A stretch of 45,932 nucleotides of DNA, taken from Minisyncoccota bacterium. Lineage in GTDB: Bacteria > Patescibacteriota > Minisyncoccia > Phycocordibacterales > UBA12088. The stretch spans positions 1 to 45,932 of the forward strand of contig JAYRER010000023.1 in the NCBI GenBank assembly GCA_041908795.1. The letters run 5' to 3'. Below, piece after piece: positions 1 to 45,932 of this stretch (positions within the stretch are counted from its first letter, which is position 1; the number at the start of each line of letters is the position of its first letter). The notes below the pieces were generated by a model. It had not been told where the DNA came from and did not search any database. It saw nothing but the letters and a program-made list of their open reading frames with translations. The position numbers and the translations under genes were made by a program.

Positions 1-88
1 AACCAAACATGCGAGCCTAGGAAAGTTCCGCATACTAGTCGGAAATGATATGTGTTGATTCGACCGGCCACTTCACACGATCTTTGTA

Positions 89-718
89 TTACTCTCGAGT
101 ATCAATAAAGGTAATGATGGGCTGAATGATATCGACAAACGCGAAGCCTTTATGGCGCATCGCCGCCTGCATGATTTCCTTCGTCTTCACGATATCGCTC
201 GCAAACGTACGAGCCACGAATGTCGCACCGAGTGAGAGCATCACCACGGCGGGGTTTATGGGCTCATCGTATGAGCCGTATGGGGTAGTACCTCCCTTGA
301 AACCCTTAGGGCTTGTTGCGGTCGCCTGACCCGTAGTGAGGGCAAAGAGCTGGTTGTTGTGCAAAAAAATGGAAATATCAGTGTTGCGTATTGCCGCGTG
401 TGCAAGGTGGTTAAACCCTTCCGAGAGTGAGTCACCATCCCCTGTGAATGTCACTACAGTGAGCGCGGGGTTTGCCAGCTTCACCCCAGTCATCACGGGA
501 ATAATACGACCATGGAGCCCGTTCACGGTGTTAACCTCGAGGTAGTCGCTTATTTTTCCATGGCACCCCACGCCCGCACCCGCGACCATATTGTGGAGTG
601 CCATCTCACCTTGCTCCACCATCTCGGTCACCGCTTGGCGAAATGAAACCAAGATTTGGCTGTTGGGACACCCGGGACACCAAGTCACTTTTATATCGGT
701 TGCAAGGTTGGGCGCCAT
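89..718 (-). CDS. 2-oxoacid:ferredoxin oxidoreductase, beta (thiamine-PP binding) subunit
   Basis: 209-aa ORF. It has WCPGCPN near the N-terminus and a GDGD...N TPP-binding signature (TFTGDGDSLSEGFNH), as in OFOR beta subunits. It starts 5 nt downstream of the alpha-subunit ORF. Confidence 0.85.
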   Translation of the reverse strand: MAPNLATDIKVTWCPGCPNSQILVSFRQAVTEMVEQGEMALHNMVAGAGVGCHGKISDYLEVNTVNGLHGRIIPVMTGVKLANPALTVVTFTGDGDSLSEGFNHLAHAAIRNTDISIFLHNNQLFALTTGQATATSPKGFKGGTTPYGSYDEPINPAVVMLSLGATFVARTFASDIVKTKEIMQAAMRHKGFAFVDIIQPIITFIDTRE

Positions 719-723
719 GTTCT

Positions 724-2520
724 TTATAGTAAGCGGGTAATTTCCTCCGCAAGCTCGGTCGGTGTAAACGGCTGCGCATCGTACTTCAACACCTTCTTCG
801 TAATTTCAATGGATGTTTTCTCGCGAATGAGCGCGGCGAGCTGTGCGGTGTGGTTCGCTTCAACATCAATAAGTACACGCGCACCGGCAAGTTCCGCCTT
901 CACCCTATCGGCGTCAAACGGCTCGAGCCAGAGAACCTGCACCACCTTCACAGGAGTCGCCACCTGCTTCACGGCCTCAAGGAGCGCACCCTTGGTGGAA
1001 CCCCAACACACTACCACCACGTCGCTCCCAAGATCGCCATACACCTTTACCGTGGGGAAGAACGTAAATTCACGGTACAAGCCGTCGAGCTTGCGGAACC
1101 GTTTGTCCTGCATCGCCTGTACTTCGCTCGCAATCTCCGTCGCCTCACCTTCCTCGTTATGCTCGTAGCTCGTCGCCTTCACCACGGTGTCCTCGGTACC
1201 CGGGAACGCAATAGGCGAAATACCGTCCTCGGTTATGGCGTAACGATTATATGACTTCCCTGTGACCTCAGCGCGTTTTCCGAGATCGGCACCAAAGCGA
1301 GACTCATCGAGGGTGAGTGAGGCGTACGATTCGGAGAGATGCTTATCGGCGAGGAGTATCGTGGGAATCTGGTACTTCCATGCGAGATTAAACACGTCCG
1401 CCGCGCAGGTGAAGCACTCCTCGATGTCGCCCGGTGCTACCACGAGCCGCGGGAACTCACCGTGCCCCGCGTGAATAATGAAGCGTAAATCCCCTTGGCT
1501 CGTGTGCGTCGCCACGCCCGTCGCCGGCCCCATACGCATGGTGATGAGCATGGGGAGCGGAAGCTCGGCGACGCCGGCAAAAGAGAACGTCTCCTGCATG
1601 AGGGCGAACCCTCCGTTTGCGGTGCCAAGAGCGGTGCGCTTCCCCGCATAGACGGCTCCAAGTGCCATGTTCATGACGGAAATCTCATCTTCAGGGTGTA
1701 CCACGATGACACCGCGATCCTTCCCAGCCCGCGCAAGAAATTGGAGTGCAGAAGTCGAGGGTGTCATGGGGTAGCCCACGTACATTTCAAGACCCGCCGC
1801 GAGGAAGCCCTTCATGGCCGCCTTGTTGCCGTCAAAAATTTCCCCACTGTCACGTGCCGTGGCGGGAATACAGCACGTAATTTGCGTGTACTGCGCTTCT
1901 TTGAGGAAGTCGTACCCCCGCTCAATGAGTGCACGGTTAAGGTCCGCGCCCACCTGTGCGAAGACCTTGTTGGTGAGCGTCCGCACGCGCTCAAGCGGAA
2001 GACCGAGTGTGTAGGCAAACGCACCGAATGCAACCGAGCTTCGGGCGACGAGCGGGGCCTTGAGCTCCTCGGTAATCGCCTTCATCGGTATGGCAATGAG
2101 GGGCACCCCCACATCCTTGAGCGCATCCGCGTGCGTGCTCTCCACAAAAACGAATGCGCCGGGTTTGAGCTCACTCTGGTGCACGCGCACACTCTCCGCA
2201 TTCACCGCAACGAGCACGTCGAGCTCTCGATAGTCGGCACGCACCTCCTCGGTATGAAAACTGATGCGCGAAAAGTTATGCCCGCCCCGAATGAGCGAGG
2301 GGTAATCGAACGAAGAGAAGGTGTGGTACCCGAGCTCCGTTAAAAACTCGCTCCAGTTCACCCCCGCCTCGCGGATGCCGTCACCTGCGGCACCACCTAT
2401 CGCAATGGTGCGCACCCCAGCACTCCAACCGGTTTCCCCTGTCATTGCTTCCAGTATACCTGTGGTACGTGCACCGCCCCAAGCGAGATGTCCACGAAAC
2501 ACAGGAGGGTGCCGAAGCAC
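724..2520 (-). CDS. 2-oxoacid:ferredoxin oxidoreductase, fused gamma-alpha subunit
   Basis: 598-aa ORF. An N-terminal gamma-like domain (IGGAAGDGI) is followed by an alpha domain with the YPMTPST motif. The ATG at 2445 (MTGETGW...) is a more plausible start than 2520. Confidence 0.85.
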   Translation of the reverse strand: MLRHPPVFRGHLAWGGARTTGILEAMTGETGWSAGVRTIAIGGAAGDGIREAGVNWSEFLTELGYHTFSSFDYPSLIRGGHNFSRISFHTEEVRADYRELDVLVAVNAESVRVHQSELKPGAFVFVESTHADALKDVGVPLIAIPMKAITEELKAPLVARSSVAFGAFAYTLGLPLERVRTLTNKVFAQVGADLNRALIERGYDFLKEAQYTQITCCIPATARDSGEIFDGNKAAMKGFLAAGLEMYVGYPMTPSTSALQFLARAGKDRGVIVVHPEDEISVMNMALGAVYAGKRTALGTANGGFALMQETFSFAGVAELPLPMLITMRMGPATGVATHTSQGDLRFIIHAGHGEFPRLVVAPGDIEECFTCAADVFNLAWKYQIPTILLADKHLSESYASLTLDESRFGADLGKRAEVTGKSYNRYAITEDGISPIAFPGTEDTVVKATSYEHNEEGEATEIASEVQAMQDKRFRKLDGLYREFTFFPTVKVYGDLGSDVVVVCWGSTKGALLEAVKQVATPVKVVQVLWLEPFDADRVKAELAGARVLIDVEANHTAQLAALIREKTSIEITKKVLKYDAQPFTPTELAEEITRLL

Positions 2521-2536
2521 CCTCTTAGTTTTTCTC

Positions 2537-3073
2537 CTAGTGAATTAAGACATTGTCATCTTTTGCATGGTCGCCACCACTTTCTCCGGGCAGTACGAAG
2601 TCGTCGTTATCGCCACTTGTTGCCACAATCAAGTCGACATCTTGAGTGGCCACAAGCAGATACCCAGAGATATCAACCATAAGAAAGTGAACCCGAGCAA
2701 GCCACTGTTTTCTGAACCACGATTCGGCGATATCGAATGAGCGCGTGAGTGAGTAGCGTGCTCCAACCTCTGACTCAAGCCTAGTGAGACGCCAACTACT
2801 CTCTCGAAAAAAATCATCGATGGCACTTATCACGCGAGCATCAACGCATTGGATGCCAAGATTGATATCAACTGCGACAAATCGCGCTCCTTTCACTACG
2901 ATTGACTCGAGACAAATGAAGTGCGTCGGACCATCGTCTTCCACATCCACTACCACAACAAGGTGTGTCGTGCTCTGCTCTTTCACCACTTCAGGTGCGT
3001 AACCGAGCATACTAAGAATTTTAGAAATTCTTAAAATCGTACGAAGTCGAGCGTCTCGTTGGGCTCGTGTCAT
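2537..3073 (-). CDS. hypothetical protein
   Basis: 178-aa ORF with a GGGAGT motif 5 nt upstream of the ATG. No family motif recognised. Confidence 0.5.
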   Translation of the reverse strand: MTRAQRDARLRTILRISKILSMLGYAPEVVKEQSTTHLVVVVDVEDDGPTHFICLESIVVKGARFVAVDINLGIQCVDARVISAIDDFFRESSWRLTRLESEVGARYSLTRSFDIAESWFRKQWLARVHFLMVDISGYLLVATQDVDLIVATSGDNDDFVLPGESGGDHAKDDNVLIH

Positions 3074-3208
3074 ACCACACTCCCAGTCTTTTCACTATTC
3101 CTTCATCAATCGTACAATGCGCACTTTTTTTGTCAAACATCCCTTAGTTGTATAGTTGGGGTGACTTTTCCCCTCGCTTTTTTTGCACGCATCCCGTACC
3201 ATGTACGC

Positions 3209-3724
3209 ATGGACACCTCGCACGAGAAGATAAAAATCGGCTGGTTCGTGTTCTCATGCAGTGAGGACAATACCATTATGTTCACCGAGCTCATGAACGA
3301 CCACTGGCAGGAGTGGAAACAGCTCTTCGACTTTCGCCACGTGAAGGTACTCAAAAAAAACAACATCTACGATGCGTTCGACATTGCGTTTATTGAGGGC
3401 GCCATTGCAAGCCCCGCACATGAGGAGAAGCTCAAAGACATCCGCAGTCGCTCAAAGAAGCTCGTTGCGGTCGGCGCTTGTGCGGTCACAGGCCTGCCCG
3501 CGAGCCAGCGCAACACCTTCACCGATGCGCAAAAAGAGGCGATTCAGTTTCTTGTAGATCGCTTCGGAGCGCTCCCCACCGTGAAGAAGGTGGCTGATGT
3601 AGTCGCTGTGGACGCGTCGGTGCCGGGCTGTCCCATGAACACTGACCTTTTCTTGAAGGCGGTGAACGGGCTGGTGCTAGAGCTAAGACCTCAATTGACA
3701 CAACCGGAGGGAATTGGTTCTTAA
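3209..3724 (+). CDS. [NiFe] hydrogenase small subunit (group 3, HoxY/delta-like, proximal-cluster domain only)
   Basis: ATG at 3209 within ORF 3059-3724. It shows the NADH-ubiquinone 20-kDa/hydrogenase small-subunit pattern FSCSED...VGACAVTG...VPGCP and lies directly upstream of the large subunit. Confidence 0.8.
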   Translation: MDTSHEKIKIGWFVFSCSEDNTIMFTELMNDHWQEWKQLFDFRHVKVLKKNNIYDAFDIAFIEGAIASPAHEEKLKDIRSRSKKLVAVGACAVTGLPASQRNTFTDAQKEAIQFLVDRFGALPTVKKVADVVAVDASVPGCPMNTDLFLKAVNGLVLELRPQLTQPEGIGS

Positions 3725-3726
3725 TG

Positions 3727-3840
3727 CAAAGAGCAAATATCAAAATGCAAATCGACAGTGTAAAAATGAAAAAATTACGACGTGGATATCTTTGCATTTT
3801 GCCTTGTCACTTTGCATTTTGATTTTTAATTATTGAATTC
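3727..3840. repeat. AT-rich palindromic element (AAAATGC-type arms) between the hydrogenase subunit genes
   Basis: ATCAAAATGCAAA (3739-3751) is the exact reverse complement of TTTGCATTTTGAT (3811-3823). A second TTTGCATTTTG lies at 3791-3801. The same motif family occurs in the rRNA insertions. Confidence 0.7.
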
Positions 3841-3845
3841 CTACC

Positions 3846-5141
3846 ATGCACTCATTCGACCTTGATCTCGAGCACATCACCAAGATAGAGGGTGACGCAT
3901 CCATCTTCATCAAGGTGGAAGAGGGGAAAGTGACCGACGTGCGCTTCAAGACCGAAGAGTACAAGCGTTTCTTCACCGAGGCTCTGAAGGGCAAGAGTAT
4001 CATGGCGGTGCCCTCCCACCTCTCACGCATCTGTGGCACCTGTAGTAATGCCCACATCATGGCGGCCATCGAGGCGTGCGAGCATGCGCTCGACATCACC
4101 CCGAGTGCGCAAACCGACATGCTCCGGGCACTCACCATGCACGGGCTCATCATCCGCGACCACGCGCTCCACCTCTACCTTTTTGCGCTCCCCGACATCT
4201 ACGATAAAGACGCGTTCCTCGACTTTGATGAGAACGACCCCCACCAGCACCAGCTCCTCCATGACGGCTTCGACATCAAGCGCGCGGGAAATTTCCTCGC
4301 AACCCTGGTCGCAGGCCGCTCCGTACATGCGATGTACCCTACGATAGGCGGCTTTATAAAGTTTCCCGACGAAGCGGGCATCAAGGAGGCGGTCGAGAAG
4401 CTTAAAGCGGCACGTGAACCCGCGCTCCGCATCGTCGAGGAGTTCCGCAAGGCGCCTTTTCATTTCGACCGCAAGACCAACTTCATGGGGCTGGTGCCCG
4501 ACGGCTCGTTCGGCTACATCAAGGGCAAGATCATGACCAGTAACGGTATTCAGTATGAGGAGGCGGACTACCGCTCGCTCCTCGAGCACGTCGTCCTCCC
4601 CTACTCGCAAGCGTCCGCGTATAAGTCGAGTGGCGAAAGCTACATGGTGGGAGCCCTTGCGCGTGTGAATGTCGCAAAGGACAAGCTCCACCCAAACACC
4701 AAGGCGTCACTTCCCGATGCACTCTCACTCTTCCCCTCGACCGACATCTTCCACAACAACCTTGCACAGGCGATTGAAATAGTGCACTCCATAGATGAGT
4801 CAATCGATCTCCTCGAGCAGAACCGCTTTGCCCCTGAGCCCATCAAAAAGGTCCCCTACCGCGAGGCGGTGGGGGTGGGCGTCGTGGATGCTCCACGCGG
4901 CCTCCTCTACCACAGGGTACACATCAACGACCAAGGCGTGGTGCAAGACGGCGAGGTCATTGTGCCGACCGGCCAAAACCAAATAAATATCGAGGAGGAT
5001 GCGGGCCGCCTCGTACAGGGACTTCTTGACGCGGGCACCACCAACCAGGCGGTTATCACCTTCGAGCTCGAGAAGCTCATTCGCGCGTACGACCCCTGCA
5101 TGAGCTGTGCGGCTCACTTCCTCAAGGTGCACTGGGAGTAG
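3846..5141 (+). CDS. [NiFe] hydrogenase large subunit (group 3-like)
   Basis: 431 aa. The N-terminal RICGTCSNAH and C-terminal DPCMSCAAH Ni-Fe ligand motifs are both present. Confidence 0.95.
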   Translation: MHSFDLDLEHITKIEGDASIFIKVEEGKVTDVRFKTEEYKRFFTEALKGKSIMAVPSHLSRICGTCSNAHIMAAIEACEHALDITPSAQTDMLRALTMHGLIIRDHALHLYLFALPDIYDKDAFLDFDENDPHQHQLLHDGFDIKRAGNFLATLVAGRSVHAMYPTIGGFIKFPDEAGIKEAVEKLKAAREPALRIVEEFRKAPFHFDRKTNFMGLVPDGSFGYIKGKIMTSNGIQYEEADYRSLLEHVVLPYSQASAYKSSGESYMVGALARVNVAKDKLHPNTKASLPDALSLFPSTDIFHNNLAQAIEIVHSIDESIDLLEQNRFAPEPIKKVPYREAVGVGVVDAPRGLLYHRVHINDQGVVQDGEVIVPTGQNQINIEEDAGRLVQGLLDAGTTNQAVITFELEKLIRAYDPCMSCAAHFLKVHWE

Positions 5142-5226
5142 TAGCGACTACGCCTTCAGCCACACTCCCTCGTTCTCCCCTACCCGTTCGACACTTCTCC
5201 TGCGGTTTCTCTATGTGTGGATACTG

Positions 5227-5268
5227 GAATTCTAGAATTTGCACTACATAAATTCTAGAATTCTTTTT
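5227..5268 (+). terminator. candidate intrinsic terminator after the hydrogenase large subunit
   Basis: Perfect 14-bp inverted repeat GAATTCTAGAATTT (5227-5240) / AAATTCTAGAATTC (5250-5263) followed by TTTTT. The stem is AT-rich and overlaps the stop codon of the convergent protease gene. Confidence 0.45.
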
Positions 5269-5659
5269 CACCTCTTGGATTTTTTGTTACGAGAGTATCC
5301 AGCATTTCGATAAGCCAGGTACGCGCATCCTCTTTTGTGCAGGTTGCGGGAACGCCAAAAATCGTCACCCCCTTCACTTGCCCCACCTTCTTGAGCAACA
5401 CGAGGTTCGCATACGCATCAAAATCATGGCACGTGATGCGTGGTGCCGCCATGAAGGTTGAGAGGTCGTTGAATACGGTACATTTTTCAATGCCCACCAC
5501 CGTATCAATGATGATCATGTGATCGGGCACGTCCCAGTCTTCATTGGGGTCGAGTTGTATGAAATCGATGTCGGGAAACCGCTTCTGAAGCTCGGGCACG
5601 AGGAGTATCGGCAGTGCATCCATTGCCACATCTTCATTGCCAAAAACAAATACTTCCAT
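5255..5659 (-). CDS. hydrogenase maturation endopeptidase (HycI/HoxW-like)
   Basis: 134 aa. The N-terminal VFVFGNEDVAMDA resembles the GNxxxxDDxxG motif of hydrogenase maturation proteases. It is convergent with the hydrogenase genes. Confidence 0.7.
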   Translation of the reverse strand: MEVFVFGNEDVAMDALPILLVPELQKRFPDIDFIQLDPNEDWDVPDHMIIIDTVVGIEKCTVFNDLSTFMAAPRITCHDFDAYANLVLLKKVGQVKGVTIFGVPATCTKEDARTWLIEMLDTLVTKNPRGEKEF

Positions 5660-5739
5660 GGAGACAGTTTCCCACGTGTAGGAAAAAAAGAAAGCCGGTT
5701 GACCACGTCACTCCGGCTTTCAAATTCCGTGCCTTGTTG

Positions 5740-6228
5740 TTAGACCACCTCGCAGATACATCCTGCGTGGACGTAGACCGTATCACCCACAGCAACACCA
5801 AGGCGGTGGATATTGAATACGTCTTCGGCACACAGGGTTCCATTCCTTTTGTAACCGACCGAAACTTTCACATCGTGAGAGAGAGCACGCACCGTCGCCA
5901 AGTACACGGGCGTGCGCCTATCACGCTCGTTGTGATACTTTTGCCAGTAGCTTTTCATGCCTTCCGCGCTCTCTGGGAGGTCATGCTCCTTCAATGCTCG
6001 AAACGGCTTGGGAAACCACTGTTTGATTTGCTCCGCAGTCGGCATAGTGCCGCGTTTAGCGAGTTCCATCGCAAGATGTACATCGGCTTCGGTCATGCTT
6101 GACATGCCATGTAGTTGATTGCCGATACATCCTGCGGCATAGCGCCAAACGACAGCGTGGATGGTTAGGTGAACGTCATTGTGTGCCTGGGTAGTAGAAA
6201 CATCTGACAAGGCTGTTTCATTGAACAT
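5740..6228 (-). CDS. hypothetical protein with HypC/HupF-like C-terminal motif
   Basis: 162 aa. The C-terminus VGDTVYVHAGCICEVV resembles the VGQWVLVHVGFA motif of HypC. Confidence 0.55.
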   Translation of the reverse strand: MFNETALSDVSTTQAHNDVHLTIHAVVWRYAAGCIGNQLHGMSSMTEADVHLAMELAKRGTMPTAEQIKQWFPKPFRALKEHDLPESAEGMKSYWQKYHNERDRRTPVYLATVRALSHDVKVSVGYKRNGTLCAEDVFNIHRLGVAVGDTVYVHAGCICEVV

Positions 6229-6258
6229 TGCTGTATACTCCTTTCTGCAAGAACCATA

Positions 6259-7092
6259 TCACAACAACCTATGTACTGCATTCGCAATTCGTAACGCGCT
6301 TTCGGTATACCGCCTAAGGCGCTTTACAGTGGAACTATGAACCACCTCACACGGTACATCCCAGTGCATCGTAATCCACTGCCCCACCGTGAGCATCTCG
6401 ATATCGTAGTCCGCTTCGAGCCGTCGCAGAACCGTTTTTTCTGTCGGTTCTCCCAGAGCGAGGGCTCCCTCAACAACGACAAGCGGTTCAAACAAGACCG
6501 TGATTTTTGGCCCGTCAACCGCCCTCACTCGTCCCCAGCTGATGCGACAGCTGTCCATAAACTCCACGCTCGCCTCGACCTCCTGGTGGCCCATTTTCTT
6601 GGGCACGTTGAGGACGTGGTAGGTGTGACTAGGTAACATCCCCGCTCCCACTCTCCCCTCGAGGATTCGCCACTTCGGGAGCGTCAACCGGTCCTTGAGG
6701 CGCAAATCATCCGCAAGGTACGTATGGAGCTCACCGCGATCCACCGCATCGAGAAGCTCATTCCCCAGCCAGTACGCCTCGACCACACGCGGGTCAAACG
6801 GGTCTTCAATGTGGTTACTCCGTGCAATGCGTTTCAGGTACGGATAGAGTACCTCGAAGCCGGTGAGGAGCTTCTGGAGCCCGAAGTCGGTAAAGCCCGC
6901 ATTCACGTAGTCCCATATCTCTCGGTTTGCATCGGGGCCGCAAAAATGAAGCCGGTTTGGCCCGAACGCATAACGAGAGCACCGCAGTACGCCGTCCATG
7001 GTATGTAGTGTAGCATTCCGATTACCGTGTCTCGAATAGCCTTGTGCAGTGGTACAGCGTCCTTCGCGAAACACGATCCATGTGTGGAACAT
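6259..7092 (-). CDS. hypothetical protein with C-terminal HypC-like domain
   Basis: 277 aa. Residues ~182-251 (CRISWGRVRAVDG ... VGQWITMHWDVPCEVV) parallel E. coli HypC (MCIGVPGQIRTIDG ... VGQWVLVHVGFA). The true start may be an internal Met. Confidence 0.6.
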   Translation of the reverse strand: MFHTWIVFREGRCTTAQGYSRHGNRNATLHTMDGVLRCSRYAFGPNRLHFCGPDANREIWDYVNAGFTDFGLQKLLTGFEVLYPYLKRIARSNHIEDPFDPRVVEAYWLGNELLDAVDRGELHTYLADDLRLKDRLTLPKWRILEGRVGAGMLPSHTYHVLNVPKKMGHQEVEASVEFMDSCRISWGRVRAVDGPKITVLFEPLVVVEGALALGEPTEKTVLRRLEADYDIEMLTVGQWITMHWDVPCEVVHSSTVKRLRRYTESALRIANAVHRLL

Positions 7093-7137
7093 AAGGTCAG
7101 CTGATCACAGGGCACGGCAATTACGCCTTGTGAAAGC

Positions 7138-8652
7138 ATGTGTTCTGCGGTACTCTCGACAGCTATGCCAGCAAATGACGGACTTATCACTTTCTCTGCG
7201 ATCTCTTACGAGCATGAGCCGTTAAAGCCGCTCCTGACGCAAGCGAGTTTCTCCGTACGTCGTGGAGCAAAGCTCACACTTATGGGCCAGAATGGCGCCG
7301 GGAAGAGCACCCTGTTCGGACTCATCACCGGAGCACACAAACCTGAGAGTGGAGCGGTGCACATTGCACCACGCACCACGATCGCCCATGCGCGCCAGGT
7401 GATACCCAGAGACGAGCTCACACTCACGGTGAGAGAGTTTTTCTCCAGATGCTTCACTATTCCAGTGTATGACATTGACCCGCGCATTGATGCCGTGCTG
7501 GATGTGGTACACCTTGCACCCACACAGAAAGCACAGAAAGAGAGCATGAGAGACCGCACAATTGGCTCATTCTCAGGTGGCCAACAGGCGCGCCTCCTCC
7601 TTGCCTCGGCACTTATACAGGATGCGGATATTCTCCTCCTTGATGAGCCAACCAACAACCTCGACAAAGAGGGGATTGCACACCTTACCGAATACCTGAA
7701 GCAGTACCGAAAAACAGTACTCGTGATTTCACATGATGCAGACTTTTTAAATGCGTTCACCCACGGGGTGCTCTACCTCAACGTGCAGACCAAAGCCGTG
7801 GAGCGGTATGACGGTACCTACCACGACGTGGTCGCTGAGATAGCTGCACGCGTCGAAAAAGAAAAACGCAAGAATGCACAAATGGAAAAGGAGATGCGTG
7901 CGAAGAAGGAGAAGGCCAACTACTTTGCGCACAAGGGCGGCAACTTGCGCGCCGTCGCAAAGCGCATGCGAGAGAAGGCAGAGGAGTATGAAGAGAGCAA
8001 AGTGGAGGTGCGACGCGACGACAAGACGATTCGGCCATTCACCATTCCTACACAGGAGCACCTCCCCCTTGAGGTACTCAAGCTCACCTCCTACAAGGTG
8101 GTACACGACCACACACCAAAGACGGTACGTTGTGACCTTACTCTGCGCCGAGGCAAGCACCTGCACATTGTTGGAAAGAATGGAGTAGGAAAGACCACAC
8201 TCCTCGAATCACTTGCCTCGGGACACGCACGAGGTGAACATGTGACCGATGGAGTAAAGATTGGCTACTACCGACAAGACTTTTCAAACCTGAACTTTGA
8301 CCAGACTGTACTTGAGCTCCTTATGGAGGCGGCGGAGCGTAGGAGCGAAGAAGAAATACGCGGTCTCGCGGCAGGCTTTCTCCTTACGGGCGACATCGTC
8401 TTTAAGAAAGTAAAGTACCTCTCAGAAGGACAGAAGGGACTCCTTGCCTTTGCGCGCCTCGTCCTAGTGTGCCCGGGTCTCCTCATTCTCGATGAGCCCA
8501 CCAACCACATCAACTTTAGGCATATCCCCACGATAGCGCGAGCCCTGCACGAGTATTCCGGAGCACTCATTCTCGTCTCCCACGTACCAGAGTTTGTCGC
8601 TCAGGTGCGCATAGACGAGACGCTTGATCTTTCAAAATCTGTAGGTAGATAA
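7138..8652 (+). CDS. ABC-F family ATPase (two ABC domains, no TM domain)
   Basis: 504 aa. It has two Walker A motifs (GQNGAGKST, GKNGVGKTT), two signature motifs (FSGGQQ, LSEGQK) and a charged linker. Confidence 0.9.
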   Translation: MCSAVLSTAMPANDGLITFSAISYEHEPLKPLLTQASFSVRRGAKLTLMGQNGAGKSTLFGLITGAHKPESGAVHIAPRTTIAHARQVIPRDELTLTVREFFSRCFTIPVYDIDPRIDAVLDVVHLAPTQKAQKESMRDRTIGSFSGGQQARLLLASALIQDADILLLDEPTNNLDKEGIAHLTEYLKQYRKTVLVISHDADFLNAFTHGVLYLNVQTKAVERYDGTYHDVVAEIAARVEKEKRKNAQMEKEMRAKKEKANYFAHKGGNLRAVAKRMREKAEEYEESKVEVRRDDKTIRPFTIPTQEHLPLEVLKLTSYKVVHDHTPKTVRCDLTLRRGKHLHIVGKNGVGKTTLLESLASGHARGEHVTDGVKIGYYRQDFSNLNFDQTVLELLMEAAERRSEEEIRGLAAGFLLTGDIVFKKVKYLSEGQKGLLAFARLVLVCPGLLILDEPTNHINFRHIPTIARALHEYSGALILVSHVPEFVAQVRIDETLDLSKSVGR

Positions 8653-8798
8653 GAGCTTCAACGCGTGCTGATAAAAACTCGCCTCATTGGTAGTGAAAAA
8701 ATGTCTACACACGCTTATTGACAGTAGCACACCATCGCAAGGCGCATCTACGACATCACCATCGCGCACCACGCCATGCGTACTGGTATACTGCAGGC

Positions 8799-10178
8799 AT
8801 GGGAAAAACAACGTTGAAAAAACCGGTACATCGAACGCAAGCCGCGAATCGCCCCGTCGTCACCCGCGGACTCACCCGTTCGCTCGTAGAGTACATAAGC
8901 ACAACCAAGAAAGAGCCTGCGTGGATACTTGAGAAGCGCCTCGCGGCGTTTGAGCTCTACCAAAAGGCACGGCTCCCGGCTTGGGGCCCCGACCTGTCGG
9001 GCCTCGACCTCACAAACCTCGTCTACTACATCGACCCCGAGACAGCGGAGCGTACGCGCTGGGACGAGCTCCCGAAAGACATCGTCGACACCTTCGACAA
9101 GCTCGGCATACCGAAAGCGGAGCAAGAGTACTTGGGCGGCGTAGGCGCGCAGTACGACTCCGGCATGGTCTACCACAAGCTCAAGGAAAATCTCGCAAAG
9201 GACGGGGTGGTGTTTGAAAACATGGACACTGCGGTCGAGAAGTACCCCGAGCTCGTGCGTGAATACTTTATGACCACCTGTGTACCCATACACGACCACG
9301 TGTTCGTCATGCTCCATGGTGCGGTGTGGAGCGGCGGCACGTTCATCTACGTCCCCAAGGGTGTGAAGGTTGCAGAGCCGCTCCAGGCCTACTTCCGTAT
9401 GAACCGCTCATCGAGCGGGCAGTTCGAGCATACACTGATTATTGCGGACGAGGGAAGCGAAATCACCTACATCGAAGGATGTAGTGCTCCGCGCTATAAT
9501 GCTTCCTCTCTTCACGCAGGCTGTGTGGAGCTCTTCGTGAAAAAGGGCGCAACTATGAAGTACATCAGCGTTGAGAATTGGTCATTGAATACGTACAATC
9601 TCAACACAAAGCGCGCAATCGTCGAGGAGCACGGGAGCATACAATGGGTGGGCGGTAACATGGGCTCCGGTGTGACGATGCTCTACCCCTCGTCCGTCCT
9701 TGTAGGTGAGGGGGCAAAGAGTGACAACCTTGGGCTCGTCTTTGCGGGCAAGGGCCAAGTACAGGACACGGGCGCGAAAGCGATTCACCTTGCACCCAAC
9801 ACCACTTCGACCATACGCAGTAAATCTGTCTCAAAGGATGGCGGCATAGCAAACTACCGCGGACTCATTAAGGTCGGCCCGCGCGCGACGGGAGCGCGCG
9901 CATCGCTCGTGTGTGACTCACTCCTCATGGATAGCGAGAGCGAGGCGAACACCTACCCCTCCGTCATGAACAAACAGGACGATGTCGAAATCAGTCACGA
10001 GGCGACCATCGGGAAAATCGGCGAGGAAGAGCTCTTCTACCTCATGAGCCGCGGCCTCTCGCGCGATGATGCGGTGCGCATGGTGGTGCAAGGGTTTGTG
10101 GCGCCCATCACCAAAGCTCTGCCGCTTGAGTATGCAGTTGAGTTCAACCGATTGGTGGAGCTTGAGATGGGTATGTAG
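8799..10178 (+). CDS. sufB: Fe-S cluster assembly protein SufB
   Basis: ATG at 8799 within ORF 8718-10178. Conserved SufB core (FEHTLIIADEGSEITYIEGCSAP, GNMGSGVTMLYPS). Confidence 0.9.
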   Translation: MGKTTLKKPVHRTQAANRPVVTRGLTRSLVEYISTTKKEPAWILEKRLAAFELYQKARLPAWGPDLSGLDLTNLVYYIDPETAERTRWDELPKDIVDTFDKLGIPKAEQEYLGGVGAQYDSGMVYHKLKENLAKDGVVFENMDTAVEKYPELVREYFMTTCVPIHDHVFVMLHGAVWSGGTFIYVPKGVKVAEPLQAYFRMNRSSSGQFEHTLIIADEGSEITYIEGCSAPRYNASSLHAGCVELFVKKGATMKYISVENWSLNTYNLNTKRAIVEEHGSIQWVGGNMGSGVTMLYPSSVLVGEGAKSDNLGLVFAGKGQVQDTGAKAIHLAPNTTSTIRSKSVSKDGGIANYRGLIKVGPRATGARASLVCDSLLMDSESEANTYPSVMNKQDDVEISHEATIGKIGEEELFYLMSRGLSRDDAVRMVVQGFVAPITKALPLEYAVEFNRLVELEMGM

Positions 10179-10188
10179 TTACTAGTAT

Positions 10189-11424
10189 ATGACGACAGTT
10201 CCAACTCCATTGACACCCTCAAAGGTAGTGGAAGATTTTCCATCTTGCATGTGCCGACACTACCTCGACACGGCGGCGACCTCGCTCACACCGGAGCCGG
10301 TTCTCACTGCAATAGATGCATACTACCGCGAGTACCGCGCGAGCACGCACCGTGGGTTGTATGCGAGTGCACTACGAGCGAGTGAAGAGTACGAACAAGC
10401 GCGTGCGGATGTGGCACGCTTCATTGGGGCACAGACGGACGAAATTGTATTTACTGCCGGTGCTACGACTTCATCAAATATGCTCACGTATATGCTTGAG
10501 CATTCCTATACATTCACGGAAGGAGACGAACTTGTCACGACTGAGATGGAACACCACGCTTCCCTGCTACCCTTGCAAGAGTTAGCGAATCGAAAAAAGC
10601 TTTTGCTTAGGCATATTCCCATCAAAGGATTCGACCTCGACTACGAACAAGCTGAACAACTCGTTACCGAGCGCACAAAAATCATATCGGTCATGCTCGC
10701 GAGTAATGTCCTCGGTACGGTGAACAACGTGGCGCGTATCGCCCGACGAGCGCATGAGGTCGGTGCACTCATGATTGTCGACGCAACTGCTGCTGTTGGA
10801 CATATCCCTGTTGACGTACGTACGCTTGACTGCGACTTCCTCTACTTTTCGGGACATAAGATGTGTGGGCCGACCGGCATCGGAGTGCTCTACGGGAAAC
10901 GCGAAAAACTTGAAACATTGAAACCGGGACTCTTTGGTGGTGGCACTGTCGAGTCGGTGAGTCTTACAGACGCCACGTACACCAGTGCACCACAACGCTT
11001 CGAAGCAGGCACGCAAAACATCGCCGGAGCCATTGGATTTGGCGCAGCGGTGCGCTATCTCGAAGAGGTCGGCGGTATCGGACTACATCATCATATACAA
11101 ACTATTGTCGAGTACGCGCACGAGCGCCTTTCCACAATCGAAGGACTCACACTCTACAGCGCACCGCCCGAACGTAATGTCGGCATCGTGTCGTTCACGC
11201 TTGAAGGTATCCATCCGCACGACATCGCCCAAGTCTGCGCTGACTATGGAGTCGCTATTCGTGCGGGTCACCACTGTGCCATGCCGCTCCACCGTACACT
11301 CGGCATACCAGCAACTGCGCGCACGAGTGTGTACCTGTACAATACAAGAGCCGATATTGACGTACTTCGCGACGCCCTCTACGGCGCACTGGAGCTTTTC
11401 AACGAACCATACCGCCATGCATGA
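10189..11424 (+). CDS. sufS: cysteine desulfurase SufS (class V aminotransferase)
   Basis: 411 aa. It has the PLP-lysine motif FSGHKMCGPTGIGVLYG and a C-terminal RAGHHCA active-site Cys loop. Confidence 0.9.
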   Translation: MTTVPTPLTPSKVVEDFPSCMCRHYLDTAATSLTPEPVLTAIDAYYREYRASTHRGLYASALRASEEYEQARADVARFIGAQTDEIVFTAGATTSSNMLTYMLEHSYTFTEGDELVTTEMEHHASLLPLQELANRKKLLLRHIPIKGFDLDYEQAEQLVTERTKIISVMLASNVLGTVNNVARIARRAHEVGALMIVDATAAVGHIPVDVRTLDCDFLYFSGHKMCGPTGIGVLYGKREKLETLKPGLFGGGTVESVSLTDATYTSAPQRFEAGTQNIAGAIGFGAAVRYLEEVGGIGLHHHIQTIVEYAHERLSTIEGLTLYSAPPERNVGIVSFTLEGIHPHDIAQVCADYGVAIRAGHHCAMPLHRTLGIPATARTSVYLYNTRADIDVLRDALYGALELFNEPYRHA

Positions 11425-11785
11425 CCTCTACCAAGCCCACGTACTCTCACACGTACAACACCCCCACCATAAGGGCGTGCTCGACCGTTCCACTCACTCG
11501 GGTCACTCTACCAATGCCTCCTGTGGGGATGACCTTACACTCCACCTCCGCATCGAGAACGATACGATCACAGATGCGACTTTTACTGGCACGGGGTGTG
11601 CCATCTCACAAGCCACCGCAAGTATGCTCACTGATGTCCTCATTACTCTGCCCTTCACAGATGCAACACATCTCGCTGAGGCTACGGTCGACCGACTACT
11701 CGGTTTCAAGGTAAGTACTGGGCGTGAAAAGTGCGCGTACCTTTGCCTTGCTGCGCTTCGAAACGCACTTGAAAAACATGAGTAA
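11417..11785 (+). CDS. sufU: SufU/IscU-type Fe-S scaffold
   Basis: 122 aa starting MHDLYQ. The three conserved Cys contexts are present (NASCGD, GTGCAIS, REKCA). The start overlaps the sufS stop. Confidence 0.85.
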   Translation: MHDLYQAHVLSHVQHPHHKGVLDRSTHSGHSTNASCGDDLTLHLRIENDTITDATFTGTGCAISQATASMLTDVLITLPFTDATHLAEATVDRLLGFKVSTGREKCAYLCLAALRNALEKHE

Positions 11786-12461
11786 GCTCGAATTAAAAAA
11801 TATCTCCGTCGAAGTTGCGGGCGTTGAAGTTGTTCACGACGCCTCACTTACACTTGAGGGCGGTACGCTTGTGTTGCTTGAGGGCAAGAACGGCTCGGGA
11901 AAGAGCTCACTCGTGCAGGCGGTAATAGGTCACCCGCACTATATAGTCACCAAAGGTGAGATCATACTCGACGGAGAAGCAATCACGCAACTCCCACCCC
12001 ACGAAAAAGCCAAGAGGGGGTTGTTCCTCTCATTTCAACACGTGCCTAAGGTGGGCGGCGTTACCCTCGCGACGTTCCTCCACAAAGCGTACGAAGCGAC
12101 ACACTGTCGCGAGGTACCCGCACTTCAGTTCTACTTGGAACAAAAAGAACGTATCGAAACTCTTAACCTTAACGCTGCACTCCTCGACAAACCGGTGACG
12201 GAAGGACTTTCAGGAGGCGAACGCAAGCAGAGCGAGCTCATCCAACTCGTGGTGCTTGAACCACGATTCGCACTTCTCGATGAACTTGATTCCGGTGTTG
12301 ATCAGGTATCCATACACAGTATGCACACCACCATTACCCACCTCACACAAATGGGTACCGGAATCCTTATGATTTCTCACCTTCCACAAACGACACAAAC
12401 CCTATCATTCGACAATGTCTCCACCATGTGCGACGGTATAGTAACCAGCGACCCATTATGA
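11778..12461 (+). CDS. sufC: Fe-S cluster assembly ATPase SufC
   Basis: Starts MSKLELKNISV. It has a Walker A (GKNGSGKSS), an LSGGERK signature and LLDELDSGVD. ATGA-type overlap with sufU. Confidence 0.9.
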   Translation: MSKLELKNISVEVAGVEVVHDASLTLEGGTLVLLEGKNGSGKSSLVQAVIGHPHYIVTKGEIILDGEAITQLPPHEKAKRGLFLSFQHVPKVGGVTLATFLHKAYEATHCREVPALQFYLEQKERIETLNLNAALLDKPVTEGLSGGERKQSELIQLVVLEPRFALLDELDSGVDQVSIHSMHTTITHLTQMGTGILMISHLPQTTQTLSFDNVSTMCDGIVTSDPL

Positions 12462-13042
12462 AAAAGATCCTCATCATCCTTGGTCACCCTCGCTCGCAGA
12501 GTTTCACCGGCGCTCTTGTTGAGGCGTACGCCAATGGAGCCAAGCGGGCGGGTGCAACGGTAGAAATACTCCGTATTGGTGAAATGTCGTTCGATCCCAT
12601 ACTCCGCGCAGGCTATGCGGAAATACAGGAGCTTGAGCCTGACCTTGTGCACTTTCAGGAAGCAATCACACGTGCCGAACATCTCGTCTTCGTCTACCCA
12701 ACGTGGTGGGGAGGACCACCCGCTCTCCTGCGAGACCTTCTTGAACGAGCGGTTCTGCCAGGTTTCGGCTTCAAGTACCATAAGAACGACCCATTTTGGG
12801 ATAAACTTCTTAAGGGCAAATCAGCACGCATCATCACCACCATGGACGCACCCTACTGGTACTACCGTTTGGTATTTGGAGCACCGGGGGATCGGATGCT
12901 CAAGAATGCCGTCCTTAATTTCTGTGGGGTACGACCTGTACGATTCACACACGTAAGTGGCATGCGTGCTAAAAGTGATGCGTGGCGGACAAATGTGATT
13001 ACTAAGATACAACACTTGGGTGAGCATGAGGGACGCGCATAA
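12458..13042 (+). CDS. flavodoxin-fold NAD(P)H-dependent oxidoreductase (Flavodoxin_2/KefF-like)
   Basis: Starts MKKILIILGHPRSQSF and contains YPTWWGGPPALLR, typical of the NAD(P)H dehydrogenase (quinone) fold. The start overlaps the sufC stop. Confidence 0.75.
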   Translation: MKKILIILGHPRSQSFTGALVEAYANGAKRAGATVEILRIGEMSFDPILRAGYAEIQELEPDLVHFQEAITRAEHLVFVYPTWWGGPPALLRDLLERAVLPGFGFKYHKNDPFWDKLLKGKSARIITTMDAPYWYYRLVFGAPGDRMLKNAVLNFCGVRPVRFTHVSGMRAKSDAWRTNVITKIQHLGEHEGRA

Positions 13043-13083
13043 ATTCACTACTGCACCACAAATAGTGCCGGTGTACAGTTGAT

Positions 13084-14745
13084 TTACAAGATAAGTTTCT
13101 TGGTTGTTACATGCCTCTTAGTATACAAGGTACCAAGCATACTAGTGGGTACCTTCACCACACACAGGTTCAGTTCCCGAGCGGTTATGGCCACATGTGT
13201 AAGCGGCATGAAGCAAGAACAGACAATTCCCTTCATGTTTCCCATGTAGGGAATCCACGTACTTGGCACATGATGTGTTACCACGACACACCCCTTGGGA
13301 AATGGGCCACGATATGAATCAGGATCCCTCACCGCAACCACTTGACCTGAGGTGTGTGCCCCAATGATAAGCTCCACCTCGTCACCTACGTCATGTGGCT
13401 GTACACCGATCACGCTATGGGGTAGTTCTTGCTCGTATCTCGTGTCTGCTTCGCTAAAATTTCTATCGGCATACTCTTCATAGGTACAAAAGGCCATAGC
13501 GGGGTTGGTGCGCACCTCTGCACGCAGGGGAGTAATTGTGCGCATAAAATGCCGTTTCCAAACATTAGTAAGTGTATCGTTTGGGTAACATTCCACATCG
13601 ATATTTTCTGACAGTTCATACTCTTGTGGGAGCGCGTAGGTGGACCTTGTGCGTGTGAGGATCATTTGATTAAGCTCTGCAATCTGTAAACGATCGAACG
13701 CAAACTGACACGCTTGTATTGAAAATCGTTCGATTGATGGTGTAAATGACTTCGCCTCCTCCCATAATACCTTTTCTATTGATCTCGCTTTGAAACTTCG
13801 TGCGAATGCACTGTACCATGACTGGTTACTGAAGTAGCGTCTTTTCGCATCGCTCTCTGTTACAATGTTACCCGTACGCAAACGTCGAAATGGTACTGAA
13901 CCGCCTCCCAAGGACATAGTCGTATGGTAGTGGTGCGCATGAGCAAAAAGGAACTCTAGCAGTGAAAAGGAAAGACATGAAAGCTTTCCGAATGCTTCCG
14001 CGTATTGATCGTACTCATGCCGCATGTCACCAGCGATTGCTTCAAGCGATGCGGTATGAAGAGAGGTCGGAGCTATTGTGACCGGCCGAACTTGAACCAG
14101 CCAGAGTTGTTCACCGTCATATACCCACTCCGCATCTATGCGATACGGACAGTGGGACTGTACGTGCGCAAGCATGAGTTGCAGTTTCTCTCTCAGAGTG
14201 GATGTAAGGAGAAAGTCTTGCATGTCATCGTGTGCAGTTCCATCTAAAGGGAACAGTACTGTTTTTGTGCCAGCCCCACCTTCGACAACCTCCTTGGCAG
14301 TTTGGGCATAGGAAAGTAATGCGTGTTTGTAAAAGTAAAGCCACGGGTAGAAAATAACCCCACCGCATGTAGAGTTAACGTATGGCATTACCAGTAGATG
14401 GACTGGGGGGTGCGTTTCTAATGCCGCTGCACGCGCCTTGTTATTGTTGTATATTTCAAGCACCATTTCCGCCACATCGCCTGCAGGTGTCGGGCCAGAG
14501 GTGAGAAACATACCAGCATAGGAGGATTCGTGACCGTCCTCACACACAAGTGCACTTCTCACAATGTAGTGTTGCTTTGCGGTTTGTTGTACAAAGTTAT
14601 CCACTAACACCACACGTGTCTTTTCTTCCAAAATGCTGTCCTCATCTAGGTACAGCATATCCGGTACAGCAATCCCTTTCCGCGCTAAATCAAGCAATGT
14701 TGTGTACTTTGTTGAGGTGGCGCTTTTTGTTTGTATACCGAACAT
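13084..14745 (-). CDS. PEP-utilising enzyme family phosphotransferase (ATP-grasp PPDK_N-like N-terminus plus C-terminal swivel His domain)
   Basis: 553 aa. The N-terminus IVRSALVCEDGHESSYAGMF resembles the pyruvate phosphate dikinase nucleotide-binding domain. The C-terminus PLTHVAITARELNLCVV resembles the phospho-His mobile domain. There is no TIM-barrel domain. Confidence 0.7.
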   Translation of the reverse strand: MFGIQTKSATSTKYTTLLDLARKGIAVPDMLYLDEDSILEEKTRVVLVDNFVQQTAKQHYIVRSALVCEDGHESSYAGMFLTSGPTPAGDVAEMVLEIYNNNKARAAALETHPPVHLLVMPYVNSTCGGVIFYPWLYFYKHALLSYAQTAKEVVEGGAGTKTVLFPLDGTAHDDMQDFLLTSTLREKLQLMLAHVQSHCPYRIDAEWVYDGEQLWLVQVRPVTIAPTSLHTASLEAIAGDMRHEYDQYAEAFGKLSCLSFSLLEFLFAHAHHYHTTMSLGGGSVPFRRLRTGNIVTESDAKRRYFSNQSWYSAFARSFKARSIEKVLWEEAKSFTPSIERFSIQACQFAFDRLQIAELNQMILTRTRSTYALPQEYELSENIDVECYPNDTLTNVWKRHFMRTITPLRAEVRTNPAMAFCTYEEYADRNFSEADTRYEQELPHSVIGVQPHDVGDEVELIIGAHTSGQVVAVRDPDSYRGPFPKGCVVVTHHVPSTWIPYMGNMKGIVCSCFMPLTHVAITARELNLCVVKVPTSMLGTLYTKRHVTTKKLIL

Positions 14746-14748
14746 GTA

Positions 14749-15843
14749 CTAGTGCGGGAGTAAACTAGGCTGTGGCATCATATAGACACCGACGACGTCT
14801 ATATTCCTCCTAAGTAAGTCCTCAAAAAATATTTCCGCTTGATAGCAACTCAATGGACTGTTGCAAATGGCAAGGTAGCTTGCGTGTGTATCAAGAGCAT
14901 CCAAAAACGCTTTTATTTCTGCAGTAGTCATAAACTCTCTAAAAAAGCGAGTGGAGATCGGTAGGTTTTGAGTGTCTGTGTAGTAGCGAGGTGCGCGCAT
15001 GTCCACAAGCAAAGCCCCTTTGTCTACCGCACGGTGCGTATATTCGGCACTAATGAAATGTTTTCTTTTTTCTATACCCGGTGCATCCACCGTCCCCTTA
15101 AATGCAGGTAGTTGATCGTGACGTACGTTGTAAAGAAGTCCTTTACTCAATTGATGCAGTTGCATAAACCCTTTCTCTTCAAGAAATTTTATTGCCACAG
15201 ACCCCGTCGATCCCATGTAGCATACAAGTAACATTGGTTGATTCTTATATTGCACAAGTGACATCCATTCACCACGTATCAGGTCTGCAAAACGTACATT
15301 CAAACTTCCTTCAATGTGACCGGCTTCATATGCGTAGTGCTCACGAATATCCACAATTAGGTAGTTCTCGTTTGCAAATTTACTCTGAAAGTCGTTCCAA
15401 GAAATTTCCTTTTCAAAGGAAAGGAGAGAGTAGCGCGCTTCGTGCTCTGTAGAGGTGGCATTATAAACCGGCTCATAGTAACTCCAGAGTGCTTGCATAT
15501 CATTTGCAATTTGAATGCGAGCTTCATTCAATTGTCTCTCGACGCTTATTTGGTACAACACCATATATGTCCCGATGCCTATCACCAACGTTACCATCAA
15601 AGTAACGAGTAGTACCCTGTAGGTGTGGTGGTGCCACAGCCTTGTTAAGAGAAGCCGAATCGTTGACAGCACCGCAACGAAGCTCGCGAAAGCGAAACCT
15701 GTACTCATTAGAAACAATTGAAATGTTGAAATGACAAGCTCAGGAGGGGCTATTGCTGCTACGTCACGAAGAGGTAGGAACATCCCAAGACTTGCTACCA
15801 TAAACACACGCGGGTATACGTTTCTTCTCTTTTGCATACTCAC
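14749..15843 (-). CDS. membrane-anchored tandem rhodanese-domain protein
   Basis: 364 aa with N-terminal hydrophobic helices and a rhodanese-like domain carrying the CYMGSTGS active-site loop. The second domain is degenerate. Confidence 0.7.
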   Translation of the reverse strand: MSMQKRRNVYPRVFMVASLGMFLPLRDVAAIAPPELVISTFQLFLMSTGFAFASFVAVLSTIRLLLTRLWHHHTYRVLLVTLMVTLVIGIGTYMVLYQISVERQLNEARIQIANDMQALWSYYEPVYNATSTEHEARYSLLSFEKEISWNDFQSKFANENYLIVDIREHYAYEAGHIEGSLNVRFADLIRGEWMSLVQYKNQPMLLVCYMGSTGSVAIKFLEEKGFMQLHQLSKGLLYNVRHDQLPAFKGTVDAPGIEKRKHFISAEYTHRAVDKGALLVDMRAPRYYTDTQNLPISTRFFREFMTTAEIKAFLDALDTHASYLAICNSPLSCYQAEIFFEDLLRRNIDVVGVYMMPQPSLLPH

Positions 15844-15987
15844 ATGTCGCTGATCATCATGCTTGGTATAGGCGGTACATCTACAGTGATCACGAGCGGC
15901 TTACTTATTGTACGCACTAACACACTTCTCACAAAACATGTGTGTTACTCATGCAACACCTTATGAAAGGCATATGAAACAAGACGC

Positions 15988-16776
15988 TCAAGTGGACACC
16001 TTTGTAGGAAATATGGTTCCTAGCTCCCGTATCATATGTGCTGTAAAAGCGTCAGAAATAGAAGATAGAAGAAAAGAGGTGGTCCCTTGTCCTACTGTTT
16101 TGAAACGGGTCACCACAACATCAGCAACCGCCTCGGCGGGATCGACCACAGTAAGTTCCACACCAAGTTCGTCGAGTGTTTCCTCGAACACGGTACGCAC
16201 AAGTGGGTAATGGGTGCACCCTAAAAGGAGTGTGTCGTAGCCCTCGTGCACTGTACGCCCAAGGGCAGCGCGTACCAAGTTGCGCTGTTGTTCCATTGGA
16301 GCACCGGCCTCTATGAGAGAAACAAGGTCAGGAATCGCAACCCCGGTTGCTTCTATGCCAATCATGCGAAAGCCATCCTGGTACACCCCACTTTCAACGG
16401 TCGCTCTAGTCGCCACTATTAGTACCTTGGTCTTGCGACCTTTAAAACTTGCCACAGTGGGACCTACCATTTCTATAAGGGAGACGCGCGGGAGGTTTAG
16501 TATCTCGAACATGGGGAGCACGATGGAGACCGAGACACTGTTGCAAGCACTCACAATTTCCGTCGCCCCCTCGTCAATAAGCTTCTGGATTCCAAGCACC
16601 GTGAGTGCTCCCAACTCCTCCCTGCTCTTGTTCCCATACGGCGCATTCTTGAGATCACCGAAGTACAGAACATCGGCCTGAGGAGCGCGTGCGCGCAAGG
16701 CTTTTAGGACTGAGAGGCCTCCGCTTCCTGAGTCAAAGATGCCGATCATATGTATAGGTACCTTGGCGACAATCAA
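15988..16776 (-). CDS. murI: glutamate racemase
   Basis: Contains IGIFDSGSGGLSV and LLGCTHYPL motifs. The Met at 16749 is an alternative start. Confidence 0.9.
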   Translation of the reverse strand: MIVAKVPIHMIGIFDSGSGGLSVLKALRARAPQADVLYFGDLKNAPYGNKSREELGALTVLGIQKLIDEGATEIVSACNSVSVSIVLPMFEILNLPRVSLIEMVGPTVASFKGRKTKVLIVATRATVESGVYQDGFRMIGIEATGVAIPDLVSLIEAGAPMEQQRNLVRAALGRTVHEGYDTLLLGCTHYPLVRTVFEETLDELGVELTVVDPAEAVADVVVTRFKTVGQGTTSFLLSSISDAFTAHMIRELGTIFPTKVST

Positions 16777-16810
16777 GAGCAGATGATGTGATCAAAGCTC
16801 GTGCTTCCTA

Positions 16811-17308
16811 CTACTTGATCTCGCTCGGTTCGGATTTAATCTCAGAATGAAATGTAGAGGTTGGAGTTTGTGTTGACGTGCGCGAGGACTTCTTCGTCAT
16901 GACCAGAGAATGGATGAAGTACGCTGTGAGTAATAAAACGGCAACAACTTCCGAGATTAAACCGGTCAGAAGAGCAACAAATTCCATTGCATGCCCGTCC
17001 AACCCACATTCGGGCAGTGTACAGGGGTCACCAAACTGTCCATAAAAGAGCACGGGCAACAGCCTCCATGATACCAACAATAACACAACCCTAACCGCAT
17101 GTTCGAGTGCTGTAAAAAGAATTGATTTTACCAATGCAAAGATCACGCACTTTAGCGTTCCAGCGCCAATCGATACATTTCTGTGCCTAAGTAGAGCGCT
17201 CACGGCAGCAGCAGCGACAAGACTTGAGAGTAAGGGAACGACGACATACATAGAAAACATAAGAAATTCCCATGAAATACCCGTTCGACTGGCGATAAAA
17301 TCTAGCAT
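16811..17308 (-). CDS. hypothetical multi-pass membrane protein
   Basis: 165 aa with four hydrophobic segments. No motif recognised. Confidence 0.5.
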   Translation of the reverse strand: MLDFIASRTGISWEFLMFSMYVVVPLLSSLVAAAAVSALLRHRNVSIGAGTLKCVIFALVKSILFTALEHAVRVVLLLVSWRLLPVLFYGQFGDPCTLPECGLDGHAMEFVALLTGLISEVVAVLLLTAYFIHSLVMTKKSSRTSTQTPTSTFHSEIKSEPSEIK

Positions 17309-17437
17309 ATTAAATGACTGTACTAAGTATTAAACATGGCTCTAGACTTGCTTAGAGCCTTGAAAAATTGTATTAAAATTCTTTCATAGTGTCTACGGTT
17401 ACTCATATTCTCTCTCGCACCAAGTCTTACTACACAT

Positions 17438-17548
17438 TACGGCGCATTCTTAAGATCGCCAAAGTACACCCGTCAGCAAACGGGGCACGCTCACGCAGCG
17501 CCTTGAGGACTGAGAGTCCACCGCTGCCTGAGTCAAAATACCTATCAT
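17438..17548 (-). pseudogene. frameshifted duplicate of the murI 5' end
   Basis: About 110 nt aligning to 16638-16750 (ATGATAGGTATTTTGACTCAGG... versus ATGATCGGCATCTTTGACTCAGG...). A 1-nt deletion breaks the frame after codon 4. Confidence 0.7.
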
Positions 17549-17588
17549 GCGAGCGGGATTAACGTCGTGTAATGGCAAAGATGTAGTC

Positions 17589-18365
17589 TCAGGCGGCCTC
17601 CTTAATCTCTACACGTCCCGGTGCATTCGGTTGCTGTCGTTCTAGTGTATCGAACGCACGAATGGCTGCGTGCAACGCAGCTATTGAACCCGCCGAGTCA
17701 TTGGTGAGTGCGTCACGAAGAACATCAAAAAAGTGATTGAGTTTTGAATCACTGCGATCATTGTGACCAGTAAGGCCGTTTTCCGAAAGACGACTTCCGA
17801 ACCGTTGCGCAAAAAGCATATCGAGTACGCGTGATATACTCTTTCCCGGTTGTCCAATGTAGAGTTCTTCCTCATCATTAATTTCATGATTGAGCGCATT
17901 GAAAACTTCCGCCGCCCGCTTCGCATCAGACCCGCCGGCATCGTACCGTTCCACGAATAGGCTCGTAAGTTTACTGATTTCTCTATCGATACGGGCTGTA
18001 TTCGACTCCTGCGTTTGCTCGATGCTCGCAGGTGTAGATTGTGATTCTGTCGTACCAGCAGGTGACATGCGCAGTTCGTTCATGAATTCCTCCAATTTCT
18101 GTGTACGCTCTTCGTCGTTTTGGGCACTATCAAATTGTTCAGCCAAATTTGACACCTCTGATCCGGGCTCCAGCCATGCCCCCTCCGCGCGTGACTTAAT
18201 CTGTAGCCACACTGGGTCTTCAGAACGCATACCAGCGACCACACGAGCACGCTCGAGCAAGTCACCAAATGCCTTCATTTGAGCCTCCACTGAACTACCG
18301 CCCGACACAAACTCCGCGGGCACGGATTCAGAATTGTTAGAATCTTCTGCTTCTTTGTAGTTCAT
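17589..18365 (-). CDS. hypothetical acidic protein
   Basis: 258-aa ORF with no internal stops. Composition is Glu/Asp/Ser-rich. No motif recognised. Confidence 0.55.
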   Translation of the reverse strand: MNYKEAEDSNNSESVPAEFVSGGSSVEAQMKAFGDLLERARVVAGMRSEDPVWLQIKSRAEGAWLEPGSEVSNLAEQFDSAQNDEERTQKLEEFMNELRMSPAGTTESQSTPASIEQTQESNTARIDREISKLTSLFVERYDAGGSDAKRAAEVFNALNHEINDEEELYIGQPGKSISRVLDMLFAQRFGSRLSENGLTGHNDRSDSKLNHFFDVLRDALTNDSAGSIAALHAAIRAFDTLERQQPNAPGRVEIKEAA

Positions 18366-18461
18366 GATACCAGTGTGTTACATGATAGGAACTATCATGC
18401 CTATTTTCTAATGCGTCACGCTATTCATACAGAAAACCTTACCACGCTAAATGCGTCCGGT

Positions 18462-20234
18462 CTACCACCTTCCTCCTCCCCCACCACCAAATCCTCCACC
18501 CGAAAAGCCTCCGCCGCCCGAACCGGAAGATTTCGGTGCCGACGCCGCCGCAATATCGCTCGTAAAGTGCGCGAGGTCAGTCGCGAGCGCGGTCGCAGTG
18601 AGTGCGTGAGTGGGCGAGCCCGTATACCAGTCGCATTCCGCCATCGAGAGCCCCTCGAACTGCTCCGCCCACTGCGTTTCCACCTTGAGCGCTATCGCAT
18701 ACGGAAGGTACTTGTCAAAGAGCTCCGGTGTTTTTTCCGGTGCATGGTGAAACTCAAGACGGTCTTTCTCCGCAACCGAGAGGTAGCGGCGAAACCCCTC
18801 AACGTGCTCGTGCATCGCCACCCCAAGGGCCGTTTTTGCGGGCATGAAGTAGCCGATACTCGCCACAATGACACCCGCAAATAACACACCCGCTCCCACA
18901 AACGCCATCGAGGGCAAGCCCGCAAAAATGAGCACGGCACCCGTCCCCACGTACCAGAGGCGCACCGTTGCGGGGCTGTGTGCGAAGTACCCCAAGGAGA
19001 CCGCCTCGTCGTACACACGCTCCTCAACCTCCTGCTTTTGCGTCGTCCACTTGTGCTTCATCTTGGAGAGGAGCGCGCCATGCACGATACGGTCGGGAAG
19101 CTCGTGCGAGCCCTCAAATGCAGAGTCAAAAAGTTTATCGAGAATGAGCGCACCAATCCCACCTACGGGCTCGTGCTCTTTCGTGCGCCGCTCAAACAGG
19201 TAGTCGGTGTCGGGAAACAGACCCAGTATTTTTTTCTCGATACGATGAATGCGTATATGCCCTTCAACCGCAAGCGCAATGAGTTCACCCGCAAGCTCGC
19301 TGTTTCCAAGCGACTCGTCGTACATGAGTCCCGCGACTGCGGACCCCATACCTTTGGGCGGCTCATACTCCGGCACAATGGTGCCTCGTCCCCGAGGGTC
19401 CCTCCCACGCGTGTACCAGAGGGTGAGCATAGTGAACAGTGCGATAAGCGGAAGGAGTATTGAGAATGCCACGCGCAGATAGTAGTAATCGAACCCCTCC
19501 CCACCGTCCCCAGAGAGCCGCAGGCCCGCACCGGAAATAGTACCCGTTGCAAACGCTATCGCGATCGTAATACCCTCGCGCGGACTGAGTGACTCCGGCA
19601 CCATGGTGTAGACACCACGCCCGTCTCTATCCACAAAGCCCGAGCGCGCGCATCGCACGTTTGAGCCGCGCGGCCCTTTGTAGCACGCGCTACTTGTCGC
19701 CACCGCACCCTCGGGGATGAGCACCTCAACACTCACCACCTCCATGGGCACCTCCCAGGCATCCCCCGTCACATTCCAGTAGAACTCATCAAACTCATCG
19801 TGGAACAAAAACGGCCCCTCCACCTTGTAGGAGAGTTGATACGTGTTAATACCTGTGACTGTTTCGTTCGGCTCACCGACGCGTACCGTGAGCATGCCAT
19901 CCTCACGAAGCTCCTTGACGTGCAACATATTCCCAAGTTGGTTGCGCGCCTCAATGTCACTCACATCTGCGATATAGCTCCCTCGTGCAAGGTTATAACG
20001 ATAGGGAATGGTACGCTCTATACCATGCGCAGGAACATCACCAAAATCATAGACGATGGTCTCTGTCACACTTATTGTTGCGTCTTTGTGGATGAGAATC
20101 CCACTCTCAAAAGAACGAATTACATCTTCCGCACTCACCGCTGTGGGAGCTAACCCTATAAAAACGACACCAACAGAAAGCGCAAACAGACGTCTCGGTT
20201 TCCACATTGAAATATCATACCTTATATGCGACAT
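18462..20234 (-). CDS. DUF2207-like membrane protein
   Basis: 590 aa. Signal/TM segment, extracellular N-domain, central TM cluster and a glycine tail (GGGGFSGGGFGGGGGGRW), characteristic of the DUF2207 family. Confidence 0.75.
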   Translation of the reverse strand: MSHIRYDISMWKPRRLFALSVGVVFIGLAPTAVSAEDVIRSFESGILIHKDATISVTETIVYDFGDVPAHGIERTIPYRYNLARGSYIADVSDIEARNQLGNMLHVKELREDGMLTVRVGEPNETVTGINTYQLSYKVEGPFLFHDEFDEFYWNVTGDAWEVPMEVVSVEVLIPEGAVATSSACYKGPRGSNVRCARSGFVDRDGRGVYTMVPESLSPREGITIAIAFATGTISGAGLRLSGDGGEGFDYYYLRVAFSILLPLIALFTMLTLWYTRGRDPRGRGTIVPEYEPPKGMGSAVAGLMYDESLGNSELAGELIALAVEGHIRIHRIEKKILGLFPDTDYLFERRTKEHEPVGGIGALILDKLFDSAFEGSHELPDRIVHGALLSKMKHKWTTQKQEVEERVYDEAVSLGYFAHSPATVRLWYVGTGAVLIFAGLPSMAFVGAGVLFAGVIVASIGYFMPAKTALGVAMHEHVEGFRRYLSVAEKDRLEFHHAPEKTPELFDKYLPYAIALKVETQWAEQFEGLSMAECDWYTGSPTHALTATALATDLAHFTSDIAAASAPKSSGSGGGGFSGGGFGGGGGGRW

Positions 20235-20377
20235 GTTTCAGAACATCCTTCAATTTATTGAGGAGAACGTCAAATTCCTCGAACAAATGCATCGCAGATG
20301 CTCGCTTGATATGCTCAAGTCTCACCTTATCAACATAACGTAGCAGGCTTCAAAAATATCCATCTCGCCGATGCTAT

Positions 20378-20407
20378 ACACAAAAACCGCTGAGCGGCTT
20401 TTGTGTG
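20378..20407 (-). terminator. candidate intrinsic terminator
   Basis: On the minus strand, CACAAAAGCCGC-TCA-GCGGTTTTTGTG is a stem followed by a U-run. It lies just after the stop of the 331-aa ORF. Confidence 0.5.
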
Positions 20408-20420
20408 GAATCATTTAGTC

Positions 20421-21416
20421 TTATCGACGTCCAGTGTCAGATGAACCACTCCCTCCTGAGTAATCACAACCATCTCGTGCCCAACACACCGCAGTACCTC
20501 CTCCTTCGGATCCATAGCAGCTCCAACGCCATCTCCACGGACTTGTTTCATGCCACTCGCTACCCCGATTTCCTGAGGCACAGGCCGCCGCTCCTGCGGG
20601 ATAATCACAACCAGCATAATCGGTATTGTGCGCTGAACCACACTGACCACTCACCGGATTTGCCGGACGCCAGTTTGCACGACACGATACATCTGCACCC
20701 CCGTACGGACCATCGCAGGTCCACGTCCACCCACTTGGCCCTCCACCCGTAATGTTAATAGCGCCACCTACTGCACACAAGCCTGACGTTGGTTGCTGCC
20801 AAAACGTACCACCGTTTGCAGAACCACACACCGCCGTGGTGGGGGTTTGGCCTAGTGGAGCCCCTCCACACCTCATTGTGCAACATTCTATCGAAGCTGC
20901 CACATTACCACGACACTTTTGCGGATTGATACCCTTAAAAATTTCATGTGGCGCACAAGAAATCGCAGTATCAGAACAGCCAGTCCAACGACACGAGTCG
21001 TACGTACACGCCCCGCCGCCTCCGCCACCAATTTCGTTAATAGTCTTGCAGTTTCCCCCATTTTCATCGCAATATTTTGTCGCTCCAATGGCACCAGCGA
21101 CATCTATTTTTAACGTCTCACCCGGTGCACCTATAACCGAACTCAAGGACCCTGACCCAAGAAGAAGACCACCATTTGCAATAGCCAACCCTACAACATT
21201 AGGTGAAATGCCTGAGTTGAGCAATAGGTTACCCGCCTTCTCTTGAAAACCAGCTCCAACGTTGAGTGGAGCAAGAACGTTACCCCCGGGAGGTGCTTGG
21301 GTAGGTGCACTCCAATCAGCAAGGAGATACGATGCACCCGCGCCGAACAAAAGTGTACCAAGTGCGATAACAAGAGTGCGGCTCATAGCACGCGCAGATG
21401 ATTTTAGTGTACTCAT
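20421..21416 (-). CDS. secreted/anchored protein with C-terminal Cys-rich repeats
   Basis: 331 aa. N-terminal TM anchor, a WSAPTQAPPGGN..PLNVG..Q.K.G.L motif, then CGSA..G...C...W.W.C.G..GG...C repeats. Confidence 0.7.
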   Translation of the reverse strand: MSTLKSSARAMSRTLVIALGTLLFGAGASYLLADWSAPTQAPPGGNVLAPLNVGAGFQEKAGNLLLNSGISPNVVGLAIANGGLLLGSGSLSSVIGAPGETLKIDVAGAIGATKYCDENGGNCKTINEIGGGGGGACTYDSCRWTGCSDTAISCAPHEIFKGINPQKCRGNVAASIECCTMRCGGAPLGQTPTTAVCGSANGGTFWQQPTSGLCAVGGAINITGGGPSGWTWTCDGPYGGADVSCRANWRPANPVSGQCGSAHNTDYAGCDYPAGAAACASGNRGSEWHETSPWRWRWSCYGSEGGGTAVCWARDGCDYSGGSGSSDTGRR

Positions 21417-21509
21417 AAATATTTTATTTGCTCAAATAGCTGGTAATTTTATATTTAATTACAACACCTTATGTAAACGACCAGATGTTTCCCGTGTCCT
21501 ATCATAGCT

Positions 21510-21944
21510 TTATGGCGAGGGTTGCATTGATTTCCTAAGTTGTTCAAGCTCATTTTTACGCATCGCCTCTTCCCGAAGTGGTTCTTCCAAAAATTCCTTC
21601 ACACTCTCAGTTTCTGCTTCAGACTTAGGTGCCCCTTCTATGGGCTCTTGCATGGAGCTACGCAGCTGAGTGAGCGTTTCTTCACTCATAGGTTCAGGCT
21701 CTGCAAGAGCTGGGGCCTCTTTTGAAAATTGGAAAGGATTATAATATTCTATGTAGAGGAATAAAAATAGACAAGCAAGGACAAACACCACTGCGCCAGA
21801 TATAACAGTATTGCGGTTATTTTTATTATTTAGAGCACCTACTACATTGCTCAGAATCCCAGTTTCCATTCGTTCATGGTCACACAAATTAACAAGTGTG
21901 TCTACAAAAAAAAATGAGTTATGTGGATAAACACACGAATGCAA
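21510..21944 (-). CDS. hypothetical membrane-anchored protein
   Basis: 144-aa ORF with one TM helix and an acidic tail. The Met at 21869 (METGILS) is a likely alternative start. Confidence 0.5.
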   Translation of the reverse strand: MHSCVYPHNSFFFVDTLVNLCDHERMETGILSNVVGALNNKNNRNTVISGAVVFVLACLFLFLYIEYYNPFQFSKEAPALAEPEPMSEETLTQLRSSMQEPIEGAPKSEAETESVKEFLEEPLREEAMRKNELEQLRKSMQPSP

Positions 21945-22147
21945 TCAACAAGCGCTTAAACTAGTCGTTCACTTCTTACTCAGATAGTTTCCTCCAGACT
22001 ACGCAATTAAATACTTTATGACACAAAAAATCCTGTGTATGGTATTCTCAGTATGGGGGTTGTACCTCAAATAGCACATAAATAAAAGCAGGTTGACTCT
22101 TGTACTGCTCTGAGCAAAACCTTTTATCCATATTTTGTACCGGACAG

Positions 22148-22231
22148 TGGGCATGAGAGGACTTGAACCTCCACGGGATTGCTCCCACTACGACCTGAAC
22201 GTAGCGCGTCTACCAATTCCGCCACATGCCC
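22148..22231 (-). tRNA. tRNA-Leu(CAG)
   Basis: Hand-folded cloverleaf: acceptor GGGCATG/CATGCCC, anticodon loop TTCAGGT, long variable arm, T-loop TTCAAGT. No encoded CCA. Confidence 0.9.
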
Positions 22232-22401
22232 ATGCGCCTTTCGCCACATTGCCGCAGGTGCACCACCACAAGGTGGCACGGGTACCAATAGCACCGCCGT
22301 GGCGCAACGTGGCAAAGAATAGCACATTTTTTTCTTTCTTGCGCCGTCAGACTGTGCCAACTGTTGCGTCTCCACTTATATATCGGCACAATAAGGGTAC
22401 T

Positions 22402-24240
22402 ATGCAAAAAACACCGCTTCTATCTTTCTCTCTCATCGCTGTGGCGATGAGTCTGCTCATTGCTCCACACACACTTCGCGCGAATGAAATCAGCTACGGC
22501 TCACTCAAGGAGCAAAAAGGGTCCACCCTCCTCCTTGAGTACAAGGGACCTGCGGGCACGTACTACCACACCTGCGATGCGCTCACTCTAAAGTGTGGCA
22601 AAAAGCACACAACCCCGCCCGCACTTTTTCCGAAACTTGTGGGAGCGTCTGTGTACCCAAAGAGCGCGGATGGCACGCTCGCGGTGCGCGTAATGAACGT
22701 CGGTCAAAAGTTTTTCTATGTGCTCTACGACATATCAGGAAAAACTCCAAAGAAACGCGCCACCCTACCCTACAACAAAGGGGGTGCAACGGTTTCGTTT
22801 TCAAAAAACAATGATGCGGTACTTTTCAAGAATGGCCTCGCCTACACGCACTACGACATAGCAACAAAGAAATCGGTATCGATGACCCTCGCGCAAGAGC
22901 TCGCATTCCTCTCCGTGTCACCAAGCGCATCCTTCATCACGGGCTACAACTACGGTACACAGCGTCATGAATTGTGGGAGTTTGCGACAGGTAAGAAAAT
23001 CGAGGGACCAAGTGCTATGCAGAGTTATCTAGAATTCTCGAAAGATGAGACACGGGTGGCTTTCCTGGAGGATGTGGACGGTTTTCGTACCGTTTTTGTG
23101 GGTCCCCGACCCAGCAATGGCACGAGCGACATCTCGCAGTATACCCAGCTCACCAAGCCGAAAACCGAGGTCGAGGATTACCTCTTCATCGGCTCCACCC
23201 TCTACTTCCTCGCCAACGTCGAGGGACCTCTCGCGTGGGACCTCTGGGGCTATGACGGCACGAAAACAAGAAAAATTGAGGATGACGTTTCGTACGGCGA
23301 TTTCCTCAAAAGGGTAAAAACGGTAGACGGCTCCCATCTTGCCTACCAAAAAACAACGGGAAAAGTCACCAACGTGGTGCTTCTCTCCCCAAATCCTGGG
23401 GAAAAAATGGAACTTGCACCGGTCAAACCCTCACCCGCAAGTGACAAGGTCTCAAGCGAGGTGAAAGTGTACGGCAAACGCACGGGTGTACTCATGTCAC
23501 CTGTTGGGGACAGTGGCGAGAAGCGCAACCTCTTTATCTGGATGCACGGAGGGCCGATGCGGCAGGTGGCAAATGGGTACCACCCGTACCTGTCTTACGC
23601 AGTCTACGACGAGCTTTTGGAGCGCTTAGCCGAAGGAGGAGCGTATGTCTATAAAATTGACTACACCGGCTCTACTGGCTACGGATCAGCGTTTAGAAAG
23701 GCGCTGGAAATGAAAGTCGGTGATGTGGAAATCAAAGACATCAAAAATGCGATCGCGGATATAAAAAAAGAGAAAAATATTGGCAAGGTGTACCTTATCG
23801 GCAATTCCTATGGCGGCTACATGGCACTCCGTGGCATCGTGGCGGATCCGAAAACGATTGACGGGGCGGTTTCAATCGCAGGTGTATCAGACTGGTACGG
23901 CCTTGTACAGCAGATACCCTCTTCTCCGTTCCGAGAGGTGTTCAAGGGCGTGCCCGACCTCCACAACCTCGATGAGTACAAAAAAGCATCGGTTTTCATA
24001 GGTATGGATAAACTCACTAAGGACGATAAGGTACTCGTGGTGTGGGGTGAGCAGGATTCTACCGTGCCCGTCTGGCAGAGCACAAAGTACCTTGAGTTTG
24101 CTAAAACACAAAAGGCAACGGTGGGCTCCCTCTCCTTCCCCGACGAAGATCACATTCTCCGTCAACGCAAGAACCTGGACGCACTGTGCAAGAAGGTGAC
24201 GAGCTTTCTCGGGGTGAAGGCAGGGTGCAGCCTAGATTAA
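22402..24240 (+). CDS. S9 family serine peptidase (prolyl oligopeptidase/acylaminoacyl peptidase-like) with N-terminal propeller
   Basis: The ATG at 22402 gives a signal peptide (MQKTPLLSFSLIAVAMSLL). It has the GNSYGGYM nucleophile elbow and a C-terminal D...H. The upstream part of ORF 22135-24240 overlaps tRNA-Leu. Confidence 0.85.
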   Translation: MQKTPLLSFSLIAVAMSLLIAPHTLRANEISYGSLKEQKGSTLLLEYKGPAGTYYHTCDALTLKCGKKHTTPPALFPKLVGASVYPKSADGTLAVRVMNVGQKFFYVLYDISGKTPKKRATLPYNKGGATVSFSKNNDAVLFKNGLAYTHYDIATKKSVSMTLAQELAFLSVSPSASFITGYNYGTQRHELWEFATGKKIEGPSAMQSYLEFSKDETRVAFLEDVDGFRTVFVGPRPSNGTSDISQYTQLTKPKTEVEDYLFIGSTLYFLANVEGPLAWDLWGYDGTKTRKIEDDVSYGDFLKRVKTVDGSHLAYQKTTGKVTNVVLLSPNPGEKMELAPVKPSPASDKVSSEVKVYGKRTGVLMSPVGDSGEKRNLFIWMHGGPMRQVANGYHPYLSYAVYDELLERLAEGGAYVYKIDYTGSTGYGSAFRKALEMKVGDVEIKDIKNAIADIKKEKNIGKVYLIGNSYGGYMALRGIVADPKTIDGAVSIAGVSDWYGLVQQIPSSPFREVFKGVPDLHNLDEYKKASVFIGMDKLTKDDKVLVVWGEQDSTVPVWQSTKYLEFAKTQKATVGSLSFPDEDHILRQRKNLDALCKKVTSFLGVKAGCSLD

Positions 24241-24463
24241 TTTTGGTACAAATATTTTAAGTATCACTTGGTGCATGTCCAAGTCTCAAAGAGCATATCT
24301 TGTGATGGTAGGGGCACTGATCGCCCCATTCATATCTTTTTTGTTGAGCATGTTTGTGTTTTAAGTTGTTGATATTCAGAGGGACGCAGACGGATTCCAC
24401 CAATGCTCATCGGAAATATTACACAACTTAAGTACCCCCCAAAGAGCTGTTTTCATTGCAGAA

Positions 24464-25183
24464 TTGTTACTTTTAATCCTATCGTTCGTTGCCCCACCTT
24501 GTCTATTGGTGCTTGGGGTGGTGATGCTGCTTCAAGCACACACACCACACCGTACGCAACATGAAAGCGCAAGAACTAAGACCACGACACGTACGCTATG
24601 GTACGCAACATCAGTAAACGTACTAGTAATTTTCGGGGTCGCGTTACTCGACTGGAGCATGCGAGAGGTTATCATACTTTTCTGGATTGAAACTTTGATT
24701 ATTGGAATCATGCAATGGCTGAAGCTGCTCGCCTCAAAAATATGGGTTGCGGTTGTCTCTCTACCATTGTATGGATTCTTTGTCGCGACGTGGTACGTTG
24801 GAGCAGTATTTACCATCCTCATACTCTCTGTAAATTCACGTACCGACTTGAAGCCGGGGAGTTTCAATGGTGACCTTCATGCTCTATTGTATGAACTCTC
24901 GTTTCCTATAGCACTCATAGTGGTCTCACACCTTGTTGAGTTCATACTAAACTTCATCGTAACTGGAAAACATAAATCATACCTGGAAGGTAAAATAAAC
25001 TGGATTACATGGTTCCTCAATGTGCCAAGCCGGTTTGTGGTCATCGTGTGTACAGTTGCGTTGGGAATTATTTTCTCTATCTTTTTCCCGAACACACAGG
25101 CAGTTCTCTATATTTTTGTGCTCGGCAAACTTATCGTTGACGTACTGCACCAACGATATTCTCGCGGAAATTCAACCAACTAA
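24464..25183 (+). CDS. hypothetical multi-pass membrane protein
   Basis: 239-aa ORF (TTG start in the track) with about 6 hydrophobic segments. The start is uncertain. Confidence 0.45.
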   Translation: MLLLILSFVAPPCLLVLGVVMLLQAHTPHRTQHESARTKTTTRTLWYATSVNVLVIFGVALLDWSMREVIILFWIETLIIGIMQWLKLLASKIWVAVVSLPLYGFFVATWYVGAVFTILILSVNSRTDLKPGSFNGDLHALLYELSFPIALIVVSHLVEFILNFIVTGKHKSYLEGKINWITWFLNVPSRFVVIVCTVALGIIFSIFFPNTQAVLYIFVLGKLIVDVLHQRYSRGNSTN

Positions 25184-25222
25184 GTTGATTTATTACATAC
25201 TCCTTCGAAATGCCGTCCTTTG

Positions 25223-25254
25223 TGCGTGTGCTTGGAATCCAAGGACCTCTGTCT
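25223..25254 (-). pseudogene. 3' half of a decayed tRNA-Ile copy
   Basis: AGACAGAGGTCCTTGGATTCCAAGCACACGCA matches the 3' half of the intact tRNA-Ile. It has a 4-nt T-loop deletion and one acceptor mismatch. Confidence 0.6.
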
Positions 25255-25386
25255 TACAAACGGCAGCAAGGGTGTCGCGAGGAAGCAAGCTTACTCATGA
25301 CAGCCGAGCGAACCGTTTGTATGTGATCATACAGACGGGCGCGAGTGAGTACAGAAAACCACGTTCTTTCGAAATACCGTCCTTCG

Positions 25387-25458
25387 TGCGCGTGCTTGGA
25401 ATCGGACCAAGGACCTCTGTCTTATCAGGACAGCGTTCTACCACTGAACTACACGCGC
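25387..25458 (-). tRNA. tRNA-Ile(GAU)
   Basis: Cloverleaf: acceptor GCGCGTG/CACGCGC, D-arm GTTC-AGTGGTA-GAAC, anticodon loop CTGATAA, T-arm CTTGG-TCCGATT-CCAAG. No encoded CCA. Flanked by complementary strands CAGAAAACCATG / CGTGGTTTTCTG. Confidence 0.9.
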
Positions 25459-25530
25459 ACGAAAGAAACTATACCGAAGAAAAAGAGCATGGTTTTCTGA
25501 TGCGAGCGAGCGAACCGTTTGTATGATCCA

Positions 25531-25566
25531 TATCAGGACAATGTTCTACAACTGAACTACACGCGC
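25531..25566 (-). pseudogene. 5' half of a decayed tRNA-Ile copy
   Basis: GCGCGTGTAGTTCAGTTGTAGAACATTGTCCTGATA is the acceptor, D-arm and 5' anticodon stem-loop, ending inside the anticodon loop. Confidence 0.6.
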
Positions 25567-25716
25567 GGTAGCGGCTATCGTACCAAAAAATGGGCCAATT
25601 CTCAACTAAAAGCGATCGGCCCCATACGCCATGAAGTATTGTGCTCAATAAATAAACATACTACTGCGTAGCATGCCTGTTGAAGCCAACATTGACTCCT
25701 TTGTTTAGAATGCACT

Positions 25717-25732
25717 CTCTTTTGTTCCGTCC
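25717..25732 (-). other. 3' strand of the 16S processing stem (partner 28312-28327)
   Basis: Plus-strand CTCTTTTGTTCCGTCC (25717-25732) is the exact reverse complement of GGACGGAACAAAAGAG (28312-28327). This gives a 16-bp helix bracketing the 16S gene, as for RNase III processing stems. Confidence 0.6.
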
Positions 25733-26623
25733 CCTGGCCTTGCGGCCATTCGTTCAAAATCCCTCCGGTCTTTCCCGGCGTCAGCACCGATTTAAAGCTC
25801 GTGTGCTTACTTTCTTGTCCTCGTACGAGGGACAAGAATCGACTCACTAAGTGTCGTACTGTCGTACGACACGTTCCAGTTGGAAGTAATCCACGAGCAG
25901 CTTCCGCTACCCGTGCCTTGTTACGACTTACGCCCTGTTACCGAACTTACCGTAGGCCCGAATGAATCGGGACGTCGGGTACTCCCGGCTCCCTTGCGTT
26001 GACGGGCGGTGAGTACAAGACTCGAGAACGTATTCACCGCAGTATAGCTGACCTGCGATTACTAGCGATTCCGACTTCATGTGGGCGAGTTGCAGCCCAC
26101 AATCCGAACTGAGGATACCTTTCTTAGGATTTGCTCAGGGTTACCCCGTCGCTTCCCGTTGTAGTACCCATTGTAGCGCGCGTGCCGCCCAAGGCATCAG
26201 AGGGCAATACGGACCTGGCGTCATCCCCACCTTCCTCCCAAAAAGGGCAGTCTCGCCTGACACTTGTAACAGACGACAGGGGTTGCGTTCGTTGCCCGAC
26301 TTAACGGTACAATTCAAACCACGAACTGACGACGGCCATGCAGCACCTGCCTAGCTGTCCGAAGAGGGCTCACGTTTCTGCGAGCTTTCAGCTAGGTTTC
26401 AAGCCTTGGTGAGGTTCTTCGCTTATCGACGAATTAAGCCGCACGCTCCACCGCTTGTGCGAGTCCCCGTCTATTCCTTTGAGTTTTAAGCTTGCGCTCG
26501 TACTACCCAGGCGCTTCACTTAACGCGTTAGCTTCGCCACGGAGAGGGTCGATACTCCCCATAGCTAGTGAAGATCGTTTAGGGCGTAGACTACCGGGGT
26601 CACGTTGTTACTGCGTACCAACG

Positions 26624-26675
26624 AATTCAAAATGCAAAATGCAAAAGTCAAAATGACAATGCAAAATGCAAAAGC
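26624..26675. repeat. heptad AAAATGC-type A-rich array (single arm) inside the 16S intron
   Basis: aattc-aaaatgc-aaaatgc-aaaagtc-aaaatga-caatgc-aaaatgc-aaaagc. It shares the identical 20-mer GTCAAAATGACAATGCAAAA (26647-26666) with 41036-41055 in the 23S gene. Confidence 0.8.
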
Positions 26676-26747
26676 TTCGTCGCCACACGATGTGAACATT
26701 TCTGCCACATTCTCTATGTCGCCATAGAGGTCGGACTATATCTTCAC

Positions 26748-26778
26748 CCTGCACTTTCTGTTTTTGAGAAAGTGCAGG
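26748..26778. repeat. mini hairpin of the GCACTTTCT family
   Basis: CCTGCACTTTCT-gtttttg-AGAAAGTGCAGG, a perfect 12-bp stem. Confidence 0.85.
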
Positions 26779-27057
26779 AGCTTGGCGTTTAGTCTCTGAG
26801 GGTTCTCCGAACGTAATCGGAGCCTTCCCTGCTGATTGTCTGGTGCCCTGTCATAGACAGAGCGCACTTGTTGGGTTTCCCCTTAAGTACACCAGAGTTT
26901 CCAGCATATAGCCAAGTTGCTTTTGCACATTGCTGTGCAATGAGACACTGTTCGCACTCGTCTCACTCCAACCGGAGTGAGCACTTGCGGTGTCACAAAC
27001 ATGTGCGGGAGGCGATGCGAACTTGAACAAGTTGCGGAGCAAAAACGGAGTGTCTGA

Positions 27058-27090
27058 CCCAGCACTTTCTGTGTTTGAGAAAGTGCTGGG
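27058..27090. repeat. mini hairpin of the GCACTTTCT family
   Basis: CCCAGCACTTTCT-gtgtttg-AGAAAGTGCTGGG, a perfect 13-bp stem. Confidence 0.85.
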
Positions 27091-27388
27091 GAGTTGCCGT
27101 TTTTGCGATACGCAACGAGTATCAAGTTCGTTCGCCGGAGCACGGTTTGTGCAACGCGACGTGCGAACGTTTATCTAATCCCGTTCGCTACCTACGCTTT
27201 CGTGTCTCAGCGTCAGGAACGAGCCAGTGCACTGCCTTCGCCTTTGGTATTCCCCACGATATCAACGGATTTCACCCCTACACCGTGAGTTCTATGCACC
27301 TCTCTCGCCCTCGAGTTCTACCGTTTCCTCCGCAGTTCCGAGGTTGAGCCCCGGGCTTTAACAGAAGACTAATAGAACCGCCTACACA

Positions 27389-27419
<31 letters not shown>

Positions 27420-27731
27420 CGAGGCATCCGTATGACCGCTCCTGCTGGCACGGAATTGGGAGCCTCTTATTCATGAGGTAACGTCAAAATTCCTCCCTCA
27501 TAAAAGCAGTTTACGACCCGAAAGCCTTCATCCTGCACGCGGCGTCGCTCCGTCAGGCTTTCGCCCATTGCGGAATATTCTCGGCTGCAGCCTCCCGTAG
27601 GAGTATGGGCCGTGTCGCAGTCCCATCGGTGGGGGTCAGGCTCTCACCTCCCCTACGCGTCATAGCCTTGGTAGGCCATTACCCTACCAACTAGCTGATA
27701 CGACGCAGGCCGCTCCCGGTCCGCGAAAGCT

Positions 27732-28001
27732 TTACCCGGCACTTTCCAAACTTCGTTGTACGCGCTTTCTCAAATGTCCGAGACCGGCTCCATAGTTCTT
27801 CAGAGCCGCTTCTCGTTCACGAGCATCTTGCTCATTGAGATATGCTTCGTAATAAACTAGATGCCATGGTTTATGTTTAGCTGTAAAGTCACGAGAAGCG
27901 CGCTCTGAATTATGATGTTTCAGCCGCTGTTTCAAGTCACTCGTAAAGCCAGTGTAGAGAAAGCGCGTTGATGCACCTTTCAATACATAGACATAATACA
28001 T
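27732..28001 (-). CDS. small GIY-YIG (URI-domain, COG2827-like) nuclease encoded inside the 16S gene
   Basis: 89 aa (MYYVYVLKG...[17 protein letters not shown]...EREAALK) with GIY, YIG, Arg and Glu motif positions all present. It is on the same strand as the rRNA. The last 4 codons and the stop lie in the 3' arm of the closing stem. Confidence 0.8.
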
Positions 28002-28037
28002 GGCAATATTCTAGCACAAAGACTAGAAAGTGCCGGG
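27735..28037 (-). mobile_element. 303-bp hairpin-bounded insertion in 16S (helix 9 region, ~E. coli 180-195) carrying the GIY-YIG gene
   Basis: Arms CCCGGCACTTTC (27735-27746) and GAAAGTGCCGGG (26-37 of the 28000 block: 28026-28037) are exact reverse complements. No group I core motifs are present. The flanks align to the 16S helix 8-10 region. Confidence 0.75.
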
Positions 28038-28152
28038 ACCATCGGGAATTATCTAACCTTTCGGCTAGTTATGCCCGAGACCGGGGTACGTACCTACGTG
28101 TTACTACCTCGTCTGCCGTGGGTCTAAACCCACTCGACTTGCATGCCTTATC

Positions 28153-28191
<39 letters not shown>

Positions 28192-28412
28192 AAACAATAA
28201 CCGTTACCGAGGTCTTACGACCCTTCCACGGCTGTTTAAGTTGAACTCAAACAATAGTTAAGGAATCATTTTTTGAACTGTGTCGGTAGCCTATTGCTAG
28301 GCGTCCGACACGGACGGAACAAAAGAGAACACAATCTTTTTTGTTCCATGTGTTTGCATGTATGAAGTTGTCAATGACCCATCAAAAACTGCCCCTTCTT
28401 GGCAGTGGAACA

Positions 28413-28440
28413 AGTATACTTATCCCCAGCCCTCCGTCAA
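28413..28440 (-). promoter_or_regulatory. candidate sigma-70-type promoter for the 16S operon
   Basis: On the minus strand, TTGACG-N16-TATACT. It lies about 215 nt upstream of the 16S 5' end. Confidence 0.55.
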
Positions 28441-28478
28441 GGGCACTTAAAGGGTACCGTGCGGTATAGTAAGGAGTA

Positions 28479-29171
28479 ATGAAGAAGACAGAAACCATCG
28501 TTATTTCAGTGGGTGGCTCGCTCATCGTTCCCAAAGAGCTTGATGTTGGATTCCTTAAGAAATTCAAACGTTTTGTGCTCGAAGAGGTTGCTCACGGGCG
28601 CCAATTCGCCATAATAACCGGTGGAGGTAAAACGGCGAGAAAATACCAGCAGGCTGCCGGGAAGGTCTCGAAACTTGCTCCTGATGACCTCGACTGGCTG
28701 GGACTCCACGCTACCCGTCTCAACGGCCATCTCCTACGCACCATATTCAGGGACATTGCCCATCCGGTAATGATTACGAACCCGGATGACGTGCTCGATG
28801 TCCCAAGGAGCGCAAAGCTTATCGTTGCCGCGGGGTATCGTCCTGGGGCGTCAACCGACTTGCGTGCAGTGCAGATAGCCGCACATCTACGCGCGGGAAA
28901 GGTCATTAACCTCTCAAACATAGACTACGCGTATACCAAAGACCCGAACAAATTCAAGGATGCGGAGAAGATAGTGACGGCCTCGTGGAGAGAGTTTCGC
29001 GCCCTCCTCCCTCCTAACTGGGATCCGGGCCTCAATGCCCCCTTCGACCCTGTTGCCGCGCGTGAAGCGGAACGGCTTGGCATTGAAGTCGCAATCATCA
29101 ATGGTGCAAAACTCGGTGAGGTGCGGAAGTACCTCGAGGGGAAGACGTTTGTGGGGACGGTGGTGCGGTAG
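28479..29171 (+). CDS. pyrH: UMP kinase, archaeal-type (amino-acid kinase fold)
   Basis: 230 aa. ISVGGSLIVP, IITGGGKTARKY and AAGYRPGASTD motifs. AAGGAG lies just upstream of the ATG. Confidence 0.8.
   Translation: MKKTETIVISVGGSLIVPKELDVGFLKKFKRFVLEEVAHGRQFAIITGGGKTARKYQQAAGKVSKLAPDDLDWLGLHATRLNGHLLRTIFRDIAHPVMITNPDDVLDVPRSAKLIVAAGYRPGASTDLRAVQIAAHLRAGKVINLSNIDYAYTKDPNKFKDAEKIVTASWREFRALLPPNWDPGLNAPFDPVAAREAERLGIEVAIINGAKLGEVRKYLEGKTFVGTVVR
29003..29158 (+). repeat. direct repeat copy 1 (functional pyrH 3' end)
   Basis: 156 bp, nearly identical to 29857-30012 (offset 854 bp). Confidence 0.9.
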
Positions 29172-29194
29172 GTGAGTACCAAATCGGCTGTGCA

Positions 29195-29479
29195 CTACAT
29201 CTTGAAAAGCTGTGCATGCGTACCGATAGTAACTAATGTCAACACAAGAACGCTGTCATCTACCTGATACACAAGCAGTATGTCGGGTGCGATGTGACAT
29301 TCGCGGAACAAACGCAAGTTGCCGGTAAGGTGGTGGTCTCGGAAACTCGCCGGTAACGTGTCGCCATTCGATAACGTTTGTATCGCTAACTTGAATTTTT
29401 CCGGCTTAAATCCTGGAAGTTCGCGGACCTTCTTTAATGACTTCTTGAAGCGTACGCTGTAATGAACCGTATACTTCAT
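29195..29479 (-). CDS. yafQ: type II toxin, YafQ/RelE family mRNA interferase
   Basis: 94 aa. DHHLTGNLRLFRECHIAPDILLVYQ...IGTHAQLF matches the YafQ signature. Confidence 0.85.
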   Translation of the reverse strand: MKYTVHYSVRFKKSLKKVRELPGFKPEKFKLAIQTLSNGDTLPASFRDHHLTGNLRLFRECHIAPDILLVYQVDDSVLVLTLVTIGTHAQLFKM

Positions 29480-29482
29480 GGG

Positions 29483-29758
29483 TTACAATTCTAGGTCAGC
29501 AAACAACTTGTCCAGATTGTGGTACCCCTTGCCGGTTCGTTTTGCTTCCTCGGTTTCCTTCACCAGAGCCTGTTCTTGAGCAAGCGTAAAGCCGTTCTCG
29601 GTGCGCAAATCAATCGGAATACCCTGGCGATTTATCACATTCACAAGAAAGAGTTTCACCGCACTCGACATGTCGAGCCCCAGCGCTTCAAGCGTCTTCC
29701 GCGCCGCTCTCTTTGTCTTTGCATCAATACGTATTTGAATAGTATCTTGTGTGTTCAT
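29483..29758 (-). CDS. dinJ: type II antitoxin, DinJ/RelB family
   Basis: 91 aa. IQIRIDAKTKRAARKTLEALGLDMSSAVKLFL is a ribbon-helix-helix DinJ-like N-terminus. It ends 3 nt upstream of the toxin gene. Confidence 0.85.
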   Translation of the reverse strand: MNTQDTIQIRIDAKTKRAARKTLEALGLDMSSAVKLFLVNVINRQGIPIDLRTENGFTLAQEQALVKETEEAKRTGKGYHNLDKLFADLEL

Positions 29759-29856
29759 GGACCAAGTCTACTCCGTGTAATGACATTGTCAATACGCTCG
29801 TTGTCCTAGCTTCCATGTGTTCCCGTGAGACAGTAGTCCCCGATACGACCGTATAA

Positions 29857-30012
29857 CCTCCTCCCTCCTAACTAGGATCCGGGCCTCAATGCCCCCTTCG
29901 ACCCTGTTGCCGCGCGTGAAGCGGAACGGCTTGGCATTGAGGTCGCAATCATCAATGGCGTCAAGCTCGGTGAGGTGCGGAAGTACCTTGAGGGGAAGAC
30001 GTTTGTGGGGAC
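29857..30012 (+). pseudogene. direct repeat copy 2: orphaned pyrH 3' end with in-frame TAG
   Basis: Same 156 bp as 29003-29158. TGG has become TAG (ctaactGgg versus ctaactAgg), and the sequence after GTFVG diverges. Confidence 0.85.
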
Positions 30013-30046
30013 AAAGGTATACACTGGTAGTATACTGACACCTTAG

Positions 30047-30442
30047 GTGTTTCTTAGAGAGGAGAGGTCAGTGGCAGACAATTGTTTTAGAGAACTGGAG
30101 AGACGGTTTGGATACCCGATGGGCGAGTTTAAGCCTATTGCATCTTTGCATCGAGATGGTTTGCTCGTAGTATCCGTAAAGGATACATCATGTAACGAAA
30201 CGAACAACGTGATGCTCTTGTCGCTTCGACATGACAATCAAACAAAACAGGTGTGCGGCTTCTCAGTAGACGTACATTCAATAGCGCAGGACACCTCGAC
30301 CATCAGGCTCCTCGTCAAAGCAATGTGGTTTGACATCGTTCATCCGCACACGAAATCACCAAATCTGCTTAGACGATTGCAGATGTACGCAATCGCAGCA
30401 AAACTGCTTTTGCAGTATCCCATTACACGAACTGTCCTCTAA
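30047..30442 (+). CDS. hypothetical protein (weak call)
   Basis: 131-aa ORF in an otherwise unassigned gap. No motif or clear RBS. Confidence 0.3.
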   Translation: MFLREERSVADNCFRELERRFGYPMGEFKPIASLHRDGLLVVSVKDTSCNETNNVMLLSLRHDNQTKQVCGFSVDVHSIAQDTSTIRLLVKAMWFDIVHPHTKSPNLLRRLQMYAIAAKLLLQYPITRTVL

Positions 30443-30679
30443 CGGTTTCTAGCAACTGCGCGCAGCGATCCCTGCGCGCAGTTTCTTACCAAGTAGTGGC
30501 CGCACGTAAACTGGTACGTAGTACCTGTTCAACTGCTCAAACCATGCTCCTGCATCTACACAATATTTAATACACATCCGCAAAAGAGCGTGGTTGTTTT
30601 GCACACTCACAGCCGCGTTCACGAGGAAACTGAATAAGAAAGTGTTGAGCGAACGCATCTTATTACACGTTTCCCTGCA

Positions 30680-31249
30680 TCATGAGGCTGTGGGAATTCC
30701 GAGTGTTCCCATAAGGGCATCCACTGCGTGCACAAGATCTTCCACAGTACCGTTGTTCATGAGAGTATGATCCGCCGCACGCATGACCGCCGCCTTTTGC
30801 ATGCCATGCGGGTCGGGGTCGTTCATTTCGAGCTCTTCGTGCCGTATGAATTCCTCGAATGAAATAAAATCACTTTCGGAGCCGCGTACGCGAATACGCT
30901 CGTAGCGCACGTGCACCTCTGCATCAACCGCAATGAGCGTCCCTCCGTAGTCATGGAGTGCTTCAACCTCCGCGAGCGCACGAAGCGAATCAACGACGAC
31001 ATGTGTCCATCCCTCCATGACCGCGCACTCATGGAATGTTCGCATGAGGTACGCATCCCCTTGCGCGCGGCGCAACTCATTTGCCTTCTGCCGCATACCC
31101 GCACGATCGATTTCTCGCCCCTCTTTGGTGAGCGCGTCCGTGAGGAGCGCGCGCGCCGAACAGTGCACGAAGCCGTAGCGGGCGGTGAGGTATTTCACCA
31201 CCGTCCCCTTGCCCGCTCCATCCGTTCCGGTCATACCAAGGAGCACCAT
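30680..31249 (-). CDS. P-loop nucleotide/nucleoside kinase-like protein
   Basis: 189 aa. N-terminal Walker A GMTGTDGAGKGTV. Its size and layout are those of small NMP/dephospho-CoA kinase-like enzymes. Confidence 0.65.
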   Translation of the reverse strand: MVLLGMTGTDGAGKGTVVKYLTARYGFVHCSARALLTDALTKEGREIDRAGMRQKANELRRAQGDAYLMRTFHECAVMEGWTHVVVDSLRALAEVEALHDYGGTLIAVDAEVHVRYERIRVRGSESDFISFEEFIRHEELEMNDPDPHGMQKAAVMRAADHTLMNNGTVEDLVHAVDALMGTLGIPTAS

Positions 31250-31255
31250 ACGCTC

Positions 31256-32182
31256 CTACAACTTCTGCTCTGCCATGGGTCGCCGACTCTGCCATCGCTC
31301 GTAGTACACAAGGAGCGGCGCGGCAAGGAAGAGTGAGCTATACGCGCCCGCAACCACGCCGATTGCGAGCGTGAACGTGAATGCGCGAGTGGGCTCACCG
31401 CCAAAAATAAAAATGGCAAGTACGGCAAGAAGTGTGGTGACGGAAGTGTAGAGCGAGCGCACCCACGTTTGAGAGAGGGAGCGCCCCACAATTTCGGAAA
31501 ACGACTCCTCAATACGCTTCTCTTCGTTCTCACGCAGGTTCTCACGCACACGATCAAATATAACAATGGTATCGTTCACGCTGTATCCGAGAATAGTGAG
31601 AAGTGCGGTCACAAAGAGTATATCGACCTCCGCACCAGCAACTACACCCAAAACCGCGAAAAATGCGGAGGGTACAAGGATGTCGTGCACAAGTGCAATA
31701 ATGACAATCATTCCGTACACCCACGATGACACGGGTTTTGAAACATGACGAAAGGCGAACGCCACATATAAAATGATGAGGAGAATCACGATGCCAATAG
31801 CAACGAGTGCTTTACGAGACAACTCTTCACCAATAACCGGTCCAATGGTGGTGTGCCGCTTCTCGATAAGCGGAGCAGTTGCATCAAGCGAAAGAGCGGC
31901 AAGCGCGCTATCGTGCCCTGCGGGAGAAAGTTCGCGCGCGCGAACGAGGTACCCCAGCTCCCCTATGGCACGCAGTGAAAACGACTCCACGGCGGCCTCG
32001 ACAAGAGCCTGTTCCACCGCACTTTTGTCCGGCCGCACGCCTTCGTACTCCACCTCGATGAGGGTGCCTCCCGTAAAGTCAATAGAAGGGCGCACCCCAA
32101 GAATGCCAATGAGTCCCGCACACACAACGAGGTAGATCCCTGAAGCAAAGAAAATATATTTACTGTAGCGCAGGAGGTTCAT
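31256..32182 (-). CDS. secF: protein translocase subunit SecF
   Basis: 308 aa. IDFTGGT motif and six TM helices. Overlaps the secD stop. Confidence 0.9.
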   Translation of the reverse strand: MNLLRYSKYIFFASGIYLVVCAGLIGILGVRPSIDFTGGTLIEVEYEGVRPDKSAVEQALVEAAVESFSLRAIGELGYLVRARELSPAGHDSALAALSLDATAPLIEKRHTTIGPVIGEELSRKALVAIGIVILLIILYVAFAFRHVSKPVSSWVYGMIVIIALVHDILVPSAFFAVLGVVAGAEVDILFVTALLTILGYSVNDTIVIFDRVRENLRENEEKRIEESFSEIVGRSLSQTWVRSLYTSVTTLLAVLAIFIFGGEPTRAFTFTLAIGVVAGAYSSLFLAAPLLVYYERWQSRRPMAEQKL

Positions 32183-33534
32183 ACGGTGGTGGTCTTTTGC
32201 GGTGGGATACGAAACAGCAATCTGGTGAGTGAGGATGACTCATGCGCTCCGAGGGAGAGCATGAGCACGCGAGTCACGGTAAGTGCACTAAACATTGAGA
32301 CACAGATACCTATCGCAAGCGTGAACGCGAAGCCCTGCACACTTGACGTGCCTATCCAATAGAGCACCGCGGCCGAGAGCAGTCCCGTGAGATTACCATC
32401 ACGAATAGGAAGCCATGCGCGGGCAAACCCTTCCGTGATGGCGTCTGTAAGCCCCTTCCCTGTACGGAGCTCATCACGCATGCGCTCAAAGATAAGAATG
32501 TTCGCGTCAACCGCCATACCGAGCGATAGAATAAACCCCGCGATGCCGGAGGCGGTCAGGGTGACCGGAATGAGCTGGTAGAGTGAGAGGTTCACGAGGA
32601 GGTAGAAAAGAAGCGCAAATGACGCAAAGAGCCCCGGCAAGCGGTACACGAGCACCAAAAACACCATAATGGCACCCATACCGATAGCACCGGCTATCGC
32701 ACCCTTTTTGAGCGTCTCCGCGCCAAGCGTCGCGCCTACGGTATTCGTTGAAGCGAGCACGACAGGCACCGGGAGCGCGCCTATATTGAGGTTGCGCACA
32801 AGCTCGCGCGCCTCCTCGGGAGTGAAGTTTCCACTGATGACTGCGGTCCCACCCTCAATTGGCTCTCGTATCACCGGCTCGGAGATACTCACTCCATCGA
32901 GAAATATCGCGAGCTGACGACCGACATGTTCTTTCGTAATGGTGCCGAAAAGCGCTTTCCCCTCGTCATTGAAATTGACGTGAACGGTCGGCTCGTTCGG
33001 TATGCCCTGACCTGTGCCGTTTGCAAACACAAGCGCGGCATCCGCCACAAAGCGACCGGTGAGTCCCGTCTCTGCGTAACGCTCTTCGGTTGCGGTTGCC
33101 ACTTCATTCGTCACGAGCTTAAACTCAAGCACAGGCGTTTTTCCAATCTGTGCCACCGCCTCTTCGATAGCATTCACGCCGGGAAGCTCTACGATGAGTC
33201 GCTCGGTCGAGGTGCCACCCGAGAGCGCGCTCGCCTTTTCCGTCTGAACCAATGGTTCGCCCACCCCAAACACATTCACCCGTCGTTCAATCACATCGCG
33301 CAGTGCCCGCATCGCTTCTGGGACATCCTCTTGTGGAAGCGTGCTCGTATCGGCTTCATAGATAAGCTGGGTGCCCCCTATAAGGTCGAGTCCGAAGTGG
33401 AACGGTCGTTGAGCGTCCTCGGCGTAATTCGATATAACGAACCAGCTGATAAGGCCCGCGAGTACCAATATCCAGAAAAGGCCTATCCTAGCTGAAAGCA
33501 TGGTAGGAAAAGTATAGCTTTTTTTTATCACCAT
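32179..33534 (-). CDS. secD: protein translocase subunit SecD
   Basis: 451 aa. GLDLIGGT motif, a periplasmic domain and a C-terminal 6-TM domain. GGAAGT lies 3 nt upstream of the ATG. Confidence 0.9.
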   Translation of the reverse strand: MVIKKSYTFPTMLSARIGLFWILVLAGLISWFVISNYAEDAQRPFHFGLDLIGGTQLIYEADTSTLPQEDVPEAMRALRDVIERRVNVFGVGEPLVQTEKASALSGGTSTERLIVELPGVNAIEEAVAQIGKTPVLEFKLVTNEVATATEERYAETGLTGRFVADAALVFANGTGQGIPNEPTVHVNFNDEGKALFGTITKEHVGRQLAIFLDGVSISEPVIREPIEGGTAVISGNFTPEEARELVRNLNIGALPVPVVLASTNTVGATLGAETLKKGAIAGAIGMGAIMVFLVLVYRLPGLFASFALLFYLLVNLSLYQLIPVTLTASGIAGFILSLGMAVDANILIFERMRDELRTGKGLTDAITEGFARAWLPIRDGNLTGLLSAAVLYWIGTSSVQGFAFTLAIGICVSMFSALTVTRVLMLSLGAHESSSLTRLLFRIPPQKTTTV

Positions 33535-33552
33535 GCAACTTCCTCTGAAGTG

Positions 33553-34404
33553 CTAACGTGGTAGAACGTGCTCTTTTTGGCGTTTTTTGAGCATTGCGAG
33601 CGTGAGGAGATTTTCAAAAATTTTTACCACCGTAATGGGACCCAAGCCTCCGGGCACTGGTGAAAAAAGCGCGGCTCTCTTGGCACATGCTGTGTCGGCG
33701 TCACCCTTAAGCACTCCCTCCGCTTCACTGGTACCCGCATCAAGGACCAACGCACCCTCCTTGACCATATCGGGGGTAAGGAGTCCCGGTACGCCGGCGC
33801 CAAGGATAACGGCATCCGCCTCTCTTGCGAGCGACGCTACGTCGTCGCTATGCTTGTTTACGCTCGTGACAATGCCCCCTTGTTTTTTTGCCCAAATGGC
33901 CGCGGGCGCTCCTACAAGCCTTCCTTCCCCAACCACAAGCACCTTTCTCCCTGCGAGACGAAACCCATAGTGGTCCAGTATGGCCGCCATCGCACCCACC
34001 ACCGGGGGATGAAATGGGAGAGCCCCTTCGCGGTATGTATCGAATGCGGTATGCCCCAGCACATCAACATCATGGCTCAACGGAAATAGTTTGAGTATCG
34101 GCTCAAGCTCAAATGAAGAAGCGAGTGGAAGTTGGAGCACGATGCCATCGTACTCACGAGTAGTCTTCATAATCAGATCAAGCAAATCTTCGGTGGTTGC
34201 AAAAAGCCCAGGTCGCACGATTTCCACCTTCACGTTAAGATCCTTGGCTGTTTTTTGTTTATACTCAATGAATTTTTTCACCGCGAGATTTTCCTCGGTC
34301 ACGATAATGGCGAGCGAGAGCCGCCCCACTTCACTCATATGTTCCGCAAGCTCAGTGCGGACCTTGTCTGCAATTCCTCTCCCGTCTACAATAATACCCT
34401 CCAT
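33553..34404 (-). CDS. folD: bifunctional methylene-THF dehydrogenase/methenyl-THF cyclohydrolase
   Basis: 283 aa. VVGEGRLVGAPAA Rossmann motif and PVPGGLGPITV. Confidence 0.9.
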   Translation of the reverse strand: MEGIIVDGRGIADKVRTELAEHMSEVGRLSLAIIVTEENLAVKKFIEYKQKTAKDLNVKVEIVRPGLFATTEDLLDLIMKTTREYDGIVLQLPLASSFELEPILKLFPLSHDVDVLGHTAFDTYREGALPFHPPVVGAMAAILDHYGFRLAGRKVLVVGEGRLVGAPAAIWAKKQGGIVTSVNKHSDDVASLAREADAVILGAGVPGLLTPDMVKEGALVLDAGTSEAEGVLKGDADTACAKRAALFSPVPGGLGPITVVKIFENLLTLAMLKKRQKEHVLPR

Positions 34405-34473
34405 AGTAAGTACTCAATAGTAGCATCGTTTCGACAGCATAACCATCAAGGAAGTAGGACCTACCTCGTCACT

Positions 34474-35598
34474 TTATGTGAGATACGGTTCTTCCTCAGC
34501 TTTCGCTCGCTCTACGGTACGTCCGTAGCGACGCATTCCCATGAGAAGCCCCAATGCGAAGTACTCCGTCAGGAGATGCGAACCGCCGTATGACATGAGC
34601 GGCATTGTGGTGCCTGTAACAGGCAGAACCCCCACATTCATCCCGATATGAATGGAAGCATGTGCCATGAACCATGCAAGCACACCGAGCGCTGTGAGCG
34701 TCTCAAAATTTGTTGCACCGAAACGTGCAATAGAAAGCGTACGCCAAATAAGAATGCCGAAGAGTAACAATAGTACCAAGGTGCCGAGTACGCCCCACTC
34801 CTCAACGAATGCGGCAAATATGAAGTCAGTCTCAAACTCGGGAAGGAAATCAAGCTTCGATTGGCTCCCATACCCTATCCCCTTTCCAGTGAGTCCGCCT
34901 GAGCCGACCGCAATGACGGATTGGAGCGCGTTATACCCGGCGCCTTGGGTGTCCGCGAGTGGGTTGAGAAAAGTCATGATGCGCGTCTTTTGATACTCTT
35001 CGAACGCAGCAAACCAGAGCACTGATCCCGCAAGCCCCGCGACGAGAAAGACAAGTACCAGATGCTTTTTAGAGATCCCTGATACGAGCACCATGGAGAA
35101 CCATATTGCGGCTATAATCACCGCAGAACCAAAGTCAGGTTCAAGAAAGAGAAGCACAAAGAAAAGCAACATGTACGTACCGGAAACAAGGATATGACGA
35201 ATGTGTGCTATTTCCACATGTCGACGGGAGAAGTATTTGGCCAAAACGAGTACGAGCACGAACTGGGCAAGGTCTGCGGGTTGAAACGAGAGTATACCGA
35301 GGTCAAACCTGTTACGTGCACCTAACGTCATCTCACCAAAAAACAATACTAAAACCAACAGTGTGAGCACAAGCAGGTAGAGCGACACAAGCACGTTGGT
35401 ACGACGCAAGAATCGCACATCCAAGGAAGCAGGAAGTACCATTGCACAAAATGACATCACTATCCATACGAGTTGACGTTCAAAATACTGGCTTTCAGGA
35501 TTATGTGACTGCATCGTAATGAGCCCCGCGAGTGAAATGAGAAGTGAGGCACCCACGAGGAGCCAGTCAAGACGGGAAAGATAAGCACGCAACCCCAT
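34474..35598 (-). CDS. SEDS family peptidoglycan polymerase (FtsW/RodA)
   Basis: 374 aa, about 10 TM helices. Contains PEFETDFIFAAF and LPVTGTTMPLMSYGGS motifs. Confidence 0.9.
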   Translation of the reverse strand: MGLRAYLSRLDWLLVGASLLISLAGLITMQSHNPESQYFERQLVWIVMSFCAMVLPASLDVRFLRRTNVLVSLYLLVLTLLVLVLFFGEMTLGARNRFDLGILSFQPADLAQFVLVLVLAKYFSRRHVEIAHIRHILVSGTYMLLFFVLLFLEPDFGSAVIIAAIWFSMVLVSGISKKHLVLVFLVAGLAGSVLWFAAFEEYQKTRIMTFLNPLADTQGAGYNALQSVIAVGSGGLTGKGIGYGSQSKLDFLPEFETDFIFAAFVEEWGVLGTLVLLLLFGILIWRTLSIARFGATNFETLTALGVLAWFMAHASIHIGMNVGVLPVTGTTMPLMSYGGSHLLTEYFALGLLMGMRRYGRTVERAKAEEEPYLT

Positions 35599-35599
35599 G

Positions 35600-36397
35600 C
35601 TAGAGCGTCGGTGAAGGAATCACGATTGCATCCTCCTGTGCAGGAGGCGCACGTGGCACTAGTTCAATTCTCCCCACCTCACGAGGAAACGAACGAGGCC
35701 ATGTGAAAGTCACATTCGATCGTCCCCTTGAAAGCAGGAGCGGTACGATTGTCTCGCTCGCCGCCATGATGTTGTCGTCGGTATCAAATACGAGCGCTAC
35801 CACCTCTATGTTACGCACCTCAAAAAATTCTCGGTTAACCACGGACGCCGTAATACGTGGAAGGAAAGTCTCTTGTGTGAGTGTGGGTTGCTCTATATCA
35901 AGATCGATTGGGATGCGCAACGCGTACCAAACAGGCTCGTTTTCAAATTCTATAAAAGCTCGTGCTACGTACTCACCGGAGATGTCTATGCCACCCTCAA
36001 AAATGGGCACTACGGGATCTCCGTGAATAAATATACCACCTTCCCGCTCAGCAATGAGCGTGTTCGCCTCGTTGTAGAGTTTGAAACGGTATGCAACACG
36101 ATTCGTGTATGACTGTAGATTTGGGTTTTCCATATACGCGACAACACTCCAAAATCCGGGAGACACTTCGAGCGGCTGAACCCACTTGGTGAGAAGTCGC
36201 CTCGTCTCAGATATGCACCGCAGATCGCACACCCCACCACAATCTATCGCAAGTTCGTTCTGATTCATTTTTCCATCACCGCACGTAGGAGGCACATCGA
36301 GTAGCCACCACACAAATCCTCCTATCAGTAATACTACACACAGGAGTAACGCTCCGAGATACTCCACTTTTCTAGTTAACGACCATGAGACTAGCAT
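35600..36397 (-). CDS. hypothetical membrane-anchored protein
   Basis: 265 aa with an N-terminal TM helix followed by a CGDG..N..E..IDCGG.C..C motif. TATACT lies 7 nt upstream of the ATG. Confidence 0.6.
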   Translation of the reverse strand: MLVSWSLTRKVEYLGALLLCVVLLIGGFVWWLLDVPPTCGDGKMNQNELAIDCGGVCDLRCISETRRLLTKWVQPLEVSPGFWSVVAYMENPNLQSYTNRVAYRFKLYNEANTLIAEREGGIFIHGDPVVPIFEGGIDISGEYVARAFIEFENEPVWYALRIPIDLDIEQPTLTQETFLPRITASVVNREFFEVRNIEVVALVFDTDDNIMAASETIVPLLLSRGRSNVTFTWPRSFPREVGRIELVPRAPPAQEDAIVIPSPTL

Positions 36398-36411
36398 CGT
36401 AGTCAGTATAC

Positions 36412-36433
36412 AAAAAAAACCCCATCAGGGGGA
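36412..36433 (-). terminator. weak candidate terminator after the 5S rRNA
   Basis: On the minus strand, CCCCCTGATGGGG followed by TTTTTTTT. The stem is only 4-5 bp. Confidence 0.4.
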
Positions 36434-36505
36434 GGTGTGATAATTTCCACCAAAATACCGCACTACGGTCCATCTCTATACCGGACATGTATTGTTTCAA
36501 TGCTT

Positions 36506-36616
<111 letters not shown>

Positions 36617-36644
36617 AAATCTTGAAACATACTCAAATACTATT

Positions 36645-36845
36645 CTTGAAGTCTTGGAAGTGGTGCCGGAAATCTACTTCCCGGCATCAAAAAGGGTGGC
36701 GGGGTGGGGATTAGGGGGGTTTGGCCCCACCCCGCCGTGATGCGTCAAACTTTCAGCTCACTTTTCAGCCATTTTCAGCCACAGTGGGAAACAGCTGGTG
36801 GCTATTGAGTCAGCCGCCTTGACGCACCACTTCCAAGACTTCAAG
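36645..36845. repeat. 201-bp element with perfect 22-bp terminal inverted repeats in the 23S-5S spacer
   Basis: CTTGAAGTCTTGGAAGTGGTGC (36645-36666) is the exact reverse complement of GCACCACTTCCAAGACTTCAAG (36824-36845). The interior holds a 12-bp GGCGGGGTGGGG/CCCCACCCCGCC hairpin and three tandem TTTCAGC units. Confidence 0.85.
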
Positions 36846-36908
36846 ATTATTTATTTGTGCGGGTGCACAAAGAACAACTCAAAGGATGAGTGTGTTTGTG
36901 TTAGTTAA

Positions 36909-36924
36909 GCATACGCCTGTCCGA
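36909..36924 (-). other. 3' strand of the 23S processing stem (partner 43078-43093)
   Basis: Trailer GCATACGCCTGTCCGA (plus strand) versus leader CCGGACAGGTGTATGC (plus strand). This gives 16 bp with one mismatch and one wobble, bracketing the 23S gene. Confidence 0.5.
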
Positions 36925-37104
36925 TAGCGCTTGCGCGCGCACCAAGCACGTCTGGGTGTACCCAAAACGTCACATTGTCAGATTTCCCAACAGGAAACTC
37001 GACGAATTAGTACACCTCGGCTCAACACATCACTGTGCTTCCACCTGGTGCCTATCAACGTAATAGTCTCTTACGGGTCTCAATTGATGCCTATTCTTGG
37101 AGTT

Positions 37105-37137
<33 letters not shown>

Positions 37138-37216
37138 GTTCCCGACATAGCTACCGAGCAGTGCAGCTGGCGCTACAGCTCGTACACCAGAGGTCAGTTC
37201 ATCCCGGTCCTCTCGT

Positions 37217-37977
37217 CGCATATACGTTCCATTGTTTCCAATGGGGCAGACTATATCTTCACCCAACCGTAGCTGGGTGACGGCATGTTATGGGAACCAT
37301 TGCGATATCCCCATCTTCACTTCAACATGTAGTCGAAGTTTCAGTCGTTACGGGGTCAAATCCAAGCTGTTTCAATAGCCCATCTCGCTTTCTTTTTCGA
37401 TGCGCTGAATAATTTTCATTTTGCACCGACAAAGTCAAATCTACAAGTTTGCGTATTTGCATATCCGATAGCAGTGAATATTTGACTGAAGCCAACATAT
37501 CACACGCCTCGATCATGGCAGCTACTTGCTTGTGTTTGAACCGCACATAGGGCGCAACTGTTTTGAGAATGTCACGTACTCTGGCAAAGCCATTGATACG
37601 CAACTCGGACATGCCATCGTTTCGTCTCGACACATATCCAATTCCCAACACCTCACGCATCCAATAGAGCGGTTGCTCATGGCGGGTGTCTTGATAGAGG
37701 CAAATAGTTGCCATAAAACGAAAGCCACGCGATGTGTCACTTCGTTTTTTGATCTGCAGCATTAAGCTGCCATCACCATCAAGAAAACCTGCCAGATATG
37801 CTATGTCACACTTGGATCGACTTCCCACGGTATTATCATATACCTTGTTCTGGTCCTCAAGCAAGTTGATTCGTACAGGACCGTACACAATTCAACTCTT
37901 AGCCCAGAGGGCACACAGACTTCACCGTTATAAGCCGCGTTGTCATCATGGATTACTCCATGAAGTAGCAATTTCTT
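37217..37977 (-). mobile_element. group I intron inside the sarcin-ricin loop of 23S (CCTTAGT^ACGAGAGGACC), carrying a LAGLIDADG gene
   Basis: Removing 37217-37977 restores TCCTTAGTACGAGAGGACCGGG. There is a U at -1 and the intron ends in G. Core motif GGGTGAAGATATAGTCTGCCCC lies near the 3' end. Confidence 0.8.
37322..37888 (-). CDS. LAGLIDADG homing endonuclease, single-motif (I-CreI-like)
   Basis: 188 aa with one LAGFLDGDGS motif. It lies entirely within the intron on the rRNA strand. The true start may be downstream of 37888. Confidence 0.85.
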   Translation of the reverse strand: MYGPVRINLLEDQNKVYDNTVGSRSKCDIAYLAGFLDGDGSLMLQIKKRSDTSRGFRFMATICLYQDTRHEQPLYWMREVLGIGYVSRRNDGMSELRINGFARVRDILKTVAPYVRFKHKQVAAMIEACDMLASVKYSLLSDMQIRKLVDLTLSVQNENYSAHRKRKRDGLLKQLGFDPVTTETSTTC

Positions 37978-38040
37978 ACTAAGGACAAATCTCCTCAAGA
38001 ATCGACGCCTACAGCAGATAGAGAACCAACCTGTCTCACG

Positions 38041-38439
38041 CATATGTTTCATTCGCACGTGTGCGAACTTCGCTCCCAATTACTTAGGAGTATCGGACTG
38101 TAATTTCTTCTCACTGCACAAGGTGCATTGAGAAGGTCGACGTTCAGTCTCTACGGGCCCCAGCACTTTCTAATAGTTCAAATCATGCGGACAGTACATA
38201 ATCTAAAAATAGATCAGCAAGGTCCATGTGTTTTGCACTTCTAGAAAGTGCTGGGTTCCCTCGGTATTGTCCCTGCGCTCGTTGGTAATTAGTGCATGGA
38301 TTTCACCGATACAAGTCGACGACGCACTTGTATGTCGCCACACAAGGCCGCCGTGTTGTTTCTACTCAATGTCTAAGCAAGGTCTTCCCTTGCCGCCGGG
38401 TTCAAACGGGTTCGGGTCGCAAGTTTTCTTGTAACCCAA
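38041..38439 (-). mobile_element. ORF-less group I-like intron at the L2593 (I-CreI) site of 23S (AACCGT^CGTGAGACAG)
   Basis: Removing 38041-38439 restores GGGTTCAAACCGTCGTGAGACAGG. There is a U at -1 and a terminal G. It has a core-like GAGAAGAAATTACAGTCCGATAC. Confidence 0.7.
38159..38255. repeat. 97-bp hairpin element of the GCACTTTCT family nested in the L2593 intron
   Basis: CCCAGCACTTTCTA (38159-38172) / TAGAAAGTGCTGGG (38242-38255), a perfect 14-bp inverted repeat. Confidence 0.85.
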
Positions 38440-38465
38440 ACGGTTTGAACCCAGCTCACGTACCT

Positions 38466-38499
<34 letters not shown>

Positions 38500-39243
38500 C
38501 ATTGTTTGTTAACCTTGTCTTCCGACAAGGATCAGACTATGCCTTCACCGTATTCACACTGTCACCAATGTGAACCTTAGGTGCGAGCCGTATGATAGAA
38601 TTCATTGTGATAATCCTATCTCACGACAGTACCAAACTACTGTCGATCAGTCGTTACAGGAGGTATATTCTTGGATCATGATCACATAGTTCAAACGACG
38701 GTTTTTGGACCGAAGGTTGAACCGAGACAATGCATCCGCCTTGCGAGCTACTCGCACAAGGTCGCCGCGACTCCTCACGGGAGTTGCGAGTATCGCTCGT
38801 GCAAGCACTACTTGCCTACGCTTCACATGTACAAACGGCTCGATGAGTGCAAGGAGCGTATCAACATGCTGTTGATCGCGCACAATCCACTCATGGGTCG
38901 TGCGATTTTTTCGCACATACCCTATACCGTACGTATCTGTGAGCCATGAAACCGGTTTTTTATCACGTTGTGTGATTTTTACAGTTACACGGACACGGAA
39001 GCCGTATTTTTTCTCTTTATGACGTTCAATGGTTGCCATAATGGCACCATCACCATCAATAAATCCGGCAAGATAGGCTCTTTGGGCTTCAGAAAATACC
39101 TTTCCCACGACGTTAGCTGGCATACACGCAGTGTACCTGGGACCTCATTGGTACCCAAGCGTACTATTGTGTATACGTAAGCCTTCGACGTTTTGGACTC
39201 GTATCTTACCCGTACGTTTCCATACGGGAGAGAAGGTAAGTTT
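38500..39243 (-). mobile_element. group I-like intron in 23S domain V (GGGGCTGGAGA^AGGTCCCAAGGG, ~E. coli 2533), carrying a LAGLIDADG gene
   Basis: The flanks align to GGGGCUGAAGUAGGUCCCAAGGG. The core motif GGTGAAGGCATAGTCTGATCC is present and the intron ends in G. The -1 exon base is A, not U, so the boundaries are +/-2 nt. Confidence 0.65.
38647..39123 (-). CDS. LAGLIDADG homing endonuclease, single-motif (I-CreI-like)
   Basis: 158 aa with one [10 protein letters not shown] motif, inside the intron on the rRNA strand. Confidence 0.85.
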
Positions 39244-39319
39244 TCTCCAGCCCCAGGATGAGGTGAGCCGACATCGAGGTGCCGAACTCCGCCGTCGCTA
39301 TGGACGCTTGGGCGGAACT

Positions 39320-39352
<33 letters not shown>

Positions 39353-39949
39353 AATCTCTGGCCGCGTCTAATGCGTACCATCGGTTCACTAGGTTCTGCT
39401 TTCGCACCTGCTCGACACGTACGTCTTGCAGTCAAGCCAGCTTATGCCCTTACACTATCGGCACGGTTTCCATTCGCGCCTAGCTGACCTTTGAACCCCT
39501 CCGTTACTTTTTAGGAGGGTACCGCCCCAGTAAAACTGCCTGCCACGCACTGTTCCTCACGGGTTTTGCCCGTGCAGGTTAGAATTTGCACACGTACAGA
39601 GTGGTATTTCACTGACGACTCCACAACCCCCAAGAGGGCCGCTTCAAAGTCTCCCACCTATGCTACGCAGTAAGCACGCAAACCCAATACGAAGCTGCAG
39701 TAAAGCTCCACGGGGTCTTTCTGTCTAGCTGCAGGTAACCGGCATCTTCACCGGTATTGCGTTTTCACCGAGCCACTCCCCGAGACAGTTGCCCAATCGT
39801 TACACCATTCGTGCGCGTCGGAACTTACCCGACAAGGAATTGCGCTACCTTAGGACGATTATAGTTATCGCCGACATTGACCAGGGCTTACAGCGCCCAG
39901 CTTAAGCACATTCTATGCACAACAGTATCGCTTACGAACTTTGTTGAGG

Positions 39950-40113
39950 GGCGAAGTTGGTTCGCCCTTTTTATTCTTTCTAAGACCATCGTTCGATGAT
40001 CTCGTGTATCTTTTTTTCCAACCAAGGCCGCATCGCAAACACTCCAACGACAAAGGTTAGGAAAAGCAACGGGTACACATCATTCATCTTTACTTCCCCT
40101 CATACACATAATT
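39950..40113 (-). other. 164-nt insertion closed by a 12-bp stem near the tip of the helix-68-equivalent of 23S
   Basis: ACTTTGTTGAGG (39938-39949) and CCTCAACAAAGT (40114-40125) are exact reverse complements. The flanks align just 5' of the helix-69 sequence (GATAACTATAATCGTCC). Confidence 0.7.
39980..40087 (-). CDS. candidate 35-aa hydrophobic peptide ORF inside the 23S insertion
   Basis: Hand translation gives MNDVYPLLFLTFVVGVFAMRPWLEKKIHEIIERWS*. GAGGGGAAGT lies 4 nt upstream of the ATG and a GGGCGAA/TTCGCCC hairpin follows the stop. It is too short for the supplied ORF track. Confidence 0.35.
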   Translation of the reverse strand: MNDVYPLLFLTFVVGVFAMRPWLEKKIHEIIERWS

Positions 40114-40274
40114 CCTCAACAAAGTCCGCAAGCGGGTATTGCGCACACAATGTGCCTAAACCAGCACTGGTTGACCTTCTGGCATTGGTCAGGTGTCACC
40201 CCCTATACATCCTCTTACGAGTTCGCAGGGAGCTGTGTTTTTGGTAAACAGTCGTCAGGCAAACTTTCGCTGCG

Positions 40275-40437
40275 CCCGGCACATCGCACTACGTGCGATG
40301 TGATATCAAAGTTCAAATATCAAAAGGCAAAAGTACGGTGTCGCTGTCGCGACGACTTTTACATTTTGACCTACAATTTTGATTCTTGCATTTTGATTTT
40401 TGACATCGGCTCATCACATGCAATGTGATGTGCCGGG
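40275..40437. repeat. 163-bp composite hairpin insertion (CCCGGCAC-type closing stem, AT-rich heptad arms) in the helix-63-equivalent of 23S
   Basis: CCCGGCACATC (40275-40285) / GATGTGCCGGG (40427-40437). The interior arms are ATATCAAAGTTCAAATATCAAAAGGCAAAAG ... CTTTTACATTTTGACCTACAATTTTGATTCTTGCATTTTGATTTTTGA, around a GTCGC-tgtc-GCGAC tip. Confidence 0.8.
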
Positions 40438-41010
40438 AGGCCTTATCCCTAAGTTACGGCCGCTTTTTTGCCGAGTTCCTTGGGGAGCTATCACTCGTTC
40501 GTCTTGGTCTTCTCGACCTTCCCACCTGTGTCGGTTTGCGGTACGGACTCTCTATAGCTAGAGCTTAGAAGATTTTCTTGGAAGCGCGCTCCTTCAAATT
40601 GTCGTTGGGCGAACCCGCCAACTTTCCGCTCCGCTTGGAATCAGCATTAAAGCAAGGTGCCCGGATTTACCTAAGCACCGTCCTCACGGCACGGACGACA
40701 AGCCAATAAGTCGCTTGAAGTACAGCCCTCCGTCCCTCCATCGCACTATAAAGAGGTGATGGAATATTAACCATCTGTCCATCGCCTCCCCCTTTCGGGA
40801 TCGGCTTAGGCCCGACTAACCCTTGGCTGATCATCATGGCCAAGGAAACCTTGGGATTTCGACGTGCGGGGATTTCACCCGCATTGCGGTTACTCGCTCC
40901 GGCATTCTCACTTCCGTACGCTCCACCATGGGTTTCCCTTTTGGCTTCACAGCAGAACGGAACGCTCTCCTACCACGCCGCTCGCATCTCGCTGCGCTCA
41001 AAGCTTCACG

Positions 41011-41299
41011 TAAATTCAAAACTCAAAATGCAAAGGTCAAAATGACAATGCAAAAAATCAAAGGTCTTTTGCTAATGAACTCTAATGGTCGGCCAAGTCA
41101 CGAGAATTGGCCAAAGTATTGGTGGATCCGACAGGATTGCGTACCTGTGACCTCTTGGATACCATCCAAGCGCTCTAATGAATGCACGTGTGCACCACCC
41201 GCATTCACCTACTGAGCTACGGACCCTTAGAATTCAAGAGCGGGAATTTTAATTTTTTAAGTTGCACTTTTGATTTTTGCGATTTGATTTTTGAATTTG
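41011..41299. other. 289-bp insertion in the 23S helix-45 hairpin (~E. coli 1170), AT-rich arms flanking a tRNA-like core
   Basis: AAATTCAAAA (41012-41021) pairs with TTTTGAATTT (41289-41298). The flanks (TCGTTCGCATCTC / GAGATGCGAGCGG) extend the native hairpin that follows GCTAAGCATGGTACCGAAACTGCGG. Confidence 0.75.
41120..41226 (-). ncRNA. tRNA-like element (degenerate tRNA-Thr GGU-like) embedded in the 23S gene
   Basis: Reverse complement reads GGGTCCG-TA-GCTC-AGTAGGT[30-nt hairpin GAATGC..GCATTC]ATTA-GAGC-G-CTTGG-ATGGTAT-CCAAG-AGGTC-ACAGG-TACGCAAT-CCTGT-CGGATCC-A-CCA. It is a full cloverleaf with a D-loop insertion, an aberrant 8-nt T-loop and an encoded CCA. Confidence 0.6.
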
Positions 41300-41949
41300 T
41301 GTTGCTTCGAATACAATGAGATGCGAACGACATCCGCAGTTTCGGTACCATGCTTAGCCCCGATCATCTTCGGCGCAGAGTCTCTAGATCAGTGAGCTGT
41401 TACGCTTTCTTTGAATGGTGGCTGCTTCTAAGCCAACATCCTGATTGTCACAGAAACTCCACCTCCTTAGTTTGCTACTTAGCATGGATTTAGGGACCTT
41501 AACTGGCGGTCTGGGCTGTTTCCCTTTTGACCAATGGAGCTTAGCCCCCACAGTCTGACTGCCATACTTTTGACCTCTGGTATTCGGAGTTTGATAGGTC
41601 TGACGAGATTGCTCCCTATTCAGACCTTCCAGTGCTCTACCCCCAAAGGGAACATATGACGCTAGCCCTAAAGCTATTTCGGAGAGAACCAGCTATTACG
41701 AGGTTCGATTAGCTTTTCACTCCTTACCACAAGTCATCCGATCGTGTCGCACTGCGAACCGGTTCGGGCCTCCACGGCCTGTTACAGCCGCTTCACCCTG
41801 CTCATGGTAAGCTCACCTCGATTCGGGTCTTACGCGCGCGACTGAATCGCCCTATTCAGACTCGCTTTCGCTGCGGCTCCGGGGGTCGCCCCTTAGCCAT
41901 AGCCACGTGCGTAAACTCGCCGGATCATTCTTCAATAGGCACGCCGTCA

Positions 41950-42044
41950 CCCGTCACTTTCTAAGACTCCAATATTCGCAAACTTTCGAGACATCTCGTG
42001 CACTCAAACATTTGCAATACGTTCGAGTTCTAGAAAGTGACGGG
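41950..42044. repeat. 95-bp hairpin element of the GCACTTTCT family in the 23S helix-25 position (~E. coli 545)
   Basis: CCCGTCACTTTCTA (41950-41963) / TAGAAAGTGACGGG (42031-42044), a perfect 14-bp inverted repeat. The flanks align to CAAGCAGTGGGAGC...TGACTGCGTACC of E. coli. Confidence 0.85.
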
Positions 42045-42094
42045 CTCCGACTCCTTGTAAGCATACGGTTTCAGTTCTATTTCACTCCCCTCCC

Positions 42095-42140
<46 letters not shown>

Positions 42141-42380
42141 TTGAAGAGTATTTAGCCTTGGGTGTTAGTCCACCCGGATTCACGCAGGCTATTCATGTCC
42201 CGCGCTACTCAGGAACGGTAGCAAGAGAGACGTGTTTGTTTTCGCGTACGGGGCTGTTACCCGCTGGGGCCGCCCTTTCCAGAGCGTTCCGCTAACAAAC
42301 ACATTTTATGACTCTCCTCGTTGCCGACACTACCGCCCTACAACCCCCATGCGCTCCGCTCGCACCACGCGCTCGCTCGC

Positions 42381-42507
42381 TAAACTCAAAAGTTAAAAGG
42401 GGAAATTCAAAAGTATGGCGTCGCTTTCGCAATCAAAATTATTGCAAATTCCGCAACGCGGAATTTGACCGCACTTTTGCATTTTTATTTTTCACTTTTG
42501 ATATTTG
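42381..42507. repeat. AT-rich heptad-arm hairpin insertion in 23S domain I
   Basis: The left arm (ctcaaaagt, ttcaaaagt, atcaaaatt) opposes the right arm (acttttgca, cacttttgat). It is flanked by the GC-rich stems GCGCTCGCTCGC / GCGAGTGTGCGC. Confidence 0.7.
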
Positions 42508-42583
42508 CGAGTGTGCGCAGCGTAAGCGGAGCACACGAGTTTGGGCTTCTTCCGTTTCGCTCGCCGCTACTAAGGAAATACCG

Positions 42584-42631
42584 GGATTTTTTACCGTACC
42601 GGCAAAAAAATGCCGTCACGGCAAAAAATCC
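42584..42631. repeat. 48-nt A/U-tract three-way insertion in 23S domain I
   Basis: GGATTTTTT-ACCGTACCGGC-AAAAAAA-TGCCGTCACGGC-AAAAAATCC. It is absent from the corresponding E. coli segment (CAACCGAGATTCCCCCAGTAGCGG). Confidence 0.55.
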
Positions 42632-42686
42632 GTTATTGGTTTCTTTTCCACCAGGTACTAAGATGTTTCAATTCCCTGGGTTTGCT

Positions 42687-42785
42687 CCCGGCACTTTCTA
42701 AAAATCTGACGTTCCCAGACACACACAAGGCACCACAGCCATCATGTTTTGTCTGCAAAAATACCGATTCTTAGAAAGTGCCGGG
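42687..42785. repeat. 99-bp hairpin element of the GCACTTTCT family near the 23S 5' end
   Basis: CCCGGCACTTTCTAA (42687-42701) / TTAGAAAGTGCCGGG (42771-42785), a perfect 15-bp inverted repeat. Confidence 0.9.
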
Positions 42786-43374
42786 TCCTTGAGGTTTGCT
42801 CAAGGGGGTTTCCCCATTCGGAGATCTCCGGATCAAAGGTTGCTAGACACCTCCCCGAAGCTTATCGCAGTCGTACCACGTCCTTCATCGCCTCTTCAAG
42901 CCAAGGCATCCACCGTATGCCCTTAGATTTCCTGTCGGGAAATCTAACAATTGTCGAATCCACGATACCGCCTCAATACCCGCAAAGGTATCGCATTGGA
43001 CGCACGACCACCACCGCATTGGGGTCTTTACTTCAGTGGAATTCAACTTGTATCCGGTGCGCTAAACGCTAACGCTACCGGACAGGTGTATGCTTTTTGC
43101 CCAGGAGCACCCCTGCTCCCGGGACTTACCCGCGTCCCGCACTAGGCACTTTCGCACCTACCGGGACCTATGTGATTGTCAACGTTCCGCCCTCCAGCCG
43201 CTTAAGTCATTCCGTCTCCGTTTCAACCCACATCATTGCCTGTGGAGTGTACCGAGAAAGAATGTTGATTGGTAAAGAAAAAACCGCTTGCGCGGTCTGC
43301 GTAGCCCCACACGTACAACGGCTAGCCGACCCGCGTTTGCTGTGAGCTGATAACACCCTTCATAAGGTAGAGAC

Positions 43375-43402
43375 AGTATACGCACCGAAATCTCCTTGTC
43401 AA
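43375..43402 (-). promoter_or_regulatory. candidate promoter of the 23S-5S operon
   Basis: On the minus strand, TTGACA-N16-TATACT, about 435 nt upstream of the 23S 5' end. Confidence 0.6.
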
Positions 43403-43507
43403 ATGTGGCTTTGTTGAAACAAAAAATGGAGAGGACGCGACGTTTCCTGCCCAAAATGTCCCGTGGTGTACCGAAAACAATCCTATACTGTGGAAAAGCT
43501 GTGGAGA

Positions 43508-44161
43508 CTACGAGGTGTGGAGCCGGTCGAGAATAAGCTCATGCGGAAAATCGAGCACCTCGCGCACCAATCTGTCCTGCACACGACGTCGAAACACAAA
43601 ATCCTCCGACGTGAGTGTAGCATAGCGCAGCTCTTTTCCAAGCTCCGCTTCGAACTGACGCATTGATGTCGCGAGGGCGAGCGAGTCAATTTTTTCTCCG
43701 ACAATAAGGAGATCGAGACTGCTCTCACTACTCTGCGCAAAGAGACCGCTCGTCACAACAAGGCGCAACTGCCCCACGCCCTTGAGGCGCTTGAGTATTT
43801 CATCATTTGTAGGCAGGAGTGTGTCCGTAAGAAACGAGCGAAGCGGGGTGACGTATGGATACCGCATTTCTAGCATCCATCCTGCCGCTCGCCGCCTCTT
43901 TGGGATCCCCTTGCTGTCCACTCCCACCTCTTTGAAAAACTCGCGTTTGCGCAACACCCCCGCCCTACCGAGCGCAGCAAGCTCTCTTGTGGCGCTCTCG
44001 GGTGAAATACGAAGTCGCTTTACCACGTCATCTCTGTCTGTCACAAGTTCAGGGTTAAAACAAAAAAGGCGAAGGATCTTCACTCTAGCAGGGGAGCCAA
44101 ATAGCTTTGCAAGCTCTCGCATGTGCGAGACAGTATACGGCCTCACCAGAGCCCGCACCAC
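43508..44161 (-). CDS. winged-helix (ArsR-like) DNA-binding protein with C-terminal nucleotidyltransferase-like domain
   Basis: 217 aa. The N-terminus LFGSPARVKILRLF...VVKRLRISPESATRELAALGRAGVL is typical of an ArsR/wHTH domain. Confidence 0.6.
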   Translation of the reverse strand: MVRALVRPYTVSHMRELAKLFGSPARVKILRLFCFNPELVTDRDDVVKRLRISPESATRELAALGRAGVLRKREFFKEVGVDSKGIPKRRRAAGWMLEMRYPYVTPLRSFLTDTLLPTNDEILKRLKGVGQLRLVVTSGLFAQSSESSLDLLIVGEKIDSLALATSMRQFEAELGKELRYATLTSEDFVFRRRVQDRLVREVLDFPHELILDRLHTS

Positions 44162-44391
44162 TTGTGCGAAGCCCCGGATGTTGTTTTATCCGGGGCTTTG
44201 TAGGATGTAATAGCACAGGGAGTACAGAAGCGTGCCTGTTCCGAGAGCTAGCAACAGGTATGAGATAATTTTTGCCAAATTGTCTTCATTCGTATCTTCG
44301 TGGTCATTGTCCACAAGTAAACTCCCTCAGTTCCCCTTGGACGGTTTTGTACCCACTACTCCCTACACGACCAAGACATCTCTGTCAATAC

Positions 44392-44421
44392 ACAAAAACA
44401 GCGCCATGCGCTGTTTTTGTG
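44392..44421 (-). terminator. intrinsic terminator after rplL (bidirectional hairpin)
   Basis: ACAAAAACAGCGC-cat-GCGCTGTTTTTGT is a perfect 13-bp stem with U-runs on both strands. Confidence 0.7.
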
Positions 44422-44438
44422 GTTAGGTAGAAAAAATC

Positions 44439-44912
44439 TTACTTTAAGGTAACCTTTCCTCCAGCTTCTTCTACTTTCTTTTTCAACTCTTCCGCTTCTT
44501 CCTTTTGTACATTCTCCTTGAGCACGGATGGTGCGCCATCGACGAGATCTTTCGCCTCCTTAAGGCCAAGGCCCATCACTTCCTTCACCACTTTGATGAC
44601 CGCAATCTTCTGCGCGCCACCGTCGGTGAGCTCGACGGTAAATGTTGATTTCTCCTCCTCTGCGGCCGCACCTGCGCCCGCACCGGGAGCCGCCATAGCG
44701 ACCGCTGCGGCGGAAACGCCGAAACGCTTCTCGAGTGCTTTCACGAGCTCATGGAGCTCAAGCACACTCATTGCTTCCACCTGCTCAACGAGTGCCTTGA
44801 ACTTGAGAGGCACCTCCGCCTTCTCCTCTTCCACGGGGACGGTGTCCACCTTTACCTCTTCAGTAGCCGGAGTCATCTCCACTACGTCTTGCTGTGTTGT
44901 GTCATCTGCCAT
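44439..44912 (-). CDS. rplL: ribosomal protein L7/L12 with ~35-aa acidic N-terminal extension
   Basis: 157 aa. It has the Ala/Gly hinge and the C-terminal domain [27 protein letters not shown]...[12 protein letters not shown]. Confidence 0.9.
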
Positions 44913-44948
44913 AGTAGTAACTGTTAGGTTCTGTATCTTTATAATTTC

Positions 44949-45440
44949 CTACGCCTCGCGCTTCGCCGCGTACTGGTCGAGCACGATGGCAAACCGCTGG
45001 ATGGGCGAGTTGATGAGATTCACAAACATGCCGTAGAGCTGGTGGCGCGACGGAATGGTCGCGATCTCGGTCATCTCCGCGGCATCCATGAACTTGCCAT
45101 CGAATACACCACCGAGAATAAGCACCTGCTCCTTCTTGGTCTTTGCGTACTCGTTCACTTCCCTCGCTGGTGTAATGAGATCATCGCCCCACACGAGTGC
45201 CACCTCACCCGGAATCTCCGGCATAGTGCCTTCGAGCCCTAGCTGTGAGAGTGCTTTGCGTATAAGTGTTTTTTTCGCAACGTAGTACGACACGCGCTCC
45301 GCACGGAGCTTGCGCCGCAACTCCTCCGTGTCTTTCACTGTGAGTTTGCGAAAACCAACGAATACCATCGACTGCGCCGATCTAGCACCCTTTTCGAGTG
45401 TGTCGAGTATCTCAACTTTTTTTTGCTTGGTAACTGCCAT
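44949..45440 (-). CDS. rplJ: ribosomal protein L10
   Basis: 163 aa. Position upstream of rplL, and the FVGFRKLTVKDTEELRRKLR pattern is typical of L10. Confidence 0.85.
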   Translation of the reverse strand: MAVTKQKKVEILDTLEKGARSAQSMVFVGFRKLTVKDTEELRRKLRAERVSYYVAKKTLIRKALSQLGLEGTMPEIPGEVALVWGDDLITPAREVNEYAKTKKEQVLILGGVFDGKFMDAAEMTEIATIPSRHQLYGMFVNLINSPIQRFAIVLDQYAAKREA

Positions 45441-45494
45441 GTATAGATCTTGTTAGTAATCGAGCAACGCGAGATTGCGTTACAAGATCATCAT

Positions 45495-45586
45495 CCGGCA
45501 CTTTTCATTACAGAAGCATCTTCAACCCAAAACAGTCCGTGTGTCTCTGCGCTGGTTGAAAACGACATTCTCACAAGAAGTGCCGG
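45495..45586. repeat. 92-bp hairpin element of the GCACTTTCT family in the rplJ leader (outside rRNA)
   Basis: CCGGCACTT (45495-45503) / AAGTGCCGG (45578-45586). It has the same size class as the rRNA copies and begins 55 nt upstream of the rplJ ATG. Confidence 0.7.
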
Positions 45587-45627
45587 GTTGTGAAGAACAT
45601 AGTCGTTGTCGCTCCTTGTTCTTCTAC

Positions 45628-45648
45628 AAAAAATGGCTCGTAAGAGCC
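45628..45648 (-). terminator. weak terminator-like hairpin in the rplJ leader (possible attenuator)
   Basis: On the minus strand, GGCTC-ttac-GAGCC followed by ATTTTTTG. The stem is only 5 bp. Confidence 0.35.
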
Positions 45649-45753
45649 GCCGAAGCTGTCTGCCTTCGACCAAAGCAGTACAGTGAGTTACCTCTCGGCA
45701 GGGTTTACGCTCGCTTGTGGCGGGCACCTGCTGTCTTCGGGGCTATGAGTGGG

Positions 45754-45781
45754 AGTATACGGGAGAAATGGGAAATGTCAA
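45754..45781 (-). promoter_or_regulatory. candidate promoter of rplJ-rplL
   Basis: On the minus strand, TTGACA-N16-TATACT, about 300 nt upstream of the rplJ ATG. Confidence 0.6.
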
Positions 45782-45932
45782 AAATACTATCCGCTGCTCT
45801 CAACTTTGAACTGCACGGTAGTATAGGTACATATGTACACACACATCGATATACGCGAGCGAGAGCGCATAGGTCTCCTGCTCGCAGGGCGCAGTAATGT
45901 TACCCACATTGCACGAGTGTTGGGACGGCACA

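Follow-up and report, generated by a model that had tools for sequence, protein, structure and literature searches.

The window (the whole stretch of 45,932 nucleotides that was analysed) carries an rRNA operon on its minus strand, with the 16S rRNA gene at 25879-28198 and the 23S rRNA gene running from 42937 down to approximately 36950. Insertion sites were placed by mapping on E. coli rRNA (Ec positions) and with Rfam. All eight hairpins that an earlier note on this DNA had described as insertions were confirmed in position and in fold from the window sequence and by folding. The features are as follows.

27732..28001, minus strand: predicted minimal GIY-YIG (UPF0213 / Slx1-like) nuclease gene, 89 aa (Pfam PF01541, E 1.4e-14)
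27735..28037, minus strand: ORF-bearing hairpin cassette in the 16S V2 hairpin, 303 bp (270 of 303 nt are ORF)
26748..26778, minus strand: mini hairpin inside the 16S group I intron, 31 nt (12-bp stem, 7-nt loop)
27058..27090, minus strand: mini hairpin in the 5′ part of the 16S insertion at Ec794, 33 nt (13-bp stem, 7-nt loop)
38159..38255, minus strand: hairpin without an ORF, lying within the 23S insertion at Ec~2593, 97 nt
41950..42044, minus strand: ORF-less hairpin in place of the tip of 23S helix 25 (H25, by E. coli mapping), 95 nt
42687..42785, minus strand: ORF-less hairpin between Ec130 and Ec178 of 23S (H9/H10), 99 nt
45494..45628, minus strand: segment of the rplJ 5′ UTR that is not in the closest relative, 135 nt
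40275..40437, minus strand: hairpin at 23S H63, 163 nt, sharing only CCCGGCAC/GTGCCGGG with the others

The 16S insertion at Ec794 is approximately 570 nt long and holds both mini hairpins and the group I intron (Rfam match 26712-26969), while the insertion at Ec~2593 encodes a LAGLIDADG and has only sub-threshold group I matches in Rfam. H25 is a classical intervening sequence (IVS) site, at which relatives have GIY-YIG-bearing cassettes with the same stem. The rplJ segment consists of a 5′ flank (AAGGAGCGACAACGACTATGTTCTTCACAAC) and a 92-nt hairpin (45495-45586) that has one mismatch in its stem core and is located downstream of a weak L10_leader match (Rfam); a 9-codon mini-ORF occupies positions 45571-45600 of the segment. 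Rfam gave no family at gathering score for the hairpins, and by E-value its sole hairpin match was a spurious microRNA.

The Pfam domain of the 89-aa protein spans residues 1-69, the rest being one predicted helix. Among PDB sequences, phmmer matched it to 1zg2 and 1ywl (E 1.7e-4 and 3.6e-4). A structure model (pLDDT 81.5) had Slx1 and 1zg2 as its top Foldseek matches (probability 1.00) and aligned with Slx1 of the Slx1-Slx4 branched-DNA nuclease at TM 0.60-0.68, better than with I-TevI or UvrC. The residues Y16, G18, R26, H30 and E52 (catalytic) are invariant among the GIY-YIG homologues. Sequence and modelled fold thus place the nuclease as a predicted stand-alone, minimal Slx1-like (UPF0213) GIY-YIG domain, in a branch apart from that of I-TevI and UvrC (PMC1564403). 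Unlike I-TevI, it is a catalytic domain alone, with no DNA-binding domain joined to it. Pfam detected only GIY-YIG in the ORF, with no transposase of a known class and no HUH (Y1) transposase, and Rfam found no intron across 27735-28037.

The closing stem and its conservation

Seven of the eight hairpins have in common the stem (A)CCNGCACTTTCT(A)/(T)AGAAAGTGCNGG(T), as the earlier note had proposed for all eight, one of them as a variant. The exception is that variant, the H63 hairpin, whose orthologue in L103, the closest relative, is closed by a different stem (CCCGTTCGCATCG); by its sequence it is probably not a member of the family. The arm motif CACTTTC occurs 22 times in the window versus 7.4 +/- 2.6 times in shuffles, none of 100 of which reached 22, and 14 of the 22 occurrences are paired arms of the seven hairpins. 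A further motif pair at 2578/2683 is a chance pair within a coding region. The stem was also considered as a 23S processing stem, which was rejected; GAAAGTGC upstream of 23S has no partner. A role as a DNA-uptake sequence was considered as well, the AAGTGCGG in the arm presumably resembling the Haemophilus USS, but the motif is found nowhere except in compensated inverted pairs, and its copies are few.

Across the distinct hairpins collected here and in the scans described below, the closing inverted repeat is 12-15 bp. One pair within it, denoted N, is free to vary; it forms a Watson-Crick pair in 89 of the 95 hairpins, with all four pair types present, which bears out the claim that changes in one arm are compensated in the other. 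Sub-terminal pairs are G·U in 107 cases in the sense strand versus 35 in the antisense strand, and all five long hairpins of the window are more stable when folded in the rRNA sense. Because the G·U pairs are biased to the sense strand, the stem forms in RNA. The arms and approximately 10 further bp pair in the sense transcript, and therefore the insertion folds out as a self-contained hairpin of at least 20 bp. The predicted stems are uninterrupted for 12-20 bp; a splicing motif of the archaeal BHB type was rejected, as the stems have no bulges.

The pattern scans demanded exact stems and fixed loop ranges, and therefore the search itself accounts for part of the apparent constancy of the stem. 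In the orthologous hairpins of the window and L103 at H9/10 and H25, the stem is unchanged save for a compensated N pair, and the interiors cannot be aligned. Within the window, too, the interiors of the cassette copies have nothing in common.

In the 16S V2 cassette the arms read, in the RNA sense, 5′ CCCGGCACUUUCU (28025-28037) and 3′ GGAAAGUGCCGGG (27735-27747). As previously remarked, the end of the ORF runs into the stem: its final four codons, GAA AGT GCC GGG (ESAG), are the 3′ arm, and its TAA stop codon is the first triplet of the rRNA flank. The stem might accordingly be conserved merely as the code for the C-terminus of the nuclease (ESAG and stop) pairing with the 5′ arm, with ORF-less copies as recent remnants of internal deletion and nothing that recognizes the stem. 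The general form of the 3′ arm, GAA AGT GCN GGG, with N at the wobble base of the alanine codon, fits such an origin, as do a copy with a frameshifted ORF (L148) and the decayed core of the ORF-less rplJ copy with its one mismatch. It is nevertheless very improbable, considering that ORF-less stems are kept across lineages around unrelated interiors, among them orthologous pairs whose overall nucleotide identity is 72%, and that no trace of GIY-YIG coding was detected in ORF-less copies by tblastn. Moreover, both arms of the L001 copy have changed together (CTTCTTA/TAAGAAG), replacing E with R, such that the pairing was kept and the residue lost. Leader-peptide coding was rejected as another cause of conservation: in one subfamily of leaders (the window, L003, L083 and L059) the 5′ arm is traversed by a mini-ORF with AAGGAG and ATG, but this mini-ORF is not found in the other subfamily and would be meaningless inside rRNA.

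Distribution, gain and loss

A scan of genomes, in which counts are lower bounds as they are for metagenomes, found the same stem in many lineages of Patescibacteria (CPR), in 23S variable helices, in RNase P RNA, in intergenic leaders and around whole tRNA genes. At least approximately 95 distinct copies exist in public data; several matches in non-CPR genomes were discarded as chance, with mismatched N pairs and no ORF. The sites are apical loops of variable helices in stable RNA genes (16S V2; 23S H9/10, ~Ec275, H25, H45, Ec1432-1600 and H63), RNase P RNA, tRNA loops, peripheral loops of introns, and 5′ leaders or intergenic spacers, the intergenic hairpins lying upstream of ribosomal-protein, nusA/nusB-like, atpA and ribonucleotide-reductase genes. 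By E. coli rRNA mapping, L011, L057 and L063 have cassettes at H25 and H45, and other variable helices are occupied as well.

Full-length copies are approximately 280-305 bp with one gene, which in every case runs in the direction of host transcription, and short copies are 31-110 nt with no ORF. The metagenome scan for the ~300-bp size class yielded at least 44 symmetric hairpins with interiors of 255-285 nt. Among the matches listed, 40 of the 44 contain a GIY-YIG ORF, 41-80% identical to that of the window and in the rRNA sense in all 33 with rRNA flanks; the stem is identical even where the protein drops to 41% identity; and the sites are 16S V2, 23S H25, 23S Ec1432-1600, the rplJ leader and protein operons. 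The combination of 16S V2, the same stem and a GIY-YIG ORF recurs in L001, L004 and at least 14 metagenome loci. ORF-bearing copies occupy at least five kinds of site, and ORF-less copies with the same stem are found at those sites in other genomes. The three proposed size classes and their shared termini are found again on L202, an unrelated contig, where one copy with an ORF is accompanied by two mini hairpins. Since ORF-less and ORF-bearing copies share termini in the window, L004 and L202, their link as one family is well supported. Literature searches, whether on the topic or with the stem sequence, turned up no account of the hairpins, and the family, though widespread, is apparently undescribed.

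Presence and absence at orthologous sites can be followed in close relatives. The rplJ leader has three states: GIY-YIG-bearing (L003 and L156), ORF-less (the window), and without the 135 nt (L103), although the difference could have arisen by deletion in L103 and not by gain in the window. Between identical rRNA flanks at 23S Ec~275 and H45, the hairpins of L103 have the conserved stem and those of the window are unrelated; in L003, H9/10 and H25 are occupied by other hairpins. Two similar copies in one genome (L059 and L083) precede different genes, their similarity ending at the ends of the element.

In principle, the hairpins could be native, lineage-specific rRNA helices or chance palindromes that share a stem by coincidence. 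Rfam places the stem of the 16S copy on the native V2 helix (model positions 178-200), and relatives have some hairpin at the same 23S sites. This can hardly be entertained, and chance and native helices were ruled out by the enrichment of the motif over shuffles, its spread across lineages with the ~95 distinct copies, its recurrence in introns and non-rRNA contexts, and the presence/absence variation and replacement just described. The three observations that the earlier note had named beforehand as counting against its proposal (positionally fixed native helices, an absence of copies outside rRNA, and homologues never lying between such repeats) are each contradicted: cassettes come and go at orthologous sites; copies are found in intergenic regions, RNase P RNA and tRNA genes; and GIY-YIG homologues elsewhere are enclosed by the same or analogous inverted repeats. 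The latter, in other GIY-YIG clades, are tight inverted repeats of their own, all starting with CCC and ending with GGG followed by a stop codon.

Complete tRNA genes are bracketed by the stem in L008, L048, L062, L068 and L086. When these five cassettes were excised in silico, only L086 gave a tRNA recognized by ARAGORN, namely a restored tRNA-Arg(tct) gene that had been interrupted in the D loop. The outer tRNAs of L048, L008 and L012 are decayed or partial and have the same anticodon; L062 and L068 fit neither pattern clearly. To judge from these sequences, cassette-interrupted tRNAs look dead and replaced, not spliced.

The earlier note had offered a processing signal as its alternative. 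In its fullest form, the stem would be a host signal by which a sequence-specific double-strand RNase or RNA-binding protein excises or marks the enclosed RNA (rRNA expansions, tRNAs or the GIY-YIG mRNA); the host would keep the hairpins, and the nuclease gene would borrow the signal in order to be tolerated. The part of this alternative that holds is that the stem forms in RNA, as its sense-strand G·U pairs indicate, and its constancy at orthologous rRNA sites around fully diverged interiors, its presence around complete tRNA genes and in RNase P RNA, and its conservation over many Patescibacteria lineages point the same way. However, the hairpins of the window at H45, Ec~275 and Ec1855 and the PF05635-encoding IVS in the 16S gene of L001 have unrelated stems. 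Because such other insertions in the same rRNAs are without it, the stem is not a general host signal, and the host needs no such sequence to tolerate or process insertions. The tRNA-Leu and tRNA-Ile genes of the window are also without the stem, the type of stem tracks the GIY-YIG clade, 40 of the 44 long copies among the matches listed contain the ORF, copies are present on two contigs whose gene content is not CPR-like (L202 and L130), and the interrupted tRNAs look dead. A host recognition signal is on this evidence unlikely, albeit a good deal less so than an explanation by coding alone.

Candidate mobile cassettes and known elements

On balance we lean towards the interpretation that the hairpins are a family of mobile palindromic cassettes with ORF-bearing and ORF-less members, tolerated because the transcript folds out as that of a classical IVS does. 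The 303-bp segment would be a full-length member, leaving the fold of the host RNA undisturbed as an rRNA intervening sequence would, and its hairpin would probably be trimmed by RNase III. The presence, absence or exchange of cassettes at orthologous sites, with similar copies at unrelated loci, suggests a selfish, mobile cassette. Being of a structure-specific type, the Slx1-like nuclease would probably cut the hairpin or cruciform, or else a palindromic empty site, and the cut would start copying by repair or recombination. The nuclease may thus be the mobiliser of the copies, including ORF-less copies in trans.

Several observations weigh against mobile cassettes. Cleavage of the stem by the nuclease and recent movement are both inferred. 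The ORF-less interiors are mostly unrelated, unlike those of typical MITEs, with only some pairs (L059/L083) being similar. No clean target-site duplication was found, and none at rRNA sites; leader copies are flanked by imperfect direct repeats (ATGnTCTT..AAC). The stem at H9/10 and H25, kept in place, indicates purifying selection; this is not expected of a purely selfish element except where cassettes are repeatedly replaced. Bacterial Slx1-like proteins were earlier judged to be vertically inherited repair enzymes (PMC1564403).

A more far-reaching version, which we regard as possible but doubtful, is that these palindromic hairpin cassettes constitute a novel class of mobile element in prokaryotes, moved by a minimal nuclease of the Slx1-like GIY-YIG type. 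This enzyme would recognize the DNA hairpin or cruciform of the element itself or a palindromic empty site. Insertion would be directed to apical loops of inverted repeats, which would account for the position of the cassettes at the tips of helices in structured RNA genes. Cargo would be possible, including replacement tRNA genes nested in disrupted tRNA genes. If true, this version would explain much of the load of non-intron insertions in CPR rRNA.

Classical bacterial IVSs lie in helices 25 and 45 of 23S rRNA, in some cases with a PF05635 ORF, and are removed by RNase III without ligation. The cassettes resemble them as extended hairpins that replace the tips of variable helices (H25 and H45 included), are sporadic among close relatives (the window versus L103 at Ec~275 and H45; L003), have in some copies a small ORF in the rRNA sense, and are closed by a long RNA duplex. 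They differ in having one conserved closing stem over many sites and lineages, a nuclease as the encoded protein, and locations that include 16S, RNase P RNA and tRNA genes, introns and mRNA leaders; the PF05635-type IVS in the 16S gene of L001, noted above for its different stem, illustrates the contrast.

The cassettes also recall MITEs, REP/RAYT and Correia elements in their short, ORF-less palindromic copies that share termini with an ORF-bearing copy, in their intergenic or leader positions inside operons, and in numbering several per genome; transcripts of the Correia elements of Neisseria are cut by RNase III. The RAYT/REP logic put forward earlier is nonetheless a loose analogy, as the enzyme is a GIY-YIG nuclease and not a DDE or HUH transposase, the interiors are unconserved, there is no clear target duplication, and the loops of structured RNA genes are strongly preferred.

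A nuclease gene that lies within an rRNA gene in the sense orientation, has a patchy distribution and includes degenerate copies, in line with cyclic gain, decay and loss, is reminiscent of GIY-YIG homing genes (I-TevI, Seg) and of the LAGLIDADG genes in the rRNA introns of CPR. The tRNA-gene association of L012 and L098 recalls SegB of phage T4. In contrast to homing genes, the cassette ORF lies between inverted repeats and has no self-splicing intron around it (Rfam; PMC11270868). Archaeal BHB introns provide another parallel, in that a single RNA motif flanks insertions in rRNA and, at non-canonical positions, in tRNA, with or without an endonuclease ORF, but that motif has two 3-nt bulges and a 4-bp helix whereas the cassette stem is a perfect duplex, and the interrupted tRNAs seem to be inactivated and replaced instead of spliced.

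The rRNA genes of CPR/Patescibacteria are heavily interrupted, and insertions of the intron type are explained by LAGLIDADG homing. Short non-intron insertions at the sites considered here were reported in CPR by Tsurumaki et al. (2024; PMC11270868), together with GIY-YIG ORFs in non-intron insertions; both were described there as 'outside the context of homing' and had previously been without explanation. The shared stem unites the GIY-YIG ORFs with many of the short insertions in rRNA, with the hairpins of RNase P RNA and tRNA genes and with intergenic hairpins, and it offers a candidate substrate for UPF0213 (bacterial Slx1-like), a very common family that is uncharacterised. As a sequence tag for insertions, it could aid the annotation of rRNA and RNase P RNA and the design of 16S primers, and its study could expose a new mechanism of mobility or a new RNA processing signal. 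One GIY-YIG clade with an SLTG tail (P0059) is encoded in a different context, after ORF6N genes, yet it too lies between a tight inverted repeat.

Hairpin cassettes of the rRNA operon and rplJ leader

The rRNA operon of the window lies on the minus strand, is of the Patescibacteria type and is rich in insertions. Eight hairpins closed by one palindromic stem had been claimed from the sequence alone in an earlier note, and all eight were found at the positions claimed. Hairpin sites were placed by mapping on E. coli rRNA (numbering prefixed Ec) and Rfam models; H denotes 23S helices.

rRNA genes of the window and sites of the cassettes
25879-28198 (-): 16S
from 42937 downwards (-): 23S
36508-36613 (-): 5S
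ORF-bearing copy: 16S V2 hairpin
two mini hairpins: within the Ec794 insertion (~570 nt), which contains a group I intron
99-nt copy: 23S, between Ec130 and Ec178
95-nt copy: 23S, in place of the H25 tip
97-nt copy: within the 23S insertion at Ec~2593
92-nt copy: 5′ UTR of rplJ, with a weak L10-leader match upstream

The common stem holds for seven of the eight; the hairpin at H63 shares only CCCGGCAC with the family and is not counted as a member because its orthologue in the nearest relative (contig L103) carries a different stem. CACTTTC occurs 22 times in the window against 7.4 expected, a count reached in none of 100 shuffles, and the paired arms of the seven hairpins contain 14 of these occurrences. 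The insertions of the window 23S gene at Ec~275, H45 and Ec1855-1888 have stems unrelated to that of the family. The main rival to a mobile family, namely that the stem is a host recognition signal, gives no account of its being missing from such other insertions of the same rRNAs.

Two single-domain LAGLIDADG ORFs (37322-37888 and 38647-39123, both on the minus strand) are carried by the Ec~2593 and Ec~2533 insertions of 23S, in RNA that matches group I introns only below threshold (E 2.5e-5 to 0.017). Another dispersed hairpin-building repeat of the window consists of (C)AAAATG(C/A)AAA units (3723-3839, 26632-26675, 40356-40403, 41012-41062/41248-41298 and 42475-42505); its copies lie within insertions of the rRNA genes (16S intron region, Ec~275, H45, H63) and, in one case, in an intergenic inverted repeat that precedes the ORF at 3846. 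Analogous filler is made of CGCGGAC units in L003 and AAATGTAAAA units in L038. In the H45 insertion (40930-41333), inverted repeats of 51 nt built from AAAATGCAAAA-type units bracket a tRNA-like sequence (41123-41226, minus strand; Rfam tRNA 48 bits, no ARAGORN call) with anticodon loop GGU (Thr), a CCA end and a hairpin of ~29 nt inserted in the D loop.

The GIY-YIG nuclease and the family beyond the window

The ORF at 27732-28001 (-) encodes a GIY-YIG domain. As the earlier note stated, its last codons run into the stem: GAA AGT GCC GGG, encoding the terminal residues ESAG, is the 3′ arm, and the triplet that begins the rRNA flank serves as stop codon. Residues Y16, G18, R26, H30 and E52 are invariant in 14 diverse homologues. 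The solved structures nearest by sequence are the UPF0213 proteins 1zg2 and 1ywl, and the best fold match of the AlphaFold model (pLDDT 81.5) is Slx1 of the Slx1-Slx4 branched-DNA nuclease (TM 0.60-0.68, probability 1.00), with I-TevI and UvrC matching less well. Bacterial Slx1-like proteins have been classed as minimal stand-alone domains and interpreted as vertically inherited, non-selfish repair enzymes (Dunin-Horkawicz et al., PMC1564403).

Retrieval by protein homology yielded loci with the same 16S site and synteny as the window and the same or a compensated stem (L001/L002, L004/L005), and one (L003) in which a GIY-YIG gene between CCGGCACTTTCT and AGAAAGTGCCGG lies directly upstream of rplJ, at the exact position of the ORF-less copy of the window. 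The family has full-length members encoding the Slx1-like nuclease and ORF-less members. The 16S gene of L001 also contains an IVS encoding PF05635 (23S rRNA IVS protein) with an unrelated 40-nt inverted repeat (4187-4627, just upstream of the GIY-YIG cassette).

A genome scan with the pattern GCACTTTCT-N55-85-AGAAAGTGCNGG found 52 symmetric hairpins, chiefly in Patescibacteria MAGs of many lineages. Their sites include 23S H9/10, Ec~275, H25, H45 and H63, and the copies outside rRNA that the earlier note had asked after are present in RNase P RNA (L072, L031, L094), in short spacers before S5, S7, S13, L11, NusA, NusB-like, AtpA and ribonucleotide reductase genes, and around complete tRNA genes. 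Cassettes sit in loops of structured RNA genes and in mRNA leaders. A host recognition signal would explain why the stem brackets tRNAs. The three RNase P RNA genes (L072 4178-4774, L031 1636-2066, L094 2140-2578) bear one to three conserved-stem hairpins each, which lower their scores to 56-91 bits against an Rfam gathering score of 100, so that genes of this sort are likely missed in annotation.

A metagenome scan for loops of 255-285 nt found at least 44 symmetric hairpins. Among the matches listed, 40 of 44 contain a GIY-YIG ORF (41-80% identity to that of the window), the ORF runs in the direction of the rRNA in every one of the 33 whose rRNA flanks are recognisable, and the sites are 16S V2, 23S H25, 23S Ec1432-1600, the rplJ leader (L156) and, on contigs that are not CPR-like (L202, L130), response-regulator operons. 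L202 has two minis (41 and 43 nt) with the stem of its ORF-bearing copy, so the three size classes with common termini described in the earlier note recur in an unrelated setting. Distant GIY-YIG clades have tight inverted repeats of their own, each with CCC at the start and GGG at the end followed by the stop codon.

Inverted repeats of distant GIY-YIG clades
CCCAGCACTCAACTGTTCTTA: 23S H98 (L101)
CCCAGCTCTATTTTTTCTTAT: 16S V3 (L102)
CCCACGTGGCACGCCA: between two tRNA genes (L098)
CCCCGTTAGAGAT/ATCTCTAACGGGG: SLTG-tailed clade (L227)

GIY-YIG genes elsewhere are found between the same or analogous repeats, as they are in L001-L005 and the metagenome matches, and the stem type goes with the nuclease clade rather than with the host molecule, for which a host signal has no explanation. 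The SLTG-tailed clade (L227-L234) is large, and its genes directly follow ORF6N (KilA-N-like) genes and precede YhcG/DUF1016 nuclease genes.

Pairing of the stem, and gain and loss between relatives

For all five long hairpins of the window, the rRNA-sense fold is more stable than the antisense one, as it is for most rRNA-borne copies of other genomes. In 35 distinct GIY-bearing cassettes, pairing extends ~10 bp beyond the 12-bp core, and non-Watson-Crick pairs there are G·U 107 times in sense versus 35 times in antisense. The compensated differences between copies pointed out in the earlier note are borne out: the variable core position N forms a Watson-Crick pair in 89 of the 95 distinct hairpins, each of the four pair types being represented, and in L001 both arms have changed together (CTTCTTA/TAAGAAG), retaining pairing but replacing the encoded E with R. 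The stem therefore pairs in RNA, as a closing duplex of at least 20 bp in the transcript, the type of structure that classical IVS offer to RNase III. Excision may follow, and the hairpin may, as in an IVS, render the insertion harmless, probably with trimming by RNase III. The processing signal that the earlier note offered as an alternative gains from the stem's forming in RNA, to which the G·U bias points, and loses from the insertions without it.

The nearest relative (L103, GCA_964383505.1) has 82% identity in a neighbouring 217-aa protein and 72% nucleotide identity over the region. It lacks exactly 135 nt of the window rplJ leader (45494-45628), comprising the hairpin and a 41-nt 5′ flank, with near-perfect alignment on both sides; with L003 and L156, the leader therefore exists in three states (ORF-bearing, ORF-less, absent). 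At Ec~275 and H45, within identical rRNA flanks, L103 has ~95-nt conserved-stem hairpins whereas those of the window, ~240 and ~400 nt long, are unrelated. The presence/absence variation that the earlier note had proposed as a test thus occurs at orthologous sites, together with replacement. At H9/10 and H25, both have family hairpins with stems identical but for compensated N pairs and interiors that are unalignable yet fold equally well; such conservation in place is explained by a host signal. A GIY-YIG ORF is frameshifted in L148, and one genome has similar copies before different genes (L059, L083), the similarity beginning at AAGGAGC and stopping at the ATG of the following gene. The label of GCA_964383505.1 (L103/L011), 'uncultured Candidatus Saccharibacteria', may be generic, as the neighbouring protein has its next-best homologues in Kaiserbacteria, Taylorbacteria and Paceibacterota.

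The mobile family proposed in the earlier note is upheld in the stem common to ORF-bearing and ORF-less copies and in presence/absence variation; we infer that the cassettes are selfish and mobile and that the nuclease mobilises them, in which case it might initiate mobility by cutting the hairpin, a cruciform or a palindromic empty site. The mobile-element and host-signal views are compatible if an element-borne stem is acted on both by the element nuclease and by an RNase of the host. Earlier work (PMC11270868) reported that CPR rRNA insertions other than introns contain GIY-YIG ORFs and that short IVS-like insertions occur at H25 and H45, in a main text that does not mention 'inverted repeat', 'hairpin' or 'palindrom'; no description was found in the literature of the common stem, of the connection of ORF-less with ORF-bearing copies, of copies outside rRNA or of cassette-borne tRNAs. 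The family is assigned to a known kind, IVS and palindromic repeat elements, and stands a substantial chance of being a new class of mobile element.

Cassettes in tRNA genes and gene leaders

Cassettes interrupt tRNA genes at the loci listed here.

tRNA genes with cassettes
L086 7222-7320: D loop of tRNA-Arg(tct)
L048 2005-2111: tRNA-Pro(cgg)
L008 1638-1737: tRNA-Trp
L012 5938-6338: GIY-YIG gene between a tRNA-Trp 5′ fragment and an intact tRNA-Trp

Deletion of the L086 cassette in silico yields a tRNA recognised by ARAGORN, and its cargo is a second, canonical tRNA-Arg(tct); L048 and L008 resemble it, but their outer tRNA copies have decayed. Inner intact and interrupted tRNAs have the same anticodon (Arg tct, Pro cgg, Trp cca). 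To judge from the gene arrangement, this looks like disruption with a built-in replacement.

The outer flanks of intergenic copies are conserved across lineages (L019, L061, L060, L076, L075, L047, L033, L024, L083, L059; window 45441-45628), with (A)AGGGAGCGAAGCGAACACTTAC or AAGGAGCnAAGCGACTATGnTTTTC on the 5′ side and GTGTAAGAGCTTCTAAGCTCG...CTCGCTAAGAATCTCTAAC on the 3′ side, which abuts the start codon (ATG) of the gene that follows. The two flanks pair with each other as an outer stem, and L103 retains the 3′ flank without the hairpin. A mini-ORF of nine codons (45571-45600, minus strand; MFFTTRHFL*), preceded by an SD-like AAGGAG (45612-45617), crosses the 5′ arm of the rplJ-leader hairpin, and its equivalent in L003 ends 18 nt beyond the GIY-YIG start codon, which suggests translational coupling that may open the stem.

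Follow-up and report, generated by a model that had tools for sequence, protein, structure and literature searches.

We put at about one in two the probability that a short reading frame on the rRNA strand of a 23S rRNA gene is a genuine small-peptide gene, housed within an RNase III-type IVS or expansion at the apical loop of helix 68 in one genus of Paceibacteria-type CPR bacteria; this estimate is drawn from sequence comparison. ORF-bearing IVSs of 23S rRNA are known, and what is new here is the site together with an orphan small hydrophobic peptide. The window is the whole stretch of DNA analysed, a contig of 45,932 nt (C23) from a 769-kb, 97%-complete assembly, hereafter G000, and the second species of the genus is designated G001. 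Proteins adjoining the rRNA locus have homologues that carry the names Kaiserbacteria, Taylorbacteria and Paceibacterota.

Rfam models matched 23S, 5S and 16S rRNA in the window, all on the minus strand. The Rfam match to 23S rRNA covered 3.9 kb (39052-42937), whereas BLAST against E. coli 23S rRNA gave a true extent of ~42926 to 37006 on the minus strand and a gene length of about 5.9 kb (36990-42932). Because the BLAST alignment extends the gene to ~37006, the Rfam 3' end at 39052 is an alignment artefact. E. coli positions 2534-2593, 2657-2760 and 2821-2884 were mapped to 38499-38440, 37216-37113 and 37069-37006, respectively, with large insertions after E. coli ~2532, ~2593 and ~2656 and smaller ones elsewhere; this mapping therefore places three intron-sized insertions (~745, ~400 and ~760 nt) in domains V-VI. 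Two of the three contain LAGLIDADG ORFs (38647-39123 and 37322-37888), and both intron endonucleases were singletons in an exact look-up of the protein collection. Gaps in the E. coli mapping also revealed insertions at helices 25 and 45, the classical IVS sites.

An insertion-crowded 23S gene of this kind (three intron-sized insertions, two LAGLIDADG ORFs, and hairpins) resembles those in the survey of CPR rRNA insertions by Tsurumaki et al. (2024, PMC11270868), which reports that such insertions often encode proteins and suggests that the short uncharacterised ones may be RNase III IVSs. The helix-68 element fits this latter class, being short, not an intron and without a Pfam-annotated ORF. 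Since ORFs were annotated there through Pfam domains only, small orphan ORFs fell outside the assessment, and the survey text consulted describes no helix-68 peptide ORF (PMC11270868).

The insertion at helix 68 and its structural parts are listed below.

39907..40153, minus strand: full extent of the insertion, which takes the place of the helix-68 apical loop in 23S rRNA (E. coli ~1869-1872), from cmscan, BLAST and the fold (z = -8.1)
40114..40153, minus strand: 5' arm of the closing helix, from the MFE fold, an inverted repeat with 21-nt arms, and covariation
39907..39949, minus strand: 3' arm of the closing helix, from the MFE fold, the inverted repeat and covariation
39949..39967, minus strand: 7-bp GC hairpin, GGGCGAA/TTCGCCC, at the 3' end of the interior after a conserved A-rich tract, also present in G001

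The sequence-only reading had proposed a helix-68 insertion of 164-188 nt closed by a perfect 12-bp stem and containing the frame, which it followed immediately with the GC hairpin. The helix-68 location was right according to both cmscan and the E. coli mapping, while the insertion proved larger: cmscan set 247 nt against 2 consensus positions at the helix-68 apex, and BLAST gave 281 nt in place of E. coli 1855-1888 (34 nt, comprising the tetraloop 1869-1872 and the distal helix), flanked by E. coli 1764-1854 at 40262-40171 and 1889-2532 at 39889-39245. The two 12-nt arms (40114-40125 within the 5' arm and 39938-39949 within the 3' arm) are fully complementary, but in the MFE fold they are only the innermost part of a ~40-bp closing helix, of which the repeat finder reports 21-nt arms. 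The GC hairpin is present, although a 12-nt A-rich spacer separates it from the stop codon.

In the MFE fold, a multibranch interior follows the closing helix and has the GC hairpin as its final branch. A two-species consensus fold with G001 contained double changes that keep pairing at 4 of 31 closing-helix pairs and at 8 of 43 pairs over the whole element, and the seventh pair of the GC hairpin changes from A-U in G000 to G-C in G001. Beyond the outer helix and the GC hairpin no covariation was seen: the two species fold their interiors differently, and the interior of the insertion alone is modestly structured (z about -2 over the ORF region). The genome encodes RNase III (PF14622 match, 139.5 bits, G000:C42:4446-4832). 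An RNase III-type IVS is the most economical reading of the element, because the long helix is kept by compensation, RNase III is encoded, and insertions also occur at helices 25 and 45.

This reading places the element beside the RNase III-excised 23S IVSs of Coxiella burnetii and Leptospira (S23p), which are alike in their 23S helix-tip site, long stem, ORF and co-transcription with rRNA. The features of an RNase III IVS found here are the replacement of a helix tip, an evolutionarily kept stem of at least two turns (~40 bp), and a host RNase III. In contrast to classical IVSs, the site is helix 68 and not helix 25 or 45, and the product is a hydrophobic orphan of 35-48 aa, whereas S23p (23S_rRNA_IVP) is a four-helix family of ~120 aa. 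Excision is known for IVSs and is predicted here from the folded helix and the RNase III gene. In Coxiella, the S23p ORF lies in an RNase III-excised 23S IVS whose RNA is rapidly degraded after excision, and the ORF is apparently untranslated (PMC4990558). A peptide gene co-transcribed with 23S rRNA and freed by excision had been called unusual by the sequence-only reading, which needs qualification, since ORFs in 23S IVSs (PMC4990558) and protein-coding CPR rRNA insertions (PMC11270868) are both known.

Two further observations concern the DNA of the insertion. On the plus strand, where a T-run comes after the GC hairpin, 39946-39980 is scored as an intrinsic terminator; the layout is the same in G001, and there is no evident transcript for this site to end. 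A dispersed MITE-like hairpin element was considered and rejected: the insertion is single-copy in G000 without target duplication, and its arms are unrelated to the two other hairpin families of the region.

The reading frame within the insertion had been reported with its start, stop and 35-aa product, all of which were confirmed.

39980..40087, minus strand (rRNA strand): 35-codon ORF P0001, ATG at 40087 to TAG at 39980, encoding a 16-residue hydrophobic stretch and a charged tail

An in-frame stop lies 5 codons upstream of the ATG. The best 15-mer hydropathy (KD15) was 2.29 for P0001 and 2.59 for its G001 counterpart P0002, in a hydrophobic stretch of only 16 residues. The tail was said to be amphipathic; it is charged, but its hydrophobic moment was ordinary compared with shuffles (P = 0.36), which leaves that description unsupported. 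Length in itself is unremarkable, since an ATG ORF as long as P0001 arose in shuffles with P = 0.14 and the 23S gene span contains 17 sense ATG ORFs of at least 30 codons, two of which are the LAGLIDADG genes. The combination of an open frame with a hydrophobic N-terminus was rare in the G000 shuffles (7.5e-4).

Annotation pipelines mask rRNA genes, and an exact look-up in a 15-billion-protein collection returned neither P0001 nor P0002. Pfam gave no family at E<=10 for P0001, P0002 or a 56-aa form, and the ORF product did not match the 23S_rRNA_IVP (S23p) family. A profile search of 1.84 billion representative proteins yielded 0 matches, a word-indexed protein search with both peptides yielded no candidates, and look-alikes in the ESM Atlas (scores <=0.82) were uninformative. 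A six-frame profile search of 400 class-level genomes returned about as many matches as expected by chance and no homologue. A soluble protein of ~345 aa recurred in that search; its HPHCQ motif leads us to read it as putatively GalT-like, and it was rejected as a mere resemblance. No paralogue or donor of the ORF was found elsewhere in G000.

The homologous insertion in G001 is 289 nt long and contains P0002, a 48-aa ORF counted from its ATG, which lies one codon upstream of the G000 ATG in the alignment and in the same frame. Conservation of the frame in homologous insertions, named by the sequence-only reading as a check, was thus borne out in the one homologue, G001, where the frame and its aligned start are kept, the N-terminus is hydrophobic and the periodicity is of the coding type. 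The two insertions align well at the closing helix, at a purine-rich block before the start, and at the A-tract with the 3' GC hairpin, and poorly in between. Both peptides open with 16 hydrophobic residues followed by a shared R-x-W-L-[DE]-x-K-[IV]; they are 33% identical, and BLASTP found a 4-residue match only. The C-termini are not homologous, since P0002 reads through the A-tract into the loop of the GC hairpin, whereas P0001 stops 12 nt before the hairpin.

To gauge divergence, a syntenic neighbour gene was compared between the two genomes: its protein is 81% identical, while 100 four-fold degenerate sites are only 44% identical, which puts neutral sites close to saturation, so that an unselected, drifting frame would be expected to have decayed. 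Nucleotide identity across the ORF is about that of neutral sites. In 10,000 dinucleotide shuffles of the G001 interior with the start fixed, at least 34 open codons followed the start in 16%, whereas an open frame together with a hydrophobic 15-mer (KD>=2.0 within the first 24 residues) occurred in 0.05% (5/10,000). T was concentrated at codon position 2 of the hydrophobic stretch in both species (G000, 11/16, P = 0.009; G001, 12/16, P = 0.003; hypergeometric). In a nucleotide-only MAFFT alignment, identity at codon positions 1, 2 and 3 was 31%, 60% and 37%, a pattern for which a non-coding RNA gives no reason. The codon log-likelihood against base composition was 0.10 per codon in G000 (0.104) and 0.12 in G001; real genes score 0.14 +/- 0.12, and small ORFs arising by chance -0.05 +/- 0.10. 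These values were reached by 6% (G000) and 4.5% (G001) of chance small ORFs and by 9% (G000) and 0.7% (G001) of open shuffles, and in codon usage the remaining two frames resemble the off-frames of genes. These comparisons involve two sequences, with the G001 tests designed after its peptide had been seen, and n=2 does not permit a real dN/dS. Taken together, the evidence favours, at a little better than even strength, selection on the encoded peptide.

We further measured the anchor-to-anchor distance across helix 68 in 89 23S genes of the same order. The results showed a basal helix 68 in 61 of the 89 genes (18-52 nt between anchors), while 26 carried expansions of 67-211 nt, which are simple near-perfect hairpins of short repeated motifs and low complexity. 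None of these 26 expansions contained an ATG ORF for a hydrophobic peptide. The long complex form occurred in two genes only, those of G000 (281 nt) and G001 (289 nt), the latter being the sole other species of the genus in its 26-genome family. Within the order, hairpin growth therefore has a hot spot at the tip of helix 68, and the ORF-bearing form is a genus-level novelty. Expansions across the order consist of lineage-specific short repeats, often between two small conserved hairpins. Additional homologues were sought by three routes. A metagenome scan with the flank anchors and an insertion-size gap gave 11 matches, all by chance in unrelated DNA; a scan of the conserved 3' module over all species-representative genomes found the G001 contig (CAYLHB010000001.1) only; and a syntenic 217-aa neighbour, used as a route to more 23S genes, had relatives at most 54% identical once past G001 (82%), on contigs with a channel gene where the 23S gene would be.

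This distribution bears on the main competing explanation, that the element is a non-coding expansion segment or IVS, the longest and most complex version in its genus, and that both ORFs are chance frames in a fast-evolving interior. We regard this as a serious contender, at somewhat less than even odds. ORF-less helix-68 expansions in 26 of the other 87 sampled genes are what it would lead one to expect, as is the frequency of open frames of such length from a fixed start (14-16% of shuffles). In G001, a 101-aa ORF also spans the insertion on the antisense strand, so long open frames do occur here without meaning. The two peptides are barely alignable and had no relatives in the searches, and the conserved blocks (helix, A-tract, 3' hairpin and a GAAGUAA block) are RNA-level features, one of which is coding in G001 and untranslated in G000. 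The lack of SD use in G000, described below, points the same way. What chance frames leave unexplained is the concentration of T at position 2 in the same frame of both species, and the pattern of conservation, which is highest at position 2 and no better than random at positions 1 and 3. Gene-like codon usage in both frames and the joint shuffle probability of 5e-4 for G001 also argue against chance, and the two interiors share no RNA fold to which constraint could be ascribed.

A decaying relic, in which part of a membrane-protein gene, start region included, was captured in the genus ancestor and is no longer expressed, would reconcile coding-like periodicity with the absence of a detectable family and with the differing C-termini, and reductive evolution of the Coxiella S23p ORF has been reported (PMC4990558). 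We judge this highly improbable. With four-fold sites only 44% identical, a relic should have lost both frame and periodicity in at least one lineage, and no donor or paralogue turned up in G000 or among the 400 class-level genomes.

If the frame is a genuine gene within an RNase III-type IVS, as we prefer, RNase III would cut the pre-23S transcript in the long closing helix, fragmenting 23S rRNA at helix 68 and freeing an RNA of roughly 170-250 nt. The freed RNA would have the layout of a mini-mRNA, with a leader that exposes the start codon in a loop, then the ORF, then a hairpin that stabilises the 3' end. Its translation would yield a membrane-inserted peptide of 35-48 aa whose synthesis would be tied to rRNA transcription, and which might act as a small membrane regulator or as a toxin-like membrane peptide. 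Alternatively, the insertion may not be excised but be kept as an expansion segment of the ribosome, with a frame that goes unread. A more specific proposal, which we consider possible but doubtful, is that the RNA is a purpose-built mini-mRNA: RNase III would free a hairpin-capped transcript that recruits ribosomes, in an organism otherwise lacking Shine-Dalgarno initiation, through an 8-bp match to the aberrant 16S tail of the lineage, with the rRNA promoter as its only promoter, so that a membrane peptide would be made in step with ribosome synthesis. The two sequences concerned are as follows.

25879..25892, minus strand: 16S 3' tail GGAUUACUUCCAAC, with CUUCC instead of the canonical CCUCC, identical in G001
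40090..40097, minus strand: GGAAGUAA, an 8-nt complement of the 16S tail that ends 2 nt before the ATG and is unpaired in the predicted fold

The duplex of GGAAGUAA with the 16S tail comprises 8 bp at -10.7 kcal/mol, a value reached by 0.07% of random genomic 20-mers, and a scan of the 23S stretch delimited by Rfam (39052-42937) found only one other such site. The counterpart in G001 is ordinary (-6.6 kcal/mol) and overlaps the G001 ATG. Upstream of 653 G000 genes with near-unambiguous starts, complementarity was not in excess, whether to the native tail or to the canonical one. The Shine-Dalgarno motif that had been claimed for the ORF is thus a real complement and exceptional in G000, but neither the second species nor the genome at large lends it the meaning of a ribosome-binding signal. 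The most enriched words in the 20 nt before G000 starts were TATAC, GTATA and TGGTA, resembling a -10 box abutting the start; such words just upstream of starts (TATACT) suggest that leaderless mRNAs may be widespread in G000. A start codon within a fragment processed from rRNA may be hard to recognise in this setting, since the genome lacks SD use and looks leaderless, and the 35-codon ORF has neither a leaderless context nor, by consensus scan, a promoter of its own. The scan covered 39850-40250 on either strand and was empty, and an internal promoter for the ORF was rejected on this ground.

The 16S tail was also considered across relatives. The anti-SD core reads AUUCC in three other family members. 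A family-wide pairing of helix-68 expansions with the 16S tail was rejected on inspection, without computation, because the tail of the relatives differs (AUUCC) and their expansion arms have no visible match.

The sequence-only reading had likened the peptide to Fst, Ldr and Hok toxins. Type I toxins (Hok, Ldr, Fst, TisB, Ibs/ShoB) are indeed alike in size and in a single hydrophobic segment followed by charged residues, and their ORFs are likewise buried in strongly folded RNA; on this analogy, P0001 would be a type I toxin silenced by RNA structure or by an antisense RNA, making the insertion addictive. A small hydrophobic peptide encoded in strongly structured RNA fits such an account, as does the pairing of the purine-rich leader with codons 5-8 in the predicted fold of G001. 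We nevertheless find it very unlikely. P0001 lacks a match to any Pfam toxin family (no Pfam match at all at E<=10), and the empty consensus scan offers no promoter-like site for an antisense RNA, so the toxin identification is unsupported. The hydrophobic stretch is short at 16 residues, expression would come from the rRNA precursor, and a toxin driven by rRNA transcription would reach very high transcript levels. Addiction would moreover have no obvious role, because the insertion cannot be lost by segregation.

Peptides encoded in rRNA genes include the pentapeptide mini-gene of E. coli 23S rRNA and the mitochondrial humanin and MOTS-c, whose ORFs lie in conserved functional rRNA sequence. 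P0001 is like these in being a short sense-strand ORF in an rRNA gene, but it differs in that the insertion around it is dispensable and lineage-specific and supplies a leader and a 3' hairpin of its own. If the frame is translated, small genes can lie concealed in the short insertions of CPR rRNA that are classed as uncharacterised, and P0001 would be a natural example of a protein coupled in its expression to the transcription and processing of rRNA, and a way into the question of how internal starts are selected by ribosomes without SD use. If it is not, the pair of insertions would serve as a calibration case of the coding-like look that chance can produce in a two-species comparison.

Two other parts of the 23S gene merit description. 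Within the helix-45 insertion, an Rfam tRNA model matched 41123-41226 on the minus strand (104 nt, 48.2 bits against a gathering score of 29), between 51-nt AT-rich inverted arms (41012-41062 and 41248-41298). ARAGORN called no tRNA at 41123-41226, and the segment may represent a degenerate tRNA lying within rRNA, or a fold of tRNA-like shape. In G001, the 23S helix-69 region carries an insertion of ~780 nt (G001:C1:66719-67499) that is absent from G000 and corresponds to ~39860 in the window and E. coli ~1917. The 23S genes of many relatives are split close to this position (query 574/575), and the CPR survey lists it as a LAGLIDADG intron site (PMC11270868).

Follow-up and report, generated by a model that had tools for sequence, protein, structure and literature searches.

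Does a tRNA-shaped element lying inside a 23S rRNA gene represent a working tRNA, a signal for cutting the rRNA precursor, or the remains of a tRNA gene that landed there? The window, i.e., the whole 45,932-nt stretch of DNA that we analysed, belongs to a Paceibacteria-type CPR bacterium and encodes the bacterial markers L7/L12, FtsW and SecDF. Its 23S rRNA gene is rich in modular intervening sequences (IVSs) and in LAGLIDADG introns (LAGLIDADG ORFs were found). By blastn against the E. coli 23S rRNA, we located insertions at ~ec130, ec270-284, ec541-619, ec1166-1188, ec1706-1775, ec1856-1891, ec2535/2537 and ec2596-2660, and it is the one at ec1166-1188 that carries the tRNA-like cloverleaf. 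The coordinates of the features are collected in Table 1.

Table 1. Features of the 23S rRNA gene, its helix-45 IVS and the tRNA-like cloverleaf (window coordinates)
Feature	Position	Strand	Remarks
Full 23S rRNA gene	36990..42937	-	~5.95 kb; Rfam LSU, blastn to E. coli 23S
5'/3' processing stem of 23S	42928-42951 / 36974-36997		24 nt, 92% complementary; inverted repeat I7
Native helix-45 stem	41331-41323 / 40985-40977		
Whole helix-45 IVS	40986..41322	-	~337 nt; takes the place of the native helix-45 loop
Basal stem, 5' strand (AUCUCAUUGUAUUCGAAGC...)	41299..41322	-	pairs with 40986-41009; inverted repeat I8
Basal stem, 3' strand (...GCUUUGAGCGCAGCGAGAU)	40986..41009	-	pairs with 41299-41322
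A-rich 5' arm	41248..41298	-	~7-nt CAAAA-type repeats; inverted repeat I1
U-rich 3' arm	41012..41062	-	complementary to 41248-41298
tRNA-like cloverleaf including ACCA	41120..41226	-	IVS apex; RF00005, own tRNA model R1, MFE fold
Acceptor stem GGGUCCG/CGGAUCC	41226-41220 / 41130-41124	-	one pair is G3.U70
D-stem GCUC/GAGC	41217-41214 / 41175-41172	-	
D-loop hairpin insert (GAAUGCGGGUGGUGCACACGUGCAUUCAUU)	41177..41206	-	30 nt; between U20 and A21
Anticodon arm CUUGG-AUGGUAU-CCAAG	41170-41154	-	anticodon GGU at 41163-41161
Variable loop	41153-41149	-	AGGUC
T-arm, stem ACAGG/CCUGU	41148-41131	-	8-nt loop at 41143-41136
Discriminator A73	41123	-	
CCA	41122-41120	-	
Second apical hairpin (UUGGCCAA-loop-UUGGCCGA)	41089..41114	-	just 3' of cloverleaf; in MFE and centroid IVS folds
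Sister IVS at ec1706-1775 site	40275..40437	-	CAAAA/UUUUG arms as in helix-45 IVS; apex is a small hairpin only
Sister IVS at ec270-284 site	42304..42541	-	CAAAA/UUUUG arms as in helix-45 IVS; apex without tRNA-like element

The alignment places window positions 41334 and 40974 at ec1166 and ec1188, respectively, with ~338 extra nt between them, so that the site is helix 45. The A/U-rich flanking arms had been proposed to extend this helix, and they do so, forming a 51-nt duplex with 76% complementarity. The IVS is predicted to fold into an elongated rod that ends in a three-way apex (-121.3 kcal/mol, z = -8.0). In this fold the 5' leader of the cloverleaf is base-paired up to position -1; forcing the cloverleaf in the fold of the whole IVS gives an energy equal to the MFE, and the pairing probability of its acceptor stem in this context is only ~0.45. 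The direct-repeat families D1, D2 and D4 tie the A-rich arm to two other 23S insertions, while a nearly identical basal stem is found in three related loci (L010, L033 and L034), from all of which the tRNA-like part is absent. With the helix-45 loop replaced, a long and largely double-stranded base and a sporadic occurrence among relatives, the insertion is best read as an RNase III-type IVS, from a modular family widespread in the 23S rRNA of this Paceibacteria-type CPR lineage.

Read on the rRNA strand from 41226 to 41120, the apex of this IVS folds into the complete tRNA cloverleaf of the original prediction, with all the stems as described there. The Rfam tRNA model RF00005 matches it on the minus strand (41226->41123) with 48.2 bits, above the gathering threshold of 29 (E = 2.2e-7 for the whole window), a high score that depends on the D-loop insert being skipped: the full-length Infernal alignment leaves a 31-nt block in the D-loop unaligned, and the 'evalue' mode returns a partial alignment of 18 bits only. 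Our own tRNA covariance model R1 gives 51.2 bits. The MFE structure of the 107 nt consists of exactly the cloverleaf and the D-loop hairpin (-46.8 kcal/mol; z = -4.7, with none of 200 shuffled sequences folding as well), the stem pairs are intact in 21 of 21 cases, and the anticodon stem-loop is perfect, with U33 and A37. Two departures from a normal tRNA noted earlier were both confirmed, namely, the 30-nt hairpin, which stands in place of a normal-size D-loop able to form the elbow and which, in the fold of the 107 nt, can sequester G18 and G19, and the 8-nt T-loop UACGCAAU, which has A55 and no UUC where a canonical T-loop has 7 nt with U54-U55-C56. ARAGORN missed the native element, and called a tRNA-Thr(ggt) of 77 nt once the 30-nt insert had been deleted. 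A tmRNA-like reading was rejected, because the anticodon arm is complete and ARAGORN reported no tmRNA; an archaeal-type bulge-helix-bulge intron in the D-loop was likewise set aside, the organism being bacterial. We also verified that the discriminator A is followed by an encoded CCA, and that the two genuine tRNAs of the window, tRNA-Leu and tRNA-Ile, encode none. The genuine tRNA-Ile has an odd T-loop too (C55), and therefore a T-loop deviation alone is weak evidence of non-function. Adjoining this tRNA-Ile, at 25501-25566, lies a decayed tRNA copy.

The cloverleaf had been described as tRNA-Thr(GGU)-like, which stands for its anticodon but not for its identity elements. G2-C71, G3.U70 and A73 match the Ala identity set (PMC9976931), whereas, of the acceptor determinants of bacterial tRNA-Thr (G1-C72, C2-G71, G4-C69 and G5-C68; PMC9976931), C2-G71, G4-C69 and G5-C68 are lacking in a stem with G2-C71, G3.U70, U4-A69 and C5-G68. 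In our tRNA sample, a G.U pair at 3-70 occurs in 83 of 85 tRNA-Ala vs 3 of 167 other tRNAs, and all ten sampled tRNA-Thr have C2-G71 and U32/A38 loops. The arm CUUGG-AUGGUAU-CCAAG-AGGUC matches that of tRNA-Ala(GGC), CUUGN-AUGGCAU-NCAAG plus AGGUC, but for C36->U, so that the present anticodon is not an Ala one; the pattern CTTGNATGGYATNCAAGNGGTC, in which GGC or GGU was allowed, had 122 matches, every one with GGC and none with GGU. The best global matches of the cloverleaf are likewise all tRNA-Ala(GGC). Two minor Ala determinants, G4-C69 and G20, are replaced by U4-A69 and U20. The G2-C71 and G3.U70 pairs, A73, the A32/U38 loop context, the CUUGN/NCAAG anticodon stem and the AGGUC variable loop together support the derivation of the cloverleaf from a tRNA-Ala(GGC)-type gene, to judge from its sequence, with a likeness to tRNA-Thr in the anticodon only. 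This calls for caution in annotation: scoring above the Rfam threshold for tRNA, the element would be labelled tRNA-Thr on the strength of its anticodon, although it carries the identity elements of tRNA-Ala.

Compared with 41 tRNA-Ala(GGC) at columns conserved in at least 90% of them, the cloverleaf differs by C36U (hence GGU), U55A, one extra nt in the T-loop, U17A and U4-A69 for G4-C69, in addition to the 30-nt D-loop insert. Since the conserved columns are altered (C36U, U55A, the longer T-loop, U17A) and the D-loop carries the insert, the cloverleaf is best read as non-decoding. A working tRNA nested in the rRNA would have to be freed in the manner of a spacer tRNA and aminoacylated by AlaRS via G3.U70 (or by ThrRS via G35 and U36), and its codons would be ACY. 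We consider this very improbable in spite of the high model score, the perfect anticodon stem-loop (U33, A37) and the ACCA end with G3.U70/A73, because U55 is lost, the T-loop has 8 nt, the D-loop helix could sequester G18/G19, the minor determinants G4-C69 and G20 are missing, and the element is absent from the sister species (L003). Although tRNA-Ala anticodon variants are known that can mistranslate (PMC10543346, PMC12084884), such a tRNA would put alanine in at threonine codons.

At the helix-45 site, nine relatives have an IVS and about nine loci have none (L161 and L162 are the same sequence). A tRNA-like element is lacking in 7 of the 9 helix-45 IVSs surveyed (L003, L004, L006, L010, L033, L034 and L168). 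L003 is the closest relative, with 95% 23S identity and a neighbouring protein 82% identical, and its genome is the only close one found among 5.8 billion proteins; even between the window and L003 the type of IVS differs. The IVS apices of relatives hold unrelated cargo or none, that of L006 being a small ORF, and the 23S gene of the window illustrates the modularity and fast change of CPR rRNA insertions. Conservation of the cloverleaf at this site, as would be expected of a t-element, was not observed in these relatives. In a distant relative, L156, the helix-45 IVS does contain a tRNA-like element, but a more decayed one, which reaches 26.6 bits with our own covariance model (background no higher than 14 bits) and was recognised only by this model and a T-arm/acceptor scan, with no match by Rfam or ARAGORN. 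It appears to be independent of the cloverleaf in the window, as the two are not demonstrably homologous. In addition, the 23S-5S spacers of L156 and L164 share a conserved tRNA mimic that does not decode; it shows compensatory changes at 4-69 and at 51-63, and its 'anticodon' loop has 5 nt. These two mimics of relatives have kept the acceptor and T stems and lost the anticodon loop. The cloverleaf itself is a curiosity of this one genome, although comparable mimics occur in the rRNA transcripts of a few relatives.

An element seen once, and absent from the only close relative, might be an inert pseudogene, that is, a tRNA-Ala(GGC) copy that by chance ended up in the apex of the IVS, decays without selection, is recognised not at all or incidentally, and is degraded with the IVS. 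The loss of the invariant U55, the wrong T-loop length, the interrupted D-loop and the unrelated cargo, or lack of any, in the apices of relatives would agree with this possible, though in our view somewhat unlikely, explanation, and the decayed copy beside tRNA-Ile indicates that this genome does generate tRNA pseudogenes in the neighbourhood of its rRNA genes. However, four of the four recognisable lesions fall in loops and none of the 21 stem pairs is broken, for which we estimate a chance of ~0.04 if four hits were random (35 of 77 positions being in loops); moreover, the A73-CCA end is kept, and the mimics of relatives have likewise preserved their acceptor and T stems.

The same preservation of stems next to broken loops speaks for a selected processing signal, in which RNase P cleavage at the cloverleaf would be needed for IVS removal or for maturation of the 23S fragments, making it a bacterial counterpart of t-elements and of mitochondrial tRNA punctuation. 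Further points in its favour are the CCA, which is encoded here but in neither genuine tRNA of the window, the conserved spacer mimic of L156/L164 with its compensatory changes, the L156 element at the same helix-45 site, and the precedent of archaeal t-elements upstream of 5S rRNA (PMC4326828). The other non-decoding mimics in the rRNA transcripts of relatives lend such a role some plausibility, but as a requirement for IVS removal or for 23S maturation it is quite unlikely: processing must proceed without a cloverleaf in seven of the nine helix-45 IVSs and in both sister IVSs with the same arms, the cloverleaf is not conserved in L003, and the elements of the window and L156 share no demonstrable homology. 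The original prediction that tRNA punctuation would cut the insertion out thus gives way to the RNase III-type basal and arm helices, which are already present, so that the cloverleaf is not needed for excision; its absence from most related IVSs, including that of L003, makes it accessory rather than required.

The suggestion that the cloverleaf is a tRNA-derived mobile sequence found no support, as no second copy of it was detected in the window, in viral contigs or in JGI metagenome contigs. A SINE/MITE-like repeat would suit the repeated families from which the IVS modules of this gene are built, which imply some mobility, and the encoded CCA might reflect an origin by way of RNA. Nevertheless, neither the cloverleaf nor the D-loop hairpin has a second copy in the window (the hairpin is unique at up to 3 mismatches), the exact 22-mer of anticodon arm and variable loop had 0 matches in viral contigs and 0 in JGI metagenome contigs, and translated search gave none. 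In viral contigs, the T-arm pattern had a single chance match, in a coding region, and no Ala-type tRNA with an 18-46-nt D-loop insert was found. Blastn of the element against phages, plasmids and E. coli returned generic tRNA similarity only (73-81%), look-up and homology search (a proxy nucleotide search) with the antisense ORF across the IVS returned nothing, and the Rfam scan in 'evalue' mode revealed no weaker tRNA-like matches in the other 23S insertions of the window. An assembly chimera of a tRNA locus and rRNA is unlikely because the complementary arms and the basal stem flank the cloverleaf symmetrically on both sides. Exact look-up of the window's L7/L12 yielded a 2.9-kb Logan contig that ends where the 23S gene starts, and that of a flanking protein yielded nothing, so that the IVS has no independent assembly. 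A matching contig occurs in SRR26835459. Altogether, a mobile repeat or a chimera is highly unlikely.

We therefore favour, with a probability of roughly one half, the reading that the cloverleaf derives from tRNA-Ala, does not decode and is carried by an RNase III-type helix-45 IVS as a putative accessory substrate of RNase P that neither determines excision nor is used in translation. A copy of a tRNA-Ala(GGC)-type gene would have entered the IVS apex and lost its decoding capacity, through the C36->U change in the anticodon, U55->A and an additional base in the T-loop, and the 30-nt D-loop hairpin. Lying inside the gene on the same strand, the cloverleaf is transcribed within the pre-23S rRNA. 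RNase III would then cut the IVS at the long duplex of basal stem and arms, leaving a fragmented 23S rRNA, as the anatomy and the known behaviour of helix-45 IVSs suggest. Since the acceptor/T-stem stack (7 + 5 bp) is intact with A73-CCA, the excised piece is a likely substrate of RNase P, which would cut 5' of G41226, with trimming of the 3' end, in an accessory, t-element-like step that may help to dismantle the IVS. Such cleavage is plausible from the sequence. Bacterial RNase P also contacts the T-loop/D-loop elbow, and the disruption of this elbow, together with the predicted pairing of the 5' leader up to position -1, could reduce cleavage. An encoded CCA disfavours RNase Z, and action of the latter, which had been proposed alongside RNase P, is thus unlikely.

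A broader generalization, which we regard as rather unlikely, is that the rRNA transcripts of Paceibacteria-type CPR bacteria have been furnished time and again with tRNA mimics that do not decode (in the helix-45 IVS here and in L156, and in the 23S-5S spacer of L156/L164), and that these bacteria use RNase P there to cut and mature the interrupted 23S rRNA, which would amount to bacterial intragenic tRNA punctuation. If so, the retained G3.U70/A73-CCA would leave alanylation of the released fragment possible.

Both helix-45 IVSs and tRNA-like processing signals have been described before, but a complete tRNA-shaped module in a bacterial 23S IVS is absent from the literature that we searched, where we found no report of tRNA-shaped cargo in a helix-45 IVS. 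The text of the study that describes short insertions at the helix-45 site in CPR as RNase III-type IVSs does not contain the word 'tRNA' (PMC11270868). The IVS of the window resembles the helix-45 IVSs excised by RNase III in Salmonella, Leptospira and Coxiella burnetii, and the short 'IS' at 23IS2/23IS4 in CPR, in its site (ec1166-1188), in the extended stem that replaces the helix-45 loop, in its sporadic occurrence among close relatives and in its variable apex cargo, which in Coxiella is an ORF (PMC4990558). It differs in that its cargo is a complete tRNA-shaped element and its excision is predicted from sequence. With the t-elements of Haloferax volcanii, upstream of 5S rRNA, and of plant mitochondria, the cloverleaf shares the nature of a non-decoding tRNA mimic in an rRNA precursor that is an expected substrate of tRNA-end-processing enzymes; however, the known t-elements lie in spacers beside mature ends and not inside a 23S helix, and that of Haloferax is cut by tRNase Z, against which the encoded CCA argues here. 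In the mitochondria of Tetrahymena and Paramecium, discontinuous LSU rRNA genes are reported to be interrupted by a tRNA gene (Heinonen et al. 1987). This arrangement, like mitochondrial tRNA punctuation, resembles ours in having a tRNA-shaped unit between two LSU rRNA parts in one transcript, yet the tRNAs there are functional and the rRNA pieces rearranged, whereas the element in the window is degenerate and sits in a hairpin IVS with its own putative duplex cleavage site. Should RNase P cleave this module, the fragmentation of CPR rRNA would be linked to the tRNA-processing machinery, and the theme of t-elements and tRNA punctuation would gain a bacterial example.

The host belongs to the CPR bacteria and is of Paceibacteria/Parcubacteria type, as indicated by its L10-based related loci and bacterial-type neighbouring genes. 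Its 23S gene is much longer than the first Rfam hit implied (the single Rfam LSU hit ends at 39052), with insertions at no fewer than eight sites in addition to two introns with LAGLIDADG ORFs. These LAGLIDADG_1 ORFs lie in large insertions that interrupt the 3' third of the gene at about ec2535/2537 and ec2596-2660 (E. coli 23S positions). The rRNA genes, all on one strand, are not linked, and their order is unusual: 23S-5S, ~8 kb of protein genes, and 16S-tRNA-Ile; the 16S gene (2320 nt) contains a group I intron and further extra sequence. A decayed tandem tRNA-Ile copy (same 5' half, GCGCGUGUAGUUCAGU) is located in the spacer after 16S; closely downstream of it comes the real tRNA-Ile(GAU), whose T-loop is UCCGAUU with C55 in place of U55. 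Four layers make up the helix-45 insertion: a basal stem, A-rich/U-rich arms of 51 nt, a three-way apex with the cloverleaf, and an adjacent second small hairpin.

Coordinates of the features in the window and in related loci (L numbers)
Feature	Position	Strand	Remarks
23S gene	42937 to about 36990	-	about 5.95 kb, roughly half insertion
Terminal processing stem of 23S	42928-42951 with 36974-36997		24 nt
Helix-45 insertion holding the cloverleaf	41322-40986		~337 nt; between E. coli positions 1166 and 1188
tRNA-like cloverleaf	41226->41123	-	Rfam tRNA model match
~95-nt palindromic insertions	42687-42785, 41950-42044, 38159-38255; L003 14037-14135
Periodic IVS arms	41012-41298, 40302-40412, 42382-42510; L010 12460-12600, 13894-14035; L004 7392-7472
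3'-third large insertions of 23S	36990-39245
LAGLIDADG_1 ORFs	37322-37888, 38647-39123
16S gene	25879-28198
Group I intron in 16S	26712-26969		RF00028, 87.9 bits
Decayed tRNA-Ile copy	25501-25566	-
tRNA-Ile(GAU)	25387-25458
L006 helix-45 IVS	14238-14524
Decayed tRNA-like element in L156 helix-45 IVS	12901-12978	rRNA strand
23S-5S spacer tRNA mimic	L164 7793-7863; L156 16627-16696

The original prediction of a tRNA-like cloverleaf on the rRNA strand is borne out. In a search of the whole window with all families, the Rfam tRNA model matches it at 48.2 bits (E 2.2e-7; gathering cut-off 29 bits), aligning end to end with 31 nt of the D-loop skipped, and the isolated 107 nt fold into exactly the cloverleaf plus the D-loop hairpin (-46.8 kcal/mol, z = -4.7). 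Its sequence is GGGUCCG-UA-GCUC-AGUAGGU[30 nt]A-GAGC-G-CUUGG-AUGGUAU-CCAAG-AGGUC-ACAGG-UACGCAAU-CCUGU-CGGAUCC-A-CCA; the encoded CCA is indeed absent from the window's tRNA-Ile and tRNA-Leu. Enforcing the full cloverleaf within the fold of the intervening sequence (IVS) costs no energy (-121.3 kcal/mol for both the enforced fold and the MFE), the pairing probability there being ~0.45 for the acceptor stem and 0.8-0.9 for the remaining arms. A custom covariance model trained on 53 unrelated tRNAs scores the element at 51.2 bits. ARAGORN makes no tRNA call on the native sequence, and calls tRNA-Thr(ggt) when the 30-nt insert is removed. The high Rfam score hinges on the D-loop hairpin being treated as an insertion. 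The Rfam modes disagree strongly on this stretch, giving 48.2 bits ('gathering') versus an 18-bit partial alignment (the more permissive 'evalue'); thus, loop insertions can hide tRNA-like elements from routine scans.

The threonine label did not survive comparison with the published identity sets. The bacterial Ala set comprises A73, G2-C71, G3.U70, G4-C69 and G20, and the Thr set G1-C72, C2-G71, G4-C69, G5-C68, G34, G35 and U36 (PMC9976931). As the acceptor reads G1-C72, G2-C71, G3.U70, U4-A69, C5-G68, C6-G67, G7-C66 with discriminator A73, the major Ala determinants are present, and the Thr set is represented just by the anticodon and the near-universal G1-C72. Among 252 tRNAs from the fetched loci, 83 of 85 tRNA-Ala carry G.U at 3-70 versus 3 of 167 other tRNAs, and all ten tRNA-Thr have C2-G71 and U32...A38 loops. 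The anticodon-arm pattern CTTGNATGGYATNCAAGNGGTC, which allows C or U at position 36, occurs at 120 or more loci in viral contigs; among the matches listed, 122/122 read GGC and none GGU, and in 78 of those extracted ARAGORN calls a tRNA-Ala(ggc), most others lying at contig ends. At columns at least 90% conserved in 41 tRNA-Ala(GGC) sequences, the cloverleaf departs only by U17A, C36U, U55A, an additional base in the T-loop, and position 4, whose pairing is kept by A69; the insert of 30 nt in the D-loop is a further departure. Judged on these positions, the tRNA body of the element is clearly of the alanine rather than the threonine type, and the simplest history would be a tRNA-Ala(GGC) copy that then underwent C36->U and damage to its elbow loops.

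A decoding role is unlikely because of A55, the 8-nt T-loop, a D-loop helix able to pair G18/G19, and the conflict between Ala and Thr identity; in spite of the tRNA-model scores, we hold a working tRNA to be highly improbable. An inert pseudogene, that is, a damaged copy of no consequence, is a rather unlikely alternative: the elbow loops are damaged, but the four recognisable lesions are confined to loops, with 21/21 stem pairs intact (chance ~0.04), which is weak evidence that the cloverleaf shape matters.

Helix 45 was read in 18 related loci via the conserved L10-L7/L12-hypothetical-23S gene order. Nine have the native 26-28-nt hairpin (those of L161 and L162 are identical in sequence), and nine, window included, carry an IVS, with widely varying contents. 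The only close relative, L003 (95% 23S identity beside the site, 89% L10, 82% neighbouring protein, whose only close homologue in a 5.8-billion-protein database is from this genome), has a 99-nt palindrome there. In L010, L033 and L034 the basal stem is nearly base-for-base that of the window, with different periodic arms and a small GC hairpin as the apex. The L168 IVS (448 nt) has other content, and that of L006 has a 21-bp perfect basal stem around an ORF of 60-72 aa with a Shine-Dalgarno, its product having two hydrophobic segments (MKEWIAKRRTVIPFVIAIIFGELLPILQGRHMTPQDWSEHTITVLIAAAIIAVVIGRIKK). No tRNA was found by Rfam at the gathering threshold in any of these related loci, nor by the custom model with filters off in the IVS-bearing relatives except L156, and two other window 23S IVSs with the same CAAAA/UUUUG arms lack a tRNA-like apex. 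The cloverleaf is therefore not the remover of such insertions that had been proposed, nor is it seen in these related ones, the L156 element not being demonstrably homologous. A processing signal maintained by selection, to which the intact stems would be suited, is correspondingly improbable.

The 99-nt palindrome of L003 belongs to a ~95-nt family, conserved at its termini (CCCNGCACUUUCUA ... UUAGAAAGUGNNGGG) but not in its interiors, that occupies three distinct sites in the window's 23S gene, a distribution suggesting that IVS modules may move between rRNA hairpin loops. The IVS arms are short ~7-nt periodic repeats with genome-specific motifs (the window has the CAAAA type, L010 the GUAURCG type, and L004 and L033 the AGUAGAA and GAGAAUG types), repeated in the window and L010 in IVSs at separate sites of the same 23S gene, and basal stems such as CCGGUCGCAUCAUG...CAUGAUGCGACCGG are found again across species. 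That the cloverleaf itself is a mobile repeat, as first entertained, is hardly likely, and a chimera is equally improbable.

The L156 genome (GCA_947259245.1) has a 444-nt helix-45 IVS whose basal stem is unlike the window's and common to L006. Its tRNA-like element, missed by Rfam and ARAGORN, scores 26.6 bits with the custom model (E about 1e-4 in 512 kb; non-tRNA background at most 14 bits), and has a 7/7 acceptor stem (G2.U71, G3.U70), a GCUC/GAGC D-arm, A73, a canonical T-arm GUAAGG-UUCAAAU-CCUUAC and a spoiled anticodon arm, without CCA. Elsewhere in the fetched loci (1.5 Mb), scanning for T-arms gives only tRNAs and apparent tRNA fragments. Homology to the window's cloverleaf was looked for and is not demonstrable; the L156 element is independent, more decayed and in another IVS type. 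A further, non-decoding tRNA mimic, not reported by Rfam, is conserved in the 23S-5S spacers of the related species L156 and L164 (26.8 and 35.6 bits, respectively). The two copies are ~80% identical between diverged flanks, with the T-loop UUCGACU kept, an 'anticodon' loop of just 5 nt, and compensatory changes at the pairs 4-69 and 51-63; the L164 copy is followed by A-CCA. It looks like a bacterial t-element, by analogy with the Haloferax t-element upstream of 5S rRNA (PMC4326828). The window's own 23S-5S spacer has no such mimic. Given these other mimics in the clade, the window element is not simply unique and meaningless.

Being located within the gene and on the rRNA strand, the cloverleaf is part of the pre-23S transcript. 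From the anatomy and the known helix-45 IVSs, RNase III would cut the duplex of basal stem and arms, so that the IVS is released and the 23S rRNA fragmented; the CPR literature likewise infers RNase III excision for this site (PMC11270868). Bacterial RNase P would probably cleave 5' of G41226, given the A73-CCA end and the stacked acceptor (7 bp) and T (5 bp) stems. On established knowledge RNase Z is unlikely to act because CCA is encoded. We thus favour, at a probability of about 0.5, a non-decoding tRNA-Ala-derived module within an RNase III-type IVS that serves as an accessory RNase P substrate.

The cloverleaf as an object is well supported; it occurs in a single genome, and the function proposed for it is a candidate one. 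We found no description in the literature of a bacterial 23S IVS that holds a tRNA-shaped element, and a systematic survey of CPR rRNA insertions (PMC11270868) does not mention tRNA. Among the closest known things are tRNA-Ala anticodon variants and those mitochondrial LSU genes of ciliates that a tRNA gene interrupts. RNase III-type helix-45 IVSs resemble the window's in site and architecture but differ in cargo. The t-elements are likewise non-decoding tRNA mimics in an rRNA precursor, but differ in position and enzyme.
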